DNA of 61,226 bases, filler included, from Collodictyon triciliatum (GCA_043381765.1; 5 parts of 4 records of this genome joined end to end with filler, not necessarily neighbours in it); one strand, 5' to 3'; shown: positions 1 through 61,226, counted from the first letter of the whole stretch. Program-made: numbers and translations. Notes: generated from the letters alone by a model not told the origin.

Positions 1-98
<98 letters not shown>
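1..98. repeat. (ATT)n microsatellite
   Basis: Perfect ATT tandem array at the window start, probably within an intron of the NHL gene. Confidence 0.95.
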
Positions 99-99
<1 letters not shown>

Positions 100-205
100 G
101 GCGTTGTTATTATAGTTAATATTGTTGTATTTCAAAAGAATAGAGGTAAAGTCAGCTATGTCTCTCAATAAACTAATACCGCAACTACATAATTAACACA
201 TTCAG

Positions 206-1633
206 GAAACCGAGAATCACCAACAGAAAGCCATCGAACTGGACGAATTCGTTAAAGACCTTGAGGCACAAGTGAATTATTTCAAGGGCCAGGCCAAGAA
301 AGAGGTTATTGCTATCCTCCTACATGTTTATTTATTGCCTGTGTTTAGAAATCTCATTTTGATATAAAGATAGATAGGACGAAATTTAATTAATCACATT
401 AAAATAACCCAGCTCGATGCGTTGAACGAGTCCATCCTCGCACTGTTGGAGAAGTCACAGAACTCTCTCATGAACGAAATGCGCCGAATCCACATCGCCA
501 AGCGAACCCTGTGTAAGCTGATTGAAAAGCCCGAAGACGAGCGCTCCTTGGTTCAGATGGGCAACGCACTGCGCTTCGCCAACTATGTCCTTCATTCCAA
601 ACATAACGCGCCAATTGAAATTGTTCCACTTACCTCTGTGTCAAGACTGCCCCGAGCCATCCTGGACGACCTCAAGAAGCTTAACGAGACATTCATGTTT
701 GGCCTGAGCACTGAAGGAGAGGAAGCAGAAACAGCAACAACAGCAGAGTCAGAAACAGAAACAGAACCACTTCACTCGATTACCGCCTCGCTTGCTAGCA
801 TCAAAACCCCCAGCGTTCCGATTGACTCGTCGACCTGTGATGCCCGAATCGAATGTCCGTGGGCGGTTTGCGTGCATCCACAGAACGGTAACATCTATGC
901 GACGGATGAAGACTCGCAAAAAGTTCACATATTTAGCGATGACCTCAGCCATATTTCCTCCCGCCACAGCGGACTCATCATCCCAAAGATGCTTCACGGG
1001 CCAAGAGGAATCGCCATCTCCAACGACGGCCTCATTGCGGTTGCAGACTGCGAAGGCCACTCTGTGAAGCTCTTCACCGACCAGTTCACACTTGTCAAGA
1101 CCATCGGCGGAAAGAAGGGTAAGGAGAACGGCCAGCTCAATCGCCCATACTCGGTTGCTTTCGACAGTGCAGGAAACCTCTTTGTGGCCGACTCCGGAAA
1201 CCAAAGAGTCCAGAAGTTCGACAAGAAGGGCGTATTTGTCTCTGTCATTGGAAACGCGAGCGAAAGTGGCGGCTATATCAGCTCGCTTGTCAACGGCGTC
1301 TGTGTTAATGAAGAAGACAAGCTCTTAGTTCTTTGCGCCGGCTCTGATAGAGTCCGCGTCTTTTCAAAGGATGGAATTTTTGAAGATGAGGTCAAGCTGG
1401 AAGTGCCAACAAGCGTCGAGGCCTGGTCGCATATTTTCCGCGCCTCTCCCGGTGTCTTTGGTGTTTGCGAGAACAAGACCGGGGCAATTGTTTTCTACAA
1501 CCACCAGGGAGAATCTCAGCACCGCATCCTCTTGGACGGCTGTTTGGGCGCCTGCTTCGGACTCGACGGCACTTTCTACGCCACAAGCCTTTCGAAAAAA
1601 TCGGTCTCTGCCTTCTCTGCCAACTCCCAATAA
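206..1633 (+). CDS. NHL-repeat beta-propeller protein with upstream coiled-coil, similar to a TRIM-NHL C-terminus; 5' exons lie outside the window
   Basis: NHL motifs GPRGIAISNDGLIAVAD and LNRPYSVAFDSAGNLFVADSGNQRVQKF. Upstream exon ~206-304, GT-AG intron 305-411, long terminal exon to TAA at 1633. Confidence 0.85.
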
Positions 1634-2552
1634 CTTTTCTCTTTCTTCCTTACATTTTCTGATGCAGTAAAATCACGAGAGACCAGAAAAAAAAAACATG
1701 TTATTGAAATGTATCGGAAAATAATTTGATAAATCATCAGGCCTAACAGCAAGAGCAGATGATAAGTAAATTAAAAAAAAAAAAAAAAAGGGAAAAGGAA
1801 GTTTGATGAAAGCTTTAATTAGAAATATGATCTATAATGCGTGGTTTTTATTGCGCTTGCATTTCATTTGTTGATTCGTTCTACCTGTCCACCAAGAGAA
1901 CAAAACAATACGGGGATTGTTTACGGTGCTTTTTTGTGATGAAAATTGATGAATTACATTTAACCAACGAAGGGGCTAAGGTGCCGAGAAACCAAGCCAA
2001 ACGGGAGCGAGAGAAGGCTGGCAATAACGAGACCCTAAGGAGATATCTGGGCAGCACAAGTCGCTCGAGAACTGCGGTAATCCCCTATTATCACTTGGGT
2101 AAGGTAAAGTGACCAAGCAGAACGCGGCTATCGGCCACATTTTAAGATATCTGATAAAGTATTTGCCATATTCAAATGGTGTTTGTATGAGACTATGAGC
2201 GTGGCGTTCAGAACAAACAACGACGAGGAGACAGTGGTAAATGAGAGTACCGCAAGGACATAATCGTCAATTAAGTAACCGGACAAGAAACTGTAACTGG
2301 CTTCACTAAGAGCTTCCTTGGCTCTCGGATGATTCCTTCTGACCCGCTTTCGAGAAGCCTTTGGCAATCTAACAAACTCGCAGGCAACGAATAAAAAGAT
2401 GCTGAGTCGAACACCACAGACCTGTCAAACAATATTCCAAGTTTCTATGCTTTGAGCCCTGAAGAACATGGCCCCTCCTACAGCTATCTTTACCACAGGC
2501 TGATGAAACATTAAATATATAGACAGACACTCACTAGACGCCCAGGTAGCTT

Positions 2553-5003
2553 ATGTCACACCCAGTGATCGTCTTTGTGTGTTGGCTCGCTTCGCTCTCT
2601 GCCTTTGTTGCGGGAGTTCCCATCGACGCGCTCGGCTCCGAACCTAGCTTTGCGGACNNNNNNNNNNNNNNNNNNNNNNNNNNNNNNNNNNNNNNNNNNN
2701 NNNNNNNNNNNNNNNNNNNNNNNNNNNNNNNNNNNNNNNNNNNNNNNNNNNNNNNNNNNNNNNNNNNNNNNNNNNNNNNNNNNNNNNNNNNNNNNNNNNN
2801 NNNNNNNNNNNNNNNNNNNNNNNNNNNNNNNNNNNNNNNNNNNNNNNNNNNNNNNNNNNNNNNNNNNNNNNNNNNNNNNNNNNNNNNNNNNNNNNNNNNN
2901 NNNNNNNNNNNNNNNNNNNNNNNNNNNNNNNNNNNNNNNNNNNNNNNNNNNNNNNNNNNNNNNNNNNNNNNNNNNNNNNNNNNNNNNNNNNNNNNNNNNN
3001 NNNNNNNNNNNNNNNNNNNNNNNNNNNNNNNNNNNNNNNNNNNNNNNNNNNNNTGGCTTTGTTTTCTCCTGGCTTTAATACACAACCAAGCCTCTATGCA
3101 AACACAATCGCACACCTGTCATCTTGTTTGTGGATATTTCGTCACTTTTTATGGATATTTCCTTCCTTCTAATTTTCTCTCAATTCTTAAAGGGTTTATA
3201 TATAAAAGAAGTTCATGTAGATATGATCATGTTAAATTCTTGGAATCGACACACCTATCGAAATAATATTAATCTCACCCAAATCGTTATATGAATCTTG
3301 TTTGTATACTCACAGCATGTCTCTTTCGCTCAACAATTGAGATAATAATTCACATCTCTTATCAACAACATATTGTGATGAATAAATTGTAATGTGATGT
3401 AAATCATAACTCAGGGGGGTATGTTGTTGTCGGACTCAACCCGAATGAAACGCTTTTCCGCGATATAACACACAACAAGAAGGGCCTTTTTGTTCCTGCT
3501 GTGCTTGATTGGGCTGAAGGACAGAATACAGACCCTTCCAGTCCACTTTACAGAAAGGTGAGTATTCATTTATGCTCATTATTGTATATAGATTCCCCCA
3601 ATATTCCTTTAACCTTACTCTTTCATTTTAAAAAAAGAAACTGCCAGAAATGTGTACATGTACATGCATAAGTGAAATTGCACTGAAGCTTTTGAGAAAC
3701 ATGAATCATATATGATACGGGCTTTTATCCGCCACATCACATGGTTTTTTCTTCAATAGGTGGACTCTTCAAAGGTCTATTCCTTAGGTCACTCCTTGGG
3801 TGGAAAGAGCTCGTATCTTGGCGCTTCATATGATACAAAAAGAATTGCGGGAGTCTTTGCCATTGATCCAGTTGATTGGTTTGTAAACCATGTTTGACTT
3901 GTATTGAACGAATAATTTCCAATTTCCAGAAATGCAATCTTTGAGTAGAATAATGTTTGTTCTAATGGTCATATTACACATCTCCACCTTTTGGTTGACC
4001 TAGCGAACCTGGTTGCATCTTCCCGGACAATGTATTTTCTTTTTTTTAAAAAAAACTGATACTTCATCATCCACTGGAGTTGAATAAGAATACAAGACTC
4101 GTGCATAATTACGCCATTCACTACAAAACTACAGTCTGTTTGCGAATATGATACCGATTACCCATCTGCTGCTGCGAGAGGAAACTATATCGCACCAGGG
4201 GTCGCTATGATACTCGGTTTATATTGTTATCTTAAAAGCACGTTTCTATACTTGCTTTTGTTTTCGTTCTTTGTTTTGCTTGATATGACTGTGTAAAATA
4301 ACTCCTAATATGGTTGCTTCATTTATCATCTGTGTTAGGTGCTGAGTTAGGTGGTGTGAGTCGTGGTGGTCCCGCATGCGCCCCAACCAAATGCAATTAT
4401 GAATGGTTTTTCAACCAAACTACGTCTGATCAATGGAGCATTATGGTAAAGCTAACGATAGTGGCTACGCTTTTTCTAATGCTGAATTAATTATTTTTTT
4501 TTACAAGGCTGCAGTGTTAGCTTATTTCCGTTTAGTGATAGTGCCTCTGTTTTAGTTCTACAATACTGGCCACACACAGTATATAGATTTGGTTCCACCC
4601 CCTGCTGTGGATCCGTGCACCCAGGGCACTCAAAGCAACGACGAGATTAAAAGACTCACACAAACTCTTATGGTTGCCTGGGCCGAGGTTTTACTAATTT
4701 CTGTTATGATTTCTGATGACTATAAAGCAACTCTGTACATCAATTCAATTAACAGCTCTTTTGTTCGATGATTCAGAGTTTAAAAAATTAATATATTAGA
4801 AAACAATCCGTAACCAGAATATTGACGAGTATCTCACTGGTTCATGGATGCAGTAATTTTTTTTTCGTACAAAAGCCATCGACTTGCAGATATCATATTA
4901 AAAATTGACCAAAGTATTTTTTGTTTAACAATACGCTCATTTATTGGGGAAAAGAGAGCAAGTAGCCTACGGAAAACTGCTCCCGAAGGTCAAGCAAGAA
5001 TAA
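2553..5003 (+). CDS. Secreted chlorophyllase-like alpha/beta hydrolase (multi-exon, partly in a gap)
   Basis: Signal peptide MSHPVIVFVCWLASLSAFVAG. Spliced exons give GHSLGG (nucleophile elbow, ~3788), AIDPVD (acid), GAELGG..PACAP..NYEWFF and GHTQYID (catalytic His). Stop TAA at 5001-5003. Confidence 0.75.
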
Positions 5004-5551
5004 AGACCTACGCACTGGATGTTTTACATGATTCAAAATGAATTTATATTTTCTTTTTTCTGGACTCTTGAAAATTTTACAAATGGCATATAAGAGTGTT
5101 ATTTAGAACTATTTAAAACATTCTGGAGGCAATGTATATTGCAACTTCATCTTGAAAAAAAAAACTGCTAATGTATTATTGTCTCAATTCATAGACAACC
5201 CTTCTGAATGAGACAAATATAATCATGTCATGGTGGATAATACGTAAGGAGGCTGAAAATAAGCGAAAACATGTCGAAGATAATGATATATGGGCTTGGA
5301 TAAAGATAATGGACACAAAAGCCATTAAAAATTTGGTCCTAAGATTATAATAGTGAATTATTGTTTTTTTTTTTTTTGTTTCTTAAAAAAGGAAATCAAA
5401 ATCACTTTTAATCACACTGATATTCATGTTTTATACCACCATATGAAAGAAGTAAAAGAAGAGATATATGGATAGGAGGAGAGAGAAAAAAAGGCACCTC
5501 CTGAAAGAAGTGGGGGGAGTGAGAAGAGTGTAGAGAAGAATTTTGTCAAAA

Positions 5552-7269
5552 TCAGCGCCGACCCCAGTGTGCCATCAATTGCTTTGGATTCTGGCTGATG
5601 GTTGCCAGTATAGCTGCAAGGCGCTTTGGTGAGACTACTCCGGGTATTTTTTCGTCATCCCCAACGATGCTGACTCGTAGAAGAATGTAGCTTGATTGGA
5701 GTAAATTAAGGGACAACGCAGACTCTATTTGTCTTCGTTTAGAGGAGCTTGGGTCAAGGTCCTCTTTTGATGATACAATTATCAACTCCACCGTATGAAT
5801 ATCGACTAATATAAAAATAAAGAGATTTAAAACATCAATCATTTCTCCCCCTTTCCTCACATTTGACATATTCGTATCCGTTCAAAAAGAAAAACCTGAA
5901 TACGCATGCTATAATTCAGAATGATGTCATGATTACATTTTGCCGCCAGATAGTGGAGGATATGTCGCACAAGCGCGCGTCTGCATTTGTCCGAAAAATC
6001 AAAGACAAGAACTATGACATGGGGAAGAGGGTCCAGAACGGAGCCCAATTTCTCTGCCTTCCTGTTTATGAGTGCCAAATAAATGAGTTTTTGTTTAAAA
6101 CGGGTATTCATAAAAATAAAATAAAAAACGAATTAGTAAATCAACGAACAGGTATTGTAAAAGTCTACTCGAATTCATAGAATTGACGGCATTACAGCAA
6201 AGACCCAGGAACCTCAATGAACTGAAAATCGATCATGTTTTCATAGCGAATAGTGTTTGTGCGCACCGATTTTGTGGGGAAAATCATACCCGGGTTTGAA
6301 TCAGGTATACTTTTTGGATTCTGGCTCATGTGGTAAGCAACATGGTCTATCAGGCTGCTTTTTCCTGATTGTGAAAATCCCAGAAAAATACTATGTCGAT
6401 CCTCATATCAGCAAATATTAAATATTCATTGATCAACAATAATGATTGGTAACAGAATAAAACATGCGATGTTATTTGAAGTTTCCATAAAAAAAAGAGT
6501 CATAATTGCATTTCATTATTTTTACCATCGACACGGCTCAGTCCATTTTATATCGTGACGTAAAGCGGGTATGACGAGGTTTTGTGGAGAATGTGAGGGC
6601 AACCTAGAATGTACCGGATAAGTAGAATGAGTTGGTGATTGATGTCGATGCTGCCAGCTATTGAATGGGGAGTTGGAAAACATATTCGATAACGAAAACG
6701 ATTTCCCACTAGACTCAGCAAAGTCATTAGATTTGCTTGAATCGACATTCCTTGGTTGCGAAAGTATCGCTGATGATGAAATACGTTGAAGATTTGCTTC
6801 AGGTTCATGGGTAGATTCAGCAGGATAGTGGCTCGCTGATAGGGTTGGCTCCTGAATTCGTTCATTGTGTCCTTTGACGAAAGTACTCCCGTGAGACTCT
6901 GTTTCGTGCGTAGGTGATTGCTTCATCAAATACCTGTGTAAAATATACACCAACAAAACATCATAATACCATAGAAAATGTGAAGGTCTTAAGCAGCTAC
7001 GATTCGTTTGAAATTGCAAGATAAAAGTATGATTACTAGACTCGTCTGAAATTAATCAACTGGATAAATAAATTGGGATTCGAAAGCATTTCTCTGTTTA
7101 GTTTGAGCTTTTTCCCACTCCACTCTACCCTTCATTATAGCCTCAATCTGAACCACTCACTAATCTTTTGGTGTCGATCGGGATCAAGGTTGAATATAAA
7201 AATTGATTGGAATAGGGAAGATAGTAAGAAGAATGGTATTTTGTTTTTGTGAATAACAACAACAACAAC

Positions 7270-7363
<94 letters not shown>

Positions 7364-7680
7364 TAAAATAAAACAAAAAGCAGAAAACAGAAAAATTGAC
7401 CATTAATTATGGGACACTGAGTGTTATACATTAAAAGTCATACATTTTTAAAATATATTAATTGGTTATATTTTAACACGAGAATTAATTATTATCGCCA
7501 TTGCTGTTATAGAGAGAGAAACAGAAAAGATTAAAATAGATTTAATTAACTCTTCTTCGTTACGGTGATTTCTATCAGACGCCCTCAGTATTTTGCAAGC
7601 CTGTCTCTCACAGTCCAGCGAAATAGTGTTTTTTAACAACCTACTTGAAGGCAACACTTTATTGTGTCTCAATCTCTAGT
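5552..7680 (-). CDS. Divergent Arf/Arl-like P-loop GTPase with long low-complexity N-terminal extension; 5' end uncertain
   Basis: Spliced exons read CRCIFLGFSQSGKSSL (G1), FPT (G2), FQFIEVPG (G3-like), VIVLVFDFSD and IIVSSKED (G4-like). Intron phases are consistent for exons between 6933 and 5552. Confidence 0.65.
7253..7365. repeat. (AAC)n(AAT)n microsatellite
   Basis: Visible tandem array. Confidence 0.95.
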
Positions 7681-8127
7681 ATCGCTCTACAAAAACTATA
7701 AATTTATTGCATCATTTGCTGATTATCCCGACTCATACAAAAATCAAAACATCAATCGGTGCCCGAAAGGCGGAAATACAACCAAGAGAATAAAAATGCG
7801 AAATTGGACAGATGAAAACAACGCTTTTGGTAAAAAAAGAGTTCTGCAAACGGGTGTGTGAATAGCCCAGATTAGAAAAATGCGTGATTTCATCAACTGA
7901 TGCCAGCTGCTCCTTCTTTTATGTCGTCAAATCCAGCCCTCTGACACAAACCTATCTGTCTGCACCGTCTGTTTTGCTCGTTTCTTTATTTTGCTAGTTG
8001 GTTCGCTGGCGTTTGCAATATTTTCGGGAAAAAGATTCGTCTGAAGTTTTTATTAGTTAGGGTCTTAAAGAAGTTTTCTTTTAAAAAAAAGTTGTAAAAC
8101 TGCAAAGCAGGGCTGTGTTCTCCTGCT

Positions 8128-9444
8128 TTATCTGCTCTTTTTCTTCGGTCGTTCCTCCTCGTCTCTGGTTGATTCAACCACAGGAGGCCCGCGTCTGCGC
8201 TCTTCATCACGGCGGTCTTTCTTGTCCCTTTCCTTCTCCTTATCTCGTTTGTCCTTCTCTTTGTCCCTTTCTTTTTCTTTTTCTTTGGCCCTCTCTTTCT
8301 CTCGGTCTTTTTCCCGGTCTCTGTCGCGCTCTCTATCGCGCTCGCGCTCCCGCTCCCGCTCCTTGTCTCTACTTTTGTCCTTGTCGTAGTCTCTTTCCCG
8401 CTCCCTCTCTTTCTCTTTGGGTTTCTCACGAGAGCGATTCGGGTCTTTGTTCCTAGAGCTTAAAGAAAGGTATGCCTCTCATGAACATATGTGTATTATT
8501 GTGATTGATTTAAACGCATATTGTAGTTGGTGGTATTTGTTTGCTGTAGCACGAGGGGTAAAATAATGGAAATGGAAGAGATAAATGGTATACCTGTCAT
8601 GGTTATCACTATCATCAACTCGCTCTTGTCGTCTACCGACGTCCTCCTAATAAAACAGATAACTTATTGAAACGGTGAACCCTTTGTACTGAAGATTAAT
8701 TCAAGTGTAATTCATATCTTGGGTGTTACAGAGTGTGTAAACGGATTCACCAAAATGTTTGTGGTTAAAAAAATAAATCAGGCTAACCCTTTCTTGGGCA
8801 TGAGTATGCATATCTGCGTATGCACCTGAAGTGATTCGGCCACCAAAGATAAGAAAAACCAAAGGCACAAAAAGAACAAAATAAATTGAGAAATTGTGTT
8901 TAGTTCTTGTTTTAAAAGATACAACGAACCCAGTGCGTGCTCGAATGAGCCGAAAATAAAGAAAAAGACTACATAATCGATTGGTGGCATCTCACAATTT
9001 ACACTGTGCATTGAAAATACAGCTTGAATTACATACGATGTGGGTCATAACCAGGCATCGATTCATCGCGGTCGTTAAAGTTTGGCATTCCTGGGAGATG
9101 AATCCCTGGAAAGTTAGGAATGAGCGGAGCAGAAGGAACTAATCCAGGAACTGCCTGTAAGATTGGCCCCATGGGATGCGGCTGCGGCATCAACTGTGGA
9201 ATCATGCCACCAGGAGCCATCACTCGGAATGCAGGATTGACCAGAGAATGACCCATAGGTCCCATGAGTGTGGGTGCTGCATCTTGGGCCGCGCGCTGGA
9301 AAGGGTATCAGCAAGATTGCACGTCAAAGTCGGGTCCCATAATTTTACACTTTGGAATAAAAAAAAACATAAAACAAAAAATTTGACGTGCAAAACATAA
9401 ACAAGAACACAAAGTAAAAAGCAAAAAGCAAAAAGATATGGCGT

Positions 9445-9518
<74 letters not shown>

Positions 9519-11945
9519 CATCTATCACAGTACTTACATGTGATGACTGGCCTGGGGGAGAGGTTGTTGATAATTTGTGCAGAAAATGTATGATTAATTT
9601 AGGCAGATTATTTGGGAAGTGATTCACCTCATTAAAGATTCCTTTTATAAAATTTTGGGCCTAGAAAAAGAAAAGAAATACCTTGACTTCGTTGTCCTAA
9701 GATTGTGCATACAAGCAAATGGTTTCCATGAAAAGCATGATATTAGTGTAGTGAAATAAGGGGAATCAGTACCAGGAGAGGATTCAGTGATTTAAGTTGA
9801 TGTAAATTATGTGCATATACAAAAATTAATGTGATGACAGCGGTATGTGCATTACCATCCCTGCGGCTAGATTCTGCACGGTGTCCAGAACCTCCCTCGT
9901 TCTTTGATTCGTGTCTGCTACTGCGTTCTTCCGATCGTCCATCCGAGCGACTCTCACCTCTGCTGTCGTGTCTCCTTGAGTGGCTCGAATGCGAATGTGG
10001 ATGTGGCTCGCTGTGGTTGGACTCCACTTTGACATCACTTGAGTCAAACACTTTCTTCTCGTCTCTCGATTCTGAGCGGGAATCATGACTAGACGACTGA
10101 TGGCCTTCTCTTGAGTGTGATGCATCATTTCGTTTCCTGATGTATTAATATTTTTCATATATATTAAAACAAGATAAGATCCTATTGACGCCTATTGCTA
10201 GCGTGATACAATATGGAACAAATCTCAAGAGGGACAAAGAGCGGAAGAAAAAAAAAGGGGGGAAATACGTCGATGTTGTATGAGCTTAGTCCTTATGTAA
10301 GACTTACACAGTAATATTTTTTGCAATCAAGTATTCGGGTGGAAAGTATTTGTAGAGGTTTGGGGATTCTGGAATCTGTAATGGTAGTATATACAGTAAG
10401 GACAAATATTTGGAAAATGTAAGTATTTATATACTGCACAGTTTTCACAAAGGTGCTGATGCGATTGTCCTAACAGAATTACCCGCTCTGTTTGTTTCAC
10501 GCCACTCGTATTTTCGAGTCGAAGAAAAATTTGAACTTTACAAAAGTCTCTCCATGTCTCTTCAGTAAATCCGTAATTGAAATACTCTGATGGGTCGACT
10601 CCTGATATTTTCGTTTCCGGTATTAGAGAATTGAGCCATGTGGTATTAATAGAGTCACATAATCCTTTCGGGAGCGAATACAATACAGATCAAGGAGAAG
10701 ATTTGTATACCAGACTGTCTCCATGGTTGCTCCTCGAGCTTATCAATATCCAGTTCATAAAGAGATTTTGTTCCTGGATATGTCGAAGGGAGAGTGGGAT
10801 ACCGCATACTCGTCATAATGTCGTAAGGGTTGGCTGATTGGGGAGGGTGTGATTAGTAAAAACGATAATAACATGTCGTAAGCAGAACGGATAGGTTAAA
10901 ATGATGCTGCAATAATATCTCTGAGCATTATTATAGAAACCAGTCTACCTGGTCCTCCGACCAGTCTGCTCGTATCAATGATGACCTCGAATCCCTGCAC
11001 AATGAGTCATTCAAGATGCATGAATATGATTAACATATGACAGTAAAATGTAAAGCATAAAACTAATCAGCGTATGGTTGTGTGTAAATGTAGTCAGGAT
11101 CCGAAACAAATATCAAGGAAGGATACGCCTGGAGCGAGTTAAAAATAAAAGAAAAAGAGGGGAAATAAGGATATAAATAGGGCAATCACGTCATCAATTT
11201 CTTCATCTGAGCTGTTCTCTAGCTCCCCATCTTCATCATCCATATCTTCATTCTGTTTACCAGCATCGTTAGACTGCTCTTGCATGTTTGTAACTAGTTG
11301 ATTCTTATGGTCCGTTGTTTCAGGTATTTCTTGAATGTGGTCTGCCTCTGTATTTTCAGTTTTCACTTTGTGAATTTCTGGTGTTTCTGGATCTGCTTTC
11401 GTGGGTTCAACAGGCTGAATCGATTGATACTGGACAGCAGAATCCTCCAGGCTAAACCCTCCCTCTTCAATTCTACTTTGCTCCATTTCACTATGGTTAT
11501 TTGCGGAAGACTGATTCCCAACATCGTCCTTTGGCATGTTATCATCATCTTCTTCCTTCTTTATAAGTTCATCGTTTATTGGCGATATGGGTCCAAATCC
11601 GGGAATCTCTACATAAGCCATTATTACGAGTGAAAAGAAAGAGATGACATTAACGAATGTAGACTTTAATTAATGTCGCACAGAATGGAGAATGATATTT
11701 TCCCTTTCTTAAAGTGCAGTGACTTTTATATTGAATGTAGTGGTGGATAGCATCAATGTGCATTGCTGCTATCCCATATGTAATCAGCGTTTGTATGATA
11801 TGTATTATGTATGATGGAGATATAACATCTGATATATATTTCTCGAACCTTCCTCGATGTCGTTTGTGTCTGTCTGGATAGGGCTGCCAAACCCAGGAAT
11901 CTCATCCTCGGGAGCATCAAATGGATCCCCTTCTGTATTATCCAT
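8128..11945 (-). CDS. FIP1: Pre-mRNA 3'-end processing factor FIP1
   Basis: Fip1 motif across an intron: LYELDIDKLEEQPWRQSG|VDPSEYFNYGFTEETWRDFCKVQ. Acidic N-terminus, Pro-rich middle, RE/RD-rich C-terminus ending KKKSR* at 8128. Confidence 0.9.
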
Positions 11946-12700
11946 CTTTCTATTTGCCACGGAGAAATAAGAGCTATTAAACACTGTGTTATTAAGTCTC
12001 TTTGTTTTTTCTATGAGGAAAATTATCTAAGGCACAATATTTTTTTCTTTTTTTTTCTTTTCCTAGCTAAATGCAACTAGTCTATTGAAGGAAGAAGAAA
12101 AAAGGCATTTCGCGAGCTAATGTGACCGATCGAAATGCTGTGTGACCAATTCTGCCTTTGTTGCTCGACAGTATTTTTTTACTTTTTTTTTTTTACTATA
12201 AAAAAAAAAAGACGTAACTATCTCAGATGCTTTGTTTTCATAAAGGGTAAACTGCCAAACTACAAGGAAAAAAAAGGCTTGCTGTTTAAAAGTTACAACC
12301 TAGTAGGAGAACCCCTCGAAGGTGCAGGTTTGTTGGGTGAGTACTTGAAGCATCAAACATAAACAAAAGCATCAAACACAAACAAAAACAATAAACAAAC
12401 ATAGATGCGAAACGAAAAGGAACAGAGTAGCTTGAGAACCCGAAATCGAAGGTAGGCACCACACATGAATGTCTGTAGCCTTATGATACTCGGAAAACAT
12501 TCGCCGTATTGCGTACTGAAAAGATTTCTTTGGCCGCGCCATCCTGTGACGATCATTTTGATCAATGTGATCAAAATGATGAGAAAATCCTTTATATAAT
12601 TTCTACTCCTGGATAAATTCGTTATAAGAGGGTGGAGGCGGATGGCTGGGCAATTTCTTCGGGACATAACGCACAAGATTCAGCAGCAGTTTCTTCGAGT

Positions 12701-14163
12701 TTATTCTGTGGGTGATTTTAGGTAGACGGGGAGGCTGTCGAAGCTCGCTCCAGATGCAATGTTATCCAGGCCCTCACCTTCGTATGACAGAAGAGGAGAA
12801 ACCTCCACGGCTGCTTCATCGTCATCCAGAACTAGGACGGAAAATATAGTGATGAATGGAAATGTATTGTTCTTGAAATCCAGACTTTGTGCTAGGGTTG
12901 TGTTTTCTCGTAAAAAAGATTATGTCCAGCGTGTCATCTCGCTCTTTCTGTTTCATATATCTCCTTTTTATTTGCATGAAGGCCACCAATAAAATAAATA
13001 AAGGTTCAAGTTTGCAAATACGCACTAGATGCAGCTATGACCCCTCCGGCTTTCTGGATATATGTCTTGTGGAGGTTGAATATGTGGAGCTTGGCTGTGT
13101 CAGGCGAGTCCTTGGATTCTCCCCACCCATTTTTTATGGGAGAAAACTCTTCTTCCCTAGGAACCTAAAGACGCAGAAGAATGACATCCATATGACGAGA
13201 AAAATTGACAGCTTGATTCTAACTCCTTCGAGGAGAAAAATAAAAATGATAAGACATGGTTTCATGAGCTTATATCTCATCCACAGAACAACATACCATG
13301 AACACGCCAACATTGTTTTTCGCTGCTGGAGTGCAATCCAAGACGAATTTTTCAAACTTCCACCCATTCACAGATGCTGGTGTTGTCGTTGCACCTTTTT
13401 CATCTGCATAAGGGATTTTCTTTTTGGCAATGTGATACCTACAATATTATGTCCAAATTATTATGACGTGATTCTAATTGGTTCAATAATCAGGCCATAC
13501 ACAACACATACCAATCATTATCTCGTATATTTCAATGTAAATAAGGGAGAAATCAGACGAACAAAATGGGATATTTTACTGCATGTTGGTCTCGGCCTCT
13601 TCTATCACCTCGGTCAGGAATTGACGGGTGTAAAAAAGATTGAGAATATTCGCTGCGTTGTAAAGCAGTTCCCCATTAGATTCATTTCGGAGAACAGCAA
13701 CCTCTTTCGGAAGCTCGCTGTATTCTACATAATCAACTATGCCCTTGCGAATACAAACAACCCCCGCTGGCTCTTCGGGATATGCCTGTCAAACGAGAAA
13801 ATACATCACCTATTCTTAAATTGATAATATACAGATACCTCCCTAACGAAAAATAAAATACCTTGGCCACAACTTTATATCCAAAGCTGAAGTTTTTTTC
13901 TATGCAATACCCGATGTATGTAGGGTCTCCAACACGTACTAGAATGTTGTCGACACAATATACAAAACCAAACTCGCAGCCGCGCTGGGCCATGTCCTTG
14001 TGAACTCCGTTGATTCCCAAGGCTATTTTTGAACAATTATTTAGCACATTGATGAATTGTTAATATGATTGATTCGATTATGACCAAGTAAAAAAATAGC
14101 TCAGTTTTTGGTGATTTTTAGACCTTTGTAAAGCCCGCCGTGTCCGTCTGGAGCTCTGGCGAC
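12701..14163 (-). CDS. UAP1: UDP-N-acetylglucosamine pyrophosphorylase; 5' part lost in the gap
   Basis: Spliced motifs APDGHGGLY, YCVDNILV, KVVAKAYPEEP, YVEYSE, KFEKFVLD, REEEFSPIKN and EVSPLLSYEGEGL. Stop at 12701. Confidence 0.92.
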
Positions 14164-14202
14164 CTAAACGACATGCAATTAGTTAATTTATTTATTTTGT
14201 TC

Positions 14203-14510
14203 ATTTCTTCATTTCTTCATTTCTTCATTTCTTCATTTCTTCATTTCTTCATTTCTTCATTTCTTCATTTCTTCATTTCTTCATTTCTTCATTTCTCTTT
14301 TNNNNNNNNNNNNNNNNNNNNNNNNNNNNNNNNNNNNNNNNNNNNTTAATTAATTAANNNNNNNNNNNNNNNNNNNNNNNNNNNNNNNNNNNNNNNNNNN
14401 NTTCTTCTTTTTCTTCTTTTTCTTCTTTTTCTTCTTTTTCTTCTTTTTCTTCTTTTTCTTCTTTTTCTTCTTTTTCTTCTTTTTCTTCTTTTCTTCTTTT
14501 CTTCTTTTTC
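14203..14510. repeat. (ATTTCTTC)n and (TTCTTTTTC)n arrays flanking a contig join
   Basis: Visible tandem arrays on both sides of the gap. Confidence 0.9.
14346..14357. other. Artificial six-frame stop linker TTAATTAATTAA inside an N gap (also at 28743-28754, 43207-43218, 53264-53275)
   Basis: Identical 12-mer centred in equal-length N runs four times; an assembly artefact. Confidence 0.97.
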
Positions 14511-14573
14511 ATCTTTCTAAATCATATTGTTCCATTTTTTAAAAAAGAAAAATTGATAATTCATATCTACCAG

Positions 14574-15164
14574 TGCTAGTTTTCTGTCTGGGCTGATTGT
14601 AACAACTGCGATGAATCCATTCGATGTGGTTCGAACACGGCTATATAATCAAAAGGTGGATACTAGTGCGGGCGGCACAGGCCTTCTGTACTCTGGGCCA
14701 ATTCAGTGTATGTCGAAGGTAATGGTTTCATTCATTCGTTTTTTTTTTTTCACTCGTCATTAATTCCTACCATATACTTGATTACCTCCCTTATCCATGT
14801 AATAAAATATGAAAGTTTTATGCATAAACCATTCAAACGATTCTTTCCAGACTATTAAAAGTGAAGGATTCATGGCCTTGTACAAAGGATGGGTTGGTTT
14901 TTTTGTTTGTTTGTTTGTTTGTTTGTTTATAAACCAATAATAGTCAATTCAAATAATTAAATAAGCTCCATGTAAAAACTATGTAGCCATCAGCACGGAT
15001 TCGAAGATTTATGATATAACTAGTCGTTATTTGGAACATTCTCAAATAAATATTTTTTTACACATAAATCTTTACAGATGGCTCATTATCTGCGTCTCGG
15101 ACCACATACCGTTTTGATGTTTGTCTTTTGGGAAGTTTTCACAAAGATGTTTTCTAAGTTCTAG
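14574..15164 (+). CDS. Mitochondrial carrier (SLC25), OAC1/SLC25A34/35-like; last three exons
   Basis: MNPFDVVRTRLYNQ carrier signature, EGFMALYKG|WMAHYLRLGPHT, stop TAG at 15162-15164. Confidence 0.88.
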
Positions 15165-15650
15165 GACGTCATTTCTCCAACACAGATTTATAAACATATA
15201 CGCTGCATTCTATCCACTGACACATCACTCCAACACTTGGAAAAAAGAGGGAAACTATCATTATCGTACCTCAAAACTTTTATAAAAATAATATAGGAAA
15301 ACGTTATCAAAAAATGTTTTGACATTTGTGCTGGGGTTTATGAACCATCATATTGAAGAAATGTTTGATTCATAACAGCACAAAGAGTATATTTTTTTCG
15401 TCGAAAAAAAAAGAGAAATAATAATTGCATTTTTTTTACAAGGTTGCAATAACCACTACTGCCCCTCGCGTCGTGGGAACGATGTTGATGGAATTATTTA
15501 GACTCTTTTCTAAGAGCATACATGAAATATAATTGAATATATTCCCATCAAAATACTTGTATAATGAAAAAAATAGTGAATGATTACTGAACGCAGAAAA
15601 ATAACGAAGGAGTAAAAAGCTTTTATTTTGATTTTATACTTTGAGACGAG

Positions 15651-17060
15651 TCATGAGTAGAAAACTACTATTCGTACATGCATATGGATAACGCAAAATA
15701 CTGTCCAAAAAAAGAGGAGGGAGAGCCTCATGGGTTGCCACTCCCGGGAGCTTTGTAGCACAATATGTCCTTTGCGAATGCCATAGGTGAGAGATGAAAT
15801 ATCGGCTATAAACTCGCATGTCAACTGAACAATAATTTGAGAAACACATTCAGTTAGTGAGCTGAGTGGCTGGAGGAGTGAATTTGCGGTGAGAGGGTGG
15901 ACAAGGTACATAAGAGATGGGGCAAATATAATAGCATATATCTCTGAGACGATATCATCGTACACATATCGAGCTTTGAACGAAATCAGGTCATTCACAT
16001 AGTCATCTTCCTGAAACTGTTCACACGCCATTTCATTCGCCTGAATACCTGGATTTTGAATTTGGTCAAAAGGCTCCACTGGAATTGGTCTCCCACGAGC
16101 CAGGAAGCTTGTGACCTTCTTCCACACGAGCATACCTTTCTGGTCGAGTCGATATGAAGCCCTGATTCGATATACAAATGTGATGGTGTAGATGAACTCG
16201 ATGAAAGCAGCAGCCAGATTGACTGCGATGAACTGCATAGAGAAAGCACGGTCTGTGGTAATATTGGTAATCAAGACACGACCGATGAAGTGGATAAAGT
16301 GGTTGCATACTTTGTTGATTGTAAGCCTTCGATTCATAAAGTCTGCCTCTCTAGAGAGATTTCGCAAGACTCTAACTTGAATCCACTTTGAGAGGAGGAA
16401 ACAAAAAGGAAAAGCAATAAATCGAAAGATGACTCGTTCTAGAAATCCTGCTTTCAAGTATGCTGTGAGGATATTGTAAAATAGAAATACTATTAAAAGA
16501 AAAAAAGCGACTACACCCTTGTATAAGGCCCAAACAGATCCGTCTTTTGTTAGCCTTTGCAATTCATATTCGTTTTGAGCCAGCGCGCTGGTGGACTCTG
16601 GCTCATTGGTTCGATAGATGAATACCATACCCAATCCTAAAAAAAACAGATTCGACGCGAATCGAATATTTCCAAGTAAATTAGAGTCTATCTGAGATGT
16701 TAACAGCAGCAGAGTGTCGACCAGATATCCAGGAATCAATGCCATAGTTATTGCCGATCGAAGGAAGCGGATACTGAATATTTCCACAGCTACAAGGGTA
16801 ATGGAAGTCCAGAATGTAGTCGTCAAGAGGACGTTACGCAGTCCCTCGTATATGAAAGGCTCGATCACCTCGAGTAGCTCTGGACTTAGTATAAGGGCCG
16901 GCAGATAATAGAGCCACATAAATAAAGCATTCGTAACTAGAGCAAGCAGAACGCAGGACATGGTTCTGGCCCAGAGCAGAGTCGCAACCTTTAATGCACC
17001 GGCCAAGGTATGTTGACTGGAGTCCATATAGTTCGGCCCGTGTTGGATGTCTTTATTCAT
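15651..17060 (-). CDS. Intronless multipass membrane protein of unknown function (469 aa)
   Basis: 1.4-kb uninterrupted ORF with many hydrophobic helices; no motif recognised. Confidence 0.75.
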   Translation of the reverse strand: MNKDIQHGPNYMDSSQHTLAGALKVATLLWARTMSCVLLALVTNALFMWLYYLPALILSPELLEVIEPFIYEGLRNVLLTTTFWTSITLVAVEIFSIRFLRSAITMALIPGYLVDTLLLLTSQIDSNLLGNIRFASNLFFLGLGMVFIYRTNEPESTSALAQNEYELQRLTKDGSVWALYKGVVAFFLLIVFLFYNILTAYLKAGFLERVIFRFIAFPFCFLLSKWIQVRVLRNLSREADFMNRRLTINKVCNHFIHFIGRVLITNITTDRAFSMQFIAVNLAAAFIEFIYTITFVYRIRASYRLDQKGMLVWKKVTSFLARGRPIPVEPFDQIQNPGIQANEMACEQFQEDDYVNDLISFKARYVYDDIVSEIYAIIFAPSLMYLVHPLTANSLLQPLSSLTECVSQIIVQLTCEFIADISSLTYGIRKGHIVLQSSREWQPMRLSLLFFWTVFCVIHMHVRIVVFYS

Positions 17061-17313
17061 CGAGTTTCCCTCTGACTGTCGAGTGGTTTAATAAAAACTT
17101 TTCTTTCTTCCTTCCTGTTTGAAAAGAGTAGAAAAAATGAAAAATTGAATCCAAAGAAAGCAAAGAAAGCAAAGAAAGCAAAGAAAGCAATCAAAGCAAC
17201 CAAGCAACAAAGGAAATCAAGGCAATCAAAGTATGAAAAAATAATTAAAAACGAATAGTTGATTTGGTCATATGTTCGGGAGGATGGCAAACTGCCAAAA
17301 AGAAATATTTTTG

Positions 17314-20300
17314 TCATTGTTGACGTTTCATTCCAAATCCGCTGAGCTTCATCTGGAATTTTTCCGTGATTTTTTGGACATGCCGTGGTTTGTGATATTT
17401 CGTGACACTGTCTCGCAGAAGCTTTGATTATGTATATATGTGCGAGCAAACAAGGCGATGCATTTATTTTTTTTATCCTTTATTCGATTCAAAGCGCAGC
17501 GAGGTTGTGACATACAAAGAGGTGCGTGAAATACGCATGGTAGAGAGCATACACGATAAGGAGAAGACTACTGCGGAAAGGCTGGCACTGGAAAGAAATC
17601 AGTGATAGCTAGTTGGTCAGGCGGGCGGCTCAACTGGTTGATTGGTTGCTTAGGTAGCAGGGGTTGGATATGTTATGGGAGATGTCTTGCGATACATTCC
17701 CACATCTATCTTCGCTTGAAGTCATATTGAGCGGAGAATGTAGTGCGTGTTTCAGCACGCTGTTCAGGGCGCTGTATTGCATGAGGCTTTCCAGCCTGGT
17801 TACATTGTTTTCTCCTATGGTTAAGGCACTGGAACGAGAGATAAACATAAACATCTTAAAAGAACAATTAAATCACAAGAATTTTGAATTCTACGTGACG
17901 TCTTGTTTTTGTGGGTCTTTTATTTATTTATTTATTATTGGATTCGGACTACTTTCTTGAAATACTTACGAAAAATAAGAGAATACAAAACACCAAACAG
18001 CCATATGTCGCACGAGTCATGGTTTGCAATTCCTGTTTTGCTTCTTTCAAGTCTTCAGCAAGACGGAAAACTTCCTCAGTGATTTTTTGACGGAGTGTCC
18101 CAATCTCATCATCAGTTACTTGTTTCAAAGTGGACATCTCTTTTTTGTACTCTTCTTTTAACATTTCCTGTATTTAGAAACATTATTTCCTGCACTTTAT
18201 TGCAAGAAGAAAAGAAAAGAAAAGAAAAGAAAAGAAAAGAAAAGAAAAGAAAAGAAAAGAAAAGAAAAGAAAAGAAAAGAAAAGAAAAGAAAAGAAAAGA
18301 AAAGAGAAGAGAAGAGAAGAGAAGAGAAGAGAAGAGAGCAGAGAAAATAGTAAATGGGAATAGTGCATCGTTGAAGGCGTTATGAGTATTGCATTTAATA
18401 TAAATTTGATGTACAAAGGGATAATATTACATGGTTTTCCTCCATTCTCTGAATTCTCGATTTTGCATCAATTAAGTTGTGTGTTATTGTGTTAATGCCT
18501 TCAACAGCTTCTGTTAGGCTTGATTGATGCTTTTTTATTATATGGCTTATTGCTACTTGTTTGTTTTCGATTCTTTTTCCTGTCCAAAAGTTAAAATGTA
18601 AAAGAATCACCGATTACACAATCATGCACAATTATATAGCAATATGCAAACAAAACAAAACAAAAAGGAGTGAAATTTCATGAATGGAAAAATATGGATA
18701 CTCCTAAATTTCAACAAGTGAGATTTAAAAACTTAGATATGAGTGATTTTTTTTTTCACCGCATACGTGCATCACAATCCAATCCATGATATAAAACATA
18801 TAACTAGGTTACCACTATTGCCTACCTTGGTCCGCAAGAGTTTTCAAAACATTGAGGCTTCCATGGGAATCGTTCTCGCCTGTGTGTGCTGGAATTACAG
18901 AGTCTTTATTATTCAATTTGATGCACTACTAATTTTACATTGAAGTTATTGAAATATTTTTTTTTCACTAACAATCAATCAACAAATAATCTATAATACC
19001 TGAAGCAGCATGTTCATCGTGGACGTGTTTATGATGGAGCTCACTCAACTCATGCAGGCTTTCGAGCTCTCTTAAGCTTTTATCCTGATTATTACCAATT
19101 AGACCTCACAATTCATTAAAATAACTCTAATGGAAGAAAATAAGCATGTCAGGCGCACTATGCATATGTTAAGGGTCATAAAGGCATTTCCTACCTGAAT
19201 TTTCAGTGTTGGTAGTGGCGTATCTTCGGTTGTGTTATGAATTTTTGTATCGGTTGGTGCCTGAATTGAGGAAAAAATATGAATCAATTAGAAATAGGAT
19301 GATAAGCACGTGTTATTCGCTAAATTATAATATATATCTTGGATGGAAGAGAAAAAATATATAACGAAACGATACATGAATAATTCCTTCTGTCTGCTCA
19401 TCATTCCATGTGGGTTTTGGTTGGTGCGGGTGTATTTCTTAAATGATTTCAATTTTATAATAAATTAATATTCAACTAGAGAACAAGGATTGCGGAAATA
19501 TTGAGAGACTCTGCAAGCAAACCTTTTTTCAATTCTTCAATCATGGAGGACCCGTAAGCTCGAATGATAGTTATGGGGCAATAGTATTCGTCTCCATAAT
19601 GTGTCATGAATCGAAATTTCATGTATCTAAAAAGGAATTCGGTTGATTTATAAAACTAAAATAAAACACAATTTTATAGGTTTCGTTTCATGTCTATATC
19701 AACAATATACCCCCCTTTTTTTAAAATAAATAAATAAATAAATAAAAGGGCGCAAAGTACCTCACCCAGTATGCCTTTTCGAATATGTAGAGACTATCTG
19801 AGCGTGAGTTATTGGCCCTGAATGTTCCAAGAAGAGTCCAATTGGTCGTTGGATAACTGGAATAGTATGTTCATTTGCATCGTTTATAAAACCACACTTT
19901 ACATGCGAATTGACTGACGACATGGATACTAGTCTAAATAAAGTACTATATGTTCTATTTTTCGCCAGCTTGGTTTTTGGTTACACAATACAACAGCAGC
20001 TTTGTGTAATGAAATTTATGCATAAAAAATATTACTTTACAACTCATGGCTGGAAAACGCATCGATGATATACTCACGTTGTACTGCCCAGTACCATAAA
20101 GTCTTTTGGATTAGACGAGAAATACTCATAATTTCCCATCTCAACCCCCCTCAGTAGAATTTCTTCGCATAGCTCAACAACGATCCACTTTTTGACAGAA
20201 CACGGGTTCCGCATATATCGACTTAAATCCTCCATGATAGTGGAGCGTGCGCTCTATAGAGCTTATCATGTGAGAGAGATAAATACGATTCGATTCGATT

Positions 20301-21412
20301 CTTTTCTTTCTTTCTTTTTAATTTGTCTTATCCATAACTGTGAATTTCTTAAAAACAATATAAATTTAGAAATATTGTTCTGTTGTGACATAATTTTCGA
20401 TTAATATATGTCATCGATGAATCTGTTGATATTTAAATAGAATCAAGGACCTTGGCCTCTGGATTGGCACGCATAACAGTAGCTCCACAGTCAAAGGAAG
20501 CATAGTTAAACGCTGTGTCAAAATGAAACTCGTATCTGTCTTGAATGACTTATTTATTTAGATTGGTTAAAATAAAAGTGCAAGGCATGTCTTTCTTTTT
20601 TATTTATCTAGAAAAAATAGAAAAAATAATCACGCAATATAATAGTTAAGTCTATGAAAAGATTGAGCATCAGAAAATGACAATCAATCGCTAAGTTTAG
20701 AGGGAAACCACTTACCGTTGTGCGTTTTAATCCCACTGTCTGTTTTCTCAGTCGATTCTTTTTGATCTTTCCTTGTAGAATTAACCACTACATTTTGCAA
20801 TCCATGCTCATCATCTCCATTCTTTGTTTCTTGAACCTCGCTCTCATCGACTGCAAAGCTGTACCCTGAGACGTTTTCAGTTTCCTCTTTGACGAGCATA
20901 TCCGTCTCGTTCACAGAAAACATCGAGCCATCGCCTCCTCCCAAAGGACCTGTTTGGTCTCCAACAAGTGAGGAAATCACCTCCAAATCGCGTTCTATAT
21001 CACCCAAGCCAAACTCAACACCCAAGGCCGATTCATCTCTGCCATCCACCGCACCATCATCCCGGACGCTTCGGAGAGCCTCATCCAATGCCACACTTTC
21101 CAAATCATTCTTTTCAATAACCAAAACATGCAGTGTATCGCAACCTGCATCCTCGTTTGCAGCTTCCCGGAGACACGTTTCCTTGCTGCCTTCATTGTCG
21201 AGTCCTGATGTTTCATCCGCAACCGAAATCACGTTGCGTTCGTTTCCAGAGTCACAGAGAACCCGCAAAGGAGTATACGAGGCAGCCAAAACCCCCAGCA
21301 GGAAAAGTGTCTTCCATATCCCTGATCCTCGCTGGCGCGCACTTGGCTGGTGAGTCTGCTTCCTGGGCATTGTGCGCTCGCAGAAGCTGCTTTCCTGCGC
21401 GTCAAGATCCAT
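17314..21412 (-). CDS. Mid-SUN domain protein (SLP1/SUCO/plant SUN3-5-like)
   Basis: N-terminal TM. Spliced SUN domain FNYASFDCGATVMRANPEAK, YMRNPCSVKKWIVVELCEE, NYEYFSSNPKDF, THYGDEYYCPITIIRAYG. Then coiled-coil and C-terminal TM. The last exon (to 17314) is inferred. Confidence 0.85.
17466..17838 (-). mobile_element. 5'-truncated LINE 3' fragment, same family as 42860-44164
   Basis: Reverse complement aligns by eye with ~43795-44164 (RLESL.Q, CAACCAATCAACCAGTTG, GCTATCACTGATTTCTTTCCAGTG) and ends CTTTGAATCGAATAAAGG-A tract. Confidence 0.88.
18208..18338. repeat. (AAAAG)n/(AGAAG)n microsatellite, intronic
   Basis: Visible tandem array. Confidence 0.95.
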
Positions 21413-21784
21413 TATGCTCGGCCGGGATCGTTACAAAGATCGACTTCTCCAGAGAATCAGAGGCATTAATCAAAGTACATATACTGCAACAATACATATT
21501 CTGGGGAAGGGCGAACGAGTCAGAGATTGTCTCTTGGTTGTCGCATAGGACGTTTTCTTGTTTCCTGCTCCCTTCCTTCCGCGCTTTTCGTCATTCACGG
21601 AGCTGACTGCTATCTCGTTAATCATACCAAATAAGAACAATCCGCATCAGGCATGTGCAACCAGGGTTCCCGTCACAATGACTCGCAACCCGAAAAACCT
21701 TCGCTGTTCTCGTGTGCTTGTGTGCAAAGCGGGGTTTCATTTCCTTTTATCCAATTGAGATGAAGATTCACGGCAGGTTTTCTT

Positions 21785-23729
<1,945 letters not shown>

Positions 23730-24028
23730 CGGAGTATTCTTTGCTACAGTTGATTACAAGGTTGATGCTTAGTTCGGCAAGAAACAAGGCACACGAGAAA
23801 AGGGGAGAAATGTCCAAAGTTCCGAAAGGTCGCTGTTCTCTCTTCACGACTCCGAGCGGCTGTGGAGTTCTTCTTTCAACAAGGCCGGGTATATGTGGGT
23901 CTCGTGTCTGTATTTCTTTGGGCGGAAGCGAGCAAAAGGCGTTTTCGCGTCCAAGAACACAACTCGCCGCCGTCTAAATGATTCTGATGCCATTGTGATT
24001 ATTTTGTGTGATTAATTTGCGGCCGGTT

Positions 24029-24038
24029 GTGACGTCAC
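24029..24038. promoter_or_regulatory. CRE/ATF-type palindrome GTGACGTCAC
   Basis: Perfect 10-bp palindrome about 300 bp upstream of the ETFA ATG; function is inferred only. Confidence 0.3.
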
Positions 24039-25203
24039 TATTGTAATCGTGCCTAATGTTCATGGAATACATCCAGTTATGTTATGCTGTGAATAACGCA
24101 ACGCCCAATGCTGAAGATACATATATTTCCTACTCAATTCATATACGGACGCTTGATTTCATATGTATATTATCGATTTAAAAGCATTTGAAAGAAAATA
24201 AATTATAATTGTTTAAATTCCAAAAATGTTATGATTACTTGAAACAACTTTGATCTGATTTCTCAGCGCGCGCTTTTTTTTTTGATTGAGCCAGCATGGT
24301 GTTTATGAGCGGGCGAACAGAGAGTCCGTGCGAGCTCGAAAGGGGACTTGAGGATTGAGAGTAAATCTTCAACGATGAAAGACATAAAAAAACATGGTGT
24401 TCGACAAGGCGGGGCTAGGATGAGGTGTAGGACATGGGCGTGAAGTTGAAGGTGGCCGAGCCGACATGATCCTTTGAAGGGAACGAAGACTCGTTGGACT
24501 TGCGCTTGCCAGGCAAAAGGTGGCCGTTGTCCGCCACGATGTAGTTTGGTGTGCCGTCGGCTTTGGTTGCGCGGGTTGCCTTACCAGTTGAGGCCTGTGT
24601 TTACGAAGCAAAAAAAGTTGCATTGAGCAGACGCATGGTTTACGGTTCAAATCGGCAATAGGATTATTTTTAAAACCTTGCTGTTCTCTGCTGTGCTCTT
24701 TTTCATATCAGGGCTCGTTGATGACATTCTGGGTGTAGTTCACTCGCTCTGCAGTATGAGAGTTGTCTGTCAGTCAGAAGACGCATGAATTTCGGAGGTA
24801 TTGGCGTTGTAGGTGATACGACAGGAAAGTGTCACAGCAATTCGACACGGTTTAAAGATCACTGAAGACAGCCATCGTCCTTGTGAAATAGTTATCCAGC
24901 GCAGAATTTTCTAGAAGTTGTCGATGCTATATGTGGAAACCGTTCGACGATATACGCTTCTGGATAAATCCAGATACCATATATTTTACATGATATATAA
25001 TATTTCCAGAAATGCAGAATATACAACGCCACACGTATTTCCGCGAATCGGTTGGAAACTTTGTTGTTAGATCACATCGAACCGATCTAATCTGCCTCAC
25101 AGGCGTGGTTTTTCTTCAAGAGAAAGGTACATACGACAAAGACTGCTGAACATTTTCCAAAACTCTCGGTCCCTCAAGGCATCTTGGGCCATCAGAGCCT
25201 TTT

Positions 25204-25880
25204 GTGCCAGGGACAGGGATACATATAAATTTACTACGAAAACAAACAAATAAACCGAACCAAAAAAAAACGAAAAACCACGAGAATGCAACAAAACTGA
25301 CATCGTCTTTATTTTACCACCAGCAGTACAACGCGTACCCAGACAGCCGAATCGAACGCACTCAAAGTGTGGAGGGCAAGAGTAATCTGAAAGCTCCAAG
25401 TCAGCGACAAAAAACTTCACTTTATTCTTGTGAGGGCGAATGGACTGGCATGACTTCCCAAATCCCACACAGGATCACAAATCACACGGCGCCAAAAGAC
25501 GAGTCCAGGCTGCAAGGGCAAATGAACTCGAAGAAGACAAACCACTCAGATCCAAAAAGAAGACATATTCTTCAAAGTGGCCGTTCCAGATTTCCCAGAG
25601 CCAACACATAGATTATCACGATCTGCAACCTTCATCACAATCGAGCGAGCCGGAATCGATCACGCAAATAGAGGGACACACGGAAAAGATAGCCAAGGGC
25701 CATGCCTTTGATGATGCCGATGCAGTTCAGAGCCCGCCTGCAATTTCGCCCAATACTGAAATCTCAGAAGGGAACACTCCACAAAAGAGCAAAGGTGCAC
25801 GCATAGGTCGGGAGTTGAATGAAAAAGAGTCGCATCCGAGACGGAAACGGTTCTGCTCGTACATGTATGACATGGAGTAA
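25204..25880 (+). CDS. Putative low-complexity coding exon(s) of an unidentified gene
   Basis: Two overlapping hydrophilic ORFs, with a GTAAGT donor at ~25877; no recognisable domain. Confidence 0.3.
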
Positions 25881-26329
25881 GTCTCTTTCTCTCTTCTCAG
25901 TTTCAAAACATGATTCTTTTATGGAGAAGATGTTCCGCAATTGATTTTAGATCAGGCGTTTGGTATGCTATTCGAATGAAGATAACTAGTCTCTTTGAAA
26001 TAATGCACGGGGCAACCTTAAACCGGCTTCTATTTTAATCAAGTTTTGATGATTATAGTTTTCGTGAGGAAGACGATGCATACGAGATAGTCTTTATGAT
26101 TGAACAGATTGGAGTTACACATATTAATCAATCGAAGAGTATGCCATACATTTCTTGATCGTTTAATTCCCTCCATATCTTTTTCTTTAATTTAGCTGCC
26201 CATCATTCTACATGCTGATGGGTGTTACGAATAAATTTCACCGCAATAGTGATATATCTAACATATAGAGAATGAAATGGCTAAATCCGCATATCATCGT
26301 TAGCCACCATTTATGAATCTTTTGCTTTT

Positions 26330-26379
26330 TACAACATCCCCACGGTCCTGCACAAAAGTTGAAAGGAAGAATAAAAAAA
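26330..26379 (+). mobile_element. Short poly(A) retroposon tail, family B, with 17-bp TSD
   Basis: CGGTCCTGCACAAAAGTTGAAAGGAAGAATAAAA flanked by ATGAATCTTTTGCTTTT at 26313-26329 and 26380-26396. Confidence 0.88.
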
Positions 26380-27007
26380 ATGAATCTTTTGCTTTTGGTT
26401 TCGCTGTTTTTAAATTGTGTTTTTTCCCCATTTTCTCTTTGAATAATTCACCTTATATCAGTAATTGAAAGTTCGGTCCATCAGCTGACACCACCACATG
26501 TTATCGAGTTTTTGGATTTGTGGAACCCCTGGAAAGTCGATAATGTTAATTCCTTATCTCTTTCTTCCTCCATCTTGCGGCATTAAATTCGCAAGAAAAT
26601 AATGAAATTACTTGAAGACATCAATGGTAATAGGATATTCAAATTTCGACTGACTTTTAAATTTCTTTTTATTATGGCGCTTTAAGTTTATTATATGTAA
26701 GTCTGTCTGGTTGCCAAAATAAAGTACCACTAATACATAAAAAAGTAGGTGGAAGATAACTGGATCACAGGCGAATGGATGACTTATGGTAGGGATAAAT
26801 AAGAGAGCTGTAATAATATGCATTTCAACCACACCGGATTGTATCGCTTCTTTCGTGATGAATTCATCATTCATATGCATTCTCTAATCATTCCGGATAC
26901 GAATCACCTGAGCAGGAAAATTCTCTTGCAATGGCGGATATAAGTACATATAAATCGAAATAAGCACATCCATGCATGATTTTTCACCAAAAAATTACCT
27001 ATGGCGA

Positions 27008-27110
27008 AAACAAACAAACAAACAAACAAACAAACAAACAAACAAACAAACAAACAAACAAACAAACAAACAAACAAACAAACAAACAAACAAACAAACA
27101 AACAAACAAA
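27008..27110. repeat. (AAAC)n microsatellite
   Basis: Visible tandem array. Confidence 0.95.
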
Positions 27111-27385
27111 AGTAACAATCACTTCAGAATATTTCCCAATTTGTAACTATGCCAAGAATAGAATGAATAATATTCACAGCTTGTTTTTAAGTCGAATATA
27201 TGAAAATAAATATTGCGGCAGTTTAATGACCGAATCCATTGACACTATTGTCGGAACAGCAAGGCCGATAGCCATATAACTATCATTTTAGGACTTCATG
27301 TGTTATGACAGAGGGGGTTCACACCATGCATTTTTCATACGGATTCCCTTTCACATATTTATTATAATTAAGAGTGTGTGCAGGA

Positions 27386-27433
27386 CTTTGTAAGGCATAA
27401 CCTCGCTGCACTTTGAATCGAATAAAGGAAAAA
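27386..27433 (+). mobile_element. LINE 3' tail, family A, with 16-bp TSD
   Basis: CTTTGTAAGGCATAACCTCGCTGCACTTTGAATCGAATAAAGG(A)n matches the LINE end near 44115-44164. TSD AAGAGTGTGTGCAGGA at 27370-27385 and 27434-27449. Confidence 0.92.
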
Positions 27434-28798
27434 AAGAGTGTGTGCAGGAATCAGCATGCATTGTTGACTTCGTATCAAAGCCCGCCAAAGAGTCTTATCA
27501 CCATGTCGCCTCAACCAATTCAACATTGCAGATTTTCAACATCTTGCTAAATTTACTTGTTAATGACGTTTATTTCGCTTTTATTTTACCAGCATCTCCA
27601 ATTTTCAACAGAAGCCATTCCCAAATAAAGATATGATGATGCTACTTTTTGAAGGATTTGATTGATACAAACCACCCGCTGCTGTAGCCTTGTTGGTACC
27701 AAGCGAGTCCCTTCGGGACACTGTAAAATCTTCATCACCGAACCGCCGCTTACTGCGCAAAAAAACCACTCTACCAGTCTGGAATATTGATTAGCGGTAT
27801 ACTTTATCATTTTCATTACGGCATAATATTCATGCCACCACTTCGAAACCTTCACAGTACTCATCTGCAGGCTTGTATCTTACACCTTGCGACAACGAGT
27901 TCAACAGAACACTAACGAGCGGCGAACAAAGCAAGCAAACCGCAGATTCATGGCACTCACTCCACCCTTGTATGTCTCCACATATAGACTTTCCCACTGA
28001 ATTTCCGGCATCCTTTTTCCCATTCGGAAAATTCCCACAATCTCCCCAAAAAAAGGCAGAAAACCAAAGAATCGAACAGATCAAAGACAAATCAGAAGCA
28101 GAATCAAATCCAACACCCATCTGTGCGGCAGGAAAGCAACAAGAAAACCTCCCAAAATCACATCAAAGGCAACTCGCAAGTAATGTGCAGCGGTATTCAT
28201 CACACAATGATGGGCCGGTGATATTCTTATTCTTCTTTTTGTTGTTCAACAATTGGATCACCTGGTTGTGTATTTGCAAAACGAAGAGGACGATTAGTTG
28301 CGGTCGAATTTCTTCAAGTCCCCTCGTTAACGTCTCCTGTCAACATAAACCAGCCCTTTTTTTTTTTTTTTTTTAATTTTTTCCAACTAGGATTCCGATG
28401 TTAGAAAATAATTTTTTTTTTAGTTGTTCTCTTTCAATATATCACCTCCCTCTCAAAAGAGTAAATAAAATAATTGGAAAAACAAAGACAATAAAAAAGA
28501 ATTGGAAATGCTGTGCCTCGTTAGGGGCATGTGTGTTGTCTCCCTTTCCCTCCGTGTTAGCTTTCTCTCTCTTTCTCGCTTTTTCTTTTTCCTGTTGCTG
28601 TTGTTTCTGTTGTTTGTTTGTTTGTTTGTTTGTTTGTTTGTTTGTTTGTTTGTTTGTTTGTTTGTTTGTTTGTTTGTTTGTTTGTTTGTTTGTTTGTTNN
28701 NNNNNNNNNNNNNNNNNNNNNNNNNNNNNNNNNNNNNNNNNNTTAATTAATTAANNNNNNNNNNNNNNNNNNNNNNNNNNNNNNNNNNNNNNNNNNNN

Positions 28799-29253
28799 GG
28801 CAAGCCGATAGTATATCCTCCAGTGTAAGCGCGGTTTGCAAAGTTTGCAATCACGATGACATCGTCACCAGCGCCGCCCTTGTTCCATCGATGGAATGCT
28901 GGGTGATTATGGGGTTAAGGGTCATTGAGTGGTGGGGATTTCACCAGAGGGTCTTTGGAGTATACTTTTTTTTTTAATTAGGAATCTAAAAATAAAATAA
29001 AATAAAAATCATAGTTTCGGCTATATATGGATTTATGAGGCGGATTACTGGATAGATGATGGCTTACCAATAACTTTGTCATTATTGTTGATGTGGAAGA
29101 AGTTGAGACTCGCTCCAGAAAGCTGTAAAGGAAGAGAAACAAGAAGCAATTTTTTTTTTTTTTAAAAAAAAAACAAACGAGGTGACGTGAAGTCTTGCAT
29201 GCGTTATTCGTATAAAAGGTCGTCGTGAGTGGATGTGCGTTTGGAAAAAAAAA
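28799..29253 (-). other. Partial second copy (two exons plus introns) of the GH13 gene 3' region
   Basis: Near-identical to ~36558-37008; bounded by gaps on both sides. Confidence 0.9.
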
Positions 29254-30129
29254 NNNNNNNNNNNNNNNNNNNNNNNNNNNNNNNNNNNNNNNNNNNNNNN
29301 NNNNNNNNNNNNNNNNNNNNNNNNNNNNNNNNNNNNNNNNNNNNNNNNNNNNNNNNNNNNNNNNNNNNNNNNNNNNNNNNNNNNNNNNNNNNNNNNNNNN
29401 NNNNNNNNNNNNNNNNNNNNNNNNNNNNNNNNNNNNNNNNNNNNNNNNNNNNNNNNNNNNNNNNNNNNNNNNNNNNNNNNNNNNNNNNNNNNNNNNNNNN
29501 NNNNNNNNNNNNNNNNNNNNNNNNNNNNNNNNNNNNNNNNNNNNNNNNNNNNNNNNNNNNNNNNNNNNNNNNNNNNNNNNNNNNNNNNNNNNNNNNNNNN
29601 NNNNNNNNNNNNNNNNNNNNNNNNNNNNNNNNNNNNNNNNNNNNNNNNNNNNNNNNNNNNNNNNNNNNNNNNNNNNNNNNNNNNNNNNNNNNNNNNNNNN
29701 NNNNNNNNNNNNNNNNNNNNNNNNNNNNNNNNNNNNNNTTATTTCGTTCTTCATTTTCTATTTGAATCTGCCAACGTGGCACTTTTCCCGGCGTAAATAA
29801 CAAAACCTGAACGGGATTTGACTAATTTGGCTGCTGCGGAGACCCGCTTCAGCGCGCTTTGTGGATGCACCGCCGCCAAAAGGAAAAATAAAGCAACACG
29901 AACTAACGAGAAAATCACGTGAAAAAGCAACCATAACCCAGCAGAAAACGAAGAGCGGGTGCGATAGAAGCAAAAGAAGAGAATAAGCATGTGTAAATAA
30001 CTTTTGGAATCAAATAGGGCGGGTCTGGACTTGGGCTGTAATGGCACTACCCAACTCGCGCGTTAGGTTTCGAGTGGGGATTGACTTTGTTCAACTACGC
30101 CTAGCAGAAAGTCATCCAATAAGGTAAAC

Positions 30130-32312
30130 ATGCAAGTAGTTGCTTGCTTGCTTCTTTGTTTTCGCTATTTTTTTTTTCTACATGACCTGCTATCCCCTAT
30201 ATGCTTTTTAAACATGCTCACTTTGCGCACAAACTTTGTGGAATACTTGCGATGGCTATCTCGTTGATCAAATATTGATTTCACTTACCTTAGCAAGGAA
30301 AAAAAACCGGTTTGTCTTCGGGTTAACTTTGATCATTTTCGGAAGCTCTCCACAGCCTTTCAGGGCGCTGGTTTTCATTCCTCACTATGGCCCTAATATT
30401 TGTATTTTTCTGTTCTTTTCTCTCGGTTATCTAACTGCGCAATGATTGTTTACCGCCTTTCATACGATAATATACATGTATCCCATTCTTTCCATTCGGT
30501 TTATCTTGAGTATAACCGGTTCATTGATATATTACCGCATTCTGCTGTAATGGTAGCGATAATGATGATGAATAACACAGATGCTAACCCCATATGGAGG
30601 GATTTTTCATCGTTTGAATATGAAACTGAACAAGCCCACCGACTTTATAGAAAGTATTTTGACATTGAAGTCCTGATGAAAGATCAAGATTGTCATGTAG
30701 AGGGTAGATATATCAATTAGCATAAAAATATCTTTTATATGCATTCTCTTTGTTTGTTACGGTATCCTCACTATTTTTGTTGATATGGACCACCTCTGTG
30801 GTTCTATCTTGCTACATTTCAGATACCATTGATTACAACATCATTATTGACGAAGCTTCTTTTTTGCTTCTATAAATAGCCACACTAGGAAGTATCTCCA
30901 TAGATTTGCAGACCCTTTCACTGGGGCCGACTGAATATGAACTCTCTCTTAATGTGCATCTTATTCTATTATATTAACCCGTATTATTCTCATTTATTAT
31001 ACTAGCCAAGTGTTCTGTTTGCATTAAAAAAAATCGCAACTGTTTTACGATACGTTTTTTTTACAGAAATCATCAGAAATTCGCCTGAGACTCTCTGTCA
31101 AAATGGAACAAGTGTCCAAAATCCAGTTTCAATTTACCAATATTGCTGTTAAAAGCCTTCCTGCCATCGAGCCATTTATCAACCCTCATGGTCATGTGAC
31201 ATTCAAAGAAATGTACAACATTTATCCATGATATTCATTCTCATATATTACATACAACTGGCTAAAGTAACACTCTTGTTTTATCTCTCTGATGCCTCCA
31301 CAGAGAAACGCACCAAATTGATATCGAATCGAGTGAATCAAACAAATGGAGTGCCCTAACAACTCTGCATGCAGAATCCACCCTCAAGGTATGAATTTGT
31401 TGGTATTTGTTTAATTGATTAATTTATGTCTTTTGTATGTGCTTTACTACATAGCATCATCCCACTTTTTTTTTGCAGAAAAAGTTGATTTTTTTATTAT
31501 CCGTATAGAACCTAATTGATGGCGAAGTTAATTTTGACTTGTACCAAGTTTTAGTCGAGACAAGCGAACTTATATACATCGGATATGCTACTGTAAAATT
31601 GAAATTACTAAGGGAATATCGTGCGCAATTATTTAAATTTAACTGACTTATAACATATCATTTAATCACAATAATAATTCCATAGGTCATCTTACGCCCT
31701 TTTGTTTCCTTGGGTTCGCAGAAAATCTACCATTTTCGAGAGACAATAAACAACAGAATCGCATCAATTGGCATTATTGAAGGAGATATCTCTATTCAAG
31801 ATGTTCCAACATTTGCCCCGTTGAAAGAGGGCCTCATTAAAGACGATGGACTATCTTCTACTGCTACAAAGCTGCATTCAGACCTACCTGACTTCAACTC
31901 GACTCTGTGAGTTCTTTTCATTTACGGTTTCTTTATCGCTTTAAATAGTATATTATATTATATTATATTATATTATATTATATTATATTATATTATATTA
32001 TATTATATTATATTATATTATATTATATTCCCATAACTGATAACTGAGAGTTATTTGATACATACAATACCCTGGTCGTAGATTTCCGAGAAAGACAGCA
32101 CACGGGACCGTTTTTCAATGTATCCCATATTCTTGCGAATTTTATCACCTTTTAAGAATGAGAAAAAAAATCCAACAAATAATTATATTGGAGTCAATTT
32201 TTATTCTATTAATCATACAAAACATCTCTTTTTTTTTTCCAGAATCAAGACCATACCTTGTCATGCAGAAGAGGAAAAAGGCCTGGCGAAAAGTTCATGA
32301 AATGGAATAATA
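30130..32312 (+). CDS. Tandem C2-domain protein resembling the N-terminus of Dictyostelium DwwA-like proteins; ends uncertain
   Basis: Spliced exons read CLRVNFDHFRKLST..ANPIWRDFSSFEYET..LYRKYFDIEV, LGSISIDLQTLSLGP and RLSVKMEQ. Family call from memory of motifs. Confidence 0.55.
31950..32028. repeat. (TATTA)n microsatellite, intronic
   Basis: Visible tandem array. Confidence 0.95.
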
Positions 32313-33248
32313 AAAAAAATTATGTAATAAACTTCTTACCTACCGTCATGTAATTTTACCACGATTAAAATCCTCAAGCCCTGGTATTATCTATCATGTG
32401 GGTTTATATATATCTGCACGCCCCATCCTCAGTGCAACTACTTTCTATTGATCGAACAAAAACCTCTTCTTTTGAATAGAATCGAAGTAAGGATTATCGA
32501 TTAAAAAAATTAGTTCTTATACATGTAATTGCAATTATCAGGATGTATTCTTTATACAAAACACTTCAATGGCACAAATTAAGATTAGAATGTCCAATAT
32601 ACTCTTTGACTTTGGGCTGTTTTAGCTTCGGAAAAAAACAAGTAGAATAACGTCGAAATGGACACAATACGCATACTGGATTTCGATTATAATTTGCCCC
32701 ATTCCCTGGTTCATTTGCCTTGGTTGCCAGATTAAAACACAGGAAAAAAAAAAAGGGGGGAGACGTATCTCCGCAGCCTTCGTCCGATTCTTGTTTGTTG
32801 CCTAAAAAAAATACACCAACATGGCCATGGCACTGTTCTGTGACGTGGTTTTTGTCGGCCTGGGTCGAGTTGGACACTGATTGAACACGGCGGAAACATC
32901 TTTAACTTTATATTCCACAATTGATTTTGGGGGCGCTTTAAGCGGTTCGACATTATTTATCCATTTCTGGAATATCATTCAATCACCAACGCATCCCGCG
33001 TGTGCCTTTCGGCCTGTTCTGCCCTCGTACATCACAAGAGGCCACCATCCGATAGATTCAAATTTACGCATAAGCCCAAGCAGGAACTGAACAGAACAGA
33101 AGAGAACAGAACAGAAGAGGCTAAAAGACAAGGCAGACATTGCCAGTATTCTTTGTTTGGTGGTTGCCAAACATAATAAGGCAGATAAACCTTTGCGTCT
33201 ACCTCGAAGAGAGAGAGAAAGGGGCAAAAAGAGAGATCGAGCTGCGGA

Positions 33249-33282
<34 letters not shown>

Positions 33283-33380
33283 TACTAACCGGTAAACCCA
33301 AACTCAGGATAAGCACAAACAAACACACACACACACACTATTTTACAAAGAGGCGCACACCAAAAAAATAAAAACACACA

Positions 33381-34796
33381 ATGAGCCAGGCACGCCTTCG
33401 CAACTATGAACTCCGGGACGGGGCTGTGGGCTCCGATCAGCTGTCAACGCGCCTGTCAACAGATCTGCGCGTCCACATCCGCTCGTTGGCGCTGCATCCC
33501 ATCTTCACGCGCGAGTGGTTCTCCATGGTTGATTCCTTGCAGCACATCTCGTCGATCGCCCTTATGGAGGATCGTCTGCAGGCCGGGCAGGCGCCAAGCA
33601 CTCTGTGGGAGCGTGAAGAACTGACTGTCCGCTACATGCTGGAGGAAGGCAAGCTGAATGTCAGTCTCCGCAACATGGTCGACTTCTTTGCTTTCAAGCA
33701 AGCCTATGCGAAGGACCCGTTGGCAGCCCTTGCGGTTTGTGCAGATTCTTGATGTCATAATTGGGATATATAGATATAAGTCTATCTGTATATCATATTG
33801 GATGAAGGTATCAATCTCCATTTCCTGGTTGACTTATTCCATAAACTTATTTTCTTCGAAATATCTTCTTTTCTTTTTCACTTCTCAACCCCTTCAGAAA
33901 TATGTTCAGTCGACTGGCCAAGACCAACCCACTCTTGAGACAAAAATGTTTGTGTATGAACAGAGTCTTGGGATGTTGCTGCGATGTGCTTTTATGTCTG
34001 TAGAATCTCTCCAAACCCTCGATCTTTCTCTCCTTGTGGCCCATACAAACAATGTCCTCCAGGCCGCAATTGATGACGGAAAGGTAAAAAGTCCACAAAC
34101 ACAGTAATTAGGTCTTGGGTATTGTAGCTATTTCTTCAAATATGGTTCATTTCACTCGCTTTTCCTTCTATCATATCTCTTTCATGTAACTCAGAAAATA
34201 CTATAATATATATATATATATATATTATTCCAGCCTCCCAACGAAACGGCACAAGGCTCCCTCGTTCTTCACTATCTATCGTCTGTGGCCACCCATCTGG
34301 AGAAGCTAAACGAAGAGCGCCTGGCTTCTCTCCTTGAATCAAACGACACTGTTACCCAGGTCATCAAACTGCTCCACATTCACGGCAAAGCTATGAGCAA
34401 GGAATATGTCTTATCTGGGGCAGTCTTTCTTTCTGGAATCTTCAACTCCGATGCTTATTCCGCACGCCGTGTACGCTGACCATTACATCGCAATATTTTT
34501 TTTCCATTTTTTCAGTGACTTCTCTTTTTCAAGGCCTCACAGGGGAAAAAATCATTTTACTCTTTTTTCAGAGTCGATATATCAAGACCCAAGAAACGAA
34601 GAAGCAGATTGTTGAAGTCCGAGGTTTATTTCCTTCATCTATAGTCAACGACTTCAATCCCATGACTCCGCTTGATATCTGAATATGTCTCCGCCATCTA
34701 GTCCACCTACTCGCTGAGTTCGAGAGTACATCAGAGAACAGGAAGAAACTCCAAGGGTTGATTGAGCAGTGTGCCGACTTCAGGCGACAGGTCTAA
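33381..34796 (+). CDS. Conserved helical protein resembling the ZMYND10/BLU N-terminal region, without a MYND finger
   Basis: Five GC-richer exons with GT-AG introns. Segments LHPIFTREW, MLEEGKLNVSL and YEQSLGMLL resemble ZMYND10 spacing. The gene is solid; the family call is tentative. Confidence 0.55.
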
Positions 34797-35071
34797 GTCG
34801 CGTAGCTCGCTAGGGCCATCCCACAACACGCGTTATTTTCATGAAGACAATCCCGTCAACGACTTTATTATCGCTACATTACCGCCAGTTTGTTTGAGTA
34901 TGAGCAACAGGGGCGATTGGTTTCAGTCGTTTAGTATGTAAGACGGGCTTTATTGGAGCAATTGTTTGTTAAAGCTAGAAGCTGGAAAGCGTGTGCATTC
35001 CGGGGTGTGAATGGGAGGGATTTCATAGGAGAGGTACATTGTTGGATGGATGAGACTTTGTGCGGTCAGGC

Positions 35072-35488
<417 letters not shown>

Positions 35489-36006
35489 TTATGCGTGGGT
35501 TGTTTGTCGGGTTGTGTCTGGAGACGCTTGTTGTTGCTTGTTGCGGGCTGGTGAATGGCGGTCAATATGAGTTCTGATGCAAGGCGAAATCACAGCGGGT
35601 TTTGATTCCTGTTTATATAATTCATCAAAGATATCCAATCCATTTCTATATATAGGCAAGATTCGAATTGAAAGCACATAAAACCGTTGATAGTTTTTCC
35701 TTTTAAGTGAAATTTTAATTTTATGCATATGTGGAATTTATAGTAAATTCAGTTCTCATTCATCAATAGTTAAACCAAAGTAACATTTATCAATATATAT
35801 ACTTAATTTAATAAATAATGATGTGTATATGAGGCTATATATTGAAGCACTGATATAAAATCGACATAACTTGACGAACTACCACCCGAGCAGCGCATTC
35901 GCTGATGAGTCACCATAATAGGTATGCTCACGCAATGTTCAGACATTGACAAGGCACACGAGAAGCACCGAAAAGGAGGGTCAGTCAAGCGCTTTGGCGA
36001 CTTCGT

Positions 36007-37408
36007 TTATTGAGAGAGAACGATGACCGAGTATGGGCCCAGGTAGACGTTTCCGTAGTAGCTGAGGCCTACAGAAGCAGCCGAGTTGGATTTAGTTGGA
36101 ACGCATAGAAGACAGCAACCAAAACCCCGCATGAAATCACCGAAAAAAGAAAATAAAAATTTTAAAGAAAGACGCATATCTACAGAATTCAACAGCAAGA
36201 AAAAGAGCTGCAAATAATACAGAGCTGGAAGTGGTGGGGTATCCCTCATCCACACTCATGCGTTCCTTTTTTGTTTTGTTTTTGTTTTTGCGGCGTAATC
36301 TTTCTTTTCTTTTTCATGCTTGTTACCGTCGCGGTTGCCTGGTGTGGCTTGGACTGTGGTGTACTGGGCTCCAAAGTCTGTGAAGTCAGGGGAGTAGCGC
36401 TTCAGGTCGCTGTTGAGGCGGACGCGGTAGTAGCCAGCTAAGTGGACAGAGAAGAGTTTGAGCCTGTGTGGAAATTCTTATGCAGGGCCAGGATGTGAGA
36501 GCGAAGTAAAAGGGGCGAAAGAAAGTATGAGAGAGAGAGAGTCTGGACGAACCGCGCGGCAAGCCGATAGTATATCCTCCAGTGTAAGCGCGGTTTGCAA
36601 AGTTTGCAATCACGATGACATCGTCACCAGCGCCGCCCTTGTTCCATCGATGGAATGCTGGGTGATTATGGGATTAAGGGTCATTGAGTGTTGGGGATTT
36701 CACCAGAGGGTCTTTGGAGTACACTTTTTTTTTTAATTAGGAATCTAAAAATAAAATAATATAAAAATTATAGTTTCATCTGTGTATGGATTTATGGGGC
36801 GGATTACTGGATAGATGATGGCTTACCAATCACTTTATCTTTGTTGTTGGTATGGAAGAAGTTGAGACTCGCTCCAGAAAGCTGTAAAGGAAGAGAAACA
36901 AGAAGCAATTTTTTTTTTTAAAAAAAACAAACAAACGAGGCGACGTGATGTCTTGCATGCGTTATTCGTATAAAAGGTCGCAGTGCGTGGATGTGTGTTT
37001 CGAAAAAAAGATGTCAGGTGTGGCGATACAAAATGAATGGAGTACCCCCGCACTCCAGCCATCCAGATTACGGCGAAGGCGAATCAAGTCACGGGTAAGA
37101 TAAAACAGCCCCTGTTTGATTTACGTGCAAATTTATTTTAGTTGATGTTGATTAATAGACCACTCAGTTTTTTAGGTACAATCCAATATGATTTGGAAGG
37201 CTAAGGCTGAGAAAGTTTTTGAGGTTTGACAGAGTACCTGGTATGGCCCAACTGAAGTCCATACTCCATTTCCGTTGTTGTCGTAATGGAAATCTCCCAC
37301 CTTCATTTTACGAATATAACATGAATAAGAATAAGGTATTTACTCACCAGCACATACATACGAATAAATTTGTTGGTAGTGNNNNNNNNNNTACGAATAA
37401 ATTTGTTT

Positions 37409-37448
<40 letters not shown>

Positions 37449-40400
37449 GAGAGATCAAAAGACATGAATTTTACTTTAGTCCAGTTGAGTTTGGGTGTGT
37501 TGTCGAAAGAGAAATTTTCGCTGTTGATTACAGAGTAGATAGTCAGTTCCAAAGAGACGAAAAAAATGGGTCTAACATGTTATTTATATGAGATACTATT
37601 ATGATATAGTGAAGCGACTAGGTATATGCCTGGCAAGGAATTCTTGTCCCATGAAAATCATTGGAATTCCAGGAGCTACAGGAAATAAATTAATATTGCT
37701 ATTATCATTGATATGAATTCTCTGGTGTATTTCTTTCCTTTCTTTTTTAAAATTAAAATTTCAAATACATATATATCAAGTCTGTTCCTGTAGTAAAAAG
37801 GAATTGCATTACTTTCAAGTAGTTTCAAATATATTACTAAATCGTGTAATATATGCATATACCTGTCATGACCATGGCTAACCCTAGCATTGAGCGTTTC
37901 TGAGCCCAATAACTTCCAGGGTCTCTGTTGTCAACCAAGCGAGGCATGCGCCCCTCCTAATGTTTTGAATGAGCGAAATAAGTCGAAAATATGGTATTAT
38001 TATTTTTGGTCAGATAAACTGATTCACGTAGAGTTGTTCTGATGAAATGATAACAGCATCTAGAAAAGAAATTACAGCAGAGTTTTGACCAGACGCTTTG
38101 TCGTGAGTCTCTGTGTAAATAACACGGTACGAGTGCCACGCCGACTCGGTGAACTGTTCCAAGTAAATTCAGATTAAAAATGTTTGATTTTGATTATAAA
38201 ACCAGAAATATAATAAAATATCAGGTGTACTAAATGAGGGTTTTGATTTTTCGGAAGATTAGAGAAGTTTAAGACCGATTTCATAACTAAACAAAAAAAA
38301 AAAACCTTTCGGTTAAGGGCGTTCATGTCACTGAAGGATATGGTTAAAATATGTTTAGAAAAAATCACTTCATAATATAAAAGGAAAACATCATAATGCT
38401 TAAATGGAACACAAATTGGTTGTGGATGGATGACTCACCGGGATGAATCGTCAGAAGTCGTGAGAACACCCTTCATGGTGTAATAGAACTGCTCTTCCCA
38501 TTGACCACTGAAAGCAGCTCCTCCTTGAGAAGACTTGAAAAAAAGCACATTAGATGTAATCAAAACGACTTCCATTTCTAGACATATTTTCAGTTAAAAT
38601 CAAAACAATTTTTACCGGTTTGTTCAAGTTGATGTCATATTGCAAGTCTTCAGCAATACTAACACCACCCAAAGATGCGGTCAAATCGTTGGCTCGAGCC
38701 ATCATATTCCACCCCTTAGTATTATATATTTTCCGTAAGCAAAGGAAGTTGTATTAAGAGAGTCACACTTTAACTTTCTCCTTGTCAGTTTCATCCTATG
38801 AATGATAAACCTCCACAAGTGTATCAGTGCTTTCCCAACAATATGTGGCAGGCTTGCGAATGCAGACTGTGGCGTCCCATCTAAGGAATTACAAAATGGT
38901 TGATAAAAGTGAGAAAAGGAAAACTTTAAACTAAAGTTAGACTATAATAACATATTTTTGCTCTTGAAGGGGCTAAAATCAAAGTTGCGACCGAGAAGCC
39001 TGCAGTGTACCTGAAACCAGAGACCTTGTACTCTTTCATCAAGGTAGCGATGTTGTCGATAAAGAACTGAGAAACTTCCGCACGTCCATAATCAGGTCTG
39101 TTCAGAAGCAATTTCAGAGAGGAAATGCAGAGTCTTTCACCAATAAAAATCAAATTAAATGATGGTTTAATTAACTGAATGAATACCGTGGGCCCCATGG
39201 GGTATTCGCTCGGTAATCTTGGTAAAAATAGATTCCTCCAGGAGTTCCACCAGGGAAGCCATTGCCTGTAGAATATAAAGGAGCAAAATGAGCTTTAGTG
39301 TTTTCTTTTCTTTCTTTTTTTACAAAAATTCTGTTCCTACCAACTTCACTCCATCCATCATAAATCCAGTGGACATTAGGGTCACCAACATGGTTAAAGA
39401 CAACGTCAACGAGGACATACATTCCACGGCTTAAGCATTCCTTGATAAATCTGTTTTTCGTATATTAGATATTGGAGGTATAGAAGGATTCATAGTTAAA
39501 CGTATGTATCAAAGTGATTAAAATTTTATGTAAAAAAAAAAGAAGAAAAAGCAAAGGACTTAGAAAGTGATGAGATAATAGATACCTCTTGAATTCCTGT
39601 AATTATTCGCCACATCGAATATGATGTTGGATGTTAGCAAGATAAATCGAAATTAAATAGGACCATACTTTGGACTCCAGTGAAAATAAAAAGGTACTCA
39701 AAAGCTTACCAAGTAGCCTCCATACACATTGTCGATAGCAAAAAAGTTTCCAGGATTGTAGCCCCATGAGATCGAATTGGGGAAATCGTTGACAGGCATC
39801 AGCTCCACCGCGTTAACACCAAGTTCTTTGAGGTAATCGAGACGTTGGATAGCTTCGGCGAATGTTCCTTCCACTTGGGTCTAAAGTATGGGGAGTAATA
39901 ATATAGAGCGATTTTTTTAAAAGAATGTTGGAAGATGGGACCTAAAGGCTTACCTTGGGGTTGAATGTTCCAATATGAATTTCATAGATGACCAATTCAA
40001 GTTTGTTGGGAATGATGGGATTGATTTGGGTTCCCCAATCATACTCTGGCTCATGAACCTGACCGCATCGATTGAAATAGAAAGGAATATCAAATTGAAT
40101 ATTGGGGACTCATCGCTCCGAAATATTAATTTATACAAAAAATTATTATCATATGGCTCTTTCAATAGTTTTTTAGATATGAAAAGACAAGTTACTTCAG
40201 AATGCACCCAGTCAGGTGGGCTCGCCATGGACTGGCTTCTAGGGTCCATTCTCTTCAGGGTTTGGCCCTTGTACTTGATCTCATAGTAGTATTGGGTGCC
40301 GGGAAGGGCATTGGTCACCTAAGATAAAAAAAAAATTTCAGATTGTTCAGAATTTTTGATGATTTCTTATAAAAGAGTATGTAATTATCTCTTGCATCAT

Positions 40401-42338
40401 GTTTACGTTAAACTAGAACTTACATTCAAGCACCAGTTACCACCAGTTTGGGGCTCCATGGGAACAGCAGCCCATCCGTTCGCGTTCGAAGCCCCTGTGG
40501 TTTTGATGATTACACCATGCATTAAGAGATGAATAGAAATGGTTCGATGTTTTGTAAAACAATAGTTTACATCCAACAGATTCAGCGAAAGGAGCCCAGA
40601 CGCGGAAGGATGTTCCTCTTTTACATAGGGATTTGTTTAGTTATTTTATAATGGAATTTTATTTTTGATGTCTTTTATTTACGGGGGGTCTAGACATTAA
40701 TATTTTATCATGAAATGAACACGTATCGGTAAGTGTGTATGAATTAAATAGCGTTTACCTGTAGACCCAGCGACCATCAGACAAAACATAACCACACTTG
40801 TTAATAGCCCATGGCTGAGGACCAAGGCTCGCTGGAAATGCAGAGTCGAGAATAAATAGACATATAATAAAAGCGTGAGGGACATATTACTGCAATAAAA
40901 TAATGCTGGGGTATTGAATAACCTGATCCACACGCAAGGGATTCATATCGAGCAAGGTTAATTGGCTTTCTATCCTCAGCAGATGATGTGATATGATTTC
41001 CGACCATGGGAATCTCAGGGAAATTTCCAACACTGAGCAGGTCATCTTGAGACCTGGTGTGTGGATGAATTCAACGAATAAGGTAAAATGGATGACATGG
41101 GAGAAAAAGAAAAAAATCGAGAATGGGTTGCTGTCGAAGAAGATTGGCATACACTTGAGCAGAAGAGATTAGGTCAGCAATTTGGGGCATAAACTGGGAC
41201 GTCTTTTGGGATTGGGGCTCGAAAGTCATGCCAAAGTCGCGACCACTGAGAATAACATAGCTCCATTCCTCCCTTGTGTATGTATTGATTTAAGGATAAT
41301 TCTCATGGACCAAACTTAACTGTTATAATTAAGATTTTTTTTTTTGGTGAGCTTAACTTTTCAAAAAAAAAAAAAAAAAAAGAGGAAAAATTCCGGAATG
41401 AGACTAAGGTATATTACGAAGGAAGGAAGCCAAGTTGAGAGAGGGCTTTGAACGAGACTGTGAACAGCAAGCTTGCAGTGGCCTCATCATAGACAGGATT
41501 GGAAATGAAAACAGACGTCTCGGAGCAGTCGCCAAGAACTAACTTGGTCTCCTTCAAATTGGTCTATTGAAGGCATCATCCATTAATAGTTTCATCTTAG
41601 CAAAGGAGAAAAGGAGAATGGAAATTGAGCGAAAAAGAAAAATATATATTCTGAAAAAATCCTTTATATAGTAATACATCTACAACACAATCTGAAGAGG
41701 AAAGTGTGCAAGTATATAATTATCCAAATGTAACCTCAATCATAAAGTCCCACGGCTTGCGGGAGTCGATGGAAACACCCGGATTCTTGTAGGCGTGGGT
41801 GGCTCCACTGCCGACAATATTGTCAGCATCTACGTAAATCTGCACATACATAGATTCCGTGGAAGGCTTGGGCTGCGCGAAACGAACTTGCAAGAGGAGG
41901 TCAGGGATGATGCGGACGCGTGGATCGGGAATGACATCCACTGAGGCGATGAAGCCGGTAATGTCCCAAATTCCTCTGTAGAGAATATGCCGAGGTTAGA
42001 AAATAAAAACGCAACAAGAAAAAATAATTATGATTGAAGAAAATAAAGAAAAAGAAGGAAAAAGAAAAAAATAAAGAAAATTAAGAATGAAGAAAGAAAA
42101 AGATGCATTTATAAACATAGTGATCGGAGAGTTAAGGACACGAAAAAAATCACATAGTAAGTGGATAATAAAAGAACCCGTTCAGTTGCTGGGCATAAGG
42201 GCCCCACAAGTCCCCGGCAGGATCGACATGCTTGACAAAGGTGTTTTCTGGGATTGGAACCGCAATTGCAAGGCTGCAGCACAAGAATGCGACGGCAGCC
42301 GCTGCGACTAGAGTCGTTGTCCCACGAGTCTTGGTCAT
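36007..42338 (-). CDS. Secreted GH13 alpha-glucan-active enzyme of bacterial branching-enzyme/trehalohydrolase type: signal peptide, DOMON-like module, CBM48, GH13 barrel, C-terminal beta domain
   Basis: More than 20 exons splice in frame: FRVWAP, IYEIHIGTF, ELMPV..SWGYNP, DVVFNH, GFRWDAT (nucleophile), IAED (acid/base), YTETHD, PGIPMIFMGQE, DLIRLRRN, AFHRW..DDVIVIANF. Confidence 0.93.
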
Positions 42339-42859
42339 GGTAGATCTATGATGGAATGCAGGGAATGTGAGGACTAATCCTCCTTGGGGGAAGGGATGCT
42401 CGCTGGGTTCCTGCCACAACCGTGCTAAGGTTGTGTCTGGTTTTGAGCGATTTATGGCCCTCGTGTGTTGGTGTTGTGTGTGTAGCTTTGATTGTTTGCA
42501 AGACAACTTTGGTGGGTTATTTTATTGACATTTCAAATCCAGAAACGCTATATGTACGGAAACGCTGGGTTTCCCAATAATTCCTACATTCTGTCGGAAT
42601 GTATGAAAGCGAACTAATTTCTAGGAATAAGCAATCATTTTATTCATATGCATAAAATTAATATAATTTAATTCAAAATCCAGCAATTAAGTAATTTAAG
42701 AAATAATTATATGATCGTAAATAAATTATAATTTAGTTTCCACATATAATTATACTAAATCTGGTGGTTGCTCCATACAGCTCTCCATAGAGAAACATGG
42801 GGTGTTGCGCGAATGGGGACGGGTACACCCCAGAATCTGACGCTGCCCAGAAATCGCAT

Positions 42860-44164
42860 ATCACCCATCGATGACAAACTCATATCCAAAGAGCAGATTG
42901 GCTTCATGAACGGAAGGAACATCGACACAAACATCTGGGTTGTCAACAAAGAGTACATGAAATATCAAGTAAGCGGGACACCCGCGCTATGATTTTCTAC
43001 GACCTCGAGAAAGCATATGACTATGTGAACCACGAAGCACTGGAAACCATCCTACACAAAAGAGGCTTCTGTACCGGATTCACCAGTCTTATCAAGAAAT
43101 TGCACGACAATGCAACAGCGAGGGTACTCACGGCACGCGGACCTACGGATGCAATTCAAAGANNNNNNNNNNNNNNNNNNNNNNNNNNNNNNNNNNNNNN
43201 NNNNNNTTAATTAATTAANNNNNNNNNNNNNNNNNNNNNNNNNNNNNNNNNNNNNNNNNNNNCCTGAAGAACCAAAGGCGGTCCATTACGCCTGATTCTC
43301 CGCAATTCTCGATGACCATGGCGTACTCCAAATTCTTCCGATATAAAATCATCAGTCCGAATCCCTACAAACCGAAGAAGATGAGTCATTGGGCCGAAAC
43401 CATAGGCATTATAGACCCGCCGATAGTCAAAAGCTGGAAGCAAGCCCGCATATCTCAGCTACTCCCGAAACACCGCGCCCTACTTCTCAATATCTCCAAC
43501 AGAGAGCTGTGGATAGGTGCGCGTGTAGTCCATGCAGCAACGACCTCCCCAGAATGCACCATGTGCCATAGTGGAGATGACTCTATGGAACACACATTTG
43601 TGAAGTATTCTCTTGCTCAAAAAGTGACAGAGTCTACCCACAAGATGCTCTCTGAGCTTGATTATGCTCCCAATCGACTCAGCGCGTCTGACATCCTGTT
43701 TGGCCCACAATACCAAATGACCCACGACTCTAGAATACTCTGGACAGTCACAAGGGGTCATATGGTGTGGTTCTTATGGAGTGTGCGTGCATTCTCTCGC
43801 TCCATTGACTCAACCGAACGAGAAATCAATGTATTCAGGCTTGAGAGCCTCGTGCAATAAAGCTTCCTGAACAATCTGCTGAAACACGCCCGCATTCTTC
43901 GCTACTCTGACCGCAAGCGAAGAGAGATGTGGGAATGTGTCGTGCGATATCTCCCACAGCACATCCAACCTCTGCTACCCACGCAACCAATCAACCAGTT
44001 GGGACGCCCGCCTGGCCAACTCGCTATCACTGATTTCTTTCCAGTGCTAGCCTCTCCACGGTAGTGTCTTCCCCTACTCGCGTTTGTTTTTCACCATCCA
44101 CATCTATCTCGCCCCTTTGTATGGCATAACCTCGCTACACTTTGAATCAAATGAAGGAAAAAAA
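42860..44164 (+). mobile_element. L1/Tx1-like non-LTR retrotransposon ORF2 remnant (RT, zf-RVT, 3' UTR, poly(A)), split by a gap
   Basis: EQIGFMNGRNIDTNI and IFYDLEKAYDYVNH RT motifs, CTMC..DSMEH zinc motif, a frameshift and a stop. Ends CACTTTGAATCAAATGAAGG(A)n. Confidence 0.92.
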
Positions 44165-44810
44165 GTTCACCAGCCCTTCGATACTCCACCCATCCGCACC
44201 CGCTTTGTTGTTGTCGGGATGTATCTCCCGCAGGCCCAAGTAGATTGCGCGAAACACCCTTTGTACAACTACAAGCCCCACTTCCATTAGGGCATCTAGC
44301 GCAAAGTCCAGTGAATCATTCTGTCACCAGCGCCCCAGCCCACAGGGGACATTAATTTTCTACAAGTGGAAACATAATCACAAACTTTGTAACAAAGACT
44401 GTTTTGGACAGGAACTGTCAAAAAATCAGCCTATGTGGATGGAGCGGATCTCTTTAAAGTTGAAGGCGTCGATCTTTTTTCATAAAGAGAAATCCTGGTT
44501 CTCTTGCGCCATTATCTGTTTCCCTGTCTCGCAGGACAGGCACTAAGGAGAAGGACGAAGTAAATTATACCAGGATAAGACCGAAAAGAAGAGAACATCC
44601 TGGTTCTTCAGGACTGGCAAACAGGCCTAAGCCGGCTCTCTCTCTCCTTTGGCGCACAGCAACCTTGTTGCCTGATCCGATCTGCAAAGATTAGAGCAAC
44701 CAACTTGCAAAAGCACCATAGCCTACCTGTTCAGCTAAACTGCCTCCTTAATTACTTTTTTTTTTTTGTTTCTGTCTATGCCCAGAGTTCCAGCAATACC
44801 GGCACCAGAG

Positions 44811-47846
<3,036 letters not shown>

Positions 47847-48123
47847 AGACAACGAGTGACGATAGCGCACGACTCGCTACGCCTCATCTCGCAAAGATGT
47901 TCGATACCATATACATTTCCTCGCTTTGCTGTGCTTGACCCATCCGCCAAGAGGATCCGCAACACAGGGGCCGAGCAAAGTGTGAGAGATATGTGCCGAC
48001 CAGGTTTAGGCTGGGCGGCAGGATGAATCAACCTGGTCGGAGTTTGTGAAGGCGGGTTCGATCAGAGGGTGACCCTCCTAACTTAATGCTTAATGGGAGC
48101 CGTGTCGGCTGAAAAGGTAAAAA

Positions 48124-48127
<4 letters not shown>

Positions 48128-48155
<28 letters not shown>

Positions 48156-48163
48156 AAAAAAAA

Positions 48164-48194
<31 letters not shown>

Positions 48195-48322
48195 CAAAAC
48201 AAAACAAAACAAAACAAAACAAAACAAAACAAAACAAAACAAAACAAAACAAAACAAAACAAAACAAAACAAAACAAAACAAAACAAAACAAAACAAAAC
48301 AAAACAAAACAAAACAAAACAA
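48128..48322. repeat. (AAAAC)n microsatellite
   Basis: Visible tandem array. Confidence 0.95.
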
Positions 48323-48384
48323 AAAAAAAAAAAAACAAGCTAGTAACACATAAGGGATTTAAAGGTAAGATACAAGGGAAGGCA

Positions 48385-48430
48385 CCCTCGGTCCTGCACA
48401 AAAGTTGAAAGGAAGAATAAAAAAAAAAAA
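48385..48430 (+). mobile_element. Short poly(A) retroposon tail, family B, with 18-bp TSD
   Basis: Same core as 26330-26379. TSD AAGATACAAGGGAAGGCA at 48367-48384 and 48431-48448. Confidence 0.9.
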
Positions 48431-48534
48431 AAGATACAAGGGAAGGCATGTTAACAAAATCCTTTTATACTAGAGGGTGGCTGTGTTTGTTTGGAGCAGA
48501 GCTCTGATTGACGTTATCTAAAAGCAGAGTTGGG

Positions 48535-50371
48535 ATGGACACTTGCAGAGAGCAGCACGCTTTGTTTGATACGGCCATCGACGAGGTTTGAGATAGTAAA
48601 GATCAAAAACACATTTATTATACCTCCTTCTGGTTGCATAGACTGAAAGAATAAGACTTTAATTGAATAGGTTGTTTTCGAGACTTTGGAGAGACTCCCT
48701 TGACAAATAAAATTTAACCATATTTCCTTTCCTTTCCTTTCCTTTCTTGTTTTACTTCCCTCTTCTCATTCTCCCACCGTCAAGTTTTACAATTTATACC
48801 TTTAACTATATATTTTCTATGTATTTTAGGTAACCACCACGTTTGAAGGCTACGATGAAATCATAAGGGAAAGGATGTCACGCATTTGTAGTATTTTTAT
48901 CGAAGCAGAAAATAATGCCCGAGAACAAGTACAATTTGCTTATATTTATAGAATATGATAACAAAGAAAATACACTTTTGATTTAAAAATAACTCAATTT
49001 TTTCAAAAGAAATTCATTATGAGGGTAATCCCTTATAAAAAAAAAAACAGAGGGACAGAACTCATCGACTGGCTGATATTAAGATGAATAACTTTATCTT
49101 TAATATTTTAGGTTAGAGCGAAGCTACTTTCAAAAATGAAGAAGGAACACTTAGATGAGAGTACATTGCAATTCGCGGGAAATATAGTCTCAAGACTGAA
49201 CAAGTTAAAGCGCAGTAAAATTTTAGGCGCCAGAGAAAATTGTGCTTTGCCCGCTGCTGTCATCGCCATTAATGCCACCAAAGCGATTGATGACTTTGTA
49301 CGATCGAAAAGGAATTTATCTTCCTGGGCTCCTTCATTTCATCGAAAACCAAAACAGCTTAGAATACTTCCCTCAGATAGTCTCGAAGTAAAAGGAAATG
49401 AGCTTGTTTTGAACCGATTTTTAAGAGCAATACAAAGAGGAATGCCTTATTTGATGGGAGTTGAAGTGGATAAGTTGGTGCTGCATTCTGAAACAAATGG
49501 AATACAAGGAGGTAATAATGAGCATCAGTGCCCGTGGGGGTTGGCTGTGCACCAATTATCTGGGAATATTTATGTTGGGGAGTACACATATCATAAAATT
49601 CGTGTTTATTCACCGGAATTAAAACTGATGCGAACAATTGGATCTTACGGGAATGAGGAGGGCCAGTTAAACTATCCCATCGGACTAACTTTTACCCCAT
49701 TGGGGCACCTTGCTGTCGTTGAGCATGTTACACAACGAGTTCAGATATTCAATTCGAAAGGTCAGCATGTCTGCTTCATAGGTGGGAGAAACTCGAGACA
49801 TCTAGGACTTACAAATGTTTACAGCGCGGCTTTCTCATGGAGCACGTCACAGGAAGATGAAGAAAGGGGTGATATTGAGGTATCTGACGACTTAGAGGAT
49901 GACATTCATGTGGACCAGTCTTTATACAACCAAATATCTGTGTTTCTAGCTGATATTGATTGCCAGGATATCAAAAAAGTAAATGTAGGTTCAGGTGCTA
50001 TCGAAAATTTAATCCGCCCACCTGGAAACGTCCGTGGATTCTCTTCTGTTTTAATCGATAAAATAGGCCGCCTGGTAGCGGCCGGGGTTCATGGGGACGC
50101 ACTCTATTACTTTGGAAAAGATGGCAAGTTCCTTCAGTCTGTCTCTATCCCTATGTTCCGAGACTATTGTTATCTTGCGCATGGTCCTGATGATGGTGTG
50201 GTGGTATCTCAACAAGCAACTGGGAAAATCCTCTTTTTCGATGTCGAATGCAACTGCTATGCCAGTATGGAATTGAACAGGCCGGTGGGGATATCGTTTG
50301 ACTATGACGGCAGATTTGTGGTGGCTGAACGAGACTCTGCGATGGTTCGTGTGTTTGCACCAAACAAATAA
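48535..50371 (+). CDS. NHL-repeat protein, paralog of 206-1633
   Basis: [16 protein letters not shown] and [12 protein letters not shown] motifs. Two short upstream exons from ATG 48535 are inferred. Confidence 0.82.
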
Positions 50372-50672
50372 GAAGCTCAGAGACGACACCATAAATAACG
50401 AAACAGAAGCAATCGCTAGGGTATTTAGAAAAAGTTTATGTTGTGTGGGGCGTATAAAACAGAGAAATCGCACCCTGTTTCATATTTTCCACATTTGTTA
50501 TGATTACATGCAAACAACCATTTTTGAATCTGATCTGTTCGGGCCATCTCTTGGGAAAAGGAGAAGCGGGTGGGTGATTCAACAAACCTTACGCGTGGCT
50601 CTCGTCCCGCCACATGCCCGATGTCAAACAGCCACCCCGAACACTGTTGAACAAATCGTTGATGTGTATAGA

Positions 50673-51106
50673 ATGATCGAAGTTGTCTGTAACGATCGCC
50701 TTGGGAAAAAAGTGCGAGTCAAATGCAACCCAGACGACACCATCGGAGATCTCAAAAAGCTCATCGCTGCGCAAACCGGTTTGCTTTATTCATTTTCCCT
50801 TCCATTATCTCGTTATTCCTTCTTCTGTTTCTTCTTTTTTATTTATTATTATTATTATTAATATTATTGTTCATTTGTATTCGAACACAACTTGAATCTC
50901 GCGCTTAGATGACATCAATCACTGTCCTTTTCTCACCCTGTTATTCTTGCTCTGAACATGCCTCACTTTCGCACACCCGCGGCTCACCAGGCACACGGCC
51001 CGAAAAGATCCGTCTTCAAAAATGGTACACGGTTTTCAAAGACCACATCACTCTGGAGGACTACGAGATCCATGACGGGATGGGGCTGGAGCTCTACTAC
51101 CTCTAG
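50673..51106 (+). CDS. UBL5: Ubiquitin-like protein 5 / Hub1
   Basis: [18 protein letters not shown]...[17 protein letters not shown]...GMGLELYYL; intron 50779-50990. Confidence 0.97.
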
Positions 51107-51394
51107 TGACGCCCTTTCCCAGTACATACAATTTGCCCAACATTCTTTGCGTCAAATAAAACAGAGCACCTCTCGTCTCGCAGACAAAACCCGAAGCATC
51201 AAGGGCTCCATCCTTTCTTGTTATTTTATGTTAGATTTATTTCCTTCTTTCATCACTAAAGAGCTTCTTGTCCTATCTTTTACGTAATAGATGAAAAAAA
51301 AAAATAATGGAACCACACAACTGCCCGGGGAACTTGAGCGGGTTCAAGAGCTGAGATTAAGTCATTGTTGTATTAATATAAGACAGTAGAAGGG

Positions 51395-51510
51395 GTATAC
51401 CATCTTTCGAATGGTAAACCTGGTGCGCTAGTATCCAAGGTCTCACCACCTATTTTCACCAAGATTGTGTAGTGGTGAAGGCTGCCAGGAAAGACCCGAC
51501 AGCCTGATTT
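51395..51510 (-). ncRNA. Candidate Fanzor omegaRNA scaffold
   Basis: Consecutive hairpins directly 3' of the Fanzor ORF: an 11-bp stem with two G-U pairs valid only on the minus strand, a 7-bp stem, and a GAAA-capped stem. Confidence 0.6.
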
Positions 51511-51616
51511 TTTTAGAGAAAGGTGTTTAGGCATTTTTTGAAGGATTAAAAGAACTTTGTTGAGTATACTTTTAGCGCTGTTAAGTCCCTTGTCAAGAAT
51601 ACACTTTGTTTGCTTT

Positions 51617-51658
51617 TGATATTTATTTATTCTATATACCTAGAATAAATAAATATCA
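51617..51658. mobile_element. 42-bp perfect palindromic insertion (TG...CA) with 5-bp TSD GCTTT
   Basis: TGATATTTATTTATTCTA-TATACC-TAGAATAAATAAATATCA. Removing it restores the Fanzor reading frame. Confidence 0.85.
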
Positions 51659-52930
51659 GCTTTCTGAGCGGTTGCATTCTTTACATATGAGACATCTATA
51701 CACTTTTTTTTTTTTGGAGTTTCCTTTCGGTTGCATATATTCCAGTTCTTTTTCGCAGTTGTAGCACATCTTGAGGTTATAAATTCATCTACGCGAACTG
51801 TTCCAAAACGTTTGGACAGTATTTTTCGTAACCCGCTTACAATTGTTGGCGTAAAATGTTTCATCAGACATTTTCTGCTCCAGTCTCCATACGCGAGTAC
51901 AACATCCTTACCAAATGTCATTTCGATTCGGTCCATAAACAACTCTTCACTTCTTTTTGTATTAACATATTGAATCCATCTCATCTTTCGAAAAGTTTCT
52001 GGTTCATAAAACCTGGAAAATCTATCTGGTACCTTAATTTCATAGATACATATTTTCGAATTTTTTCATCATCGACTGTGCATGAATTATGTTTACTCAG
52101 TTCTGTCAATAAATCGATTTAAGATACTCTTGATGTCTCAAACTGCTGATTCTCTTCACAAGTCATGAGACCAAAATAAAAAACATTTTGTAAATCTGTT
52201 GTCATGCATATCCCTGAATAAGTGTACATTTATTTTATCGCGCAAGAGTATTTCGTGATTTTCAAGAGATTTACTATCATGTCATCCTTGGTGTGCCGTG
52301 TAACGTAATTTCTTACCTGCCTCATCCACCATGCAAACAAAATTAAACTTGCCTGCGTCCTCTCCAACTTTCTTTTTTTTCGCTAATAAAGATACCTGCT
52401 CTTCGGAATGTTGATGTATATAAACATGTTCTTGGTTTTTTTTTGATTAAATTAGAAATTGAATTTGAAATACCTTTCTTTTCAAACAATAATGACACCG
52501 CCAAGCCGCCTGTTTGTTTCATGTATATAAAACTGTAGTCTCTTTGATGAAAGACTCTTCTCTTCATTTCAAAGAACTTATCCCATAGTGTCTCTTTGCA
52601 TCCTGATATATTCTTCATTAATGAAGTTTTTCCAGATAATAGCAATAGATCTATCAAACATGCAATATCTAGAGTAATATGACATGGTATATTGGTAGTT
52701 CTTTTAGAGATTGGTTAAACAGTTTTTGGTTCCAATGTCCTCAAAAATGCGATTCATGTGAATCAGACATGGAATGTACTTATTTGGATTGACTTTGGCG
52801 TCATATTCTATACCATTTTACAATATCGCTGGGATGATATGATGCAAATGCATTGTAGCCCATTCTTTATATTGCTCCGGTATTTCGAGTTTCTTGAAGA
52901 TGGCTTCTTTTTTAACTTCATTACTCTGCC

Positions 52931-52958
52931 AACTTTGAATCGAATAAAGGAAAAAAAA
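52931..52958 (+). mobile_element. LINE 3' tail, family A, with 17-bp TSD inside Fanzor
   Basis: ACTTTGAATCGAATAAAGG(A)n flanked by AACTTCATTACTCTGCC at 52914-52930 and 52959-52975. Confidence 0.92.
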
Positions 52959-53095
52959 AACTTCATTACTCTGCCTTTATTAATACATTCCGTAACATTC
53001 TCATATTTAGGAACTGTTTGATTTATAAAGCGCAGTGACCTCTTCACAAAATGTTCCGTAATGTTATTATGATAAGCTATTAACATTTGCTTCGC

Positions 53096-53133
53096 CACTT
53101 TGAATCGAATAAAGGGAAAAAAAAAAAAAAAAA
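53096..53133 (+). mobile_element. LINE 3' tail, family A, at the point where Fanzor homology stops
   Basis: CACTTTGAATCGAATAAAGGG(A)n; no second TSD copy visible. Confidence 0.8.
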
Positions 53134-53175
53134 TTTTGTGGTTTATATTATAAAAAAATACAAACTGTTTTTAAG

Positions 53176-53213
<38 letters not shown>

Positions 53214-53550
53214 ATTTCANNNNNNNNNNNNNNNNNNNNNNNNNNNNNNNNNNNNNNNNNNNNTTAATTAATTAANNNNNNNNNNNNNNNNNNNNNNNNN
53301 NNNNNNNNNNNNNNNNNNNACTCCCCTGACCCGGGGGGAGGGGGTAAAGGAGAAAAAGGGGGGGTGGGGAAGAATTAAACACAGGGGGGGGGGGGGGGGA
53401 GGACAATATTTCGATTACTTGTAATTATATACACAATTATAAAGTATTCAATTAATCAAACTTTGAAGCGATCAAAGAAGTACATCGTTCTATTCATTTA
53501 TTTATAAATTCATTTTTAGGATTGCAAAATAGAGAGAGAAATTGTTCAAC

Positions 53551-56208
53551 CTCGACGCAATGCAGATATGAGGATAGTTGCAGCTTCAGGCTTCAGCAGA
53601 CCCGCCATATCCTTGACTGTCATGGAATCCAAAAAAAAAAAAAACTGTCAATATGAGACAATGAAATAATATTTATGAAACAAATCTACTGATTAATGTA
53701 TATAGAATAACTGAACGCATAAACAGACAAAAGGACATAGCCATACCTGCCAAGATGTGAGTCCCATGACGCACTAGTTTGTGAGCAAGGTCGACATAAT
53801 ACTAGAATGTTCCGTGTTGAAGGTGAAAAATAATTCGTATGAGAGGAGGAGGATGGATAAATAATAGACGAAAATTATACGGAAAGAAATCCATCTGATA
53901 GTTTGTTTTTTCATTTTCGTCTGCTTTTGTTTTCGTTTTTCTTAAAAGTCCTTACGTCTAAAGTGTATTTGGTTCTATTTGAATCTGTCAAGTCGCCCGA
54001 GTAGCAGATGGCTGCTTCAATAACACCTCCAGCTTCACCCACAGCATCCATACCCAGCTATTGGTTTCAAAAGAACCATTTGTATCGATATGAAGAATTT
54101 TACACACACACACAAAAAAAAAAAAAAAGGATATATATTAATTGTTGGGACGGATATCCGAGGAAAACATAATCTTTAGGCAGAGTTATATGTAATTTCC
54201 AATAGCTTAGTATGCCACATCTTCCACCTTTAAGTTGTCGACGTAATTGAGCGAGTCAAAAACACGGAAAATATCCATTCCTTGACGGACCGCCTCACGA
54301 CAGAATCGGTACTAAAGTGATATCGATCGGAATTAAATACACCCAGGAGTCTATCCTCCGTCGGTGGATTCATGAGACTCATCACACTTACCACAACATT
54401 GTCGGGGTAGTTTGTGTAGCCAACTGCATTTGCACCTCTGAGTAACATCTGGAAAGGAATATTAGGAACCTTTTCTCTCATCTCCGCTACGGTAGTGATG
54501 GGCAAAAAAAGTGTATTTTAGTTATTGCAATAAATTTATGTGTGCCTAAGTAAAGATATTATGAGTGATTTTATGAATCAAGTCAAGGTAATAAAGAGTA
54601 TCAGATGATATATCATATACACAGGGAATGAATGAGAGAAGCAAATACATCTTTCGCTGTTGGTTACCTAGTCTGTCCCAAGGACATTCATAAAGGAAAC
54701 GCATTGATACGTCGTACGTAGCGCCTCCTAATTATTTAATTTTGGTTAATTTTGGTTAATTTTGGTTAATTTTGGTTAATTTTGGTTAATTTTGGTTAAT
54801 TTTGGTTAATTTTGGTTAATTTTGGTTAATTTTGGTTAATTATATTATATTGTATTGTATTGTATTGTATTGTATTTGTATTTGTATTTGTATTTGTATT
54901 GTATTGTATTGTATTGTATTGTATTGTATTGTATTGTATTGTATTGTATTGTATTGTATTGTATTGTATTGTATTGTATTGTATTGTATTGTATTGAGAC
55001 AGTGTTTCATAGCAAGACAGTCACATAAAGAGAGAATGAACGAAAAGAATATCATGTTTGTAATCGGAGAAGCAAACCCCAATTTTCTAAACTCAGAAGA
55101 TTGTTGAAAATATGCGAAGTCTGATGCGATATTTTATTGATATCGTATGTTCGCAATCGTGTTGCCAAAAGGGACTGAACCAAACGGATGGTTACATCGT
55201 ATAAAAGTTTAAGATATGAAATACATCAAGAATATTACAATATGAAAAATGTACATAATCAAGTTGTAGGTAATCTACATAGTAATACATATACGCTATG
55301 GCGTTCATTTCTTTGTAACGAATAAATAGGGAAAAAAATTATGGCATTCATTTACCTGGTGGGCATCTCTCCATGTCGTATCTGTTAAGAGTAAACCTCT
55401 GTGGTTGCGAATGGCTTTGGCAAACTCAGCGGGTCCCTTTAAATATTGAAGTTTATTTCAGAAAAATGAACCAGAATTAATTTTTTTCTTCGATTCAAAA
55501 AACTTTGCAGGATTAGACAAGATACATTTTTTTCATTTATTCGATTCAAAGTGGAGTATTGTACGAGACATAGCGGTACCTTTTCTTTTAAAAGATATCT
55601 CCATCCTGTCGAGCATTTTTCCTTCGGCACAGATGGAATAATCGGTAAGGTCTATGCCATCGGTGAGATTTAATATACAATATATGAAATCTGCTATCAA
55701 GATTGTGAATAAGATTTGTTCCTTAAATTAGAAACAGTAAATTCAGTTACATCTGTACGGGTAATAAGCGATGGTACTGAATATAATTTTAATAGGTATA
55801 TATGGGGAATTCAAAACTCACGCGCCCAGGTGGAACTTTCATGACCAAGGGAGTTGGTGGACCTTTATTGAAAATGTTATTTTTTAAAAATAATAATATT
55901 AATTGATCATATGACCCTGTGGCCACTTAAAATTTTATGCATTTAACATGACGTTTCAAATTCTGAGACAAGATAATCATAGGACGTGCATCACAAATGA
56001 ATTAAAAATAATTGGAGGACTTACCATTTACTGCTACTTCTGCGAGGTAATTCAGTATCTTGGATGTTCTATCTCCACTCGGCTTAAACTTCATCAAATC
56101 TGGATGAGTCTCGATGAATGATGTGTCCATTTCTACATTACCATCACATTTAAGTTTAGCCAATAAGCAAAACATTCATTGATGGATGATTTGGAGGGAA
56201 TTACGCCA

Positions 56209-56304
<96 letters not shown>

Positions 56305-57532
56305 GGCGATAATAAGAAAAATCATTATTAAGATAATACTATAAAAACCAGTAGTGCAAAAATATTTATACATTCAGATATAATTTCTTTCTCTGTTTAC
56401 ATGCATCAAATTGAATGTATTACTCTTATAGCTGAGGAAATCGGGATGGGAAAGAACATTCACCAAGAACGGAATGTTTGTTTGAACACCTTGTGAGTGG
56501 AATGAGTATATGTAAATAATTTAGACACTAGATATTATTCCGATAAAGATTCCCAACGATTGGGAAAGATGATTGATTGATTGATTGATTGACTGATTGA
56601 TTGATTAATATAACGAGAAAACAGAATAAAATGAGATTACCGCGGACACGGAACTCGACTAAAGCGCGCCGAAGTTTTTGGGCGGCAGTCGAAAACCCTT
56701 CAGAGTGGGATGTAACCTGATTTGTGGTTTCATTTAAAAATATCAAAGACAGAAAAACGGATCTCGTGTACTCTGGGAATGGTCGTTGTGTTGGTGGAAT
56801 TACGTGGGATGAAAAAAATAAAGCATTTGCTCTCAAAACCTTGCACAACATGCTGTCATAGTGTGGCGTGATAGTAAATCCTTGATATCCACTGCTGTCA
56901 AGGCGAATACCCATACCTTCCGCTGGATGTATTCACACAAATGGTTTATGTTATGAATTAAAGTATTTTCATTCTGTATATATATATATTGATGATAAAT
57001 TCCTTTTAAAATACATATTTTATTGGATAGATTAGTCAGTCGCATAAGTAAAGTCTGCCTGTTCGAAAAACAGAGAGTGTTCCGTTGTCAGGTTGAAATC
57101 CGTTCCGTGGATTTTCGGAAGTTACTCTACACTGAATAGCGTATCCTGAAATGGAAAATGGATGCATATTTAAATTTCATTAATGTGATTAACTAGCCTT
57201 TATAGAAATACATGGGAATGTATTTATCTATAAAACGAAATATTTGGTAAATTGGGCAATACCATTCAAACGTATATCACTCTGGCGGAGACCTGCAGAG
57301 AGAAAAAAAAAAGAGGTAATGGTAGGTATTTGTTCATAATGGGCCGTGATATCATACTTGACAGTGAAAGAGTCACATGTAAAATATTTATATATCTTAT
57401 CGACGGTTAAAATAATAAAGTTGTCTGGTCACCGAATTCATGAATGTTCTGTCCAGCTGCTATGCGAATCTGCGATTGGACTATATCTTTTCCAGTCACC
57501 TCTTCGGTCACAGTGTGCTCCACCTGGTGTTT

Positions 57533-57579
<47 letters not shown>

Positions 57580-60372
57580 TTNNNNNNNNNNNNNNNNNNN
57601 NNNNNNNNNNNNNNNNNNNNNNNNNNNNNNNNNNNNNNNNNNNNNNNNNNNNNNNNNNNNNNNNNNNNNNNNNNNNNNNNNNNNNNNNNNNNNNNNNNNN
57701 NNNNNNNNNNNNNNNNNNTCACTATTATTATTATTATCACTATTATAATTATTGGAAAAAGAAATAAAAATATTGACAGACAATATAATTACAATATAGA
57801 CGGTAAATTTGTTTCTATCAAGTTACTTTTATTTGGTGATTAAGCCGAATCAAGAACGAGTCATTCAAAATGCTATCATTTAAATGGGTGGCCAAATTAT
57901 TGCATTACCTGCACTCGAGGATTAACTTCAATAAAGTAGTAATTCCCAGTAATTGTGTCAATCAAAAACTCCACGGTGCCCGCGTTGGCATAATTTGATG
58001 CTCTGGTATCAATGGAATAGAATGGTGTATTTTATTGTTTACAATTAGCCTAGAGTGAATTATCCGCCAAGGAAAAAAAAAGTATCACTCGTTACACGAC
58101 TACTAAAAGTGAAGCATATAATTGTAGAATAAGAAGAATATGGAAGATGCGAAAGGGAATAAAATAGTTGAGGGAAAGAGAGAGAAATAAAATAAATATA
58201 TATGTGCAATTTTTTTCATTATATATGTGTGTGTATGTGTGTGTTAACAAGTTAAACATGCCTGGCCAGATGAATGGCATCTTTAACAAGCTTCTCGCGT
58301 AGCTCGCTCGTAATGTTTGGGGCTGGAAGTTTTGTGACTTCAGCATATGTACAAACAAAAATACGAATTCGAAAAACAAATGAATATATTAAAGAACTCG
58401 ATAAAATACCAGGGGCTATTTCAACCACTTTTTGGTGGCGGCGCTGAATAGAGCAGTCTCGTTCATACAGGTGTGTGATATTTCCGTGGCGGTCAGCAAG
58501 AATCTGGACTTCGACATGGCGTGGATTTTGCACAAACTTTTCAATAAACATCGAGCCATCACCAAAAGCCTGATTACATCATTTGAATCAAATGAGTATA
58601 AAAAAATAATTTGTTCAGTCTGAATTGTTTGGTAATTTTGACTTTATGCATATTTAACAAATCATTTTCATACAAAAAGATAGATGAGACAGATAATAAC
58701 CTGTTTTGCTTCGGAACTGGCGCGTTCAAATGACTCAACAAATTCATCACTATGATCAGATAAGAAATATGAGTTTGGATTCGGTAACGCTGTTCATTCG
58801 AAAAAAAACCAAATTAATTAATGAAATGAAGACAAGACAAGACAAGACAAGACAAGACAAGACAAGACAAGACAAGACAAGACAAGACAAGACAAGACAA
58901 GACAAGACAAGACAAGACAAGACAAGACAAGACAAGAGAATGCATATCTACACCAGAATTCAATCGACAAATAATTGCAACTAAAAACATTACATGCTAT
59001 TTACTCGGCGCATGCCACGACCACCTCCACCCATGGTTGCCTTGAGCATGACTGGGAAGCCTATCTCTATTGCTGCTTTCAGTGCATCTTCAGAGTTCGT
59101 GACAGGTTTTTCTGTTCCAGGGATAACAGGAACACCAATGGATCTGCGATAAGCATCATAAAAGAATTATGAAAAAAAAAAAGTAAAACTAAAAGAAAGT
59201 GATGATGATAACAATAGCATAAAAGTAAAATAATTATGATAAAAAGCACAACAAGAAAAATATAATAATTATAGTTATAATAAGACATAATAATGATGAC
59301 AGAATAAACCCTATAAGTGTAATGCTCATGAAAGAACTTAAGTTACTTGGCCAAGTTGCGAGCTTTGGTCTTGTCTCCAAAGATCTCTAAGGCTGATGGA
59401 TTTGGTCCGATAAAAACAATACCAGCATTGGCACACGCATTTGCAAACTCACTTCTTTCAGAAAGGAATCCGTATCTTTTGGTGTGTAGCAAAGTATAAG
59501 TAGGGAGTTTGATTATCCACACATAAAAAAATATCACGATACTGCCAAGCCGGTTTAATTCTTTTTAATATACAGCTTCAGCTCGTAGAGAAGTATTAGA
59601 AGAAATGAAGACGTTTGTGGGCGACAAATAAAATAAAACCAAAAAAAAAAATACCCTGGATGAATTGCATCTGCGCCGCTCTCCTTTGCTATACGGATTA
59701 TATCTGCGATGTCAAGATATGCTTGGACTGGGGATCTAAATAGAACGCGAGAAAAAGTTAACCATATTTTCATATAGCCTTTTATCCTATCACTCATATA
59801 TAATAAAATGCTGTAGGCCTTCATTCTGTCATCAGTGTCCCCACCACGATAACAAAAATACGAATGAAATATAACTAAAATTATGATATATTTAATTCGA
59901 ATTGTGATGAAAATGCAGAGAAATATATATATCATAACATCATTTCTACATGTACAAATCAAACTGCACCCTTACTTTCCTTTCCCAACGAGATAGGACT
60001 CGTCAGACTTTGTTCGATGTAATTGGAATCTGTCCTCGTGACTATATATCCCCACTTAACCCCATATGTATAGAAGGAAAGCATGTATATTAGCATAAAT
60101 ACATCAATACACATAAGAAATTGGATTAAAAAAAAACATAAATGAATAATAAGACAATTAGTATTAAGAAACAAGCCTGTTCGAAGGCCGAGCTCCTCAG
60201 CGGCACGAAAGACACGCACGGCGATTTCCCCGCGGTTGGCCACGAGAATCTTCTGAAAAGGCGGGACGCGCGACTCTCCTGCCACTGCAAAAAACTTCAC
60301 CCCGAGTGGGACTGAGTTGAGCCATTTTTTGGCCAGTGGGAATGCAGACGATGGGCGGAGCCAACCGGACAT
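53551..60372 (-). CDS. PYC: Pyruvate carboxylase, mitochondrial; 3' part lost in the gap
   Basis: [84 protein letters not shown]; about 22 exons splice in frame. Confidence 0.97.
54739..54996. repeat. (TTTTGGTTAA)x10 followed by (TATTG)n, in a PYC intron
   Basis: Visible compound tandem array. Confidence 0.95.
55481..55554 (-). mobile_element. Two degenerate family-A LINE tails in a PYC intron
   Basis: Minus strand reads CACTTTGAATCGAATAAATG(A)7 and TTTGAATCGAAG(A)7. Confidence 0.6.
58829..58936. repeat. (AAGAC)n microsatellite, intronic; (AAT)n arrays also at ~56209-56300 and 60791-60843
   Basis: Visible tandem arrays. Confidence 0.95.
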
Positions 60373-60811
60373 TCTAATCGAATGAGTGACGAATTCATGT
60401 ATCATAGGCACGGGGTTAGATTATCGAAAAAGAGTAAATATCTGCTCTCAACAAGACTGCTTAAATAAGAGGAAGAAAAGAAGAGCCCGCCAAGTTCCTG
60501 CGCATAACGACATTGGATGTGTGCGTTGTATGCAAGAGCCACGATGAAGCAGGTTTAGAAAGAGGCGAAGGTCTGGTGGCTGTTTTGTGCTCGTCGCGTG
60601 GGATAGTTTTTGAACTACAAGTCGCTCAGGATGGGTAGGAAGGAAGCTGCTTGCTTTGTGATTGTGAGCATGTGCATATAATATTGTTTTCTGTCTTGTG
60701 AGATAAGCTGAAAACTTGAGCGCGTCTGGGGACTGCGTTTGCTTGTTTTCAGATACTCTCATAAAGAGATGCTCTTTTCCCTCGCAAGTTAATAATAATA
60801 ACAATAATAAC

Positions 60812-60845
<34 letters not shown>

Positions 60846-61172
60846 TCGTCAGGGTTCGCGCTGCAGAGAGGCGATGACGAGGACAGACGACTCGATGCGC
60901 TCACTGTGCGTCATTAAGTCTGCGTTTGCGTTTGCTGTTCTCTCGTCAGCGCACATTCCTATTCCAGTGACGTATTCTCTCTCAAAGTTTTCCGCTATTT
61001 ATCATTTTTACCAAAGGAGAGTTTACATAATTTTTGTGAAAGGCAATTATTGATTTGGTAATAATTCTGACTTTGCATTACCTCAGCGTTCGTCAGGGTA
61101 ATGTCATCAACCTATCACTCCGTTTATTTGTTTCTTGTTTTTTTGTTTTTTTGTTTTTTTTTTTGTTTTTTT

Positions 61173-61226
<54 letters not shown>

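Follow-up and report, generated by a model that had tools for sequence, protein, structure and literature searches.

A truncated and decayed gene copy in a eukaryotic chromosome, very probably a Fanzor1 pseudogene

Results

The locus and its surroundings

The window (the whole stretch of DNA analysed here, 61 kb in length) is made up of contigs joined by N44-TTAATTAATTAA-N44 linkers at 14302-14401, 28699-28798, 43163-43262 and 53220-53319, and the gene remnant described below occupies the right-hand end of the contig at 43263-53219 (9,957 bp). It stands between ordinary host genes. On the downstream side a UBL5 gene runs towards the relic; the final exon of this gene, its second (E 3.1e-15 against solved UBL5), stops near 51106, some 290 nt short of the RNA-like element at the relic's 3' side. 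Farther along the contig come an NHL-repeat gene and a protein kinase interrupted by introns. The proteins most similar to the NHL frame are built like metazoan TRIM-NHL proteins (RING/B-box/filamin/NHL), but their identity to it is only 21-25%, which makes them a weak pointer to a possibly animal host. Fanzor1 proteins are RNA-guided nucleases carried by transposons in eukaryotes and giant viruses. The remnant itself, on the minus strand, is very probably what is left in a eukaryotic chromosome of a Fanzor1 gene: a pseudogene that has lost its 5' part and acquired frameshifts and in-frame stops. Its parts are listed in Table 1.

Table 1. Features at and around the gene remnant (window coordinates)
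Feature	Position	Strand	Remark
Artificial contig joint, N44-TTAATTAATTAA-N44	53220..53319	.	
Poly-A and 3' tail read as that of a LINE	53096..53130	+	Exactly at the end of Fanzor homology, the point of 5' truncation
Decayed coding remnant, very probably Fanzor1	51576..53098	-	Residues ~137-584 of a 634-aa relative; three reading frames
Tiny 5'-truncated insert in the gene, read as a LINE tail	52914..52975	+	17-bp target-site duplication
RuvC-I Asp codon GAC, in VGEDAG	52357..52359	-	Aligns to D of 'GADPG' in P0002
Gly codon of YGDWS, Fanzor1-typical G at the old RuvC-II position	51886..51888	-	
Relocated RuvC-II Glu codon GAA, in VDEFITS	51784..51786	-	34 codons after the YGDWS Gly
Zinc-ribbon segment CxxC ... 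CxxCxxC	51659..51772	-	tblastn against P0002 residues 535-572, 50% identity
Perfect palindrome, 42 nt	51617..51658	.	18-nt arms, 100% complementary; 6-nt spacer
RuvC-III Asp codon GAC, in TRD	51585..51587	-	One-base frameshift directly after
Probable omega-RNA-like scaffold remnant, hairpins	51396..51509	-	3' tail region of the gene; covariance model R1

Homology to Fanzor1 proteins

A 141-aa fragment of the remnant (51640-52065, minus strand) was compared with the PDB (177,635 sequences) and gave five matches at E <= 10, of which the top three are Fanzor1 proteins: PpFz1 of Parasitella parasitica (E 5.1e-5), SpuFz1 of Spizellomyces punctatus (2.4e-3) and GtFz1 of Guillardia theta (0.024); the other three of the four fragments searched in this way had no Fanzor match. 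An exhaustive phmmer (HMMER) search of 1.84 billion representative proteins with the same 141-aa fragment returned 1,054 matches at E <= 0.001; for 158 of these E was 1e-10 or lower, and the best had E 7.9e-25. A word-indexed protein search at its 'longer' setting found no relatives, a null result that reflects a limit of sensitivity, since the exhaustive search recovered so many. Raw fragments of the window contained no TnpB or Fanzor family of Pfam (0 of 10 fragments) and nothing relevant in NCBIfam (0 of 5).

The nearest complete relative, P0002 (634 aa), yields four collinear tblastn segments in the 61-kb window (summed E 5.5e-55); they place residues 137-584 of the protein on the minus strand from 53098 to 51576. 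P0002 aligns end to end with SpuFz1 (PDB 8gkh; E 9.2e-37), and up to E 10 it matches three Fanzor1 chains in the PDB and nothing else related: TnpB, Cas12 and Fanzor2 chains are all absent from its matches, although the PDB copy may lack a Fanzor2 chain. Judged by sequence, this protein, 44% identical to the relic, sits clearly inside Fanzor1. Of 10 relatives scanned, seven match Pfam PF07282 (Cas12f1-like TNB, the TnpB zinc ribbon) at E <= 0.01 and two score above its curated cut-off. When 154 relatives were searched against the window by tblastn they produced 263 segments, every one within 51300-53200, and no second Fanzor copy anywhere in the 61 kb. Both the window fragment and P0002 thus show, in their PDB matches, significant similarity to Fanzor1 and not to Fanzor2 or TnpB.

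The probability that this resemblance arises from chance or low-complexity sequence, or from a bacterial TnpB contaminant, is vanishingly small. The region is indeed A/T-rich with homopolymer runs, and Pfam is silent on its fragments, but neither source would account for four collinear segments at such an E value, for more than a thousand database relatives, for the confinement of all 263 segments to one short interval, for solved relatives that are eukaryotic Fanzor1 proteins only (TnpB and Cas12 chains go unmatched up to E 10), or for the eukaryotic genes on the flanks.

Catalytic codons and motif order

According to Saito et al. (2023, PMC10432273), the metal ligands of SpuFz1 are E541, D383, N385 and D606; the chain numbering of 8gkh equals SpuFz1 numbering plus a 394-residue tag offset, so that these residues are chain positions 935, 777, 779 and 1000. 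Aligned via P0002, the RuvC-I Asp codon of the relic falls on position 777 (D383) and the RuvC-III Asp codon on position 1000 (D606), and the window fragment aligned directly to the chain puts the RuvC-II Glu codon on position 935 (E541). In Fanzors the canonical RuvC-II Glu is replaced by Gly or Pro and a Glu is found relocated (Jiang et al. 2023, PMC10530073), and a conserved pair, G500/E536, has been described for Fanzor1 (Bao & Jurka 2013, PMC3627910). The relic has the same arrangement in its YGDWS Gly and VDEF Glu.

The general Fanzor1 motif, D-X(125,275)-[TS][TS]-X-X-C4 zinc finger-X(5,50)-RD (Bao & Jurka 2013, PMC3627910), can also be read along the remnant: the Asp at 52357-52359 is followed about 193 codons on by TS (~51777-51772), then by CxxC...CxxC at 51772-51659 and RD at 51590-51585, an order that is correct only after frame changes at ~51761, where the zinc-ribbon segment is entered, and at ~51612-51627. 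A preliminary description, made from the sequence, had proposed a fossil Fanzor1/TnpB-type RuvC nuclease gene with its catalytic triad of codons retained. This proposal is borne out by the PDB, phmmer and tblastn searches. The three acidic codons (GAC, GAA and GAC) lie exactly where it had placed them, and each of the nine peptide strings that it quoted can be read on the minus strand from 53077 to 51585, distributed over three frames. Persistence of the triad nevertheless says nothing about function in a gene that carries 12 or more disabling lesions; the three codons would have survived by chance, like the rest of the 44% of codons that still match.

Lesions of the reading frame

Lesions were counted in a frameshift-aware alignment (our own script) against three guide proteins. 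Against P0002, 198 of 448 codons are identical (44%), with 7 frameshifts and 6 in-frame stops; against P0154, 197 of 438, with 8 and 6; and against P0001, which covers the middle part only, 103 of 201, with 3 and 2. The count for the relic as a whole is 7-8 frameshifts and 5-6 in-frame stops, to which come two small insertions. Every guide that covers the sites concerned shows the frameshifts at about 52715, 52000-52015 and 51761, and likewise the stops at 52820-52818 (TAA) and 52284-52282 (TGA; Arg in the relatives), both of which fall within well-aligned blocks. Directly after the RD codon pair one base has been lost, as read from the sequence against the relatives' RDLNSA, and the middle of the gene (~52280-52060) aligns poorly. 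The 42-nt palindrome, one of the two insertions, lies between the zinc ribbon and RuvC-III, contains three stops, is flanked on either side by AAAGC, and is missing at the matching point of P0002 and P0154.

These breaks are not general assembly noise, because the same contig has an NHL reading frame that continues for 419 codons without interruption. Where a frame change falls in a short run of A or T, as some do, a sequencing error may be responsible, and for the one near 52429-52471 the sequence would also allow a 43-nt GT..AG intron. Such caveats lower the lesion count; they do not rescue the gene, because the stops in well-aligned blocks, the insertions and the missing N-terminus remain. 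An alternative genetic code was considered and dropped: the stops are a mixture of TAA, TAG and TGA, and the neighbouring genes are clean in the standard code.

The upstream boundary and the LINE tails

The N-terminal 170 residues of 65 full-length relatives were compared with the window, and 24 of the 65 gave a segment starting at 53068-53101, beginning at about residues 93-153 of the relatives. None of the 65 N-termini matched beyond 53101 (other matches in the window all had E >= 0.07), and about 136 N-terminal codons are therefore missing. The boundary of 53095 given earlier for this end of the locus is accordingly right. A complete reading frame is not found: to the frameshifts, stops and two insertions is added the loss of the N-terminal codons, and it is because the frame is incomplete that we file the locus as a relic of the family and not as a working member.

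At the truncation point lies a poly-A stretch preceded by a 20-nt motif that has six copies in the window against 0.01 expected. One copy comes after a reverse-transcriptase zinc-binding (zf-RVT) frame at 43264-43860, and two are tiny 5'-truncated inserts with target duplications of 15 and 17 bp; on this sequence evidence, motif and poly-A together are read as the 3' tail of a LINE family. The insert with the 17-bp duplication is the one inside the gene. The insert proper (52931-52958) is about 28 nt long, that is, about 20 nt plus poly-A, between the duplicated copies at 52914-52930 and 52959-52975, and it amounts to an 11-codon insertion relative to P0002. No target duplication is seen at 53096-53130, and we infer therefore that a deletion or rearrangement came with the LINE tail there.

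Could the gene be alive, its breaks being introns and assembly errors of a low-quality draft and its N-terminus lying beyond the contig end? In favour of this, the window is pieced together from short contigs, and the relic borders on the end of one; eukaryotic Fanzor genes carry introns (Jiang et al. 2023, PMC10530073), and one of the frame changes could be a GT..AG intron; and both the frameshift at ~51761 and the one following 51585 consist of a single base gained or lost in a short A run. We nevertheless regard a living gene as extremely unlikely. The stops at 52820-52818 and 52284-52282 stand within well-aligned blocks, conserved blocks are broken by a LINE-tail insert with its 17-bp duplication and by a palindrome with three stops, and the adjacent 419-codon frame on the same contig is clean. 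Homology, moreover, ends at the LINE tail, 120 nt short of the contig end, and what lies beyond the tail is A/T-rich filler, with poly-T at 53131-53219, and has no match to Fanzor.

A probable guide-RNA remnant

TnpB and Fanzor2 genes encode their guide RNA at the 3' end. In the relatives of the relic, nucleotide conservation extends over the last ~150 nt of the gene and 50 nt past the stop, and ceases once the right terminal repeat is reached; for six of these sequences, a small sample, RNAalifold predicts 41 pairs, nine of which have changes on both sides. A covariance model built from six relatives (R1) was run unfiltered on both strands of the whole window. Its best match, at 51509-51396 on the minus strand, scores 19.4 bits (rough E 0.0035; the next match scores 8.2 bits) and lies just downstream of the RuvC-III codon, where it would be expected, although only the first two stems fit and coding homology contributes part of the score.

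The 131 nt from 51385 to 51515 fold on the sense strand with a z of -3.51, none of 200 shuffles being as good, compared with -1.50 on the opposite strand; the fold of the whole 351-nt downstream stretch is not unusual (z -1.36). No Rfam family reaches gathering scores in the window, and the region has a chance-level snoRNA match only; no tRNAs were found in the window. We consider 51396-51509 a probable remnant of the guide-RNA scaffold. The lower boundary of the locus had been put at 51380, in rough agreement with the end of the model match at 51396.

Relatives, carrier element and other copies

Genes of the P0002 type were collected from 10 loci on metagenome contigs and five from IMG/VR. 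For the closest complete relatives, the P0002 family, whose proteins are 76-100% identical to one another, IMG/VR gives contigs of 57-254 kb and classes them as viral; one carries the label GVMAG. Pairwise blastn comparisons delimit a common unit, about 3.3 kb in length (L001, 174-3503, is one instance), with terminal inverted repeats of ~30 nt, which carries a DDE_3+HTH transposase of the Tc1/mariner/IS630 type (343-350 aa) on the strand opposite to Fanzor1. Near the relatives, the large contigs carry genes of a kind typical for giant viruses: a fused mRNA-capping enzyme, a ribonucleotide reductase small subunit and DUF5755. The connection that the preliminary description drew with giant viruses and with transposons therefore holds for the nearest intact relatives, in a 3.3-kb element on viral contigs.

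Around the relic itself, no such element is seen. The relatives' DDE_3 transposase has no match in the window (best E 0.44), and the window contains no pair of terminal inverted repeats, the sole inverted repeat spanning the area being the LINE tail motif. The copy is not found inside a transposon, and its left side has been lost. Only the relatives at 44% identity suggest that it was transposon-borne and may once have stood on a mariner-type element.

The same relatives raise the question of whether the relic is part of an endogenised fragment of a giant virus and not a copy of a cellular transposon, which we think very improbable. Such an origin would agree with the IMG/VR and GVMAG contigs of the closest complete relatives, with the capping-enzyme, reductase and DUF5755 genes that adjoin them, and with the Mariner-Fanzor1 elements known from viruses and a Hydra copy for which a viral origin is suspected (Bao & Jurka 2013, PMC3627910). 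Yet the relic is only 44% identical to the viral-contig proteins, no viral hallmark gene is seen on its contig, which otherwise holds intron-bearing kinase, NHL and UBL5 host genes plus the LINE, and the window lacks any match to the relatives' transposase. A pseudogene among host genes remains our reading of the locus.

The expectation of other copies has a single line of support: the window contains none, and the protein databases supply only three short, apparently broken fragments, P0005 (84 aa), P0077 (59 aa) and P0155 (82 aa), which are 57-79% identical to the 141-aa fragment. All three come from contigs of about 0.5 kb; P0077 begins in the wrong frame of its own DNA and P0005 departs from the family sequence midway, and by their sequences they look like further broken copies, from the same genome or one related to it. 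The protein databases searched yielded no close relative that is intact. The view that the gene could be largely reconstructed is not supported, with ~136 N-terminal codons absent from the window and the stretch at ~52280-52060 poorly aligned.

Discussion

Among characterised systems the relic is best compared with SpuFz1 (PDB 8gkh; Saito et al. 2023, PMC10432273), which belongs to the same family and to which P0002 aligns over its full length. The two share the Asp, Glu and Asp codons on D383, E541 and D606 and the order GDWS ... DE[FY]xTS ... zinc ribbon ... RD. Whereas SpuFz1 is intact, present in multiple copies and cuts DNA under omega-RNA guidance (PMC10432273), the copy in the window is truncated, broken and distant, the direct match of its fragment having an E of only 2.4e-3.

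The carrier of the intact relatives resembles the Mariner/Tc1-borne Fanzor1 elements of giant viruses and oomycetes described as PGv-1 and PUl-1 (Bao & Jurka 2013, PMC3627910): L001, L003, L005 and L006 are likewise 3.3 kb long with ~30-nt terminal inverted repeats and have transposase and Fanzor1 on opposite strands. Unlike these elements, the window keeps the Fanzor part alone, with no transposase, terminal repeat or left end.

With bacterial TnpB (IS200/IS605, for example ISDra2) and Fanzor2 the relic has in common a split RuvC and a zinc ribbon before RuvC-III, and its relatives match Pfam PF07282. It differs from TnpB in its relocated Glu, in the Gly at the canonical RuvC-II position and in its eukaryotic host. 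The features that would mark a prokaryotic TnpB of the IS200/IS605/IS607 kind, namely a canonical RuvC-II Glu, a TnpA partner and a prokaryotic host, are not found, given that Gly, the failure to match any TnpB chain and the intron-bearing eukaryotic flanks.

Fanzors occur at thousands of loci, with up to 122 copies per genome, and are associated with mariner, LINE and other elements; Fanzor1 is divided into sub-clades 1a-1d (Jiang et al. 2023, PMC10530073). The relic is a further copy of this already known family and an ordinary one; because Fanzors are known from so many loci in eukaryotes and viruses, decayed copies of this sort are to be expected. We found no publication on Fanzor1 pseudogenes, which reflects wording more than absence, and supplements to the published census may list the host.

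The history that we propose is as follows. The intact gene would have encoded a TnpB/Fanzor1-type protein of about 600-650 aa, bound to an omega-RNA transcribed from the gene's own 3' end together with the transposon right end, and DNA matching the guide would have been cut by a RuvC site composed of Asp, relocated Glu and Asp. The activity that marks Fanzor1 is RNA-guided, TAM-dependent DNA cleavage; RNA-guided cutting is established for SpuFz1 and other Fanzors, and homology alone suggests it for the ancestor of this copy. The first ~136 codons would have been lost at the insertion of the LINE tail; a second tiny LINE-tail insertion, the 42-nt palindrome, at least 7 frameshifts and 5 stops would represent further damage, leaving a relic that is unable to make the protein. 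The original carrier transposon is not visible, and the nearest intact relatives would indicate its kind: a 3.3-kb Tc1/mariner-type (DDE_3) element with ~30-nt terminal inverted repeats.

A broader scenario can be imagined, in which a mariner-type Fanzor1 element passed from a giant virus to a host with an animal-like genome, multiplied there and died out, while its omega-RNA module (51396-51509) stayed folded, and was perhaps transcribed, well after the decay of the nuclease gene. It is hinted at because the nearest intact relatives are viral, the protein of the host NHL gene resembles metazoan TRIM-NHL proteins, three other broken fragments exist in the databases, and only on the sense strand does the RNA region fold better than its shuffles. 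We judge the scenario improbable.

Conclusions

The relic offers no new mechanism and no usable nuclease, and taken alone it matters little. Possibly more useful is a by-product of the analysis, the 3.3-kb mariner-type Fanzor1 element on giant-virus contigs, with its clear ends and covarying omega-RNA. For the family, the locus adds one more data point to a pattern in which Fanzors are spread by viruses and transposons and then decay; for the host, it indicates a lineage that once carried a Fanzor1 element, the nearest intact kin of which now reside in the genomes of giant viruses.

Genomic surroundings of the relic

The decayed Fanzor1 coding remnant (the relic) lies among host genes, namely a protein kinase, an NHL-repeat frame and UBL5, and the window also carries three long microsatellite-like arrays, of which one reads KQNKT in one frame, one has a 10-nt unit and one a 5-nt unit. 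Spacers of the form N44-TTAATTAATTAA-N44 link separate contigs of the window, and features on opposite sides of such a joint may be neighbours only through the joining; further runs of N are listed in the table.

Features of the window and of the intact element of relatives
Feature	Location	Strand	Remarks
Protein kinase	window 46097-47715	+	Pkinase, E 6.6e-25; intron-split
NHL-repeat frame	window 49112-50371	+	419 codons
UBL5 gene	window 50690-51106	+	second exon against solved UBL5, E 3.1e-15
Microsatellite-like arrays	window 48121-48408; 54736-54845; 54894-54995
Open frame with zf-RVT (reverse-transcriptase zinc-binding domain)	window 43264-43860	+	E 4.6e-5
LINE copy, 3' part	window 43264-44157	+	zf-RVT frame through tail motif
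20-nt motif copies	window 17477-17496(-); 27409-27428; 44138-44157; 52931-52950; 53096-53115; 55534-55553(-)
Perfect palindrome, 42 nt	window 51617-51658		18-nt arms, 6-nt spacer; inserted in relic
Contig-linking spacers	window 14302-14401; 28699-28798; 43163-43262; 53220-53319
Further N runs	window 2658-3053; 29254-29738; 37382-37391; 57582-57718
Intact Tc1/mariner-type element, 3.3 kb	L001 174-3503; L003 3637-6952; L005 and L006 3631-6951

Insertions in and around the relic

A 20-nt motif followed by poly-A is dispersed in the window in 6 copies (0.01 expected); motif and poly-A together appear to represent the 3' tail of LINEs belonging to one family. The zf-RVT open frame begins where its contig begins, with the tail motif following about 280 nt further on, and in the stretch running from this frame through the motif a LINE copy is represented by its 3' part. 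Two other motif copies, at 27409 and, within the relic, at 52931, are extremely 5'-truncated inserts of 20-45 nt, with target-site duplications of 15 and 17 bp, respectively. The relic is also interrupted by the perfect palindrome, flanked on either side by AAAGC; this palindrome may be a footprint left by a transposon, or else a small hairpin element.

Intact element of the relatives

The nearest intact Fanzor1 relatives (loci L001, L003, L005 and L006) are carried by a 3.3-kb element situated on giant-virus-like metagenome contigs; it is bounded by TIRs of ~30 nt and encodes a Fanzor1 of 634 aa together with a DDE_3+HTH transposase. A separate protein match, P0003 (378 aa), is a Fanzor1 fragment with 52% identity to the 141-aa piece of the relic used as query; its source label, '6-pyruvoyl-tetrahydropterin synthase', looks like a mislabel. 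A hairpin-rich conserved RNA region covers the 3' end of the element's Fanzor1 gene and the right TIR, and 9 of its 41 predicted pairs show changes on both sides. Because copies of the element on different contigs are 73-96% identical in DNA, the comparison suggests that it has been mobile recently.
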